Positions 1-64,000 of a stretch of DNA of 64,000 nt are shown here, in pieces. A program made the translations under genes and the position numbers. Positions within the stretch are counted from its first letter, which is position 1, and the number at the start of each line of letters is the position of its first letter. The notes below the pieces were generated by a model. The model saw nothing but the letters and a program-made list of their open reading frames with translations. It was not told the DNA's origin and searched no databases. The stretch spans positions 7,626,001 to 7,690,000 of the forward strand of contig CM102286.1 in NCBI GenBank assembly GCA_046563655.1, written 5' to 3'. This stretch comes from Yuukianura sp. NJ FZ-2021 (lineage: Eukaryota).

Positions 1-1200
1 ATTCAGTGGTTCATAATTCATCCAGCGTCATTCCATAGGTCAAACAAAGTCCAACTTCAATGACAGATTTATAAACACACTTCGCTGAAAAGGCAGAGGA
101 AATTAGCAATCCGCGTGACGTGAGGCACGTCAGCATTTAACGCACATCAGCGGGTGTATGATTGAGATAACTTGGTAATCTTTATTGATTCAATTTTTAG
201 TGGAATATGTACTAACGTCTCTTCTCTTCTTTGAATTGTTTTTGTTTATAATATTTTGTGAACTCTGCGACTGGATCTAAACTGACTTTTGAACTGACTG
301 ACAAAGGTGAGCTCCAGGTGAACCCATGGCCATGGCCGGCCTTTCGGGCGAACGTTTTTTTTTTCAGGGAAAAGTCTGATTCGCAAGTTTTGCTGTAAAT
401 AATCTCCTATAAAAGTTGAAAGTTCGAAAAATGTTTGCAGGTTCATAAAATGTAAAAGTCACTAAAAAATTGTATTTGTCTTTTTTTTAAGGAAATCCAA
501 TCTAGCGCCTGGCAAACCAAGACTGATCGCTAGTAGGAAGCTTCACTTCTCACTTCTTCGAATCACATTTGGCGAGACCCGCACCCGGGTTTAAACCCTT
601 CGGGAAGTGACACCATAGCATCCAATGATTCCTCATCACGGTGGTTTCTATGTTATTTAGTTATTTGCTCCGATAACTAAGGGGATGTAGGAAGAATACT
701 ACTGATCACATCACATGTAAGGTTGTGTTTGCAAAAAACTTGATTCTTGATTTTCTTGTTCCTGTGCGGTTCCCTCCTTTTCCCCATCCCGTCTCCTGTG
801 GTTTATGCCATTACGCGAAATTACTCTGAACCCGTTTACGCACCAGATGATTCACTAGCTTTTATGCAGTTTCTTCACTCCTGACCGTAATGTTAACATT
901 ATGTTATCAGTAGCACACTTCGCTCCCACTCGTTTTAGCTGAGTGTTAGTAACAAATTGACCATCAGTCTACAGCGAAAGTCTCATCAAATCAGACAGAA
1001 TTGTCCATATAAGTCCGACGACACAAATTTTGTGTTAACAATTTACAATTTTTTTGTGACAAAGTTACTCTACTACAAAAGTGAATAACGATCAATTATT
1101 TTATTCTTCATTCACAGCTTCATAAGAATCTTTTGGAAGCGACGTTTCGTCGAAACAAGCTGAAATATTGGCCAAGAACTTCCGTACACAACAATACAAT

Positions 1201-4200
1201 ATGACAGAAACTACGGTATTAGTGTCGGACGAGCCAGCCTCTGATGTCAGTTGTCGGAATCTAGACGAAAATGTTTGCAGCGATTCGAATGAGGAAGATG
1301 TTCATCGTTGTCCTAACGGTGATGTGACAGCATGTGAATTTTGCAAAATCCTAAACGTATTCTCCTCGGTTCGGAGAACCCTCAAGCTTCGGTAAGAACT
1401 CCATGCAACATGTATTAATTTAGTGACCCATAATTTATGTTGTTGACATGTATTACCTGTCTTGCCTAGTATGCATTCCTCATTTTCGAATCAAGAATCA
1501 ACACTCCCTTAAGGGGTTAGGTTGCGGACACTGGAAATCGGAAGGATTTTGAAACCATTTCTACACGTTTACAGCGTGCTCAGGGACGTCAATTTCGTTT
1601 CTGCGTTTCAAGATTGTTTCCGTGCGCGGACTTCTTAACGTGATGACTTATCGTGGGAACACTGAATTTCGAAGTTGATTTCTGGGACTAAACGCTAGGC
1701 CCGTATTTGTTACGCTTGTACGTACCTATATAAATAGGCGTTGCTAATACTTACTGCCAATTTTTTGTTATTATTTTCTGCGATTCTGTATTTCTGCAAA
1801 TCTTATCTTCCTGGTGAGTTCAAGCCAAGCCCATTTTTATTCTAAATTGGAACTATGACGCATGTGTCGTTAGGGAATGTTTTCAAACGACACTTACATT
1901 TTAATTTGCGCATTAGCCTGCAGTTGACCTCGCTTTTCTACGTTTTCTGTGAAAAAAAAATCACTCGAATCGAGTAAGGAAAAAACTGAAGCATAACTTC
2001 GAAACATTTTAAAATACAAAATACTATGACCTATGACGGCATTTCGTTGTCATATTGGGATTTGTTGCATTAACCGTATTGTACTGCACACATGAACTTG
2101 ATTTGTCTCCTTGCCTTAAGTAATTTGTCCTTGCACTTAAGCAAAGTCAAGGTCGCTGCCATCTTATTGAAGTCTTCTCACGTTCTTCATTTTTAGCAAA
2201 CTGGTTTGGTTATAGTAGTAAGTAATAAACCTGTTTTGTGTTTTCTTCCGTAGATCTGCCCTTGATTCTGCAAACCTAATTGAGGAATGCCAGCAACGCG
2301 TGGAGAGCATACGAGACTATGTTGAGAAATTGAAGTTGCACTTGCCACGATACGACTTTGATGAACACACGAAAGCTAACGGATATAGAACATTTGTATT
2401 CCTCGCGAAGAGGGCTGTCAGGAAATGCCTTCATGTTGCAAACGACCTCCAGGAATCAAGCCGTTATTGCACTCCGAAGACACACCCGGATTTATTTGAG
2501 TAACTTCCTGTTTTATAACCAAAAATAACTTATTGTACTATTGAAGTGGAGATAAATCGATGTTTTTCTACAGAAAGCTACTAGACTGGAATCGGATCTT
2601 TTTCGTGATGTCAACAATTATGTCATGCCTAGTCGACTTTGTCAATGAAGACAAGGCCGGATCCCTCTTCACATCTTCCCCTGAAATGCTCAATCGGCTC
2701 ATTGCCATTTCCGTGGAACGAGTAAATGTCATTGGGTTTCAAGGAAAACTCCTAGGATTTCAGGTGAGTGTTGTAAATAATGTGTTCGGATTTGGTAAAA
2801 CTGGCGAATGACTGGAATGATTTTTTTAGTTTTGCAAATCAGTTCGGAACCCACTATGGTTTGTTTCCACACTGATGGCGGCATATTCTGAGATTTACCA
2901 GTCAGAAGGATTTTTCAGATCTTCTATCGCCTCCTCAAAGGCATGTAAGTCAGATAGTTTCATTTTAACGGTACGTGTGGCGTTAGTAAAAAAAACTGTT
3001 TTACGCTGTTTAGAATTTGTTTTATTTTTGGTTTATTATGAAATTCTTGTTTATTTTAGTTATTTACTACTGGAGGAACCCCAGCGAACGCGCAGAGAGG
3101 ATTGCGAAGATTTGTGCTGAAGATCCTCTAAACTTTTTCAAACAGTTTTGGCTGATTCAAGAAAAAGGTAAATTGTTTTAAATTGTAACTCATTCAAATC
3201 CGTTTTGGAAAAGTTACATAACTAACCTGAGGATTAATTTTTCTTAGGTCTGCCTAGAATCGTTTCCAACTGTCTTGGGGAACCAGTTGACGCTAACTTA
3301 GGTAAAAGTTATGGTTATAAAGTTACTCAATGTGGCTAACAGCATTACACTGCTCAGCATTGCACTCCTCTTTGACTACGGATGAACATTCACGTTTACC
3401 AAAGATTTAACTTTTGATTTTTTTTTTACAGAGATTTCCATTCCTCCTATGCATATATCAGCCAAAACTAAATCAGGGAAAGAACTAAGATTTCTTCCGC
3501 CATTTGAATATGTGGGAGTGAAGCCAATCATGCTACGACTAATTTCGCACAAGATTAGGCCTGGGGCTGTTGGTAGTGGACATTCTGCATCATCGACACA
3601 GGAAAAATTATCGAGCACATTAATCATCCACTGTCACGGTGGTGGGTTCGTAGCGCAAGTAAGGAATCAGTTTGTGGTCTTTACTGTGTTTGTTTTGAAA
3701 ACCTAAAAATTCACCGTTTGGATTCAGTTTCATTATTATGCTGAAAACGTTTTACTTTCAGAGTTCAAACTCGCATCTCGTATATCTCAAGTCGTTCGCA
3801 AGAGGCGTTGGAGCTCCAATAATTTCCGTCGATTACTCACTTTCTCCAGAAGCACCTTACCCTCGAGCATTGCATGAAGCATTTTACGCTTACCTTTGGG
3901 CTCTTGAAAATTCTCATTTGCTAGGAAGCACTGCTGAGAAAATCATACTCACAGGTAATATTATCAATATATGTATAAGTCAAAACATTCACAGTTTTAG
4001 GCGGAAGAAGGAATTGATGATAAGGCTGCTTTACTTTTCAGGAGATTCTGCTGGTGGATTTCTTTTGACTGGAGTGACGCTGTTATGCATTGAGTTTGGT
4101 ATAAGAGTTCCTGACGGTCTCTTGCTTGCGTATGCTCCACAACTCTTGGAATCAGCCATCAGCCCAGCAAGATTGTTGAGTTTGGCAGATCCCTTAATTC

Positions 4201-4882
4201 CATATCCGGCCCTAGCTGCATGTCTCGGAGGTATGCGACTCGATTAACGTGTTTTCATTTGCTCGATTTGTGAAATGAATTAATTTTTGTATTAACTATT
4301 CATTAGCTTACGTTGGAAAAACATTTAACCCGGAATTGGCAAAACTTCCGGGATGCTTTGTGGACGGACCGTGGGAGCCGGAGGAATGCGGCAATACCGA
4401 GTATTGTTCACAGAAATTTATGAGCATAGAGTTGGAACAACTAGATGGAGTTAAGCTACCTCAGGACGACTGGCATCTTTCTCCGTTGCTTGCTCCCGAC
4501 TACATACTTGCTCAGTTCCCACCGACGTCACTTGTGGTAAGGAACGAATGTTTAAGGAAAGTAGGCTAATAATTGAGTGAGTTTTTGAATAACAATTTCG
4601 TTGTTTCTTTGTAGACTACTGCATTTGATCCCTGCCAAGATGACTGTGTAGAATTCGGAAAACGGCTAAAGGGATTAGGCGTGCCAACAACGTTAGATGT
4701 TCTAGATTTGCTACCACACGGGTTTCTAAACTTCAGTCGGGTACGTCATTGGTTCGAATAGTATAATCACATTAAACCTTGTCATACTAATCATTTACAG
4801 TGATAATATATACAAATAGGTTAGTCCGGAATGCTACCAAGGAGTCGAAGTCTGTTTTCGTCGTTTGAAAGGTTTTTGTTAG
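1201..4882 (+). CDS. Hsl: Hormone-sensitive lipase (HSL/LIPE family), multi-exon
   Basis: Spliced ORFs carry HSL N-domain motifs (YDFDEHTKANGYRT, LLGFQF), HCHGGGF, SVDYSLSPEAPYPRAL, the nucleophile GDSAG, the Asp in AFDPCQDD and the His in LPHGFLNF. GT-AG phases are consistent at the junctions checked (1391/2254, 2499/2574, 2763/2830, 2944/3060). Stop TAG at 4880-4882. The first coding exon (ATG 1201) is less certain. Confidence 0.9.
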
Positions 4883-5959
4883 GCCGGAACAACCAAAAGC
4901 AAATTACCGCGAAAACCCCAACATTCTACACTTTGAACAGCACTTCCGAGTGAATACCAGTAATTCGGATATGTACTGTACGTAAAATGGTGGTTCCTAA
5001 TGTCTAACTTTATACTGTAACTTAATCGAAAATGGTCTGAAAATTCTAGTGCAGTTTTTTTTGTACTTCATTTGCATGCTCGTTTCCAAAAATATGAAGA
5101 CGTATTTCAATTTGTAAGAAGTCGATAGTTTTATAGTAGGTTAGCTAGTAATGATTAATGCAATTTTACCCGCATAGCTGTTAAGTATTTTTGACGTACT
5201 ATACGAAAAACGTCTTCTCTGTAAAACCTTTTTTTTTTTGTTTTACACTGTAACGCTTCAAACGCAAATCATTCGGTGGGTTTCTTTAATGTCGAAAACG
5301 AATTAAAAATAAACAATTTATTAGAATTACTAGTTCGGAAAATTGTACACTTTTGTAATTGTAAAGTAATTTATTTTTCGGTCCCTATCTGACCCTGACA
5401 AATTCGTTTAAAACACACGAGGTTGATAAGCGGCATTAGAGAATGACTATTTAGGTTAATCTTACGCAATATTTTTTCTAGAGGATTACACAAGAATTTA
5501 TTCGCTGGCGTATCTGTTGACTTAGGTCGACCGAACAGATCCTGCTGGAGATTCATAATTTCAACATCTTTCATTAGTCCATGTCATAAAAGAGAGTATC
5601 TGTTGCTAACATTGGCAAATTGGAGTATGTCCTCGTGATGTGCTAAAACCGCGAAAGCCGCAAGCGAAGGAACATGAAACATGATACACGTAATTACATA
5701 TGTAAATCACGTTACGGAAATTTCCACAAGTGGCGTGGCGGCATTTACTATTCATCAGACTCTAGTATTTATTCATTAATGTCTAGAGAAAATAAAATAA
5801 TATTATCTAAAGCGCGTCAAGCTTTTAGCGTTTGTTCCCCAAACTTGTCTGATCCCCCAAAGGTTGAGGAGACCAAAAGGGACCTTTCGACTTAAAAACT
5901 TTTTAGATTAGTGACCGTTCCATCTCTGTGACAGGATTTACACTTTGGATTGAAAAAAC

Positions 5960-6800
5960 CTGGGGGTTCTGGAGATATAGACCTTATAAGTTGCATAATG
6001 GGGTCGCTCGTGCTATTCGGGTCTATAACTCCAGAACCACTGGAGCGATTTTCAATCTGTCTTCACATTTCTACTTCACATATTCCAGGGGTGTCTAATC
6101 AGTGTCCAGCTTGACCGGATGTTGTCCAGGTCCGGGTCAAAGGTCAAGGTCAAATACAATTTTGACAGAAATCGGGAAAATGACCTATACAAAAGTTGTT
6201 CATCTCATCGAGACGAACAACTTTTGTATAGGTGACCTTGACCTTTGACCTGGGGTTCTGGAGATATAGACCTTGGAAGTTGCATAATGGGGTCGCTCGT
6301 GCTATTTGCGTCTATAACTCCAGAACCACTTTACCGATTTTCAATCTGTTTCCACATTTGCGTTTCACATATTCCAGGGGTGTCTAATCAGTGTCCAGCT
6401 TGACCGGAAGTTGTCCATGTCCAGGTCAAAGGTCAAGGTCAAATACTTTATTTACGGAAATCGAAAAAATGACTTCTACAAAAGTTGTTTATCTCATTGG
6501 GCTGAACAACTTTTGTAAAGGTGACCTTGACCTTTGATCTACGGTTACAGAGATACAGACGATAGAAGTTGCAAAATTGCGTCCCTCGTCCTACTCGGGG
6601 AAGCATGACCTACTTTATGTTTTTCTCCGAGTCCGGCTGTCTGTCTGTCTGTCCGTCTGCTTGTCTGCCTGTCTGTCCGTCTTCCTGTCTGTCCGTCTTC
6701 CTGTCTGTACTATAACTATACCTCCGAAACCCCTGGACCGATTTGCAATCTGTCTTCGTAAATCGGTTTGTCATAGCCTGGGGGTGAGGACACAATTTCC
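5960..6800. mobile_element. Non-autonomous Helentron-associated (HINE/DINE-1-like) element: ~289-bp tandem units with internal inverted repeats, followed by a (CTGT/CCGT)n microsatellite
   Basis: Units start near 5961, 6251 and 6540 (degenerate). Each holds nested IRs. A GTCY-type microsatellite at ~6636-6708 is followed by another partial unit (ataactatacctccgaaacccctggaccgatttgcaatctg). This layout matches HINE/DINE-1 elements; the termini were not resolved. Confidence 0.6.
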
Positions 6801-6995
6801 GGATTGTGTGGTCTAGCTTCCTTTCGCTACTTACGTACGGCGTTTACTACGGTTTATTATTAATTTTTTGTATTTTGAGAGGTGCTGGTTTAAACAGGGC
6901 TGCGAGACTTGAACTCCCCTCTCGTCGCACCCCATTCGTTTTTTTTTTCACGTGGAAGAAGTTTCAAACAAACCACGGGTTACTCCTACTCGGGT

Positions 6996-7310
6996 TATCC
7001 TTCCCGATCTCTAATTTTTTTTTGGTTGCTAGGGTTTACCTTCCCTTCCCGATCTCTAATTTTTTTTGGTTGCTAGGGTTTACCTTCCTTTCCCGATCTC
7101 TGATTTATTTTGGTTGCTAGGGTTTACCTTCCCTTCCCGATCTCTAATTTTTTTTGGTTGCTAGGGTTTACCTTCCCTTCCCGATCTCTAATTTTTTTTG
7201 GTTGCTAGGGTTTACCTTGCTTTCCCGATCTCTGATTTATTTTGGTTGCTAGGGTTTACCTTCCCTTCCCGATCTCTAATTTTTTTGGTTACTTGGATTT
7301 TCCTTCCCAT
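6996..7310. repeat. 44-bp minisatellite, ~7 copies
   Basis: GGTTGCTAGGGTTTACC recurs at 7024, 7068, 7112, 7156, 7200 and 7244, with a degenerate copy at 7287. Confidence 0.95.
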
Positions 7311-7899
7311 TACTTAATTTTTTTTAAAATAAAATAAAAAACATTTTTTCTTACCCTCCAAGACTTGACATGTTCACCAAGGTCTCGATTTCGTCACGGC
7401 ATTGAAAATTTGTTGGGCAAGAGAAGTGCCCTCCGCGGTTGTGGCAAAAAATTGCCCGGAGCAACTTAAAAGTAAGAAAAGTTATTCTCACTTAATCCCG
7501 AAAATAAATTTTGGCACTTTAGTATTAGATTTATTACGCATAGTTAACTGTGATCCCAAAATGCGTGATGTCTAGGCCAGGACTTGGTGCAATGTTTAGA
7601 AGGCCGGTTCCTCGCAGAGCCACATATCTTGTGGGATTTCGGATAGTGTCATTGTGGATTTGACAGGCGTATCGGTGGTTTTTAATTTGTGTAGCATCCC
7701 CCAGGTTATGGTCGTCTGCAACGAATACAAATTAGATAACAATTTACCGTAAGTAAATTAATAAACATAGCATTAGTAATTCAAAATGCATAATTGAGGC
7801 TCGGCGCTCGCTAATTTACACAAAAGTCAATTGATACTCTAAAATTTCATCCTTTTCCATTATCAAGAGTTGATTCAATATTTGGAAATCGACTGACGC

Positions 7900-9029
7900 T
7901 GTGACGGGACAGAGAACCTGCAGTACAGGGAAAGACAGTAAGATATGCCAAAGGGGTCTTGGTAGCTCAGTGGACAGAGCAAGCTCCCCGGAATGGAGAT
8001 AGGCGTGGGTTCGATTCCCACCCAGACTCATATTTTTGGCATAGCGTTGGGCTATACTGTCATATGTGGCGACCTGGGCCGAGACTGTCTGGGCACATGA
8101 AACCTCTATAAGAAATGCATAGCAGTGCAAACCTGGATCCGTGAGGTCTCCAGTCAGGCACCACTCCAAAGGCCGCTGGGTGAAGCGGACCGGCGGGGGT
8201 GTATTTCTAGGGGCGTAATGTGTGACGGGACAGAGAACCTGCAGTACAGGGAAAGACAGTAAGATATGCCAAAGGGGTCTTGGTAGCTCAGTGGACAGAG
8301 CAAGCTCCCCGGAATGGAGATAGGCGTGGGTTCGATTCCCACCCAGACTCATATTTTTGGCATAGCGTTGGGCTATACTGTCATATGTGGCGACCTGTGG
8401 GCCGAGACTGTCTGGGCACATGAAACCTCTATAAGAAATGCATAGCAGTGCAAACCTGGATCCGTGAGGTCTCCAGTCAGGCACCACTCCAAAGGCCGCT
8501 GGGTGAAGCGGACCGGCGGGGGTGTATTTCTAGGGGCGTAATGTGTGACGGGACAGAGAACCTGCAGTACAGGGAAAGACAGTAAGATATGCCAAAGGGG
8601 TCTTGGTAGCTCAGTGGACAGAGCAAGCTCCCCGGAATGGAGATAGGCGTGGGTTCGATTCCCACCCAGACTCATATTTTTGACATAGCGTTGGGCTATA
8701 CTGTCATATGTGGCGACCTGGGCCGAGACTGTCTGGGCACATGAAACCTCTATAAGAAATGCATAGCAGTGCAAACCTGGATCCGTGAGGTCTCCAGTCA
8801 GGCACCACTCCAAAGGCCGCTAGGTGAAGCGGACCGGCGGGGGTGTATTTCTAGGGGCGTAATGTGTGACGGGACAGAGAACCTGCAGTACAGGGAAAGA
8901 CAGTAAGATATGCCAAAGGGGTCTTGGTAGCTCAGTGGACAGAGCAAGCTCCCCGGAATGGAGATAGGCGTGGGTTCGATTCCCACCCAGACTCATATTT
9001 TTGGCATAGCGTTGGGCTATACTGTCATA
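7900..9029 (+). mobile_element. Tandem-array TRIM (non-autonomous miniature LTR retrotransposon) with tRNA-derived LTRs, Helenus/TRIMp3-like
   Basis: Four 165-bp LTRs (7900-8064, 8221-8385, 8544-8708, 8865-9029) with TGTGAC...GTCATA ends, and three 156-158 bp internal regions. PBS TGGCGACC sits 2 nt after each of LTRs 1-3, and a G-rich tract precedes each next LTR. 4-bp TSD ACGC at 7896-7899 and 9030-9033. Confidence 0.9.
7954..8030 (+). ncRNA. tRNA-like Pol III unit inside LTR1, repeated in all four LTRs; not a canonical tRNA
   Basis: A box TAGCTCAGTGG at 7963-7973, B box GGTTCGATTCC at 8008-8018, D stem GCTC/GAGC, T stem GTGGG/CCCAC and a bulged acceptor stem. The anticodon arm is aberrant (CTCC-CCGGAAT-GGAG). 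A T5 run lies at 8033-8037. Confidence 0.75.
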
Positions 9030-9429
9030 ACGCCTTTGAACCATTCATGACGCCTTTGAACCATTCAGAAAGAAGCAATTTCATAATTACATTAATAAAA
9101 TCTTTGACTTTTTACGCACTCATTTTAGTTTTGTTCTAAAAATGTAGTTTTGGACTAGTATCTGCTTTGGAAAAGTGAATTGAGAATCATTCTTTTTAGC
9201 AAATTCCTTTCAAAACATTAAAATGAATTCCAATCCAACGCTTTTGGGTATTTAGGATGAGGCGCAGAAGCATCGGAGTTTAGAATGATAAAGAAATCTT
9301 TGAAAATAATCCACAAAGACTTTAGTAGTAAGCACAAATCGCCAATTGACCCGTTAAAGTCAAAAGTCATCAACACGTTAGCGGTCGTTTAGATCTTTGC
9401 CATTTTCAGTTAAAAAATAATCTCACCCG

Positions 9430-10800
9430 TGTCAATCAGAAACGCGAAAAGTGTCAATTTGAATTTGCGAAAGCTGTGTTGAAGAGCGACAGCTTTAAAT
9501 AATTTCACTATTTCTTATTTCACAATTATATAGGTACCTCCATTGCATTTATGTGTTCATGCACTCATATAACCAACATTTTAATTCAAATATACTTACA
9601 ATTGTTGAGGACGATGTTAATCCGTCCCAACGGATTATCCTGCATAGAAACGGATATTATTAGCTCAGTTTGGGTTCCAAGAATCTTGATGCTTATATCA
9701 TACAGCACAATCGCACTCACGAAATTGGTCCAACCCCATAGGTTGGAAGTGTAGATTATTTGTACCACTGTAGCGTCGTCTGAGCAGAGTCGTTCATTTT
9801 TCGGTTTGTCTTGTAAAAAAGGTCCAGCTGGGTCCAACCCTTTGAAAATCAAATTTTAGAAATCAGATCTTCACCAAACTGTAATCAGCCACGGTTATTA
9901 AAAAGGTTAACTTTTGTGGTTTGTCTAAATTACAAGGAAGGTTTCCAAATTGTGTTTCCTTTAAAGTTCAATAAATTTGCAGGTTGACGTAAACCGGTAT
10001 ATAAGCTGCGCATGCAAGAACGACTTGGTAAAAAATCGTTAACTCAGTTCTCACAGCTTTAAAACTAAACTTAAGACAGACGATCAAAAAACGAAAACCT
10101 AAAAAACCTAACCTAAACACATGGGCATTTGTTACCACTCGTAATCGGGTTTCACGTCAACCGCCTCAGTTTTCAAATCGAAAAATAACAAACAAAATTT
10201 AAACTTTCTTTGTGACGAAGACGATCCACCAGAGACCAGATGCGTCCACTACTGTGAGGTACATGCCTAGGTTGAGCTAAACTACGTCAAAGTGTCAACG
10301 TCTGTCTCAGAAAAGGTTCTCAATTTTTTTTCTGCGCCCGAGTTATGGCTTGAATCTTACCATCGCTTCTCCACACTTTCTGTTGATTTTTTTCGTGGAT
10401 AAGTTTTCCGGCAAGCCCGCAGATATGGGCGCATAAGCTAAATCCGACGAAAGTGGTCCGTTGAAGGGAAATTTTGTTTCCATTTACAAGGGCAGTGGTG
10501 ACAGTCTCCAATTCGTCAGCGATTATATCATTTCAATTTGAACTATAAAAGCTTCACTTACGCTGTCAATTGCGGTAAAATAATCTTGGCTTGCGCAGTG
10601 GTTCCAGTCCACTACAATAACATTACAAGTAGTAAAGTTAATCAGGTCGAAGAGTGTCTGGAATGGGAAGAAAGAAGTTGCATCTGACTGGTATCCGTGG
10701 ACCAGGACGTACACTGGCAACGCCTGTGAAATATACTTTGACATTTCATCTACGGGCGTTGTAGAAGTGAACTGATTCACTGACCACCCATCTTCACCAG
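9430..10800 (-). CDS. Pancreatic-lipase family (neutral lipase) gene, divergent or possibly pseudogenised
   Basis: Exons encode VLVHGY, CNVIVVDW, FVGFSLCAHICG, G|LDPAGP (in-frame splice), RLCSDDATVVQIIYTS and NPLGRIN. The 5' and 3' ends were not resolved. Confidence 0.7.
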
Positions 10801-11028
10801 GGCTAAAAGTTAAATATTTGAGATGTTAGGCTAAATCGTAAAAAAAGTTAAGTTTTATTTACAAATTCAAAACGATTACGTTTTTGGTTCGGTTTTGCGT
10901 TTGCGTGGTGAATACTACATACTATTTTAATATATAATTTATACATAATTTGTCTAAATCCCATCCCAAATTCATGTCATGAAACTCTAGTTCTCACGGG
11001 GTTTAGATCAAATCCTTTGTTTGTACTA

Positions 11029-11351
11029 CAGGTAAGTCTCTCTAACTTAGCATGCAAAACTACAACAACAAATGACAATTTAAAATTGCAAAACTTTCAG
11101 CGTTACCGTAACTTCCCAGTTATAGCGGTAACGGTTTACTAAATGAGTGCTCAGCTTAAAGTGAAATTGATAACAAGCGAGATCCCGCCTTCCTAAACGG
11201 AACTTCACGGTGATCAGACAAAATGAACTGCCATTGGCGACTTTTGCAATGGCAGTATAATTTCAGCCCCCATTAGATTTGTTAACCCTTTTGTAGTGCA
11301 ATTGGGATTTGTTTTTGTAGTTTTGCATGCTAAGTTATAGAGACTTACCTG
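11029..11351. mobile_element. MITE with ~40-bp TIRs and TA flanks (Tc1/mariner-like)
   Basis: TA|CAGGTAAGTCTCTCTAACTTAGCATGCAAAACTACAA at 11027 and TTGTAGTTTTGCATGCTAAGTTATAGAGACTTACCTG|TA ending at 11353. Confidence 0.85.
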
Positions 11352-11976
11352 TATCAACGCTTTCTGCAGAGACAGCAAGTCAAGTCGAGTCAAGTATATA
11401 AACCTACATATTATTTGATTACTGAACAGAACCTGAGGTAAACGAGAACAGGCATACGTTTTAAACGCCAGGAGAACATCATTAGATCTTCCAATAACGA
11501 CGAGAGTTTAAATCGAAAACGACGTCACGCCTGTTTCATTCTTTTCCGAAAACGATGCTTTTCAACAACCTTGTTGTGGTGCCAAGAAATTCAAACGCTT
11601 TTTTCCGCATAAATAAGGAATGGTCGCAGGAGTGGCTATGTGAATATGAACTCTGGTTATGATTAAGGAAGCTGTGCCGCACAGCCTGTACGGCTCTGAA
11701 TTAACGCTCTCAGACACTATAAAGAGATATCGGCCTGCTAGCGCTGCGCAGGTTCCTTCTGGGGATCTTGGGATCGCTGCATAATAGAGAATGTAATTAA
11801 AAATAATTAACTGACTAACTGCAACTGCAATCATAAGCATAATGGGATGAAGGAAATCCGCGTGCAAGACTCGCTGTGTCCTCTTTCAATGGAAAGTGCA
11901 TGGGCATGGTGAAACCAATGCTATTTTGTGTTGTGCTTTGAGAACTGGAAAGAAAGGGTGGGAGTTCACTCACATA

Positions 11977-12379
11977 CTGTTCAGATCAAATAAGAAACCG
12001 CAAAAACACCTGCACGTCGCTATGTGCTTTTTTCCCATAAGAAAAAAGAAGCTACTCACTCCTGCCTTCTTTCCCTGAGAAAAGAGGGAAGATTCTTTTT
12101 TGACAGCGAAAAGGAAGAGAATTTCCAGTTGCGCGGCTTGCAGGTGTTACCGCCAATAAATGATTTTTTTTCTAAAGGAAGAACTCACAAAAATAGTTTC
12201 TAGAGATAACACCTGCATGCCGCGCAATTTCTAATTCTCTTCTTTTTCGCTGTCAAAAAAGAATCTTCCCTCTTTTCTCAGGGAAAGAAGGCAGGAGTGA
12301 GTAGCTTCTTTTTTCTTATGGGAAAAAAGCACATAGCGACGTGCAGGTGTTTTTGCGGTTTCTTATTTGATCTGAACAG
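11977..12379. mobile_element. Fold-back MITE with ~173-bp inverted arms and TA flanks
   Basis: Arms 11977-12149 and 12207-12379 are near-perfect reverse complements with a ~57-bp spacer. TA flanks both sides. Confidence 0.9.
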
Positions 12380-12553
12380 TACATTTCTCCAAGCACAGAC
12401 TTTTTCTCCCCATCTCAACTTGGAGCAAAAAATGAAAATACGAAAATCCGGCTGAAGTAAAACGGAATTGCATCCAGTGTATCCTTGCTAATTCTTACTC
12501 GGGTGTTTTTCGTTTTGACTTTTGTCTCACCATCCGGTTACATACGCAATAGG

Positions 12554-12592
12554 CTAGGTTTTTCATTTGCCGAAGGCAAATGAAAAGCCTAG
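12554..12592. repeat. Short palindrome with a GCCGAAGGC core (HINE/Helentron terminal stem-loop-like remnant)
   Basis: CTAGG TTTTTCATTTGCC-GAA-GGCAAATGAAAAG CCTAG. Confidence 0.5.
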
Positions 12593-13130
12593 TAAATAAT
12601 AAGCCGGTCCAGCTTACTTTTAACAAAACAGGGAGAGGGAGAGTTAGGATCAAAGTCTAGGCAAGAAATGCGCTGCCATGAAGTTAATGTTTTTTTCGCT
12701 GTTAAATGCAAAGTACGAGATTATCCCAATTATCCGATTCGAATTTTACCTGGTGTGATTCGTTTAGTGCATGCTACTGCACTTAATTAGATTAATTTAA
12801 TTACAATTTTGTCAATGAATAATGGCAATGGGAATGTTAAGTTTTATGTCTGAAGGGAAGTGATGAAGGGAACCTCAAAACACTGTCCTGGCAAAAGACA
12901 AATCATATAATTCTGTGGAAAAGGGTGCCCCTTCTGCTAATTATACGCTTTTTATAGAATTACAAGATAAAATTCAACCCTTCTCGTCCTTGGTGTCGGT
13001 GTGTCTGCTTTCTTCACCTCGCCAGTCATTCTCCACTTTGCTCTTGAGTCTTGACATCGACATTCGCCAGTCGAACTAGTCGAAGTTAAATAGAGCTCTT
13101 AAACTTAAACTGGTAAAAACAGTAAAAAAC

Positions 13131-15565
13131 ATGGCTACTGTTGGTACCGCAAATGGCAACTTGGAAACTTCTGCATCTGCCCCTGCAGTACCGGGGTCGC
13201 CTGACCTTATTCGCCCTGATCTACCCAGTAAGTGTTCTTGGCATCTACTTCAACATGGACAATCAAGTTTGACGTCTCCACATACTGCAACCACTAGGTA
13301 ATTGATAAAATTTGTACCAATGATTAACTGATTCCGTTAACATGCAACTTTCCGAGCGGAACGGTATAGAGTATTACAATTGAATGAAACAAGCATTGCT
13401 AAATTTTAATTCATATTATTATAATACATTTTAGGTCAACGCAACCGAAGATTATGTCAAATATTTTAGAAAACATCGGAAACACGCCATTGGTACGTCT
13501 GAACAAAATTCCTCTGGCAAAGGGAATTAAATGTGAAGTCTGTAAGTACAGGAAATATTGGAACTTTCTTCTTGGTTCTCGAATGCATTGGGCGGGCAAG
13601 AATTTTAAAATACTGTGTGCTTACTCTATTCTACAGTGGTTAAGTGTGAGTTTTTCAATGCTGGCGGAAGTGTCAAGGATCGGATTGCCATTCGCATGAT
13701 TCGTGACGCTGAGAAAGCCGGAGTTATCAAGAAGGGATTCACCCTAATTGAACCGACATCTGGAAATACAGGTTATTACATTAGTTTACGACAAAAACTG
13801 AAGATCTACCTGTTCGGTAGTCTAGAAAAGTCGTAAAAAATGAATTTTGAATTTTTGTTCTTGTATTAGGAATTGGAATAGCCCTTGCAGCAGCTGTTCT
13901 AGGCTATCGTTGTATAATTGTGATGCCTGAGAAGATGTCCAACGAGAAAGCTGACACTTTGCACGCACTTGGCGCACAGATTGTTAGGACACCAACGTCG
14001 GCGAACTTCGATGCACCCGAGAGCCACATTTCAGTTGCCCAGCGTTTGAACAGGGAAATCCCAGACTCATACATTCTTGATCAGGTAAAAACGTTTTCTG
14101 AAGGCTTTCCCTGGTTTTCTAACCTAAATCCTTAGCTCGAGATTTACCTTTCAGTATCGTAACCCCGGCAATCCCTTGGCACATTATGATGAAACAGCGG
14201 AAGAGATTTTATACGGATGCGATGGACAGTTGGACATGATAGTAGCATCAGCGGGAACCGGCGGTAAGTTAAGTTTTGAAGGTTTACCAAGAAGTTGCGA
14301 TCCAACTTCAATTTGAGAACTTGTTCTAGGTACGATAACCGGTATTGGCAGGAAAATCAAAGAGAAATGCCCATCTTGCAAGGTCATCGGAGTTGACCCC
14401 ATGGGATCCATCCTGGCTCAACCGGAGGAACTCAATGAGTCTGACGTCAAACTGTACGAAGTGGAGGGAATTGGCTATGATTTTATCCCGACTGTACTCG
14501 GTAAAACTATATTCCTATTATATCGAAATCGAGTGAAGTACTAGTAAAAAGTGTCCAAAAGTTATTGCTTACTTACATTTCGTTCACAGATCGTTCCGTT
14601 GTGGACAAGTGGTACAAAAGCAGCGATGTTGAGTCCCTTTCCATGTCGAGACGTCTGATTAGAGAAGAAGGCCTGTTATGCGGTATGTTGTAAAAAGTTG
14701 TACTTTGCAGAACAAATACGGCAACAACAAAACTCCGACTATCGTTTTTACAGGCGGGAGCAGCGGGGCTGCATTAAGTTGTGCCATTCGTGCCATCAAA
14801 GAATTTGACTTGAAGGAAGGGCAGCGTTGTGTTGTTGTATTGCCTGATGGCTTGAGGAACTACATGACGAAGTTCCTGTGTGATAAGTGGATGGCTGAAC
14901 GTGGTTTTCTACCAGATTCGAATTTGGCGAAACAATACTGGTGGTGGGACACGACGGTGGCCTATCTCAAACTGCAAGCTCCTCTAACTATTTTACCTGA
15001 TGTGAAAGTACAAGATGCCATTGACATCATGACCAGAAAGGGATTTGATCAAATGCCCGTTGTCGATAAAAATGGGTAACACACCGATCCATTCTGAAAC
15101 AATTCACCATTTTGTAGATTTATTTTATTAATCCTAGTTTTCTTACCATTTCCGTAGCGGTATCTTGGGAATGGTGACGCTTGGAAGCTTGCTAACCTGC
15201 GTACTCCATAAGAAGCTAGTCCCTTCAGATCCGGTCGAATCTGCTCTCTATCGTCAATTCAAGAAGGTCAAAATGGACATGACGCTTGGAAAGTTGTCAT
15301 ACATTTTGAATTCGGACCATTTCGCTCTTGTTACTCATTCACAGATCGAATGTAGGTCAAGGTTACATTAATTGGTGCATTTGAATTTAGTCATTTTAAT
15401 TTGAGCATGGAATTTATAGTTTCAGGTGGAAACGAGGAGAAAGAGAGGGAAGTCATTATTGGCATTGTAACGCAAATCGATTTGCTGAATTACATTACGG
15501 GAGTTGAAGAACATCATAAAGTTCTTTATGGAACAGCTTTGTGGGTTCACGTAAACAAGAGTTAA
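13131..15565 (+). CDS. CBS: Cystathionine beta-synthase, multi-exon
   Basis: Heme motif [11 protein letters not shown]...[16 protein letters not shown]-lysine motif [49 protein letters not shown] and a C-terminal CBS pair. The last stop is 15563-15565, or ~15637 if an extra terminal exon is used. Confidence 0.97.
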
Positions 15566-16123
15566 AATTCCTTATCAAAAGCAGTCTGATTTTCAATTTT
15601 CTCATTTCAGTGCCAAGGTAGCGGTGTCCGATACTGATGTCCAACCGACTGCAAAGTAACGATCTACCAAAACATGAAGTGCAAAAATTGTTACCGAGAT
15701 TATGTTAACAAATGCAAAATCCTTCCGAAGCTCCCGAAAATCCTGTCTTGGTCTCTCTTCATACTAAATTCTTTATTTTCATTCATGTGCTAAAATTGAG
15801 TAAAACAAAATTAAATGGGCAATCAATTACTGAATTTACAGAAAAACAATATCTGAGTCATGTACAAAACAGACAGAACAAAGTTCGTTTTAAAAATAGC
15901 TTGAGACAGAAGTGATGAATCCAAGGATTTGTTCCCATTCAAAACATGACGTTAAGAATAATTCCCAGTCCCAAGGTCACTTTATGTTAAAGGTTATCTC
16001 CCTAAGAACTCCTTGTCTAAAGAGCTGAAGCATATGTCGTTAGTTTCAGTTTCGGATTTATCCAGATCAGTGTCATGATTTTTATGGTCTCGGGAGTGGG
16101 GAATTGACTTTAAATATTTAAAT

Positions 16124-17715
16124 ATGGGAACCTGTGACTTCATAGCAGGATGGGCTGGAGGTGAGTAAAAAAAAAATTTTATAGAAAACTAAACTTACTA
16201 CTTTGCACAAAACTAAACTTGTTTTTTTTTTTATTTCTAGGCGTCCTGGGACTAGTGACGGGTCATCCGTTTGACACTGTAAAAGTAAATCAGCAGAATC
16301 TTGGAATAGGGATGCTGGAATGTACGAAACAAATTTTCGCAACGCAGGGAATCAAAGGTAACCAACCAACCAACGAACGAAGGCTTTAAAAACTATGATA
16401 TGTTAAATCTATGCGTTAATTACGCTTGTGATTTATTTAGGATACTTCCGGGGGATGGCTTTTCCGATTATTACAGCCAGCAGTATCAATTCTATATATT
16501 TCGGGGTCTACCGAGTTTCCTTAGAACGCATTATGGAACTAGGGCAAGAAGACAAGCTTCTCAGACTTGGCCGTCCGCCAGATGAAATAACAAATGTAAG
16601 AGAATCGGAACTAGGATTTAATTAATTACTTATTAATAATTTAACTACTAATTTAAATTAATTAGTTGCTAAGTTCTTGGCCGGGAATGTCTTTTTCACA
16701 GGAAAATGAAACCTTACGAAAGCACAGCTACACTAACACATTTATTGCTGGTTGTATTGGCGGAACAGCGCAACTGATTCTGACGATTCCAGTGGAACTT
16801 GTGAAAATCAAACTGCAAACGACATGTTCCAAAGGCGAAACAATAAATTATCGTGGACCAGTGGACGTTCTACGCCATATATGGGAAACAAAAGGGCTGA
16901 GAGGTCTCTATGCCGGGACAGGGGTGACGGCGTTGAGGTAATTTCACGAAACCATTTAATAAACAAAAACTAAAATTGCGAAAGATACTTTATTTCTTGG
17001 AAATAATAAGTCGTTTTGTTTGTTTTTGAGGAGTTAACAGAGACATTCCCTCATCCGGAGTTTACATGTGTGGCTACGCAGTACTTTCGGATTGGCTACA
17101 AAAATTACAGTTCCTGAAGGACGGTGGGGACAGTACAGCTCCGAATGCGTTAAGGATACTCATCGCCGGGGGCCTCGCTGGTAAAATACTAGTCACTCCG
17201 ATGTTTCCAAGATTTCACTTTCATAAACTTTGCAAATTGCAACTAATTTGTGCAGGGACTTTCTCGTGGTGGTCAATTATACCATTTGACGTTATTAAAT
17301 CCAGAATTCAAGCCGACAATCCAGTGAACCCTCGCTATAAAGGCTGGATCGATTGTTCTCAGCAGACATATCGGAAACATGGGCTTAAAGGGTACGACAC
17401 TTGTCGACATTGTCTATTATGCGAATTCCCGGGAGTTTTTTTCTGAAAACCACCCTGCTCCCTATAATCAACAACACGTATTTGATATTTGGCTAGCTTA
17501 TACATATTTTTAGCTTCTGCCTTTTGAGAGTTATCGATTGGGCTGATGAAACTAAAGTTAAACCTAATTTTTCTTCGTTTTTTTCCTCCTATAGATTCAT
17601 GAGAGGAGTTTTACCGCTGACGTTACGTGCGTTTCCGGTTAACGCTGTTACATTTTTAGGTTATGAATGGTCAAATACTTTGTGTTTAGCCGTAGCATCT
17701 AGATATAACCTTTAG
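16124..17715 (+). CDS. Mitochondrial carrier, SLC25A45/A48/A29-like
   Basis: DFIAGWAGG start, three carrier signatures (GHPFDTVKV, PVELVKIK, PFDVIKSR), R-DIP and LRAFPVNAVTFLGYE. Confidence 0.9.
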
Positions 17716-18132
17716 AATTAGGACCTTCAACGATTGTGTAGAATAATGCGAAATAGGTGCCTACTGTAGTAATACATTCACATAACTAATAAATACTGTT
17801 GATTTATTACCACGTATTAATTACTAATGGTGAATTTTTAAAATGAACTCGGTTTTTGTTTTTGTCTAAATACGTTGTCTTTAACGTTAGGAAGGGATGA
17901 CGCTCCGAAACTCCGCCCCCATTACTTGGGTTCCCGCCTACAATAAGTATGTTTTGCAAAAATAGTTTTCAACTTCACATCCACGATTCACATTCAAACC
18001 ATCAGCTGATTTTTATTTTGAAAAGATTTTCAAGATAGAATTTTGCTCTATATTTAATTAAATTAATTAGACTTGAATACCAATTGACTAGACAAACCAT
18101 AAGAACTAACGTTTGTAATTAAGTTGTGGCAA

Positions 18133-20015
18133 ATGTCGCTAATTGGCCAAAAAGTTGCCAGTGTTTCATTTACTTGTCAGCGATGCATGCAACCAATCAG
18201 GTTGGATCAATCTTTCAACTCCATCGATGAACACACCCTTGCGGAATTACATCGTAAGAAAAACATAGAAATGTGGTTAACGAATTTTAAAAATTGCAAC
18301 CTGGACTAAACGTTTTGTCATTGTTCATTTACTGTTGTTTTCAGTTCCATTATATGCACCGCCAACATTGGATTTGGATGCATCTAGTAGCGCTGGTCTA
18401 GTTGACAAATTGATTCCACCGATTACGGAAAGTAGTAACCATGGATTTACGATTGTTGGCAATTCAGCGTCTGATCCGTCCTCTCAGAGCCATCAACTTC
18501 GAAAACACGCAGAACTAATGAATATTCTTTCCGAGAAGACTGAAATCGATCACCCGTTATGTGAAGAATGTTGCGACACACTAATCACGTTGCTGGATAG
18601 CGAGCTCCGTTTCACAGAGGAAGAATGCAACCAGTATCAGGAGTTCCTTAGGAAGTACGTCTACGAAACTATTCCGTATTTATTCATTATCAGGCAGGAT
18701 ATGATGTAATCGGAGTACTGTTGCTTACGATTTTGATACGTATGTCATTTTCAGATTGGAAACTGAGCCAGAAACTGATGATATTGAGGCACTAGAAGCC
18801 CAATTACGGGACGTAAGTTCTTATAGTATTTTATTATGCTTGGTGTCTCTTGGTAAACTTGGCAATGTTTCAGTCAATTCATAACATTTTTCAGTTGCAA
18901 AAGGAAGAACGATCTCTCCGCGACGAAATCAATGAACTTAAAATCGCAGAGGCCACGGCCGAAGATAATTTGCAGCGTCAGAGAGCCGAACAGGCTCGAC
19001 TGAAGGAACAGGAAGACCAGTTCTTCAGGGAGTATTGTAGACACAAAAGGCAGCTCTCTGAAACAGAAGATCAGTACCAAAGGTAAAACCATAATCGACG
19101 CTAGCGGTATATTTTTAGGATAAAGTTTTATAAGAAGTATTTTCCTTTATGAACAGTTTAGATAACGAGCTGAGGTATGTTGAAGGACAACTCGAACGGT
19201 TGGGAAAAACCAATGCATTGAACGCTACTTTTCATATTTGGCACAACGGCCATTTCGCTACGATAAACACTTTCCGTTTAGGACGACTTCCTTCCGAACC
19301 GGTTGACTGGAATGAAATTAATGCCGCATGGGGTCAAACCGTGCTTCTGCTCAATTCGCTGGCCAGGAAAATCAACTTCACATTCTCTGGATACCAGTTA
19401 GTTCCATTTGGAAATCATTCATACATCAAGGTATGTCACTTACCGTAAAGTCAAATTCTACTTCAACGGTTGAAGTTGAACCGAATATCTCACCTAAAAC
19501 AATAATAAACTTAGGTGCTGGAGGACAACAACGAGTTACCATTACATGGAAGTTCAAGATTCCGATTCTTGTGGGATACCAAATTTGATCAAGGTAAAAA
19601 TTAATTTGAGCTAAACGTATTGATTTAGCAATAGTAGAATCTTGAGTTTCTGGAGGACTAATTTATATTGTCAGGCATGTCGGCATTCCTGGAGTGTCTG
19701 AGCCAGCTCCAAACTGCAATGCTTGAACGTCCCGGACAAAGTGGTTTCGCACTGCCCTACAGAATGAGTGAAAAGGGAAAAATCGAGGATCCAACTTGCA
19801 ACAAGTCATACTCTATCAAGTAATTTCGTTCTTCCACTTATTACACTTATTCAGTTGAAATTAATACACCGAACTGTCTTATGAAACTAATCTTGAATTG
19901 CAGGATTCAGTTGAACTCAGAGGAACAATGGACGAAGGCATTAAAATTCATGATGACAAACTTGAAGTGGGCACTTGCATGGGTATCGTCTCAAGCCGTA
20001 CAAGATGTTCCCTAA
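18133..20015 (+). CDS. Atg6: Beclin-1 / Atg6
   Basis: [19 protein letters not shown], a coiled coil, [34 protein letters not shown] and the C-terminal [19 protein letters not shown]. Stop TAA at 20013-20015. Confidence 0.97.
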
Positions 20016-20225
20016 ATAATGCACTTCAACAACTCTGAAATCAAACTTACTAATTAATAGAGTAAGTGAACACGAAAAATGTTTGACAATTTCTTATTCG
20101 TTTAAGACCCAAGTCCGACTAGTGGTAAAATATAAAGGAACGAAACACAGTGATAAGTTTAACGTTATTCAGTCACTGATTACGGAACACAGTGCGGAAG
20201 AGAGACTGTAGATCGGGTGCCAAGA

Positions 20226-21585
20226 TTATTTGTGGCTGGTATCCGGTTTTGAACACCATTTCTGATGTAGGAACCACATAACTGCGAAAGCAAAAGTTGA
20301 AGGACTTTGAAGTTGCTTCTTGTTCATATACTCCGTGATTTCTGGTATCGTCATTTCCACGACTTCGATAAATTCGCCTTCATGCGGGTTACCACCGCCT
20401 ATAGAATGTAACGTTTCATTTTCAATCAAAGTATCACAGGAGTCAGACGGTATAAGTATAAGCGCATCATCGTAACGTCAAATCACTTCACTGTCATACC
20501 TTCATTCACTTTCATGTTATCTTCGACTTCAACATAGAACATGAATATCTCCGTACTGGTTTCGCCAACATCTCTAGAACAAATTATAGCTATCAAGTTC
20601 AGATTTTAGCCTTTGCATTTCTAATACTAAAAGATAGATCTGCAGATGCTCGAAAACTGGAGATCATCAGTCTTATTAGAAACTACAAGGGCAGTAAATA
20701 TTAACTTTGATGAAAGCATAAATAAAAGAATTGTCTTCACGGTAATTTGGTGATCAGCTCGAAGTTTTCCAGAGGGACGTCATACCCACATTCTTCTAAG
20801 ACTTCCTCCTTGGCAGTCTGTTCTGCTGAAAGGCCATTTTTGTCCATAAGGCCTGCGCAGAGTTCCACAGTGACACCATTGGAACCAGGGATACGAGACC
20901 AGTCAACAGCATTGAAATCCGTTACGGCAGAATGTACCGCGGACTTGAAATATACAGCTGTTTGCAAAAGTCGAAATCAATCAAAAATTAATCAAAAGAT
21001 AATTACAAAATGGTCCGGTTGGAGAGTAGCAAAGGGGTCTGTTTTTCTTTTAGTCCCTGAGTTAGGTTATCAAATCAGGACACAGTGCACGGCTCCTCGC
21101 TCACCTTCAACACCGTGCACTGTGTCCTGATTTGATAACCTAAAGGGACAAAAAGAAAAACAGACCCCATTGGTACTCTCCAACCAATGATCCTTTAACT
21201 TGGTTTGAAAACTTCAACATACTGAAATAAATCCAAAGTACAATAAGATTGTAAGATAAATACCTCACCTGGACGAAATTGTTTGACAAAGATGAGGACG
21301 TGTCTGGTACGATTGTAAATTAGAACAACAACACTATAAAACCAAATGATATCTGTCACATTCAGCGATTTAGATAAAATTTATGCTTGTACGAATTACA
21401 AACGATTTCCAGGCATACCTGTCGAGAAGCTTCACAAAGTCCCAGTGACGCTTGATGCTGTTCTGTGCAAAGTGCATTCGGAATGGCTTGATATAAGCTG
21501 ACGTTGTCAAAGGCTCCACAGAAACGTTCTCAATTTTTACCATATTCGCTACCAGTGCGTCCCTAGCATTCATTTCATCCTCCAT
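20226..21585 (-). CDS. NUDT14: UDP-glucose pyrophosphatase NUDT14-like Nudix hydrolase
   Basis: [22 protein letters not shown], the Nudix box [13 protein letters not shown]...[27 protein letters not shown] and FAVMWF. The start could be the ATG at 21585 or the downstream MVKIEN. Confidence 0.9.
21017..21185. mobile_element. Small fold-back MITE in a NUDT14 intron
   Basis: Arms ~21017-21092 and ~21113-21185 are reverse complements with few mismatches or indels. Confidence 0.75.
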
Positions 21586-22491
21586 GACTTTTTCGACCTT
21601 AAAACCAGTAAATCAGAATTACGGAACGGAACTTGAAGCACCATTTTGCCAGAACAATTTTTTGTAGATTTCAGCTCTTACCAGAATGTTGATTGTGCTG
21701 CTCAATAAACTGAGGTTTTATTAGCAAATCTTTTAAGTCTTTCTTAAAGAATTTTCAACTTTACAATCCTCCCTTTTCTGCTGGTTCGATTCTAAAAAAA
21801 ATCCGCAAAATTTAGCTTTCAAAATCCTAGCGCCTAAATGCCTCCGTTAGTTCAACTTCCAGAATCCAAAAGGAAGTTCATATACGAATTCTGTATTCAC
21901 TTAAAACGTACTTGTAGATGACGGCAACGACGATAAACATTTCTCAAATTGAGAGCGAGATGCAATGCAACTTACCGTTTCAGTAACGTAATTGAATCTA
22001 AACTCTAATAGTGAGTGAAACTTTATTTTAAAAACAACGTCAACAATCAATTTGCCATAAAAAAAAATAGCTTCATAATTCGGAATCCGAATTTCAGAGA
22101 CAGAAAAATGTCTACTAGATGCTTCATATAAATCCAAAAGTTATTGACAAAATTTAACCTTTTGATTAAACACATTTCATTTTTGTTATGAGGGTTCAAC
22201 TTTACAAATGTCAATTTTTATGACAGTTGATAAAAGTTAGCACCCAAACGTTGAGTTTTTGTCTGATGAATTGATTATCAGTTGTCAAGTTATTGTGGGT
22301 AACCTTCCCTAGAAGGCATATAATTTATTAACTTATAGAAAAAAGTAATTAGCATGTTGAAAGTTTTAGGGTTGCGTTTCACACGCCAGAAGCAACTTGG
22401 CGTTTGCACTATAGTTCAACTAAATTGCAAAGAATGGTTTCAAAATTTGGTTGTTTGTTGATTATGGTATATTGTTCAAACTTCTTGGACG

Positions 22492-25400
22492 TTGAGGTTT
22501 ATAACTGCGACCGAAGTATTGCGCATTATAGTTTCGACTTTTGCAAAAGTTCACGTCTTCGGAATATTTTCACATTCTAGAATTATGTATTCCCGAATCA
22601 CCGCATCAGAATTTTTTGTGTTCATTTTTTCTGGCAGTACATTTGCCAACTCCAGTCGCATCAAATACGTAAACCTAAATTCCTATTTAGGCGGGAGTTG
22701 GGTTAGTTGCTACAACCATGTGATTATGTACTCCGCTAGTGCTGACATTTACAGTTCACATCCGCTAACTTTACAACTTTATTCAGAAATGGCGAAACGT
22801 AAGAGGTTGGAGAAGAGCTCCTGTGTCAATGTGACAATTGTAGGAGACGTCGTAGACACTACAGCTCCGTCATTTTGTGCACCAGATAGTCTTCACTACA
22901 TGACAAAAAATATCAACTGCATTGGCGTTGCTGCAGTTTTTCCGTTTACGCATGAGGAGGAAACGGACATGTTTGAATACTTGACGCAATATTGGCATAA
23001 CTTTGCTTATTACAAGAAAGAGGAGGGAGGGCGCACAATCGTTGAAAAGGAATGGAATGATCTATCACCGGAGTACTACATGCACAATACTCGATTGTTG
23101 CTAATAACTGACTCGTGCAGTTTCCAATATAAACTTGATCCATATTTACGCTTAAACACTTTGCTAAGTTTGAAGCTACACTACCCCCGATACTTGTGGC
23201 GAATCATTGTGAGAGTTGTTTACAACAAGAGATGCCATGGTACAGAGATCAATGGTTTTGAACTGAAAGCTGGAATTTCCGATAATTTTTCCAAACGATA
23301 CCATTTCGATGTTGCGAACACTATGCCACTCTTCATTAACTTTGAATTGATCCAAAGGCAAGTGTACAAAACTATTTCAATGACACTAACTAGAGATGGG
23401 ATCAGAATAAGATCGATGCCTGAGTTAATGCTGTCATCTCTCGAGGATTTCCTGTTGGCTGAATTCAATAGAACCTACTCGGAAGAAAAACTTCTTGATA
23501 TAATACGACAAGGTAATGTTTCGAATTTTCAGTTTTTGTAGTAACTCTCAAATTGCAAAACTTTTTTCTCGTAATACCGTAAACTTGAGTTTTCGAGAGA
23601 GCTAAACTTTAAGCAAATCGTTTTGGCTTTGGGTAGTCTCCTCCAATACTTCTGAAGACATAGTACAATCATAATGTTTACGTTAGGCGTCATCCAAGCC
23701 ATCCAATCACAGTGGGCTAAATTTAAGAAAGAATCCGCTAGAATTACTTAAAATATAATGTCAAAAACATTATGTTTGCTTTAAAAGTTGAGTTGATAAC
23801 CTGCTATGAACATGTTTACTGTAGACACCATGAATGTACGCCTCCACCGTGGTACTTACCGCAACAGCAAGGGACGCACACGGCACATTCTGCTCAAATT
23901 TCTTCAAATGTATGGAGTCACTTGTCATCAAGAAGGCATGCATTTTGGATTCGAAGACTACACAAAGCCATTCGCCAAAAGTACATGGCTGGTCATGGGT
24001 ATTTTATTTGTGTTGGTATGTGTATTCTTCTTGGCGTGCCCCCAATATAACGCAGTATCGCTACAAGTCCCCGTGTTCTTTTGCGCCACACTCTTGGAGG
24101 TGGCTTACTCATTGACAAATATTCCCGGCATTCGCGGAAAAGGAATACAAGTTTTTACCGCAATATTTCTGTTAATGGCCCTGGTGATTACGAATGGCTA
24201 CAAAGGAATTGTTACTACCTCGCTTGCACTCCCATTTCCGGAATATGAACTGGAGTCTATTGAAGAAGCACTAGGTCGAAGCTACACATTCATTCCAGGT
24301 AGGTACCAGGTCAAAACCGCTGAACCAAAAGCCATCACTCAATAACACTCGAAAAAAATAATCGCCTCCAGTAAGGAACTCCGCCGCAAAAAAAAAACTT
24401 GTAAAAACACTTTTTTTTTCACTGTGTAGGCAACGGTTTTTTTTTCTAGAGGAGGGTTTTGTCAAGCGCGTTAATTTTTTCGACTGCTATTGAGCGACGA
24501 ATATTGGTTCGGTTGTTATGGGTTGCTCCGTTATTCTAGATCCACATACAGACGAGCTATACTGGCTTTACTGTCTACGCTCAAATGATGGAGACGGATG
24601 GAGCAGCATACGGCAGTCACTTGAACAACGCTTGGCACAAAATGGACTAACATTCAAGGAATACATCGTCTCTCGTTTACAGTTCAGTTTCCTAGTACAA
24701 TTCTTCTTCTTCCAAGAAAGAACGGATGCTGTCTACAACATATTTGATGACAGGATGTCTTCATACTTCAGTAAAATGCAACAAGGTGGTAAAACCAACA
24801 CCTCTATGTACAAATTGCTCTACAACCTAACACTCTTGCCCTGTGATCTCGCCTACCATCACAAACTTGCGCAGTGCAAAAAGGAATTCGGAATCGCGCC
24901 AACTTACTTGGACACTACAGTTGCAAAGAAATTCCTCGAGTATGAAGCAGAATTGAGTTTTGGGAAATCTGTTTCTAGAAATTTCTATTACTTTTTGGAC
25001 AAAACTTTACTTTCGGAGGATATGGTACACAGTTTTAAGGTCCAAACTGGTGACCAATACGACATTTCACCGAGTTTGAAACGGCTCGAGCAGTCAGGCG
25101 TTATGATTAGCCGTTACAGTACTTTTACGTACATTCATAACAGGCAACAAATTAAGTTGGCACTGGAAAGGGCGGATAAAAATGTTGGTGGTCCGATGCA
25201 ACTGAGTCTGGGTTCCAGAATATTGTTAGTGTTTTTCCTTTTGCCTTTTGGATCTCTGTTGGCCCTATTGTCTGCAACAGTTGAAGCTGTTATCATACCT
25301 AAATACGTTGCACTTAAAACTCTTGTCAAAACTAAACTGACGCATCGCAACGTCAGTCAACGTCATTCGGATTCGCCGGTTGAAGTACTTCTGCTACTGT

Positions 25401-25525
25401 GTAAACCAGTATCTATGCTTAACTTTGGCTTTGCTACAGAATCATCCGGTGAGATCAAGCCAGCATCAGATTCAGAACTGAACAAGCAACCCACTGAGGT
25501 CATCACTTGCGTAGATATAAAATAG
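22492..25525 (+). CDS. Divergent ionotropic (chemosensory) receptor-like membrane protein; integrity uncertain
   Basis: Pre-M1 YTKPF...TW plus a hydrophobic M1, a pore-like FCATLLE segment, M2 LVITNGYKGIVTTSLALP...LESIEE, S2 end RLEQSG and M3 LSLGSRILLVFFLL, after a long N-terminal extracellular ORF. The junctions between the three ORFs and the start codon are not cleanly resolved. Confidence 0.65.
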
Positions 25526-26398
25526 AAAAAAAACGATTTTAAGGTTAAGTTAAAGTAGTGAAAGCTACTGTATGCATCCACTTCGTCCGTCTGTATGCCT
25601 GCATAGTCTCACGTTATCCCAAAGACGGCCCTAACTTACTTAATGTTAGCCCGGTGGGCCAACCCCTTCTGGGCAAGGTTTCATCTTTGGTTACAAAAAC
25701 ACCTCCACAAAAGGTTGTTAAGACAAATACGACAAACAAATACAGAAAAGGCAGTTGAATCTAAACCTAGTTAGGCAAGCATAACCAGTAATTTACCAGT
25801 ACATATATCACAAAAAAATAATTTCATAATTCGGAAACTGAAAAAATTTCCACCATACCATCAGCTTTTAGACACACACAATCGTTAATTTAGTTTTATT
25901 CCCTCCTGTATTGTGCATGTTCCACTGGTCTTTGTAACACCACACAAATCAGTTATTGTTTGCACTTGAATTTTAAGTTAGTTTTTCCTAACGTAGAACA
26001 TAGTAGTAGTAGTAGCTAGTACTTACTTTATCAATCACTTAAGTAATAGTCAAAATTTAAATTGGGAGTACAAATGCATGAGAAAGAAAGGTCATTGGAA
26101 ATTGAAAAATAACGTATGAATAACATTACGATTTACGACTTATCAAGTAAACATTGCCTAGTACATAGTATAATAGTCAAAAAGTCAGCATTGGTAAGAA
26201 AAAGACTTAAAAGTATCCTAAAAAATTCAAAGCCTAGTACAAACTTCTTTTTTCTGGTTTAGAACTCCCGTCACCATGAAAAATACTGTAGAAAATGGGA
26301 ACCATTCTTTTCTTCTGCCAAAAAATTTTAGAGAGTCCTTTTCCTTTTGTTTTTACACGGGAGTGTACAGGTTGAGCAACTCTTTGAGAACAATCATT

Positions 26399-29300
26399 TT
26401 ACATTGGAGCTTGGTTGGACGAAGGAGGGCCTATGGGACCCAAGTCTGTATTATTCTTCAGAAAGTATCTGCAATTCAATTCAAAAAAATCCTTCAATAA
26501 TTTATCACATGTAGAACACTTCAACGTTAGTCTTACTTTTCCAACTTGGCGATAATATGCTTGCCGTAAGTGTATTTGCGAAGCTGAGCAAGATGGGGCC
26601 GGATTCTCTGCATCAGCATTTTCCGTTGAGATGGTTCTGCGACATCGATCATTTTTTGTACAACGTAATTTGCGTATTGGTCTTTCATCATAATGTTCAG
26701 TGGACTTGTAGTAACGCTGAAAACGAAAAATTTTCATTACAATTATGGCAATGGCATACGGATTTCTACCTATGACCTACACACCTTAAATATTCATACG
26801 CAACATCAAATTTTTATGTAACTAAAAAATGTTGGTAAATACCCGTTTTCCGTATTGTACGCCGTTACTTCATCAATGAGATACGTTTTGTCCTGGCGAG
26901 TGGCGTATGTAACACATTTTTCTACAACGTTTGAAGCAAATTTGTGCTGAGAGTATGAACAAACTTTTCCTTTTACAATAGCTACAATCTTCGTTTTATC
27001 CTCGGGCTTTCCATGCTCCAGGATATGCTGCACAACGTAATTTCCATACTGATCTTGAATCAGTGCTTCGGCCTGTTCGTGGAGTTCATCTAGAATGGGC
27101 TGCGTCTGTTCAACGGTGCAGTGTTCCAGGATTCGCTGAATCACGCGACAACCGTAGGGGTGCGTCGAAAGTGTGTAAATCTGTCAGAAACAATCATTGA
27201 TGTTGAAAACAATGGAAAACTACAACGTAGTAAACTTGGATTCAGTGTCACGTGACATACCTGTCCATGAAAAGCATTGATGATGAAACTTAGGGAATGA
27301 GGATCAACGCATTCGATGCATTTTTGAACAACGTGGTTTCCATTCTGGTCCTTGACACACTTCAGAACATGACCATCCAGTTCCCTCACAATCTCCTTTT
27401 GCAAATCAGTTCCAATCGATTCTAGAGCCTTCTGAATAACGCGACATCCGTACATTTGTAGAGCAAGCGGAAGGACGTGACCTAAGATTTTAGTAGCAAG
27501 CGCAGTCTTCTGTTCTGGTGATCCGAATTCAAAGAATTTCTGAATAACGTAATTTCCAAAGACGTCCGTCATCAATGGGTAAGCTGCTCCAATGATCTCA
27601 GTGAAAACGAGCGTCTTTTCGGCTGGTGTAGCTCGCTCTAATTTCTGTTGGATGAATCTGTAACGAAACGAAATTCACAAATCATGCTCTCCTTTCCGTT
27701 ATACTATTGATCACAATTGAAGTTCTTGTGTTACCTGGATCCATGCTGATCCTGTGAGAACTCGAACATGTGATTTACGAGGTCACGGAGTTGGAGATTA
27801 GGAAATCGATTATTGCGAAAGTCTTCGAGCAGTCTAGAACGCCCACTTGGTTTGTCCAGTGAGTTGGACTGACGTCCAATTTTTGGAAACAAAGGACTCG
27901 TAGACCCGAAAAGTGCAGTTCCAGCACGAAGCCCTTTGTCGCCCATCAGCCTTGAACCTCCATTCATCAGTCCTGGTGGTGGAGAGCCTAAGAAATAACA
28001 TAAGGATTAAAACCTAACATTATAATTTGAAACTTTAACACAACGTCACAGTAAGTTGTCCAGCGTCACTTTTGAGCCGGAGGTTAGGTGTAAAGACAGA
28101 AACCTCAAGAAAGTTAAATTTATACAATGATTCAAAATTACCCAGCCCATAAGAACCCGGAGTTCCCCATTTTCGTTCCGAATCGAATGAATCCCGCCGC
28201 AGCCCACCTAAACCATCCAATCCATCACCGATTAATTTAAAATCCATCACCCTATTCTAGTGTACCGGAACATTTAAAACTCTCAGCCCAAAAAAAAAAG
28301 TTGCTGTGAAAAGTATAACTTGGACAGCATTTTCCTTCATTAACAACGTTTTAGGCTTAAGTTATGTTCCAAAGTTACTGCTTAAGTAGTGACCTGTAAT
28401 AACTGGCGAAGCATTTTGAGAAGCAGGATTATAAGCCGGACCGCCATATTGTGGACTGACCCCAAACCCTCCTATCAACATGAAATAAAACAATATTTAA
28501 AATTGAACTGTTTCATAATGTACAAGCTGAGCAAATGTTTCCTACACGTTCATTTTAAAGCATCCGATCATAAGACTTATAATAAGCAGTTACACGCATG
28601 TAGAATCAAAAGTTGTCGTACCAGGACTGTTGACCAAGATGGACGTTGGAGACAGGAGACGCAGCGGAGTTGCTCCGCGACCCATAACAAGCCCGCCATT
28701 TTGATCGTAGTAGGCTGGAATCACTTGATACTGGCTTGGTTGTGGGCTCAGTTCAGTTCCTGGAGGACTCAGAGGTCGGCGGGAAGTTGGAATTTGCCCA
28801 GTAGTTGCTCCAATTACGCCTGCAGTGGGGTAGATTCCCCATGGGGTCATTCCGTAGTACCCAGGCATAACAGCCGAACCTGCAAAATTTAATACAATCA
28901 TCATCTAAAACTGTTCTTCTTTTGTAAGAAATGTTTTCTCTCGACCACAATTGAAACGTTACTCCAAAGAAAATAAAAAATAGGACTTGATGTTTCCTTT
29001 TGTCATTTGTAAATTTGAAGCTTAGAGCAAATCACGCAGCATGTACTGCGATTTCACAAGGTATTCCACCCAAGGAGACTTCGCAGTGATGGATAACATA
29101 ACTTGAGTTAAAACAATTTCCCTTTTTGTCTCATTTTGAATTCATAGAATCAACTTTCAAAAATGCTTGAGAAAGTACAGTGGTGTTGTAAAGTAACAAT
29201 AATCAGAGTAGCGATTCATGGTCGCTACACTTCTGCTATAACAATAAAAACCCAAAGACAATCGTGAACGTGATGCTGCAAAACAGGAAATCCTTTGTTT

Positions 29301-32300
29301 TCTTTAAAAATGGGCCAGAAAGATGTAGAAAGGAGAGTACTTGATTTTCTGCTAATTGTAAGATGAAATTTAACGTTGAGCAATTCAGGTTTACGGCCGA
29401 ATGCTAAAGACGCCTTTCACAAAATTTAGTGCTAGACATTATACTGTCAGAGCAACGACAGAGCTTAGAGTCATAGTTGTCACTCATCGTCAGTTAACAA
29501 ATTTTACGCACTCATTGCACCTTTCATGCTAAAATTTAAACAACTCCTTTCCAAAAAATAACTCCAACATGTTGATGGTTTCAAACGCCTATTGTTATGC
29601 TGGCTGAATTTGTGTTGAAGAGATTTCTATCACTTAAGTTAACATTTGGAGGTAATTGTAGTAGTAATTGATATTACAGTAATCTTTTAACTAATAACTT
29701 ACCGGCTGGAATAAGAGTGTATGGCTCCTGTGGGTTGATGAGGTACGGCCCCATTTGGTGGTATGTTGGAGACCCAGGCGGAAGTCCGGCAGCTTCAACG
29801 AAAAAGTAAGTAAAACGTAAGATGCGTAGTTCGTTTCAATTTAACATTTAGATTTTGTAATGTTAGTACCAAGATGCTGCTGCTGTTGCTGGAGATATTG
29901 TTGGGGTATTGGCATTGTCGTCCCATTTCCGTTTGCTGCCGCGGTTCCATTGTGGTTCCGGAATAACTAAAACGAAACCAAAAAAATACTTAATTTCTTC
30001 TGTTGACCTGTATTTCAAATTGAGGTTAGTCTATATCTTTAAGTTTCGCGATGAATTTATGAAGAATTAACCGTCTAGCATTTGGTACAGTTTTAGCATT
30101 TTATTTCAAAATTAAGAGATTACAGCATCTCTCATCACTTAAAGCAGCATAGGTAATTTTTATTAACAACATCAACATCTACACGCGCATGACAAATTCA
30201 AGTGCACTCAAGCCGCCAAAGTGCTCTAACTACCGTAAATGTACGTTCTCTGCCAAGGCTCTAGAAGTTAACACCTTTAAAAAGCTATGTCCACGCCATG
30301 TATTCATCAAAATATTTACATGTGAATGCTCGAACTATGCTCCTCGGGAAAAGTAGTAAACTCGACATGACTTTTCTAATCTTGAAACGCATTTTTGGTT
30401 AATGCTTGCGATTTATGCTTTTCAATTGTAGCGTGAAAAGAAAGAAATAAAGTGTTGCTAATATCCACGAGTTTTGCCTGTAATGGGTATGTTTAAAACA
30501 AATTACATTACTGGGATTATCAATTACTATTTCAGTGTAGGACCAATCAATCATGGAATTGCAAACTGTACAATAGTAATTCTGGAGGTGTTGCCTGCCT
30601 TGGGCTGATTGATTTAAAAGTTAAAGCTACATTGTTTTAAATCCAGTGTATATTTTTTTTTCTTCTAAAAACAAGAATTGGTTCACATTGCGTGAACTGA
30701 GCAAACTTTCTCGGCACGGAAATTGTTTCACGCGAACAGCACTCAATATCAATATGTTAACCATTGAAGTTGTTTTGTTTTTACTGAACATCGAAAACTA
30801 GCCACAAAATTAGATCAATGCAAAATTAATTAGTTGCAATACCAGATTTAACAAACAACACAAGAAAATCGATAAACTTAAAGTAGTACTATCCTGTTTT
30901 GTAACATTTCTCTTTAAAAACAATTGAAAGCAGAATTCCTTAGTATTTCCTTGCATCCTTAACCCCAACCTACATCCTCGTAGCATTGGTCAAGGTTTGG
31001 CCACAATTCACACCGTGTTAATTTATACCTTTTGGGCCATCCTTGTAGCAAATTTATTTTGCACATTAATAATATGTATTGGAGACAGCCAGTTTTCGCA
31101 AATTTCATAAGGAGGACACCAGTTTGGGCCATTTTAATTGCCCCACTGTCAAAAAAATGTTCAAAAACTACATTTGCACAAGATCGTTTTTCAAGTCCTC
31201 GGGCTCTCATTAATTCAAAATCTTAGGATTTTAGAACAAGCCTGCTACTTTTCTCTTTTGCCAAAAAAGTGAAATGTCACAAGATCTTCGAGATAACATG
31301 GAATCATCTCTTCTGTCCCAAATTTCACCACTGACATTGTCGGGATGAGAACAAACATGGCTGTGAGCCTAAATTAAAATCACCGTTGCTGCCAAATTCA
31401 TCATCTCTGGGCAACTTAAGATTTAGTCGTTATGCTCTCCTTAATTGTAATGAGTCTCTTGACATTTAGCAATTCTTAATCCTGGCGGTACCGCTAGTTT
31501 TTTAAAAGAGCTATTAATTAAAATAAATAGTAGTATAAATAATAAACTAGACTGGATGTATTAAGAAAAACCGTTAGAAAACTAAGTCACCGCCACACAC
31601 TATTCATACATGTGCAAATTTCTGCAAAACTCTTCTTCTCTTTTTTCAAAATGATTGTCCTACATTACTAAATAAGAGAAATGGCCGCGTGTCGTATGAT
31701 TTTTCGAAGAATGTACTGTAACTTCCTCGAGAAATACTATTACTATAAAAAGTGTATGTACAGGAAAGTAACACACGCAAGACTTTTTAGAAATTGATTA
31801 AAGTCTCTTTTGTTCTTGATACTCTGCCTCGGAGCAGTACGACAAAAACCAGTAAAGGTAAAATGGAAATGTAAAACATAGCCTGAATTTTAAGCAAAAT
31901 GGCGTTTACTGCCACAGGGGAGGTCGTTTACAAGAATTGGACAAAAATGGCAAAATTCAACTTTCACTCGTACAACTCCGTACAATTTACCCACTTTAGG
32001 CTAGCAGCATGCAACAATTCCATCGAAATGGAATACGCACGTATTCAGGAACATGTAAAACTGAAGGGTAACATCAAAACATTCAATTGGTTTAGAACGC
32101 AAGCCACTAGCCATACAACACATTGATTGAGCAGGTTGACTAACAAAAGTTGTAAAGAAAAATTCAATGAAGATTCAATGAGAAAACGAGGAAGCGAAAC
32201 TGAAACATAATTATATGAATTAAGTTGGACCATTTTGCTTGAAATTGATCATCGTACTAAATGTCTGACAAAATTGGAAATAATTGGTACAGAAAACAAC

Positions 32301-35300
32301 AATGGCATCGAATTCGCTCATCAGTGGATAGCAATTGCGCAGCCTCTCTAACTTTACAATTACAAAAGTTGAGCATCTTTCCATCGCTAAAGCTAAAACT
32401 CTCCTGTGCAAATCACAAATTTCAGTTTTCCTAATTTCGAGCTTTTAAATTGATGACAGGGTACTCAGAATTGTTCCAATTTCTAGCTTTGAAGGAAAGC
32501 CAAAACGAAATGTACAAGAAAGTTGATGAGTGTAGCCAACAATAAAAAAAATCATAAAACTCAAAAATGGAGTGAACAAGAACAAAAATTTAGCAAAATT
32601 GGAAATTGCTGCGTGTACAAGAAAACGGCAAATTCAAGAAAAAGGAAACTGTATGTCGCCAAACCGGTTTTTTCTTCTATGCTACCAACAAATAACAATA
32701 ATAATACTGTACAAGTAAACGAGTTACAAATCCTTACAGTTAGAGTAACTGACGACAAATTTCCACCAAAAACGAAACTTTTAGAGAAGCCTTATTTTGC
32801 AAATTCTTCGAAGAAAGTGAACCTTTCACACCCACACACACTACATCTGCAGATTGCTTTAATACATGAAAATAAAATTCTGAATCTTGAGATACTAAAA
32901 ACTAAATTTTGAAATTAAATTTCATTGTTAGTCCAGAATGAAAGCAATACCTTAACTAGTTCCTTCGGTACCAAAGGGCCCACCGAGTGGTGGAGCCCAA
33001 TGAACCGCTTTGTCATCAACTTCACCATGAATCTGAAGCGTCTCAGAGGGTTATGTGCAGAAGATTTTTGCAATTTGTACACTTTACAAAACAGAAGTCG
33101 GTTAAGACGTCTCACCAAACGCTTTCACCAGAATTCATAGTCGTCACAGGACTTCAGTCGAACTTAACTACAAATGTACTTGGATTCACTTATTATAGGA
33201 TTAGTCACATTTGCAGAAAACGGTGCAAAACTGCTACTGACTCGCTCAATTTAGATCATAGCTGAACTGTTTCTGGAAAAACCAACCAATCACAGCTTGC
33301 AGAACATGACGTGTGCACAATCCCAAACACTAGCGGCTTGTTTGTTGTATCACTTTTGAGGATGGTGACACGCGAAAACACTAACGACTGATTGACAAGA
33401 AAAATAGTAGCTCAATCCGAACGAACAGGGAAATATTTAAGATTCGGTCGATTACGGATTTCAATGCTAGTTGCTTGTTACTTTTTGCAAGAGAAGAGTC
33501 AATATGCAAAAACTACCCACAAAATACAAAAATGTTCAACTAACTTTTACATTTAAAGCTTTAAAACCGTGAACCGCTCCAATACAACTGAGGAGAGTAA
33601 CTGGTCTCACCAAACAAGAACACCATGCAATGCATGACAGGAAAAAAGTTTAAAAGAATAACGTCGTTTTCAGAATGGCTCCAATTCCGCAGAGAGAGCA
33701 AAAACAAAAGGATATGGCAGGGGAGCTTCTTCCCTGAAGACGTATTTCGTACTTCCTAGTCACTTGATGAACAAGTTTTCACTTATTGCAAGCATCTTGC
33801 AGACTAAAAGAGCAGCATCGAGGGAAAAGAAGAAGGTGAAAAAGTTTAAGTGGAAACCACTCGAGTCAACGGCCGTTGTCAGAACTTCCAATCTCAAACT
33901 GTTAAATGTTGGAACATAAACAATGAAAATACTTTTGACCCATATCGCCTCATCTCTCAATTTCTCACAAAGTCAAAGTCGCGTGCAAGGTTGTCTGTTG
34001 TCGTCTTTTGCTCAAGGTGGATCCAACGAATTCAAAATCTGTTCCACTTTTCTTTTTGGCGGGGCTAATAAGTGCGGAACTTTTAAATTTACCTTGGCTG
34101 ATAAATTCTTAATGACTTTCGTGTTCAGTGAATCTTGTTTTCCAGTGTAACGGTTTACAAAACTGTAAAAAAGCGACTTCCGCTCGAAATGAAATGGGGT
34201 TTGAACGAAATTTTGCTTTCTTGCTTAAATTTCAGCCTAAACAACTTATGCAATGCTCTGAATCAATCAATGATCAAAAAGAGGTTTGAGAATTTTTCTC
34301 GTTTTAGAAGTTCAATTTGCAAAGTCCGGAATGCTGCGGATCTGGAAAAATGTAGATGAGTGAGAATCTCACAGGGTGTCGTTGGTTTAAACCAGTTGGT
34401 TTAAACCATGGTTTAAACCACGGTTTAAACCAGTTGGTTTTTTTAAAAAAACCATTGGTTTAAACCAAATCAAGAATTTCATGCAAAATGATAAAAAAAA
34501 TTGAAAATAGTTTGACAGGAGCTTTGTTTTTGTCCTTTTCTGTGAAACTATTTTTAGTTTTGCTTGAAAAACTAAAAACTCTTGCTGTTTCCAGTGTATT
34601 TTCAGAATTAGACCGCCTTAAACGCATTCAAAGTTCAATGCGCCATTTCGTTTTAAGGCTAAAATGGTTCGTAGTTTTGAGTTAATTGAACAATGAGTAG
34701 CGGTAGGAAACGTGACATGGTTTGGTTAAGCTTCCAGGAAGTAGTTTCTCGTGACCGAAAGGTCAGTAGGACAGAATGTAACGCCTGTGGGCAAGAAATG
34801 GAAGGTCAAGTGGCTCTTTTTAACTGCAAAGGTTCCGAAAAATGAAATGGATTCCACTAGGAAGACAATGTCGCAGGCACTGCTTCCTATTCATTATTTG
34901 GCCAATCTGATGCATCCTGTCTAGCTTGGTAAAAAACTGTCGGAGCAAATAATTGAACTCGCCGCTACTTATGCAGCAGTTGAAAACGAAAGGGCTCCAT
35001 GAATTTTAGCAGTCTTTACGCAGTACAGAGCACAAATGGGACCACTCCGAAAAGTTTTGTTTTCTAACACTGTTTTAACCGACATATCTGCTTCGGATTG
35101 GTAGAACTTATATTGTTTTAGTTTAATTTAAATTTCAAATTGATTCGAAAGGGTACCTAATGAAAATATACCAGATCTTGGCACCCATTTTTAATTTATT
35201 TCTACACAATTATATTCTTCTTCGCGCATGAATTCTCAAGCTTTGGTTTAAACCAAAAAAACCAAAAAAACCTGGTTTAAACCAAAAAAACCGGTTTTTT

Positions 35301-36676
35301 TGGTTTTTTTGAAAAAAACCGAAAAAACCCGACACCCTGGAATCTTATGAAGGCGAAATTCAAATTGAAACTAATTTTTTGAAACTATTTTTTGATTAGC
35401 ACAGCGGCATTTACGTCCATTCTTACGTCCAAAAACTTTTCGAAAAAAAAATTCATTCACGGAACAAATAAGAGTCCGGCAAGCAAAGTTACAAAAAAAA
35501 AATTGGAAAATGGATTTAGATATCAATTTTTTTTTAGCAAAAACCTTAAGAAATGACTTCTAATCCGTTATTAAAGTGAAACCCAGAAATTCTTTTTCAA
35601 AAATCATTTCTATTCAGAAAATTGATTTTTAAAGAAAATGTCCGACTCCAAGTTGCCGAGGGCTGCTCTGATACTTCAAGAAAAAAGTGAATGTTTTTCA
35701 CCAACATAAGAAACTAAATTGGAATATGAAATTCGGAGAAACGAACTTATCGGGAAACCTTTTGAATCTGGAGCGAACCGAGCTCGTACCCCTTAATGCT
35801 TGTTTTTCAAAGAAAGCTGCGCAGCATATTGCATATATGTTTTTTTTTATGGAAAATGTGTTTTTAGAAAGCAGTATATTGCTGAACAGTGAAATACTCT
35901 GACTCGGTCAAGTATAAAGTGCAAAACAAATACAAATCATTAATCTTTATAATGCCAAATCTTACTTGATGTTGGTCAGCGTATGGAGAACCCATAACAT
36001 TCGGCTGATGATGTGGATGAATCATGTGATTCAGATTCCCGTACGGAGACTCGTAGCCCATGGAATGTGGTCCTCCATGCTGAGAGTCCACGGGGAGTTC
36101 GAATCCGTCCAGTTGCCCGTTGTGCGACATGTTATGATGATGTCCATTTAAACCCGGATGATGCCCAACTCCGGACATGATCTGAGCATGACCCTCTTCG
36201 ACTCCAATCGTTGCAATGGATTGATTCTTCTCATCATGAATGTGAATGGAAATGTGTTGTCCATGTGGTTGAGCATGGGAATGTTGCTGATGTGGCAGAG
36301 ACTGTTGTTGAGAATGGATCGACATGCCGTGGTCATCCAGTCCATTCTGATTCTGTGCAATGCCGTTCTCTCCTTCCTTCTTTGTTTCGTTCTTGTCCTT
36401 GTCATCCTGTAGGCAAAACATTCAAATTATTCCTAACATTTCAATTCCATCGGCATTCGACAACTTAAAATCTGCATCAGTTGGTTACTTACGACGACAA
36501 GATTTCTCATACGAGCGTCCAGGTCTTTCGTCAGAGGAGATGCATCACCCAGAACGTACTCGACCACAGACTTAAGTCCACGGGACTCATTTGATCTGGG
36601 AGACATGATGGAGGTGTTATCTGAATATCCGCCGTGTTTTCTGGGCAAGCCAAGGCTGCCTGTGACATGATGATCT
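26399..36676 (-). CDS. pum: Pumilio (PUF family RNA-binding protein); 5' exons probably extend towards ~42600
   Basis: [38 protein letters not shown], Puf repeats ([70 protein letters not shown]), [13 protein letters not shown] and the N-terminal SVVEYVL motif. Large introns lie between ~30 and 36 kb. Confidence 0.97.
34372..35339 (+). mobile_element. Internally deleted hAT DNA transposon in a pumilio intron
   Basis: TIRs CAGGGTGTCG / CGACACCCTG, 8-bp TSD GAATCTCA / GAATCTTA (7/8 match) and subterminal GGTTTAAACC repeats. Transposase relics: BED-finger start [11 protein letters not shown]...[10 protein letters not shown] at 34693 and [10 protein letters not shown] near 34890. Confidence 0.9.
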
Positions 36677-39600
36677 GCAATAAAAATTAAACACGAACAT
36701 ATTATATTCCAACACATAATCAAATTGCGGCAAAATTTTGCCGTTTGGCTTGTCACTTGAAAACGCAGCTTAAATTAAAAGGAACAGTAAGCACCAGCGA
36801 TGTAACACATCGCAGCTTAACTCATATCTCAGTTCCACAAGCTGGACGCCGCGAAATATTCGATTTCCGATACCTTATTCCCGTTTATCGGACACCTACA
36901 CACATTTCTTCAAACTTTGTACTGACACTCACGCTTAGAACGGTTAATAAACCACGCCAACGCAAATCATATTGGAGAAAGTATATGAGAGAAAACAACC
37001 GAGCGTGTTTTCAGCCGAATTCTTAGCCTAGAATAGATTAAAAGAAAACGATTTAACTGAAAATTTGAAAATTTAGTGTTGAGGTAAAACTTGTTAGGCA
37101 TGTGAGTTTTGATTGGTATTCGATTATTGCGTCACAGCGTTTTGGAGAAGACGTAAAATCTCGTCTATACATTTTTAAAAACTGCATATTCTGCTTATGT
37201 TTTCATATTCATACCAATAAAAATATGTGAGTAGAATTCTAAACATATACAAATGTAACAAAATGTAAAGTAAATACAACAAAGGATAGTATGCATGATT
37301 CATCAGCCGTAGAGCAAAATTCGTGAAAATCATACAATTAAAAACGCGTGTCGGCGTGCATCACCTCTACCAGAACTTGTCGTTGAAACATTCGGAAAAA
37401 GTAGAGAAAATTTACCAAAAAGAAATCGCTCGAGAAAAAAAAACCGAAGTGCGTAGCCAAGCCCATACTTTCGTTCCTGTGATCCTTAATTCACATTTAA
37501 ATTGAAAATGCATGAACCAAAACCTAAGGCGGGAGAATCACACGGTTTTCGTTTCACCAGCATTCTCGTGGAATGCTGCCGCATTTCCGTTCTTTGCAAC
37601 GACCACACTAAATTTAAGTTAGGGCTGAAGCCAATTTCAGCCAGAAAAGGCTGGTTCCAATTCCAGTGTCCAATCTAAGCCTGGAGTTAAGTAGACCTGT
37701 CAAAGGATAAAACAGAGTGCCACTACTAGCTGATCTGATCTACTGCTGAAACAGCAGTACTTCCTTCATGTATTGAAATTGCTTCCTCCACCACCACCCT
37801 AGCTTATTACATGACGCCTTCGGAGCTAAAAATAACCCGGAGCATGTGAAACCACATCTTTTTAAAAGTGCATCAATGTGTAAAACATACCCTAACATTC
37901 AAAACTTTAGGTTAGTTTAAATTGCAAGTTCATGACACCAAGAGACGCAGAGAAAGTCATGAAGCAAAACTTTCTCTCCCCCTTCCAAGCTCCAATCTGT
38001 CTCCATTGTTTTTCTCCACTTTTCTACAACGTTAAAAGCCATGTCAGCCTGTGCCTCAGCTTGGATTCCGTTTTCAAACCTAGCCAAGCACTTTCAAAGC
38101 ACGGAACGAATCTAAGGTAAAAGGCAGGGGGAAAGTCCTGGTTGGAAGAGTTCATAAGCTTTCCTTCTCAGAATGGTCTGAATCAGACCCTACCAATGGT
38201 CTGAACATGAAACTCCAGCTAAGGCCTGTCTGCAGCAGCTGAATCCAGCAGGAGCAGGGTCTACCTACCACTGGATCCAGCAACGTAGGGGAGATTCAGC
38301 CTAGGTTTATTCCAGCGTTCGTCGTCGACAGTTGCTAAGGATAAAAACAGGGAGGACAGGCACCACTTCGCTCAAGAGATGAAACTGAAGATGCGAGTCT
38401 GAGAACAAAGAAGATGAGATGACTTGGAGTAAAAAAAGACCAGTCTAGGCCCTGTCCCTGCTACTTCTAGCTCAAAAGCGTTAAGGTTAGACCTAACTTT
38501 TCTTGCCTTGGCATTGATTCAGTTGAATTTGGGCCGAAGAAGATGACGGCGTACCCCAACCCCAGAGACCAACCATGTCCACAACACGTATCTTCTGCAG
38601 CAGATTCCAACTTCTTACGGAACAGGAAGGAAGTATCTTTGTTTTCTCCAAGTCCACTAAAGCGATGATTCAGGATCTTCAAATGATTCGTATGATTTCC
38701 ACCACCACGGTTCGACGACTTGGAAGTCCAAAGTATCCACAGAGGCTTAAACCTAAAAAGTTCTAATTACAACTAGGATGTAGTAATCTTCTATAAACAA
38801 TTTGTACAGACAGGCGGAAGCAGCCTCCACTTCCACTCAACTTATCCAACCACTCTCCTGAGATCAACTGAACAACAGACTCCCGATTCCCACATCCTAC
38901 AAAGAGTGTAGGCCTGGAAGGGCTCTGTGGGTCACAACTGCAGCCTGCAGTCGACCAGAACTCTGTTCAATGTTTCTCAAAACCACCCTGCCTACAGATC
39001 TACTGTTCCCGAACTCTCCTGGACGGAGACCTGCGCACTACAGTAACTTTGCGCATGGTAACTCCAACAATGTACGTCCTACGGACCTGGGAACAACTAA
39101 AAGTCATTGTACGTCGGAATGTGATCCACGGTAACTGCCCTTGGACGTTAAGCAGTTCAGAAATACCCGTCCATGAGTGTCATGTTACTCAAAAAGTACC
39201 CTGCCTGGAAACAACCCCTTCCAAAATCCCAAGGGCCCTTGGCTTTTCGTTCAAATCGCTCTCTCATCTTCCTTCACCCTCCTCCCAAATGAAAATGGAC
39301 CACATTTCATCTGTTTTCGTCAGGCTTATAACAGCTAACAGCACGGACCCATCTGAGTTTGAACTTATGCCTTTCCAACTGCATCTTCTTAGTCTGAATT
39401 CTAAAAACTTAAAAGAAATCACCTTGTCAAAATCATTCAAAGAACAAAGAGCGGATTTACTGGAACAACACCTCAGCAAGTGAAAAATTTTTTCATAACA
39501 GCTGGAAGGTGGAAGATGTTAAAACTTCGACTCTTACGTAAGTAGAAGTTGAAGCAATTTACGATTTGCGAGTACTTCAGATTACTTTTTTGCATCCTTG

Positions 39601-42600
39601 CGAAAAATGCACATTTTTGTCAATTTACAAACTTCCTTTGTCACTTTTTTCGAGTACAAAAAGAAGACAAAGAAACGAAGTTAACTGAAACAACCTCCAC
39701 CTACCGGCGTCATTTCAGAATTCAGAAACATAAGAATCAAATGCTACATCAACTATTACTAAACTTATAACATAAAGGATGCACTTTGCAAAAAAAAATC
39801 GCGTAACCTTTTTCCAAAAATTCGCAAATCTCATCAATTTGAGACAAGTTTGATCGAACCACGCCACATTGATTTTGATCTGGTTTGGTTTCATGCACGT
39901 CAACTTAATATGCTAGGTTATACGATCGTAACTTTTTGTCGCTGTGGTTGCAGGCTAGTTTATAACACTTAAGAACAATGGAATCATTACGATTCGGATA
40001 ACAACTGGAACAAAGAGTAGTCTAATGTTTGCAATTAACAAAGTTAATTTGAAATTTGACAGACTACTTGTAACTTTACTCCACTTGTCCGCATGCCAAA
40101 ACGTGTCATAAAACGTCTTCACCCGATATGTGAAGTTAAAGGAAGAAAACAAATAAAAGTAAATAGACAAATACAATAGACTTTGCTATCAAAAATTTGA
40201 GACATGCTATCAAAAATTTTGAGATGACAAACATTTTCGTAAAGTGTCAGATTATTATTTGTTTTTTACCACCATTCGTAGACCAAGTCGCATTAGGCCA
40301 TATTCCATTTCGAATGAATTTGTCGTCTTTGTTGTCTTCTGTATCCCATATCTTCTTCGCCGTCAACTATTGAAACAAAAAACGAAAAAATTCAGTAAAT
40401 TGTTTAACCTTAGTTTCTATTTCATGACGTTACGTGAATCACGTTGCACACAAGTCTTTAGAACTTGATGAGTGAGAGGGCATCAACAGTAGTAATTGGA
40501 CAGAAATTGAAGATGACAAGTTTGTATTTACATTTTGAGAGATAGGAGAAGAAGTTACTGGATTCAGCAGAAAATGCTTAGTTTGATATTTGGACTTGGA
40601 ATAAACAACCAAAAACGAATCTAATCACTGCCTCCATAATGGAGTCCATTCACTCCATCTTTCTTTTCATTATTTTCAAAAAAGTATAAGAATAAGAGTA
40701 AACATGTGGATGCGGTAACTGAAAGTACATAAACATCCAGAAAATCGAAAACTCTTTCCGGACTTTGCTTAGCAACATCATCGTCATCGAACACACAAAA
40801 AGAAAGGTTTCTTCAAGCGGTAAACTTGAAAAATACCATTTTCAATTCGATCGATGAAAACCTAACATGAGAAAGTGCCAGTTCCCTGCAAACTGCATTA
40901 CGAGATTATTATGATCGAAAATTCGCAACCTTAAGCTACGACATCCAAAGATGATCAAGTTTCTGCTAAAAACAGAAGGAAAAGTAACTTTTGACTTAAA
41001 AGTTCGATTTAAACAACAACATACATTGGAGGATGGATGCTATTGACTAAACATAAATGAGTAATAACAAGGCAGGTAAATTGTAAGTAGGAAATGTAAG
41101 CATGAAATCAAAGAAATACTTTTTCTAGATTACTACAATTTCAAACGAGACAACTTTCATACATTTTCCGAAATACGTAATTTGTTTAACATGATTCTTG
41201 TGTAAGGTTTGTGAGGCTTACATTACTGAATCATTCTGACTTGAATGAACTAAAAATGTAGTCAAGTAAATTTTCTAAAATTAAAATCTTTTCAAAAATG
41301 TTAATGCGTCCCTTGAAATGTGACCAACATAAGGCTACCAGATTTTGTACCAAGCTTTACATAGTAGTTTGTTACAAAGTTGTAACTTTTACAACGAAGT
41401 TTCAAAAGAGATCGAGAAAAGCAGGCATGAAGGGTCCTTGCCCTTCATGGCCTTGGACCAACCAGCTTCATGTAAGCCTGCTCCCTTGATCTTCTGCATT
41501 TACTTTATCTTGGGCCTCAGTTGCTCTTCCAGCATTCAGCGTAGTATGATGAATTCAAGTTGCAACTTTTCATGTTATGTCTCTCTCTTTTAATGTGTAA
41601 AAGTTATGTTTGCAAAAATATCACATGGAAATGATAGTGATTGGCTCTGGATGCGAAAATGATAAGTTATGAAGAAAAGGACATTGCTTACTTGAGCAGT
41701 TACTCTATAATTTTAACATTGTGGTGCTACTCTGCACCTTACTAACCTTGGTTCCGGCCAATGCTTTCTGTGTCCTATGACAACGACTCTCTACGATGTT
41801 CATAAAAAACTATCTCACATTGACTTTTACGTAACGCACGGAAAATACATGGAGAGAAAAGACAAAGAAGAGCGTATCACCTGCCCGCCACTGCAGCGTA
41901 TGACTAATTTTCTGAATTAGCCGATGATGAGCACTAACAACGTTAAGTCCCATGACATGCCTACCAGTGACATAACATGCCGAAACTTCAACTAAAGTAT
42001 CGATTACCTAACGTAGGAAAACGTATAAGAGTGAAAATAAGTAAGTAAATGCCAAATCCATACCACATCAGATGTTAGTTCCTTCATTGTTCAGTTTCCT
42101 TTGCGTGGACAAACACAGTTGAAGCACACTTACTTTATATGTATAAAACGGTATTACAAAAGTTGAATTAAGTGATTTACAGGTTGATTTACACTGGAAA
42201 AGGAACAAATAGTACAGGGAAAGTACACAAAGGGGCAGTCAATTGTACAGGATCCGACTGAAGCCGGGGACGCTAACCTAGAAGACTAAAACCAGCCTCG
42301 TCTTCCTTCTTTTCTGCCTCTCTTCTGATATTTTTACTTCATTTCTCCACTCACTCTGTGGACTTCTTGCCGAACAAAAAGTCCAAACTTGTCTGATGGT
42401 TTTCGCTCCAAGAAACCAAATGCTACAATTCCCCCTTGCTTTAGCAGCTAAAGGTCCATGCTCCAAGTCTTTACGTGATGCCAGCCAACAACGTATAGGT
42501 TTCCCCCCTGACGACGCTCCTAAACTTCAACACAAACATCTCCACGCATACCAGTTTCCAGGCTACGCATTTCAGCTCCTAAAACCAAAATTTCAATAAT

Positions 42601-42985
42601 CAGCCTTCCAAACTCCAAAAATGGAAAAAAAATGGCAAGTTTTTGATGACGGACACTCCTGCTCTAACAGATTTGTGTTGACGCATGCCTCACATGAAAT
42701 GCAAGGGCAAAAGAAACTAGAATTTCACGACGTTTTGGTATTCACTGACTAAATATCGCTTAAAGCGATTCACTTTGGAGAATTAGAAAAAAAAGGTGGA
42801 TATGTACTTGCACCGAAAATTATCAAAACCTGACCTAATGTGTTCTGAACGGCAATAACTTTGTGTCAAATGACAATCTTCGTTAGTAAGCATAGTATTA
42901 TCTATGGATGGAATAGAAAAATGATTCCGGGAATAAACAACATTGCGGAGATATTTTTGTGACTTTACTATCGTACGTCGCAGGC

Positions 42986-45174
42986 TTAAGACATTTGTAG
43001 ACTCTGGTGCGAACTGGAGGACGTGAGGCGAAGTGGATTCGACACTCGGAATACATTGGGCAGCATTTCTGCCAATCGATTAAAAACTTCTTCCGAGATA
43101 TCCTGCAAATTAAAGAAGTTGGCAATTTTACATTCAGAGTACGTTGATATAATTGAGTCATCTAAAAGCTGCTAACAAACACGAGGTAGGGCGAGAGAGA
43201 TGATGTGTCATTTGCGAAAGTGAATAATTACCTTCGGGGCTAAAAACTGTAAATTTTTCATGTCTGCACCGCCCCATGATGTCATCTCAATCATGAACCC
43301 CTTCACACACTTGTACACAAGTTCGGCTCTCCGACTGCACCACTGGACTGTCATGAACTGGAATTAACAAGAGTGGACAGATCAATATTCACAGCAATTT
43401 TTGTTTCGGGAAGAATTTTAGACTTACGTCGGACATTTCATGAGCAAGTAACGCTGGAATTGTAATAGTTGTTACATCATGGAGACAACACATCTTCAAG
43501 ATGTTTCTCAGTCCAAGTATTACTGGATCTCTGGAATTGATCTCCACTGAATGAAAAAAAAAGTTTCTAAACGCTCATTCTCACATAACTAGCCACGCAC
43601 TGGTATTTTTTAGTTGCTTACGTTTAGAAAGCGCCTGGAAATCTACGACAAGGTGAAAAATGACGTGAGCACCATTTAGATTGGAATGTTTTGTGATGTA
43701 GAAATCTCCAGGTTTTGAATTGGTCGGACGTGATTCAAGTTGGGTCTCGACATTGTCAAAATGAAATTCGGTTGTCTGCTGACAGAGTTGAATCAGATCT
43801 GAAAAGAAACAAAAAATACTAAACTTTCCGTATCGACAATGCTAATGAAAAACACAAATGTGTAAAGTGATTCGGAATTTGTCTTTGCTAAGCACCTTTG
43901 GTAATGCCCGTGTACAGCGAAGTTCCAGCTTCCACTAATTGTACAACTCCAGAAAGATCGGAGGAATACAAGGAGATTGCAGTTTGAAGTCTCTGTGGAC
44001 TTATTTCTCGGGACGTTTCGTTTTTGAATCGGAGGAAATCGATTGGATGACAGGAAAGCAACCGAATGTTATACATTTGCTTCATCTGAGATCCAAGATG
44101 AATCGTGAAACTCTCTTGTAGAATATTCTCTTCTCGACTGTGACTTCTGAGTTCATCTTCGTCGCCGTAGCTGATCATCAGTGAATCGTCAAATCTCACG
44201 GAGAGCTTTTTCTTCATCTTACGATCAGTGCCAGTTTGAGTGTCATCTTGTAAAAAGTATTCTTCATAGGTAGCAAGTATCCATTCCTGGAATTCCCGCT
44301 TTTGTTTTGCATTTTCGTTTTCGATCAAGCTCTCACATCGAGTCCTCACGAGATGGATGTCATCAAAATGAGCGGCTGCTAACGAATTGACATCCCTCGT
44401 AGCAGTCGTATTGTCGCCTTGACTAACCGTTGCGATTGCGCTTGTCATTTCTTTGGTTTGCCTGTAAAAAGGTATTATTGTAAAACTTAGAAATCCTTGT
44501 CGTGCGGTTTTAAGTTACACGACATTACTTTTCTGTCAGTAAAGCCAATTGCTGGTATTTCATCCGGTGCATTTCACGTATCGTAGAATTCATCGCACTT
44601 TCCTTTCGAAGGACTGCGCCTAACATTGGAGAGTGGACTAGGGCATGATAGGCTTCCGCGAGTACTTCGCTGTCGCCAACGATTTGTGGAGAACTGTATT
44701 GCAAAGTCTCCTGAAATTAAGAAAACCAATGAAGACTTTCTTCTGTAGCTAAAGCTAATTAGTTAATTAGAATCGTTCGTTAACAGACCTCCGTGTACGC
44801 TTTTGTCCATGCTGCAATCCTCTCTTCTATCTTGTCCGGATCAATCTTCGCAGTGACGGAATTTATCCGAGCCTTATAGTTGCCACTTTTGACGAATTCG
44901 GTAAGCTTCGTCGTGATCTCTGCTTTGAAAAAAAATCCTTGAGATTCAATCAAAAAAAGTTGTTATAGTTTTCCAAAAGCACATAACATAACTGACCTTC
45001 CTCCACAAATATTGGGAGCTTGAAGGACGTAATTATCAGTTGTACAAATTCCTGAATTCCGTTTTCAGGAAACGGAAGTTTGAGGGGAGTTTCAATTTTG
45101 TAGCATTTGTCTCGAATCTTCAATTCAATTTCGAAGATTGCGTCTTCTGAATAATCCTGCAGTGTTGTGTCCAT
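42986..45174 (-). CDS. FERRY3: C12orf4 / FERRY3 homolog
   Basis: [81 protein letters not shown] and the C-terminal [14 protein letters not shown]. Confidence 0.93.
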
Positions 45175-45584
45175 TGTTACATGAAGAACCTGCAGCTTCC
45201 CGTCGCTTTGAGCGTCTTAGATACAATGACCTAGAGGTGACCTTGAACTACATCAGTCAGCACAAGACGGGGAGGTCAAAACTGCAGCAGCTGAAAAAAA
45301 ACAGAATGAGCAAAACGCTATATAAAGTGCGGTGCACAACTCTGACTCAATTTCTGTTTTGACTTGGAATTGGAAAAATTGAAATAAAAATAGCACTGGA
45401 GATTTTGCATTGGCCTCTTAAAATTTTAAAACGTTTTCTACGTCTACTTTACATACTGGTTCCAGTATCAGTGCAGAAAGTATTTTCATAAGTTTAAGAA
45501 TAAAAAGTTACTTTTTAAATAATTATTATTATAATCGCCCCTGTCCTCGTGTCGTGTCCTCGACTCGGCAAAACACCAACGAAA

Positions 45585-45680
45585 CTTACCTAGGTCTGGT
45601 CTGACGATTGATTATCGATTAACCTGGTTCTTGTTGGATTGTCTGGTTCGGGCACTTTTTTCGACAGTCAGGGTAAGCAA
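45585..45680. promoter_or_regulatory. Putative compact bidirectional promoter for FERRY3 and TRMT61A
   Basis: A minus-strand donor AG|GTAAGT at 45590/45589 and a plus-strand donor G|GTAAGC at 45673 flank a DRE-like TATCGATT at 45613-45620. Confidence 0.45.
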
Positions 45681-46203
45681 GCGAAAATCTTAGCTAGTTC
45701 AAAACGTTTTTTCCTCGCCGAATGTAAGAAATTGGCTTGATTCTGATTGATTTTGAATTTAATCTTTGATTTTTATGATTTTGCCATTTTGGCGCTGCGA
45801 AATTCAAAATGTTCATTAGGGTCCTGCGCCTCCAAGAGAGAACAACTTAGATTTTAAATTTTGTAACTTTATACATCTTTGACAATCGGAGAACTCTACA
45901 GCTGGAAGTACGGAGTTTAGTAACTTAAAATGGCGGCGTACTTGGCAAAATTGGTAGAATTATCGCTGATGTTGTCTACTACACCGTGCAACACAGGAGA
46001 AATTACCCTCTATTTTTTGTCCCTTTGTATGGCAGATTTATGATTGTGAGCTTCCACTAGGATGCCCACAGAGGGCACGACATTGTCGAGGCGTCCCTTG
46101 GAAATAAAATTTTGAAAATTCAGATTGTTTTAGAAATCTTAATTTTTCAGGTCTCGTTGTTATTACTTGTGCACTAAAACTAACTGTTTCTAATTTTAGG
46201 AAT

Positions 46204-48860
46204 ATGAGTTTTGTGAAGAACAAGGCCATTGTAGAAGAAGGGGACAGGATCATCTTGTTCCTGTCAATGAATTCAATTCATGCACTCGAAGTCGTTCCTG
46301 GTATGACCGGAAAACATGGACATCAAGTTGAAAATATGTTTCAGTCTTCGTACGGAGCACTTCGGGTAATGGATTTGGTGGGTCAAAAGTACGGAACCAA
46401 AGTTAACCTGTCCAAGGGCTACGGGTACCTTCTCCATCCAACCTGCGAACTTTGGACGAAAGCTATGCCTCATCGGACACAAATCATTTACACCCCGGAC
46501 ATCAGTATGATCCTGCTTGGTTTAGATTTGAAACCAGGATGTGTTGTTTATGAAGCCGGTGGGTGTGTTAGCAGTGTGAACACTTTGCTTCTAATGAAAA
46601 CGCTAAAGATTTATGGAAACCAGTATCAATTTTGTATTAACAACTAATTAGTGATTTACTTGTTTTTGCCTAGGTACTGGAAGTGGTTCCTTGGCTCATG
46701 CCATAGTCCGAGCTGTCCAACCCAGTGGTCATCTCTATACTTTTGACTTTCATGAACAAAGAGTCAAGCTTGCTCGTGATGATTTTGAAGTAAGCGAAAC
46801 TCAATTATTAAGTTACATAAAAAGTGATTTATGATCTAAATTTCGTGCACTATATCATTTCATCTTGGGTGTAAGGCACTAAATTGCGAAAACAATACCG
46901 ATTTGATAAGCACTCTTGACTTATGAAACAAATATAAATAATGTTAATAACATAGATGGGACCAAAAAAAGAAGCTTTGCAGGAAGTCCACTTTCAGTTA
47001 AACTATACATGCGATGGTGCTGCAATTCATAACGATTAGGTTTCGCTGAAATGAATATTTATTTAACATTTTTAACATTTTTCTTAACAATTTCAGAAAC
47101 ACGGGGTAAGCCAGTGGGTGTCTATCGAGCACAGAGATGTTATTTCAGACGGATTCCCAAAACCTGAAAAAGTTGATGCCATTTTCTTGGATTTACCGAA
47201 TCCTTGGGAAGTCGTTGCCCATGTAGTACGCTCGCTAAAAAGAGGTAACGCAGTATAACGTTTACCGAATGTCTAATATTTGGCATACAATGCCAAAAAG
47301 TAGTTTATAATTTTATGTTTAGTATAAATTAATATATTTGACTTCCAATTATGATTTGAGAAAGCTGGAAGTGTTTGTTGTTGAATATTTGCAGAATTCG
47401 AAACTGTTGAAGTTAACAAAAAATTGAAAGAAGCTGGTACAGTGTTTATGAATTCAATCAACTGAAATTACATGAATTATACTTAAAATGAAGGAGTGCA
47501 TTAAAATACATTCTTCGTTTTTCTTAACATTTTGATTTTTGAGCTAGATAGGGGGAAAGCATTAGTCCTTACCACAAATTATGACTCATTGTTCCTAAAC
47601 CACTATTGTTGTTGCCACTGACGACCAAGGAAAAGCTTTTCCGCTCCCTAAAAACGTACAATTCAAATCCGAAATTGCATCTTGTCCCAGATTCCTATCA
47701 CCACTTATAGCCCGTCCCTCTGTCAAGGGCTTTACAACAACTTCCTCCCTTTCAGATTCGCTTCGGTGGTTACTAAAACCATCATTAGGGTATTTCAACA
47801 ACGCTTTAGTGCACTAACAAATTATTAATTCTTCAATGTTTTTGTTCAATTATTTATAATTTATCATGTCGAGCTCTTGTTTTTAAGTTTTTGATCTGAT
47901 CATTGTTAGGCTAGTTTACAGAGCAACCTGGAACAGACAGGCGCACCACTTACATAATTTTAGTAGAAGGTAAAAGGTTACGTTACTTAAGGCTACTTTT
48001 ACTCCAAATTTGTCGAATAATTTGGAGCCTTTTCACACATTCAATTTATTACTACGATCCCTTCCGGCTAATACTATACTCTGCTAAAGTGCTTCTTTTA
48101 GCGTCTTTTAACTTCTGGAGCCACATGAAAGTCATATTTATTTCAGTGCTACCTTTAGAATCATTTTAGTTTGTAAAAAACATAGTTTTGTACAAAATGT
48201 GAACTTATAACGCGTTTCGGGAGCGAAGACAGATTTTTTTTTAAATTTTTGGTGAAAAGATTGATAGATGTAATGATTTGGGTAATTTTGTTTTGCTCAA
48301 AAACTTTCTGGAACTGAGAAAAGGCAGACGTGACATATTTTTTGTCTTTACATACCAAATTTATTTTTTGTGGTAGGAAATCTAGACGTTGGTTTGAGAC
48401 TTTCACGAAAGAAAAATTCAGACAGACAATGCTTTTAATTTGCATACGTTTAAAAATATTTCCCACTACATTTTGTACCTTTGTTTCCATTAGAGAAAAT
48501 CATTTTGCAATTTTTATGACGCGAGTTTTCCTTCGTTTTACAGGCGGGAAGCTTTGTACTTTCTCTCCATGCATTGAACAAGTGCAAAAAACTTGCGAAG
48601 CGTTGAAGAAAACTCGTGCCTTTGTGAGCATTTCAACAGAAGAGGTTCTACAGCGTCCGTATTCAGTACAGACTAAAACTCTGAATTCAATTGACTTTAC
48701 CAAAATTGAACACGTCAAAGGAGTCAATCTGGAACCTGTAAATCGAAATCCAACCAAGTTCCGTACATTTATTCCGCCAGTTCAGATTCCAGGTCACACT
48801 GGATACCTCACGTTTGCAACGTTTGTGGCACTTCCAGAACCTGCTGAAGATGGACAATAA
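46204..48860 (+). CDS. TRMT61A: tRNA (adenine-58-N1)-methyltransferase catalytic subunit
   Basis: LWTKAMPHRTQIIYTPDIS, EAGTGSGSL, YTFDFHEQR, DAIFLDLPNPW, CTFSPCIEQVQK and GHTGYLTFA. Exons ~46204-46558, 46673-46788, 47097-47244 and 48544-48860. Confidence 0.97.
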
Positions 48861-51800
48861 AATTTACTGTCCATCTTCATAAAAATTAATTTTCTATTAG
48901 ATCATTTTCCTTCAAATACAGAATTTTCTAGCAGCGTTTATTTCTGTAATATTTTTAAAATTGTCCTAAAATCTAATTAAAGCTAAACTTGTATCCACTT
49001 ACATCAAAAGCACTTGATTCGTTTTGACTTTAACAAAAACTAACAAAAGCAATTTAAAATATTATCATATTTTTACAACTAGAGAATCTTTCAACATTTC
49101 ATACACAAAATATTTGTAGTAATGTGGCAACAATAAATAGAAAAAATAACAATGTAGCTTATGCAAAACCTAAATTTGCATTGCTGTTGTTCAGCGCACG
49201 TGAAGTAAAACGAATTTCTATTTTCCCTAGTTACTTTAAACTATCAATCATTGTACAGAGACGCGATTTTGCAAAACATTAACCAAAATTGACTTAATTT
49301 GCCTAACTTTTGGACATTCGTTGAAAATTTCCCAAACTTTTATAGTGGCACATTGCACATAGTTATTGTTATGAGAAGGACGGAAATAGGGATGATTGTT
49401 GTAAAAGTAATTGTAATTACATTGAAAAAATTGGTAATTGTAGTTCATTCAGGAGGTTGTTTTCCATTTTACTATAGTTACTGTATAAAGCTTTTGGCAG
49501 AAAAAGTAATTGTCCCAAATCATTTATCATCACATGAGTTGATGCATTGTTATTTTTTCCAAGGAAGAATTAAGTAGTCACCACAATTATATCCCCATTT
49601 ATCCTTGGAAGATGAGCATGAATGAGTAGGATCTCTACTATCGCAGACGGATCTCCTGCTCAAATGATGTTTAAATGTTAATCTGCGTTGTTAGGTTACG
49701 TTTACGTTATGTTTTTTCAGAAGTAAGACATGCCAAGCCTCTTGGACCGTTTACACTTTTGTGGAAAGACGGGATGTCCTCTTCACTAAAACCTAAAAAA
49801 GAGAAGCCAATTTATGACCTGACTCTTCTAGCTGATTGGGCTCATGGGAGTGTCAATTAAATTATGGTTAAAGTAACTGCTGTGAGAAGCATTATAATTT
49901 GGAAGCCATTTTAGCCTAGGTGTTTAGCACTTGAGCAACCAGAGGTCACTCTGTTGTAGCCCAAGGAAATAATTAGTATTTGCGAAAAAACGATAGAAAA
50001 CTAGCACTCGAATTTTTGGGAGCAACACAATTTTTTTTTACAAATTTTTTGGGAGAGGCTCAATGAGGTAATGATAGGCTCAGAAATCTTGGAATAATCA
50101 ACAAAATTTTAAATTATGCTGCAGCACTGAAGCATAATTTCCAGAAGTCTTTTTCTACGTCTTGTTTTTAAAAGCTGGTGTTAAAATTTAGATTTTTTGT
50201 AACTTTGGGACTGAGAAAGGGAATTAATTCACATAGGATTATGTCACCTCACACTGCTGTGAGAAACGATTTATCATTGGATGAAAAGATCATTACTAAA
50301 AAGAAAGCGTCACTTGGAAGATGAGTCTTGTGATGTTAGGGAAGGAGAGCGTAGCCTATGATTATTTGATTACTAATTTATTGTTGTAGCTCATCGATTT
50401 ATTTGGTTTTGATGTTTTTCGTTTCCATTGACCAAAATCATCATCATTATGGGCGGTTGAGCACGAAATGGGAAGATAATAGTGCGCAAGAGCTCAAACA
50501 ACTTTTGAAAATGTACCGCCGTCGTCTTGCGATGGAGGCCTTGACAGATTTCGTTCTGCGGTTCGTGTACTTGTCATTCCTTTAATTTTCTAATGGGATG
50601 CTGGATGAGATCCATTGTTGGTGACTTAAAAAAGTCGGTTACGTATATTGTCAAAGTGTGATGTAATTATATGCTGGGAAACAGGAAAATATGTAACTTG
50701 TCGTTTAGTTCTTACAAAAGTTTTGAAACGATTTCTGGCTTTGTCATGTGATGTTGGTGTTGAATTTGATGGTGAGTATTGATGAAAGTAGAAACCAAAT
50801 TTCATAAAGTCTCCCATTTGACTGGTCTTTCTTCTGTTTCTGAAAAAGTAAAAAAAAATTGTCAGAATGTTCCAAAATTCCGACGATTTTCCAAAGTTTC
50901 GATTTCTAACTTAAGTTGTATTACATAACATCGTAGTCTTTCTTTTTCAGTATAATTCTACTTCCTATTTTGCGCCTTTTTGCTTACGTGCCAATTTCCA
51001 ACTTCAGCAGTGTTCGTTTCTTTAAACAAAATTTTAGCGGGCCTTGAGACGTATTCTGCACTTTTAGTATTAAAATGTCGTGAAAGCGTGTTAAAATGAA
51101 CTTTATTCTAAAACACTGGAGCTAAATCTCTCGTTTAGCTTGAATTTATCACCGACTGAGCCAAGTACTTTGACCTGGCGTTCAGATCCTACTTAAGATA
51201 ACATTTTCATCCGGTAAATCACGGGAAAGGAGGAATATTTAGCAAGAGCAGAATGAAGCCAAAAGCATCCCTTATCCAGAGAGTGATCTTGAAACAATGG
51301 GCGCATAGAGTTATTATTTATGTGAATCCGAGAGTTCCCAGGGTGGTTGGGCGTTTGTTGGGGTGATGAACCGGACGTTTGGATTTGGTTAAGGGCCCAA
51401 GGAGCCCCTCAGTGTACCTTGTTCCAGGCATTTAGAGATAATTAATCTTTGGTTGAGGATTCTTCTAGTTTTTGTAGGCCGTCGCCTCCTATCAGAACGG
51501 GAAGAAATTGATGTACAAAGTGGAAAAGTGGGTGGAGATCTTGAGAGTGAGGATGAATCTTTTATCATTAAGGAAGAGGGAAGATGAGGTAGACGCTGGA
51601 TGTTGAGCTTGGTGCTGGAATGTAGACCGTGGGAACGACTCCCAGTTCACTTGCTTTCGGATAATTTTTAATCTTGGAGCAAGGCGCTAGTCCGGTAAAG
51701 GAGCTTTTGGATGAAGGGTACCTTCAAGTGCTCAGGTTGAACGTACGCGAACTGGCGTTTTCAAGGGGTATTTTAGAAGTGGAATCGATGGGTTTCGCCC

Positions 51801-52824
51801 CCTGTTCTCTTGGTTCATCATAAATAATCATCGGATAGTCGCCTTCCTTATAAAATTGACGTTAAAATGGGCCTAAGCTATGAAAAACTTCCAATAAATT
51901 CGCTTAGTATTCCAAAAAAAGTCGCACTTTACAAAAATGCGTTTTGTAAAATGACAACAACAGGAACATTTCGTGAATTTTCGAAGAAAAACGCATTTTC
52001 AGAAAAGAACGGAATCCTATTTCTAAAATAGTCCTAAACAAATGAGTGCAGATTTAAAAAAAAATTGTACAAATATTCAGAGGACAAAAGCTTATATACA
52101 CATGTGTAATGCAGTTTTTTTTTTAATTTTTGCCTGTTTTTGATGAAAAAAAAATTTAATTGCTGTTTGTGTGTTCGTAAAAGATGAATAGATCTGGTTT
52201 CCTTTTTTTAATGTAAAAATCAAGTTTTCCATGTTTTCCTCAATCCACTTCTCTTTACTGCAAATCAGTTTAAGTGCGTTACCGTAAAAACCATGGTAAG
52301 GTAAGGCTAGATATGATATGGGAAAGTGCTCAGAATAAATTATCCGATGAGTTCATCTTCAAACTCAAAACTGATCTTCAAAAAAAACTTGATCTTGAGA
52401 GAGATTCAACATTTAAAAATGTTCGTAGGGAAAAGACGCCTCTGTTCCAACCCCTTTCCAATAATCGGTAGTGGTTAGGTTACTTTTAAAACGTTCAAAT
52501 TTTTTCTACGCTAAAACAACCTGGCACTCCATGTGGTCAAAAACTGTAACCATACACAACCACAAAATTAAGTGTAACCACTTCACAACATTTTAAAAAG
52601 TAGTAACCCTGTTCTTTTGCGCTTTAATTTTACCACAAAAATTTAAAACTCTGGCGTTAATAATTTTAAAAATAAAAAGATGTTTAGCACGAAATAAAAC
52701 GGTTGAATTGCCCTTAAATGTTCTAAAACGTGCCCATAAGCATAAAGCTATTTTTCTAAGGCAATATTGAAATTATTTTTGAATAAAATAATTAGTTAAC
52801 TTAATTAATTTCGTTTGGTTTACT

Positions 52825-55800
52825 TTAGTACTCACCTCCGTCCTGATCTGACGATTCTGGTGTCGGCGGCAACCGATTTTCCTTGTTCGGACTTCCAGTT
52901 TCGATCATGACTGGAGCCGTGGTGAAGGTGGCATTAGTTGAATTGCCGTAGTAGCCCATACCTACGTTGTAGGTGGTGGCTGAAAAGCCACCAGTGGTGG
53001 TCGGAGTGGCACAAAATGGCAAATAGGAATGATAGGTGGGGAAGCAGTGGACCACGTCGTGTCCCACCCCAGGGACTAACCCACCTCCACTCCCACTCCC
53101 ATCACTGTACAACGGAACCTCTCCCACCCGCTGCGTCTGCCCTTCCCAAATGGGGGACGGTGTCAGAGGACAAGTGAGGATCATACTGTCATCTCTACTG
53201 GAAACAAGTCCAGAGTCATCTCCAGACACTCCAAGTTTGTAGAGGCCTCTGGAACGAGGAGCATGGTAGGGGAACATGGTTGTCACTGCAGCCACGGTGG
53301 GATCGGCCCCACTTGAGTAGTGGCCACTACTAGGGGAGTATAGTCGTCTGGCAAGAACGCCGTCTGAGGTCAATGGTGTTGGAGACTGTGACCTTTCTAG
53401 GACAGTTTCAGAATTCGGTTTTTTCGATCTTTTTCTTCCCTTGGTGGGGCTGAGACTAAGTTGTGTTGAACTTGGGTATGAGCTTGGAAGGTTGGAATGT
53501 TGATGCTGATGCTTGGAAGTATTTTGTGACGTCGATACGGACGAGGACAGTGACCAAGTTTGTGGAGACGAAACGTCACTTCCGCGGTTAGTGTAACTGC
53601 TGCCTAAACTGTTGGTGGTGCTATGATAAGAAGGGTGGTAGTGGGTCCAATACGTTCCGGGATGAGGGTACCCAGCGGTGGGGGCCAAATGGAAGTCAAA
53701 CGGTGGCGCAGGGGATCCCGCCACACTAAAGTCTATCGGTGTTTCTTTTTTCGGTTGCACATTGGTCATGGATGATGCCATTTCATAAGATCTGTGATGA
53801 TAGCTGTATGGGTGTCCCAGGGTTCCGGTGTAGGGGGGCGCAGGGGTCATGAGGGGCGGTGACCCATAAGCACCGTTGGCCGAAGGTGAATCTGGTGATG
53901 ACTGGAGATGTCCAGTTTGAGGGGAAGTCGTTCCGTAGTTGAGTAACTGCTGCGGAGTTGGGAAGTATGCAGCCGCGGCGGCCAGTCGAGCTGCTGCTGC
54001 TGTAGCGGTGGTCGGTGAACCTACAGCGGCTTCCATGATGCTGCTTGGACTCCCTTCGGGGTATGCCAGCCCGTACTGCAGCTTCGTTTGAACTGTGTAG
54101 TAATGGTAAATCCAAGCGTTGGCTCTCATCACTGCGGCTTCTCGTTCGCTAAAACCAAAATCAAAATTTTTTATTCTTTAATTTTGTTTTTATATAAACA
54201 ATATTTCTGTAAAAAGATTTTTTTTTCCTCCATTTTTTTGCGTTGAGAGAAATTTCGCCGTCTAAAACACGAAATTGGCGTCGGGAGTTTTTTCTCTCCC
54301 GAAAGCATTTTTTGTATAACTAAAGTGCATTTTTGAGATGGGTTTTCAAATAAATTTTTAAAAACACTCGAGTATCCACTTCAATTGAAAATTCAACAGA
54401 AGCTGCTGGAGATTCATTTTGATACTTGAGCGGTAGGGAATTTGTGCTTAGAATAAACCATGAATTGGCACAAAATTGTGAATGAAACCCCTCTGAGATC
54501 ACACAAGGAGCATCTTGAACAATCGGATCCTCCAGTAGGACAGCATGGAGGTTTAAGCTGTTTACAAAAGCATAACTTCCAACTTATGCTTAAAATATCT
54601 CAGAAGAATCCATTCAAATGAAATTGAAAATGAAAAAAAAATCAAATTCTCTAAATGACCCTGCCTCAGTTGAAATTGTTTCACTTCGTCAATAATCTTT
54701 TGGCTTTCAAAGTTGCAACGCTCTGTTGAGCATCGTATTGAATTGTGAAGATTTCAATGCTTCAAAGAATATTGGTGAAAATGAAACAAAAACTGACCTT
54801 AGAACTTGGTTAGTGGCAACGATGACTGACTGTTGCTGAGATGGTTGGGCAGTGGTATTGGTTCCAGAGCTGGATTCTGGACTGTCCTTGACTTGAAGTA
54901 CACAGTGGACCCAAATCCAACCTCCACTTCGCTTTTGCATGCGCACGAGCAGAATGCAGGATTTTTCCTGCTCAGACTGACTAACTAAAAATCAACAAAA
55001 AATTCAATTTCAAAAAACCAATTTAAGAAAGGGAGAAAAATCGGTTCACACAAGTCACTTTTGTGGAAGGAAAAACGGACGCAAAAATATAATTCTCGAA
55101 AGAAAAAAAATACTGGGGAAAGTTGCACACGGATACAGTTTGAGTTTCAAAAAGTTCAAAACGTTTAGGTAGTTTTTGATATAATGTAAGAATTATAGTC
55201 AATTTGGACTGAAACTTTTTTTAGCATTTTTTTTGTTCATAAGTTAGCGTGGGAAACAGATTTTCATTGAACTTTTCGTTATGAATGGAGGTTGGTGTAC
55301 TTTCTCCGGACAAATTCCGTGTTCACGACGTATAAGTCGTGAGTGTTCGTGGCTAAGGTCATGGGCTCGTTAACTTTGGATCGTCACTGCCCGTGTGAAG
55401 TGCGCGTGAAGAAGGAAAGAATCAATTACTTAATCGATGTTTGCTTTGAGCCTCTCGCATGTAATTCCAGTGGATGAGTTCGTACCACGAAATCCCTCCG
55501 AGCTCTGAACGTGTGTAGCCCAAGTAGTACTCACCACTATTCAGAAAAAATAGAAAATAGAAACAGTCAATTAGTCAGGTCAAAACAGATCATTTCATAA
55601 AGGCAGACAGAGCCCTCAGGACAGATGAGTCAATTCGTGCAACACCTTCCAAAATTAATTGATTTTGGTCTTTCATTAAAATTTTTCCTGCTGTAACTCC
55701 CTACGCCTACTAAGAAACTGTTCGGTGGAAACATTACATTAATTTTAGTAAGTACTCAATAACGCGCAATCTCAAAATCTTTTTGAAATTTTGATTTCGG

Positions 55801-57252
55801 CAAATCAGAAAATGTTTCGGCATTTCAATTTTAAGCATTCGACTATAGCGTAGGCGACGCCTTTGATTGAGACGCAAAGATTCAAACGAAAAAAAAAGTT
55901 TTTAATTTACAACTAAAGTCTCGAGGCTGCCGCAGTTGGAGTTAAGTTAATCAAAGCGGCTTTTGACTTTGTGAAAAAAAGAAATCTGACACAGATTGGA
56001 TTTCTTGTTGCAAAGTGATGAATTTATTAATCTTGGAAGTGTCAAGTTGAGGCAGGGAGCTTGCCGAGATGGAGGCCTCTGCGACCTCTTCTAAACTAAA
56101 TCAGACCTCAGCACTTCCCTAACCACCATGGAATCCACACAAGGAAGACTAAAAATCCAGTTTTGAAGTGGGACTGAACGAGTCCATCACCAGGACAGCC
56201 CTTGGTTGCCCCACCAGTGAAATGTTAATAAGACTGTTCAAAAGTGAAGGATTTACTTGCGATCGATGTGCATAAATTTCATGTCCATGGCATGGACCGT
56301 TGTGAAGACGTTGGTGGCTCCTTGTACAACACATTCACGAGTCTCGGGCATTGCCACCGGAGTACAAGTTGCCACGAAAACTGGTTCATTTCGTGAGCAC
56401 AACGGAAGGTAGGATAAATAATGACCCTGGAGTAGCACCACCTAAAAGCAACATGCAAAAACAACGATGAATTTCAAATTGATTTTTACTGGATTTCTAA
56501 CTTTCATTTCATTCAATTAAATAATCACGTAAATTGCAATGCTTGGGTGGTGGTTCCCTCACATGAAATGTCATAATTTCTGTAACTTTCAAAAACTCTA
56601 TAGCATTTTCAACACTTTCTTTACCAATTTTCGAAAACATACTTTTTCGCCACATTGATCTTATTCATTTTTCTCCAAACAAAAGTGTAGTGTCAACTTT
56701 TTTTTAAAACACGCATAAATTTGGGGCTCGGTTTTGTAATTTGAAAATGACGCGTTATTTTTAAAATTGACGCTTCGGCATTGCATTTACGCATTTCTGA
56801 TATATGCTTTCAAAATTTGCAAAAAGGACGCAACTTTCTGATGTTTGGTATGTATTTTAAAGTTTCTTACTTTTTGATCACCGAAACGCATTTGTCTTCG
56901 GGCATTTCGTGACACATTCATACGACATAGAAACAGTCTCGTTTCATCTCCGGGTGAAGTTGGCGCGTTACTGTTTCTGAGTAGTTCGGCTTGCACTGTT
57001 CCATGGTCTGCTTTGTCAATGATATCTGCATAAAATTAAGAATATTTAAGAGTTAGTATTCAAAATTTTGAAAGTAGGATGACAAACTGCATCTGAATAG
57101 AACATTTTCAAGCTGGAAACTTTTTTGAAAAATAAATGGATCGGTTGACATCAGTATTGCCCGATATGTTTGTAGGGTTACATCATGTTAGTTTTTGATA
57201 TTTGAAAATGGACCTACCGTAGACAGAGTCGCCATGAATCAGCAGGTCCTCC
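52825..57252 (-). CDS. dysf: bHLH-PAS transcription factor dysfusion/NPAS4, 3' portion (5' exons not found in the window)
   Basis: EDLLIHGDSVY|DIIDKADH, RLFLCRMNVSRNARRQMRFGDQK, VVLLQGHY...EPVFVATCTP...TNVFTTVHAMDMKF, GEYYLGY...SWYELIHW, WIWVHCVLQVKD and ANAWIYHYY, followed by a P/S/Y-rich tail. Confidence 0.93.
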
Positions 57253-60200
57253 TGGGGAAAACAAAAGACAAAATGTTCCCATTATGAACTTTCATCTTTC
57301 GAACTGACTTGAGAGATGGAGATCATTGTGGAAACATATCCGTCGCTTGTCTATATTTTGATACCATCAAAAATCATCAATTTCTCAATGAGTCTCATCC
57401 ATTCCAATGTTTTAAACAGATTTGGTTCAAGCTATGGGGGTCCATCCGCACAGAGCCCTTAACAATAGAAAACCAAACAACCTCCACATATCAAATTGGC
57501 AAAGGAAAAAGACCTCTCTTCCAGGGGGACTATTAGTAAGCATTTAAAACAAGATTTTTTAAAAACGTACAAGGTGGAATTTTTAAAACAGTGTACGGAA
57601 CCTTGTTCAAACGCTGTGAGTTGGTCCAACTGACGCCGTGATGCAACCTAGGTGGTCAGCCATATCAGTGGTAGCTCACCATTAAGTAAAATGAAACAAG
57701 TACAAAAATCGAAAAATCTAAACGTTGAATAATCCAACAATGTTGTGTTTTCCACCCGAAACGTCAAAGGCATCATCTTTGTACGATTTTTGAAGTTTGA
57801 GACGCGTTTTGAAAAGCTTGTGGATAATAATTAAGTATTTGCAGAGTGACCAGGTTGAAGTGGCGTCCAACTTTGCAATTCTTTGTGAAGTAACACTATA
57901 GTAAAAAAAAAAGTGGAAGCTGGTGTGAATGGAGGGTACTTATGGTTGATTGACACTTTGGGATTGGAGATCAATAATCTTCTTATTTCTGATTTTAAGC
58001 TCCATTTCCACTTTACTTTGTGGTTTGTATGGTGACTAAAATACTGTTATTAATAGACCTTGGAGATCACTGGGATCTGTGCGTCCCTTCGTCTTGTTCT
58101 TTTGAGACGACGACGCACAGCAGGATCCCTAGACGTCATAGAAATAGCTGGCCCTCAGGAGACAATTTTTCATCTAACTTCAATCCCCTCTCCTCAAATA
58201 ATTAATCTACTTCGTGTTCAAATAGAATCAAATCCAAAATCAAACTCTCTTTGAAACCCTGGGAAAGTAGTCTACACTTCCAAACCATTGTTTTATCCCG
58301 TTTCTCTCCAATTCTTCAAAAAAAAATTAGAACAGCAAACTCAAAGAAAAGCAGTAAGAATTTTATAGCTGGAGACTTTCTTTCACGAGAACCACAGCTA
58401 AAAACTTTTTTCTCTCATTTTTAGTTTCTCACTTATCGTGATTAGTAATTTTAAAAAAAATTGTTTTTCACGTTAGATTTTACGATGGGCAAGAATTTAA
58501 CAGTAAGATTTACATGGTGTAAAGTTTTTTTGGCAGTTATACAGCGTGATGAAACAGGTTAGTTAAGTGATGAGAAAACGAGTTCAATCTGGACTTCAAT
58601 ATCTTGTTGAAGGGAACAAGTCAACGCCCTAGATGTAAATGTCACTTCGGATGTACTACGGAGAACATAAATATTAAACGCACCAGGGGTGGCTCTTAAG
58701 ATAATTTCAATCTCGGTCATTCTTAAGTCGGTGCGTCTTTACAAGGGGCGTAGGATGATCACTGCTAAATCAATTTCTGTTCATCTTGTTTGTTTAGCAT
58801 TTGCCGACTTTGATTTTGTTGTATCCACTACGACTCGGAGTGATCTCATGATTCCATGTGAAACTAATATTGTTTTACGATTCTATATGAGATCAGAGAC
58901 ACATCCCTGGCCATCAATCAACAATCAAGACCAAACGATTAATAAAAACCAAGCACATTTGATTACCTGTGCTAATTCAAGTACTTTAATTGGACAACTT
59001 GAACACATTTTTAACTTGTCCAATCGATATGATTTTTCAAAAGCTCATCGAAAATGCTGTGGAAATTGACCTAACATTTTCTTTTGTGAAATTATTTTTT
59101 TTATAGTTTTGCCAAATTACGGTAAGAAAAATTTCCAAAAATGAGTTACCAATGAACTTTCGAAAAGGAATGTTGGAAAAAAGTTGAAAAGTGTCTCAAC
59201 TTATACAAGAACTGAGAGTAAAGATGGATGCAGAGGTTTGAATAATTGCGTTATTATTGTTATTCTTTGAAGACAAAGTTGTGTGCGCATGGAGGGAGAC
59301 GGATCCCCTCTGTTCCTTTGTGTCGGAAGACAAAGAGTGTCGCAGAGTCATGTTGAATTGTGGTAGCTCAGACTGTGGAGAGCGCAGGTCCATTAGGCCT
59401 TTGAATTATAAGTCTGGTGACGACTTGGTTGTTTGGAGCGAACTTTTGAAAAGTTTCTTTTCCCCGGGCAGCCTTTCGACCAACTTTAATTGAATCAATG
59501 GAGAAAAACTGTGGGGCTGCCATGGGTGTTGATATTGAATCTTCCCCCATTGTTAAGCTGGAAATTATGCCTTCACAACGTCCACACAAGAGCCACTGCA
59601 GTCCAAATCAGGCTCTTAGGAAAATGAGGAACAAAGGATTGACTTCTTGGCTCCTTAATTCAAATTTTTAAACAACAATACCAATTCCTAATGATTTTCA
59701 CACTCTCCTCAGGAGGAGAGCCCTTCTGCAGAAAAAAAAACTGACGAGTTTCCCAGACTTATAATTTGGACTTCAAAACAAAAGGGCTTCATTCACACGA
59801 CGAAAGGCTCTTTAAAAGAATGAAATATTCACACAAGTACCCCCCACATTGACCATAATTGATCTCCAATGAAAAAAAAAATTTTTTTTTGAAAAACTTA
59901 AATTATACTGTTAGTCAGAAAAATGCTGTCGGACGGACAGACAGACAAAGTCGTATCAATAGTTTTCGCTTCTCAAGAAAACTAAAAGTAAAAAAAATTG
60001 AAGATTGCAAAAAATTTCATTTTATAAAAAATGATTTTCATGTTTATGAAAATCGGTGTCGAGGTTTTTTGGTTGCTTAAATTTTGGGCGACAAAATTGG
60101 CCAAGATTAGGCATAGAATTTTGTAGACCAATTAAATGGCTTTGTTATGCAAGTCTCCCCCTTAAGTCTTTGAACTCCAATAGTACAGCAAGGGAAGAGA

Positions 60201-61937
60201 TACCTGCAGATCTCATAAATCTGAGGCGTACTTAAGGGCAGGAGGAAGATAGGGATCGAAGGCTGCTTAGAAATGAAGAATAATTACATGTCAAATACTT
60301 TTGAAATTTCCCAGATGGAGTTAATAATGATGATTAGCGTGGAAATCATATCAAATGAGTGGTGATCTGCACCATTCCCAGTTTCCATATCACTGCAATG
60401 TCTTGAGGTTACAATTGGTCATATAGCACCATACTACAAATAACTATTCAAATCCAGCTGTAATTGTAGCTTGACGGAGTGGAATTCTTTTTAAGAGGGC
60501 AAAGGTCATTGGTGGATGAGCTTCGTCGTGATCAATTGAGACCCAAAGATATCATCTCTTCCACCACCGGTGGAATATGAAAGGCACAAAACAAGTTGTG
60601 TATTGGAGATGCAGTGGAAGATGAAGTCAGTGATCTGATCAGTGATCACTGACTGCACAAACTGCTTGAATTTGGCATCAATAGGAACAATACTCAAGTG
60701 CAACGCTCAAGGTAGAATCCCAGACGAACCGAAAGCATAATGGTCCAATACCTAATCTTTTGTTTTCGTATCTCCATCTTGCATCTCTGTGTTCCATTAA
60801 CTTATGGAATCACTTGTAACGTTGCTTATTACGAACAATTATAAATTTGAAACTTATGGAATGAAGAATTCGGTCATTGTGGACCAAATCGCATCGCTCT
60901 TCATCTTGTCCGAAATGTCACGCTGAATATAAGTAAAGAACAATGAAGAACGAAACATGGAAAAAATACAGCAAGTGAAGTCTCCGTTTTTTTCATCTTT
61001 GCATCTTTTTTTCACAACGCATTCCAGAACGCATTAGTTGGAATTTTAAACTTGAAGAATACGAAGTTTGCTGTGCTGGCTTTGTATCTTTATATTTTTC
61101 CAACATAGAATAATTTTTTTTCGCCAAATTTTGAACTTTTCATACCAATTTTTGTGCACCAAAATTTCGCAACTACTAACTGTGGGTGTCGTACATGCTA
61201 CTAACTGCCTGGAACGCGGATGTTACACAGTGTTAATTGTTAAACGTGGGAGTTTATGGTGATCACAACAAGACACAACGTAGCGTAAAAGGAAATTGTT
61301 AAGTTATGAACTGGATAGAACGTAGGCCCCCTGGACATGAATCCATTGAGACGCATGATCCCTCGGGTCCTCGGAGTCAATGCCAGGAAATTAAAGGTTA
61401 GCCCATTGTTAGGGCCATCCATTATTATTGTTTCTCTGTGGCCAAATGATTGAAACCTCATGTCAAGTGCTAGGAGCACTTTGGATTAAGCGAACGGCTC
61501 GTTTATAATGGAAATCACCCTGTAATTAACACATCATCAACTCACACTTTCGCTAACTACGCCACAAACGGTGTTGTAAATCTTAGCCATTACAATAAAA
61601 ATGTAAGACAAATTGCTAAAAATGAAATACGCTTTTTAGAGACGTGTGACGCACTAAACATTTTTTACTGTGAATGTTGGAGGTGTAGCGTCTGTTGTAT
61701 ATTCTGAGCAATTGGTTGTTCATTTGACATAAATTTCATTTCTATGAATCTTTCCATAATTTAGCGAAGCAACACAACAAAAATGATTCGTCAATTTTTA
61801 TTTCACTCTTCTTTTTTTTGCAGTGATCGTCATGGAAACACGTCCTTTCCAAAAACTGTATGTTGAATCACATGCGTCTAGTTTCGAAATTGTTTTCCTA
61901 AAGTAATAAAAAGTTACAAACACAGAACAACGTCATC

Positions 61938-63035
61938 ATGGCGGAATGCTTGGAACTGGTGACGAAATACTTCCAGGAACCGACGGAGCTCAAAATGACT
62001 GAAAAGAAAAATTCAATTCGCAATGATTCGGAAAACACCGAAAACCAAAACGCCCAACGTCCGAGTTCCGCTGCGACAAAAACGTCGGCTCAAAAAATCC
62101 AAGTGCCAAGTCCCCTGTCCAAGACCCCTACGCAACAGGACGTGCTAGACTACATTCAGCGGGTCAATTTGTACATCAATCGTCTTGGTTACCACCATAA
62201 GGGTGAACCAGGAATCCGGGTCCTCACGCACCTTTCGTTCCGTCACCACATGGAAACGGCACGTCAAATCATCAAGGCCGGTGAAAATATCAAATGTCTC
62301 CATGCCATGCTTCTCGGAATCTACTTCACCAATTCTACTCCACTCGTCGAACGATTTCCAATCAACTTCAAGTCAAAGTTGAACGGAAAAGAGTATCGCC
62401 ATGTCGTTCTTGGAATTTATGCGTATGGTGCGTATGGAGCCTTAGGCCTTAGCCGTGATGCAGGACTCCAGGACAAACCGCCAACATTCTTACGACTCTC
62501 GGAACTGCTCAAGGATTTCGCTAGCTGCTACACTGCAAGCGGGCATACTTTGTTGGAAATCAAAGTTGGTGGAATCATTCCACGTGACACGACAACACAG
62601 CGTGGCATTCCTTGGCGAGTTGGCGTCCTGAGTATGAGCAAATTTCCGGATCTGAAGGGATTCGATACAGAAGCGGACAAGTTGGCACGGCTAGTCAAGG
62701 CCCAGATGAGTCAAACGAGCATTCGGCCTGCTCTTCGTTCAGCCTCAAAGCCCCCGTTGCCACCGGCACTTCCCAGCACAAGCGGATTGGCTCGTCAAGG
62801 TTTACGGCTGACGGTTGCTGGAAGTTCTGGAAAGCTCAAAGCAGTCACCTCCGCTGGTATCAAGAAGAAGTCAAAGTCCGACACAAAAATCGTTTTGATC
62901 CGACATGCTCCAACTTCATCAAAATTAACCTCAACCAGTTCAAATCGACGTCTTCACAAAACAACGTCTGGTACCAAAGGTGCCAAAGCAAAAAAGAAGA
63001 AGGTACCCAAGTACAAGCGGTTTGCGGAACCCTAA
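61938..63035 (+). CDS. VASH: Vasohibin-like tubulin tyrosine carboxypeptidase, single coding exon
   Basis: 365-aa ORF with IQRVNLYINRLGYHH, NIKCLHAMLLGIYFT, ERFPINFKS, YRHVVLGI, GALGLSR and LSELLKDFASCY...H: the vasohibin Cys-His-Ser catalytic motifs plus a basic C-terminal tail. Confidence 0.9.
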   Translation: MAECLELVTKYFQEPTELKMTEKKNSIRNDSENTENQNAQRPSSAATKTSAQKIQVPSPLSKTPTQQDVLDYIQRVNLYINRLGYHHKGEPGIRVLTHLSFRHHMETARQIIKAGENIKCLHAMLLGIYFTNSTPLVERFPINFKSKLNGKEYRHVVLGIYAYGAYGALGLSRDAGLQDKPPTFLRLSELLKDFASCYTASGHTLLEIKVGGIIPRDTTTQRGIPWRVGVLSMSKFPDLKGFDTEADKLARLVKAQMSQTSIRPALRSASKPPLPPALPSTSGLARQGLRLTVAGSSGKLKAVTSAGIKKKSKSDTKIVLIRHAPTSSKLTSTSSNRRLHKTTSGTKGAKAKKKKVPKYKRFAEP

Positions 63036-64000
63036 AAATTACTACTTTTCACACAAAAAAAAATCATTTACAAATTAAATCGACGAAGAGCGATGTAAAT
63101 GAAAATTTTCAAAACGTTTCAAATGTAGTCGAAAGCTTTAATAAATAAAATGCGCCAAAAACAGAACAAACTGAATCAAGTATTTTTTAGTATTTTTTGC
63201 GCCGACTTACCTAATTTTTATCCACAGACGCTTTGTACTTTCGATTTTTTTTTTAAATTTTGCTCGTTTCATTGATTTTTCTAAGACATAAGTCTTTGGG
63301 TATAAGAAATATTAAAATTATGGAATATGCATAAAGTTGCCTTTGCACAATGATGCAATGTTGAAAACAATATTGTTGTTCGTAGTAAAGTTGAAAATTA
63401 TGCCCAAGTCTTAATCATCCTCGGCCAAACCCAGACATTAATAATTTGTATTCTCCTCCCTCCCTGGATGATCTTTGGACCAAAACCTAACTTATTTCCA
63501 AGTGTGTAAATAAATTTATAATGGGGAGAGTAGAGGGTATTGGAAAGTGGCAGACTGGACCTAACTAAACTACATTTTCCATAAACCAAAGTTCAAATAT
63601 TGTTCACACACCCTTCCCTCTTACAAAAACTTGGAATTATAATGATTTGTGCACATGAAATCAACCTGTTCTTTCAGAATCTTTCCAACATCCATGGTTT
63701 CATAAGATGAGATGATGAAGGCTGGAAAGTTCAAGAGATCTATGGACTTTGAATTGTGAAGAAGTAGTTTTTCAGCAGAATCAAACTTTTGTTCAAACAA
63801 AACCCAAATTACGAAATTTCATCAGCATTCAGAGTTTCAGGATTTTGTCTAGCATCAGTTGAAACTTTTTTTCCACATTTTTTACATTTAAAAAAAATTA
63901 GAGCTAAAAGCACTTTACAAGGCCCTAATTTATGAATGAATTTTTTGTTAATCGTGGTGACAATTTCCTCTCGTCTTTTTCCTAATAATGCCCACCACAA

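What the first reader, a model, noticed from the sequence alone, without database searches (positions are those of the whole stretch)
7900..9029. Tandem-array miniature LTR retrotransposon whose LTRs are built around a tRNA-like Pol III gene
Seen: what looks like a ~321-bp satellite parses exactly as LTR-int-LTR-int-LTR-int-LTR. The 165-bp LTRs have imperfect inverted ends (TGTGAC...GTCATA). A PBS TGGCGACC lies 2 nt after each internal-flanking LTR, and GGCGGGGGTG...AGGGGCG precedes the next LTR. One 4-bp TSD (ACGC) brackets the whole array, and no retroelement protein is encoded. Each LTR holds A and B boxes in a tRNA fold. Established: 4-bp TSDs and a TGGCGACC PBS (complementary to a tRNA-Arg 3' end, GGUCGCCA) are typical of Ty3/gypsy elements. 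Plant Cassandra TRIMs carry 5S in their LTRs and form tandem arrays. As I recall, the Helenus group carries tRNA-like LTRs. Inference: a SINE/LTR hybrid parasite mobilised in trans by a gypsy element, possibly an undescribed family in this lineage.
Basis: partly seen in the sequence, partly recalled or inferred. Interest (0 to 1): 0.85.

Follow-up and report, generated by a model that had tools for sequence, protein, structure and literature searches.

The report
Tandem tRNA-bearing miniature LTR retrotransposon (Helenus-type)
This is a short tandem array of a tiny, protein-less LTR retrotransposon whose repeats each carry a degenerate tRNA-like Pol III gene, a kind already described as "Helenus", here apparently in a host group where it has not been reported.

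Summary
Window 7900-9029 is LTR-int-LTR-int-LTR-int-LTR, with 165-bp LTRs and 156/158/156-bp internal parts that are 99-100% alike. An exact 4-bp repeat (ACGC) brackets the array. TGGCGACC lies 2 nt after each internal-flanking LTR, and a G-rich tract precedes each next LTR. No retroelement protein is encoded.

Each LTR holds a tRNA-like unit (Rfam tRNA, 40.6 bits). It has intact A and B boxes and a T5 run 5 nt downstream, but it is degenerate as a tRNA.

This architecture is the published Helenus group (Kojima 2024, PMC10886601): TRIMs with tRNA-like LTRs, 4-bp TSDs in animals, presumed Gypsy partners, and tandem arrays already noted. So the kind is known.

What may be new is the family and the host:
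- Five of six longer words (7-16 nt) from the element are absent from the published consensus file; only the 5' terminus TGTGACGG(GA) is shared.
- Pumilio exons in the window are closest to springtails, which are not on the published host list.

Contigs from the same sample show diverged LTR copies that start exactly at the LTR's first base with unrelated flanks.

Not tested: the Gypsy partner, the primer tRNA identity, Pol III transcription and TSDs of other copies. No whole genome was available.

The parts
7896..7899 (.). 5' copy of the 4-bp flanking direct repeat (putative target site duplication) ACGC
   Evidence: Read directly. It is identical to 9030-9033. The array boundary is fixed by loss of homology at 7899/7900.
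7900..8064 (+). LTR 1 (165 bp), termini TGTGAC...GTCATA. Inferred layout: U3 about 7900-7955, tRNA-like R about 7956-8037, U5 about 8038-8064.
   Evidence: identical to LTR2 and LTR4. The U3/R/U5 split is inference from the tRNA start and the T5 run.
7956..8028 (+). tRNA-like unit of LTR1. The same unit lies at 8277-8349, 8600-8672 and 8921-8993. Box A is at 7963-7973 and box B at 8008-8018.
   Evidence: Rfam RF00005 40.6 bits (gathering 29), 4 of 4 LTRs. ARAGORN calls tRNA-Ser(gga). It is degenerate: C at position 33, one acceptor base missing, no long variable arm (alignment).
8033..8037 (+). T5 run, putative Pol III terminator, 5 nt after the tRNA-like unit. Also at 8354-8358, 8677-8681 and 8998-9002.
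   Evidence: It is the only run of 4 or more T in the 321-bp unit. 85% of 2000 dinucleotide shuffles of the unit have none. The terminator function is inferred.
8065..8220 (+). Internal part 1 (156 bp), non-coding. It holds TG + putative primer binding site TGGCGACC (8067-8074), G-rich tracts GGCGGGGGTG (8192-8201) and AGGGGCGTAATG (8209-8220) as putative polypurine tract.
   Evidence: The last 12 nt are 75% purine. PBS and PPT functions are inferred.
8221..8385 (+). LTR 2 (165 bp)
   Evidence: identical to LTR1.
8386..8543 (+). Internal part 2 (158 bp), with an extra TG directly after TGGCGACC
8544..8708 (+). LTR 3 (165 bp), one G>A at LTR position 140
8709..8864 (+). Internal part 3 (156 bp), one substitution
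8865..9029 (+). LTR 4 (165 bp), terminal; no PBS follows it
   Evidence: identical to LTR1. It is followed by ACGC and unique flank.
9030..9033 (.). 3' copy of the 4-bp flanking direct repeat ACGC

Best explanation
Window 7900-9029 is one insertion of a Helenus-type element, now present as three and a half head-to-tail units (four LTRs, three internal parts). Helenus-type means a terminal-repeat retrotransposon in miniature (TRIM) whose LTRs contain a tRNA-derived Pol III unit ('TRIMp3').

Shown here:
- the LTR/internal architecture with exact boundaries;
- one 4-bp flanking duplication;
- a TGG-initiated PBS-like site and a G-rich PPT-like tract;
- no coding capacity;
- a degenerate tRNA-like unit with intact A and B boxes and a T5 run just behind it in every LTR;
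- other, diverged LTR copies in the same organism that begin at exactly the same first base next to unrelated DNA.

Inferred mechanism, step by step:
- Pol III, recruited by the A and B boxes, starts at the tRNA-like unit of an upstream LTR.
- A fraction of transcripts reads through the T5 run of that LTR and stops at the T5 run of the next LTR.
- This gives an RNA of about 400 nt with the form R-U5-PBS-internal-PPT-U3-R. The tRNA-like unit plays the part of R, and the T5 run plays the part that the poly(A) site plays in Pol II-driven elements.
- A host tRNA ending ...GGUCGCCA primes minus-strand synthesis at TGGCGACC.
- Reverse transcriptase and integrase come in trans from an autonomous Gypsy-type element, whose integrase makes the 4-bp duplication.

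The array most likely grew from a single element by unequal recombination between LTRs (sister chromatids or homologues), which keeps the one outer duplication. Insertion of a multimeric cDNA made by template switching or from read-through RNA is the alternative. The tRNA-like unit is not a working tRNA.
For: Structure: as set out in the observation check.

tRNA-like unit: 40.6 bits against Rfam tRNA in 4 of 4 LTRs, and ARAGORN. Boxes A and B occur only there in the window. The single T5 run lies 5 nt after the unit, and 85% of 2000 shuffles of the unit have no T4+ run at all.

Degeneracy (alignment): C instead of U at position 33, one base missing from the 3' acceptor strand, and a Ser anticodon without the long variable arm. 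The fold is no better than shuffles.

No protein: 0 of 81 ORFs of 85 aa or more in the window match a retroelement family.

Other copies (contigs of 4 runs from one sample):
- X1 records 2 and 3 and X2 record 10 are about 90-92% like the LTR. They start exactly at 7900, preceded by 210 to about 1400 nt of unlike sequence.
- X1 record 5, X4 record 25 and X3 record 23 leave the LTR at position 162 of 165, go on with TCA, and then continue into unrelated sequence. That is a canonical TG...CA LTR.
- X4 record 26 is a diverged copy that spans the end of an internal part and an LTR.
- No listed loose end is a poly(A) or simple-repeat tail.

Known kind: PMC10886601 defines Helenus by these features. 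It reports 4-bp TSDs in all animal families, similarity of animal PBS regions to Gypsy elements only, sizes of 311-1263 bp (this element: 165+156+165 = 486 bp), and tandem arrays of LTR-11_DR. Published bivalve and wasp Helenus LTRs begin TGTGACGG (7 occurrences; TGTGACGGGA 3 times) and end GTTACA or GTCACA.

Array growth by LTR-LTR recombination, template switching and unequal crossing-over is the account given for Cassandra arrays (PMC7215508, passages).
Against: - The LTR ends in TA, not the canonical CA. One published family, Helenus-6_PiIm, also ends in TA.
- The purine tract is interrupted (AGGGGCGTAATG), with only 60% purine over the last 15 and 30 nt.
- Only one insertion could be tested for a TSD, so the duplication rests on a single 1-in-256 coincidence.
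- The internal part looks nearly confined to this array. Contigs covering it have about 3 times the depth of the single-copy flanks in X1 (128 against 41.5 and 37.7) and X2 (318.5 against 116.1 and 113.3). Shorter contigs at the internal/LTR junction give 5-8 times. The tool warns that contig depth is not a copy number. Evidence that the full element, rather than its LTR, has transposed repeatedly is therefore thin.
- A T5 run right behind the promoter should stop most Pol III transcripts after about 80 nt, so the full-length RNA needs read-through.
- All contigs come from one sample, probably the one the window was assembled from, so they do not confirm the array independently.
- No partner element, no host tRNA and no RNA data were available.
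Confidence: 0.85

Rival explanations
1. Same element type, but the retrotransposed RNA is made by Pol II or by read-through from outside. The tRNA-like unit is then not the promoter of the genomic RNA. It would be a fossil of a tRNA-derived SINE that once inserted into the LTR, or a module that yields a short ~80-nt Pol III RNA, or one that helps packaging or stability of the element RNA.
For: The T5 run 5 nt after the tRNA-like unit should end most Pol III transcripts inside the same LTR. PMC10886601 states that Pol III promoter function of Helenus has not been validated experimentally and proposes origin by SINE2 insertion into a TRIM LTR.
Against: Boxes A and B are intact in a unit that is otherwise degenerate as a tRNA. 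This is the pattern expected if the promoter, not the tRNA, is under selection, and PMC10886601 reports the same pattern across families. The rest of the 321-bp unit has no other T4+ run, so a read-through transcript would stop at the next LTR; composition alone would also give this.
Confidence: 0.25
2. The array was inserted as a multimer and did not grow in place. A concatemeric cDNA, made by template switching during reverse transcription or copied from Pol III read-through RNA spanning several units of a donor array, was integrated once.
For: One 4-bp duplication brackets the whole array, and the units are 99-100% alike. Both routes are proposed for Cassandra arrays, where concatenated transcripts were detected (PMC7215508). 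Each unit has only one terminator, so read-through gives multimers by construction.
Against: Unequal LTR-LTR recombination after a monomer insertion gives the same end state. Nothing in this one locus separates the two routes. Contig depth suggests there may be no other array of this family to serve as donor.
Confidence: 0.2
3. Not a retrotransposon. It is a local tandem duplication (minisatellite) of a segment containing a tRNA pseudogene or tRNA-derived SINE, and its LTR-like parse is coincidental.
For: It is a tandem repeat of 3.5 units in a repeat-rich intergenic stretch. Other arrays lie at 5958-6597, 6637-6708 and 6999-7308. The internal part seems almost confined to this locus. tRNA-core-only matches (7961-8021) from another repeat family raise the depth there.
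Against: The half unit that closes the array is exactly the segment that starts with TG and has inverted ends. Exactly that segment is followed 2 nt later by TGG..., and the array is flanked by an exact 4-bp repeat. Diverged copies of just that segment begin at its first base next to unrelated DNA, and others end within 3 nt of its last base. There is no poly(A) or simple-repeat tail. The 5' terminal 8-10 nt equal those of published Helenus LTRs.
Confidence: 0.06
4. A tandem cluster of working tRNA genes.
For: Four tRNA calls above Rfam's gathering score, each followed by a T5 terminator.
Against: The score is only 40.6 bits. Position 33 is C, one base is missing from the 3' acceptor strand, and the anticodon GGA (Ser) lacks the long variable arm. 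The MFE fold is not a cloverleaf. Such anticodon/isotype disagreement is what PMC10886601 reports for most Helenus LTRs.
Confidence: 0.02

Closest known systems
Helenus (TRIMp3), Kojima 2024, Biology 13:119 (PMC10886601)
   Same: Short non-coding element with two or more LTRs that each contain a tRNA-derived sequence with conserved A and B boxes. PBS just after the 5' LTR, G-rich tract before the 3' LTR, and a 4-bp TSD as in all animal families. Its size of 486 bp lies within 311-1263 bp. The LTR 5' terminus TGTGACGG(GA) matches several bivalve and wasp families, and a T-run follows the tRNA-like part. Tandem arrays are noted for LTR-11_DR.
   Different: Five of six longer words (7-16 nt) from the element are absent from the published consensus file. 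The sixth, a 7-nt part of the PBS, occurs twice in unrelated internal parts (a word broken by a FASTA line end would be missed). The LTR ends in TA, not CA. The PBS is TGGCGACC, and per the paper only hymenopteran families use tRNA-Arg; the Arg assignment here is recalled, not tested. The host is probably a springtail relative, whereas the published arthropod hosts are all Hymenoptera. Repbase and Dfam could not be searched.
Cassandra TRIMs of plants (5S rRNA-derived Pol III unit in the LTR) and their long tandem arrays (PMC7215508)
   Same: A small-RNA gene with Pol III promoter and terminator inside each LTR. Arrays have the form LTR-int-LTR-int-LTR and resemble a small-RNA gene cluster.
   Different: The small RNA here is tRNA-like, not 5S; Rfam finds only tRNA. 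The host is an animal, the TSD is 4 bp, and the array has only four LTRs.
tRNA-derived SINEs (SINE2)
   Same: A tRNA-derived head with A and B boxes, non-autonomous, probably the evolutionary source of the LTR's tRNA-like part (proposal of PMC10886601).
   Different: No poly(A), simple-repeat or LINE-derived tail. The element is bounded by direct LTRs with TG... ends, a PBS and a short fixed 4-bp duplication.
Tandemly arranged ordinary TRIMs (for example Wukong of maize, PMC4528315; search listing and start of abstract only)
   Same: TRIM units arranged in tandem, attributed to unequal crossing-over.
   Different: Those have no small-RNA gene in the LTR.

Membership tests
Helenus / TRIMp3 (Kojima 2024) | Short non-coding element bounded by direct LTRs (TRIM architecture) | tested here: met
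   Four 165-bp LTRs and three internal parts of 156-158 bp. A monomer would be 486 bp. No Pfam match in the ORFs across it.
Helenus / TRIMp3 (Kojima 2024) | tRNA-derived sequence with conserved box A (TRGCY...YGG) and box B (GGTTC) inside the LTR | tested here: met
   Rfam tRNA 40.6 bits in 4 of 4 LTRs. TAGCTCAGTGG and GGTTCGATTCC are present in each.
Helenus / TRIMp3 (Kojima 2024) | PBS just downstream of the 5' LTR, complementary to a host tRNA | tested here: inconclusive
   TGGCGACC lies 2 nt after 3 of 3 internal-flanking LTRs. No host tRNA set was available, and the window has no other tRNA. The tRNA-Arg assignment is recalled. Figure S2 of the paper is a PDF that was not readable.
Helenus / TRIMp3 (Kojima 2024) | Polypurine tract before the 3' LTR | tested here: inconclusive
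   GGCGGGGGTG and AGGGGCGTAATG are present. The last 12 nt are 75% purine, but the last 15 and 30 nt only 60%, and the tract is interrupted.
Helenus / TRIMp3 (Kojima 2024) | 4-bp target site duplication (animal families) | tested here: met
   ACGC on both sides of the array, at boundaries fixed by homology. This is one insertion only.
Helenus / TRIMp3 (Kojima 2024) | Interspersed copies and solo LTRs with the same boundaries and their own TSDs | tested here: inconclusive
   Three contig records start exactly at 7900 with unlike flanks. Three listed records (X1 record 5, X4 record 25, X3 record 23) end at LTR position 162 plus TCA. Both ends of one copy were never seen together, so no further TSD was tested. 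No genome is held.
Helenus / TRIMp3 (Kojima 2024) | Autonomous Gypsy partner sharing the PBS region | not testable with these tools
   No reverse transcriptase or integrase among 81 ORFs of the window, and no genome is held.
A named, published Helenus family (consensus level) | Sequence similarity to a consensus in the supplement of PMC10886601 | tested here: not met
   Zero occurrences for five longer words from the element (8, 8, 13, 14 and 16 nt). A 7-nt part of the PBS occurs twice, in the internal parts of two Pinctada families with otherwise different sequence. Only the terminal TGTGACGG (7 occurrences) and TGTGACGGGA (3) are shared. Words split by line ends would be missed, and families already in Repbase (for example ULTR-1_NVi) are not in the FASTA.
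tRNA-derived SINE (SINE2) | 3' tail of poly(A), simple repeat or LINE-derived sequence; no LTRs | tested here: not met
   The unit has no A4+ run and its only T4+ run is the T5. The structure is LTR-int-LTR.
Cassandra / Ajax | 5S rRNA-derived sequence in the LTR | tested here: not met
   The permissive Rfam scan of 7000-10000 gives only tRNA and one weak miRNA match outside the array.
Retrozyme | Hammerhead ribozyme in the repeat | tested here: not met
   No hammerhead match at E up to 1.
Functional tRNA gene cluster | Canonical cloverleaf, U33, and body matching the anticodon's isotype | tested here: not met
   C33, acceptor strand one base short, and a Ser anticodon without the long variable arm. 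The MFE fold has z = -0.39.

The most novel reading that the evidence does not exclude
This would be the first Helenus-type element in a non-insect hexapod (a springtail relative), arisen independently of the hymenopteran and bivalve lineages. Its layout also makes the Pol III model of LTR retrotransposition directly testable. The tRNA-like unit plus the T5 run would define R. Leaky termination would then produce both the unit-length genomic RNA and multimeric RNAs, whose reverse transcription yields ready-made tandem arrays inserted with a single 4-bp duplication.
Probability: 0.15. Interest if true: 0.6.

Novelty: new member of a known kind. Interest (0 to 1): 0.35.

Why it matters
Helenus-type elements inflate tRNA gene predictions. 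Here four 'tRNA-Ser' calls are all element copies, so recognising them improves annotation.

If the host is indeed a springtail relative, the find extends a patchily distributed group (six animal phyla, and within arthropods only some Hymenoptera) to a new lineage. That bears on whether such SINE/LTR hybrids arise repeatedly.

The locus is also a clean, young example, with units 99-100% alike and the duplication intact. It shows how a miniature LTR element turns into a small-RNA-gene-like tandem array. Its single T5 run per unit gives a concrete, testable model for how a Pol III transcript could serve as an LTR-retrotransposon genome.

Tried and rejected
- **Whole-genome search.** No genome is held for this window. 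Copy counts, solo LTRs, further TSDs, host tRNAs and a Gypsy partner could therefore not be examined.
- **Public collections.** The first 20 nt of the LTR gave 0 matches in metagenome contigs and 0 in genome contigs. A gapped pattern (5' terminus, box A, box B) gave 0 in metagenome contigs.
- **Expression.** No RNA holder was listed among the 4 runs found, so expression was not addressed.
- **Self-priming.** I tested whether the LTR's own tRNA-like RNA, with CCA added, could prime at the PBS. The duplex energy is -11.5 kcal/mol, and 66% of 1000 shuffled PBS regions do at least as well. Rejected, in line with the paper's finding for other families.
- **Primer tRNA from the literature.** A full-text search for the 8-mer gave 1,268 papers; the 15 listed were unrelated, many of them SCoT-marker primer studies. 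The 11-mer and its complement gave 26 papers. The one tRNA-related hit is an internal piece of a wheat tRNA-Gln fragment. No use.
- **Other RNA families.** No hammerhead, 5S or other RNA family lies in the unit.
- **ESM Atlas.** Closed for new sequences.
- **Earlier findings of this scan.** Nothing on this genome, this sequence or 'Helenus'. The one item returned (yeast Ty remnants) is unrelated.
- **Absence of other T-runs.** I considered this as evidence for a Pol III unit, but composition alone predicts it (mean 0.155 runs per shuffle). Only the presence and place of the T5 run count.
- **Literature on the host.** 'TRIMp3' finds only the Kojima paper among relevant hits. 'Collembola' plus 'terminal-repeat retrotransposon' finds one review on rDNA and transposable elements (listing only). 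'Helenus' plus 'LTR retrotransposon' plus 'tRNA' finds 4 papers. I found no report of Helenus in springtails in these three searches.
Full report
**1. The observation**

Tandem Repeats Finder reports one array at 7900-9029 with period 321, 3.5 copies and 99% matches. Exact parsing gives:
- four 165-bp segments at 7900-8064, 8221-8385, 8544-8708 and 8865-9029;
- three spacers of 156, 158 and 156 bp between them.

Segments 1, 2 and 4 are identical, and segment 3 has one G>A. Spacer 2 has an extra TG, and spacer 3 has one substitution.

The array boundaries are exact. Homology to the internal junctions is lost at the very base before 7900 and at the very base after 9029. The four bases outside are ACGC on both sides, which has a 1-in-256 chance at fixed boundaries.

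The 165-bp segment starts with TG and has 5-of-6 inverted ends, TGTGAC/GTCATA. TGGCGACC lies 2 nt behind each of the three segments that a spacer follows. Each spacer ends GGCGGGGGTG...AGGGGCGTAATG.

**2. The tRNA-like unit**

All four segments match Rfam's tRNA model at 40.6 bits (gathering score 29). ARAGORN calls them tRNA-Ser(gga) and finds no other tRNA in the 64 kb. TAGCTCAGTGG (box A) and GGTTCGATTCC (box B) occur only here in the window.

The unit is not a credible tRNA:
- The model alignment shows C at position 33.
- The 3' acceptor strand is one base short.
- There is a serine anticodon without the long variable arm.
- The free-energy fold is not a cloverleaf and is no better than shuffles (z = -0.39).

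Five nucleotides behind the unit lies TTTTT. This is the only run of four or more T in the 321-bp unit. 85% of 2000 dinucleotide shuffles of the unit contain no such run, so its presence at that spot is meaningful. The absence of further runs is not.

**3. Surroundings**

The window is a gene-dense animal locus with short introns. Pfam matches include hormone-sensitive lipase, lipase, a PLP enzyme with a CBS domain, a mitochondrial carrier, Beclin, Pumilio, Ferry-3, GCD14 and vasohibin.

The array lies between the hormone-sensitive-lipase-like gene (+ strand, up to about 4566) and a lipase gene (- strand, from about 9589), next to other small tandem repeats. The array has 54% G+C against 39% for the window. 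None of the 81 ORFs of 85 aa or more matches a retroelement protein family.

**4. Other copies**

No genome is held. Four sequencing runs of one sample hold the stretch. They are kept as contigs, and laying them on 7600-9300 at 85% likeness or more gave the following.
- Contigs bridge flank to LTR on both sides and cover the LTR-spacer and spacer-LTR junctions.
- The contig covering a whole spacer has about three times the depth of the flank contigs in X1 (128 against 41.5 and 37.7). A contig covering the first half has the same ratio in X2 (318.5 against 116.1 and 113.3). This agrees with three spacers and suggests the spacer is almost confined to this locus.
- Short junction contigs give 5-8 times. 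The tool warns that contig depth is not a copy number.
- Three records (X1 records 2 and 3, X2 record 10), about 90-92% like the LTR, begin exactly at 7900 after 210 to about 1400 nt of unrelated sequence.
- Three listed records (X1 record 5, X4 record 25, X3 record 23) leave at LTR position 162 of 165, read TCA, and then run into unrelated sequence. That is a canonical TG...CA end.
- Two loose ends (after 8055 and 9026 in X3) continue after TCA with a similar, different spacer start, which points to a related family.
- One diverged record (X4 record 26) spans a spacer end and an LTR.
- A further repeat family shares only the tRNA core (7961-8021) and explains the 10-14-fold depth there.
- No listed loose end is a poly(A) or simple-repeat tail.
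- 81 pieces and 53 loose ends were not shown by the tool.
- All runs are from one sample, probably the source of the assembly, so they are not independent support for the array itself.

**5. What it is**

The features add up to an LTR retrotransposon without genes (a TRIM), present as LTR-int-LTR-int-LTR-int-LTR, with a tRNA-derived Pol III unit in each LTR. The rival reading is a chance LTR-like parse of a minisatellite built on a tRNA pseudogene or SINE. That reading has to explain away several things:
- the phase of the array ends;
- the 4-bp repeat;
- the TGG two bases behind the segment;
- the independent copies that share the segment's first base;
- the shared terminal 8-10 nt with published elements.

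I put it at about 6%.

**6. How it likely works (inferred)**

- Pol III starts at the tRNA-like unit.
- Most transcripts should end at the T5 run of the same LTR.
- Those that read through end at the T5 run of the next LTR. This gives R-U5-PBS-internal-PPT-U3-R of about 400 nt, with the tRNA-like unit as R.
- A host tRNA ending ...GGUCGCCA primes at TGGCGACC.
- A Gypsy-type element supplies reverse transcriptase and integrase, which makes the 4-bp duplication.

The array grew either by unequal LTR-LTR recombination or by integration of a multimeric cDNA. Both routes are proposed for Cassandra arrays (PMC7215508, passages), and this single locus cannot separate them.

A Pol II-driven RNA with the tRNA-like unit as a passenger is a live alternative (about 25%). 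Priming by the element's own tRNA-like RNA is rejected.

**7. Comparison with what is known**

Kojima 2024 (PMC10886601) was read as follows: abstract, Results, Discussion, tables and legends; three word searches of the supplement; and part 8 of the supplement. [quoted passage not shown] Its reported features are:
- 5-bp TSDs in fungi and plants, and 4 bp in animals;
- animal PBS regions resembling only Gypsy elements;
- sizes of 311-1263 bp;
- tRNA predictions that mostly disagree with their anticodon;
- tandem arrays of LTR-11_DR.

The present element meets the testable defining features (see the membership table).

At the level of named families, five of six longer words (7-16 nt) from the element do not occur in the published consensus file. 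The sixth, a 7-nt part of the PBS, occurs twice, in the internal parts of two Pinctada families. TGTGACGG occurs 7 times and TGTGACGGGA 3 times as LTR starts, in bivalve and wasp families. One published LTR (Helenus-6_PiIm) also ends in TA.

Caveats on this comparison:
- Words split by FASTA line ends would be missed.
- Families already in Repbase are not in that file.
- Figures S1-S3 (PBS alignments) are PDFs that I could not read.
- Repbase and Dfam were not available.

**8. Host**

Two Pumilio exons are 83-89% identical to the proteins of Folsomia candida and Orchesella cincta, and to four unnamed relatives. For the second exon the next best of 124 fetched proteins reach 70-76%.

The runs hold 53-236 million letters of contigs. 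The vasohibin ORF has only 4 relatives at E of 1e-20 or better, the best at 47% identity.

The host is therefore probably a springtail or a close relative. This rests on one gene. Table 1 of the paper lists only Hymenoptera among arthropods. Three literature searches found no Helenus report for springtails.

**9. Verdict**

The kind is already described, so this is a new member of a known kind, probably in a new host lineage. It is a tidy example for annotation and for testing Pol III-driven LTR retrotransposition, but not a surprise to a specialist. Interest 0.35.

Noticed in passing
window 9025-9067: A 20-bp unit is repeated 2.2 times directly at the 3' edge of the array (TRF 95% matches). 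The repeat includes the 3' ACGC, and its register reaches 5 nt into the last LTR (TCATA against TCATG). The second copy is preceded by TG, as is the ACGC on the 5' side. It may be a repair or duplication scar of the target site.
   Followed up: partly
window 8396-8397: The second internal part carries an extra TG immediately after TGGCGACC, giving TG-TGG twice in a row (TGTGGCGACCTGTGGGCC). Related copies in the contigs start their internal part differently (…TCA AT GTTGGCCCGAGG…). The PBS region therefore seems to be the most variable part of the family.
   Followed up: partly
window 5958-6597, 6637-6708, 6999-7308: Other tandem repeats lie just upstream in the same intergenic stretch: a 289-bp unit x2.2 (86%), a (CTGT)n / 16-bp array, and a 44-bp unit x7 (92%). 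They were not characterised.
   Followed up: no
window 22462-23538 (+), 24494-25522 (+), 52828-54177 (-): Three long open frames (359, 343 and 450 aa) have no Pfam match at E of 0.001 or better. They may be lineage-specific exons or unrecognised elements.
   Followed up: no
window 61902-63032 (+): A vasohibin-domain ORF (Pfam E 4e-48) has only 4 relatives at E of 1e-20 or better in the 5.8-billion-protein search, the best at 47% identity. It is a divergent vasohibin.
   Followed up: partly
window 26402-27674 (-): Pumilio exons are closest to springtail proteins (Folsomia candida, Orchesella cincta; 83-89% against 70-83% for other named animals). This is the only lineage hint obtained.
   Followed up: partly
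window 7961-8021 (contigs): Another repeat family in the same organism shares only the box A to box B core of the tRNA-like unit. It has its own conserved flanks on both sides, seen in X1, X2 and X3. It could be a true tRNA gene family, a SINE or a second Helenus family.
   Followed up: no
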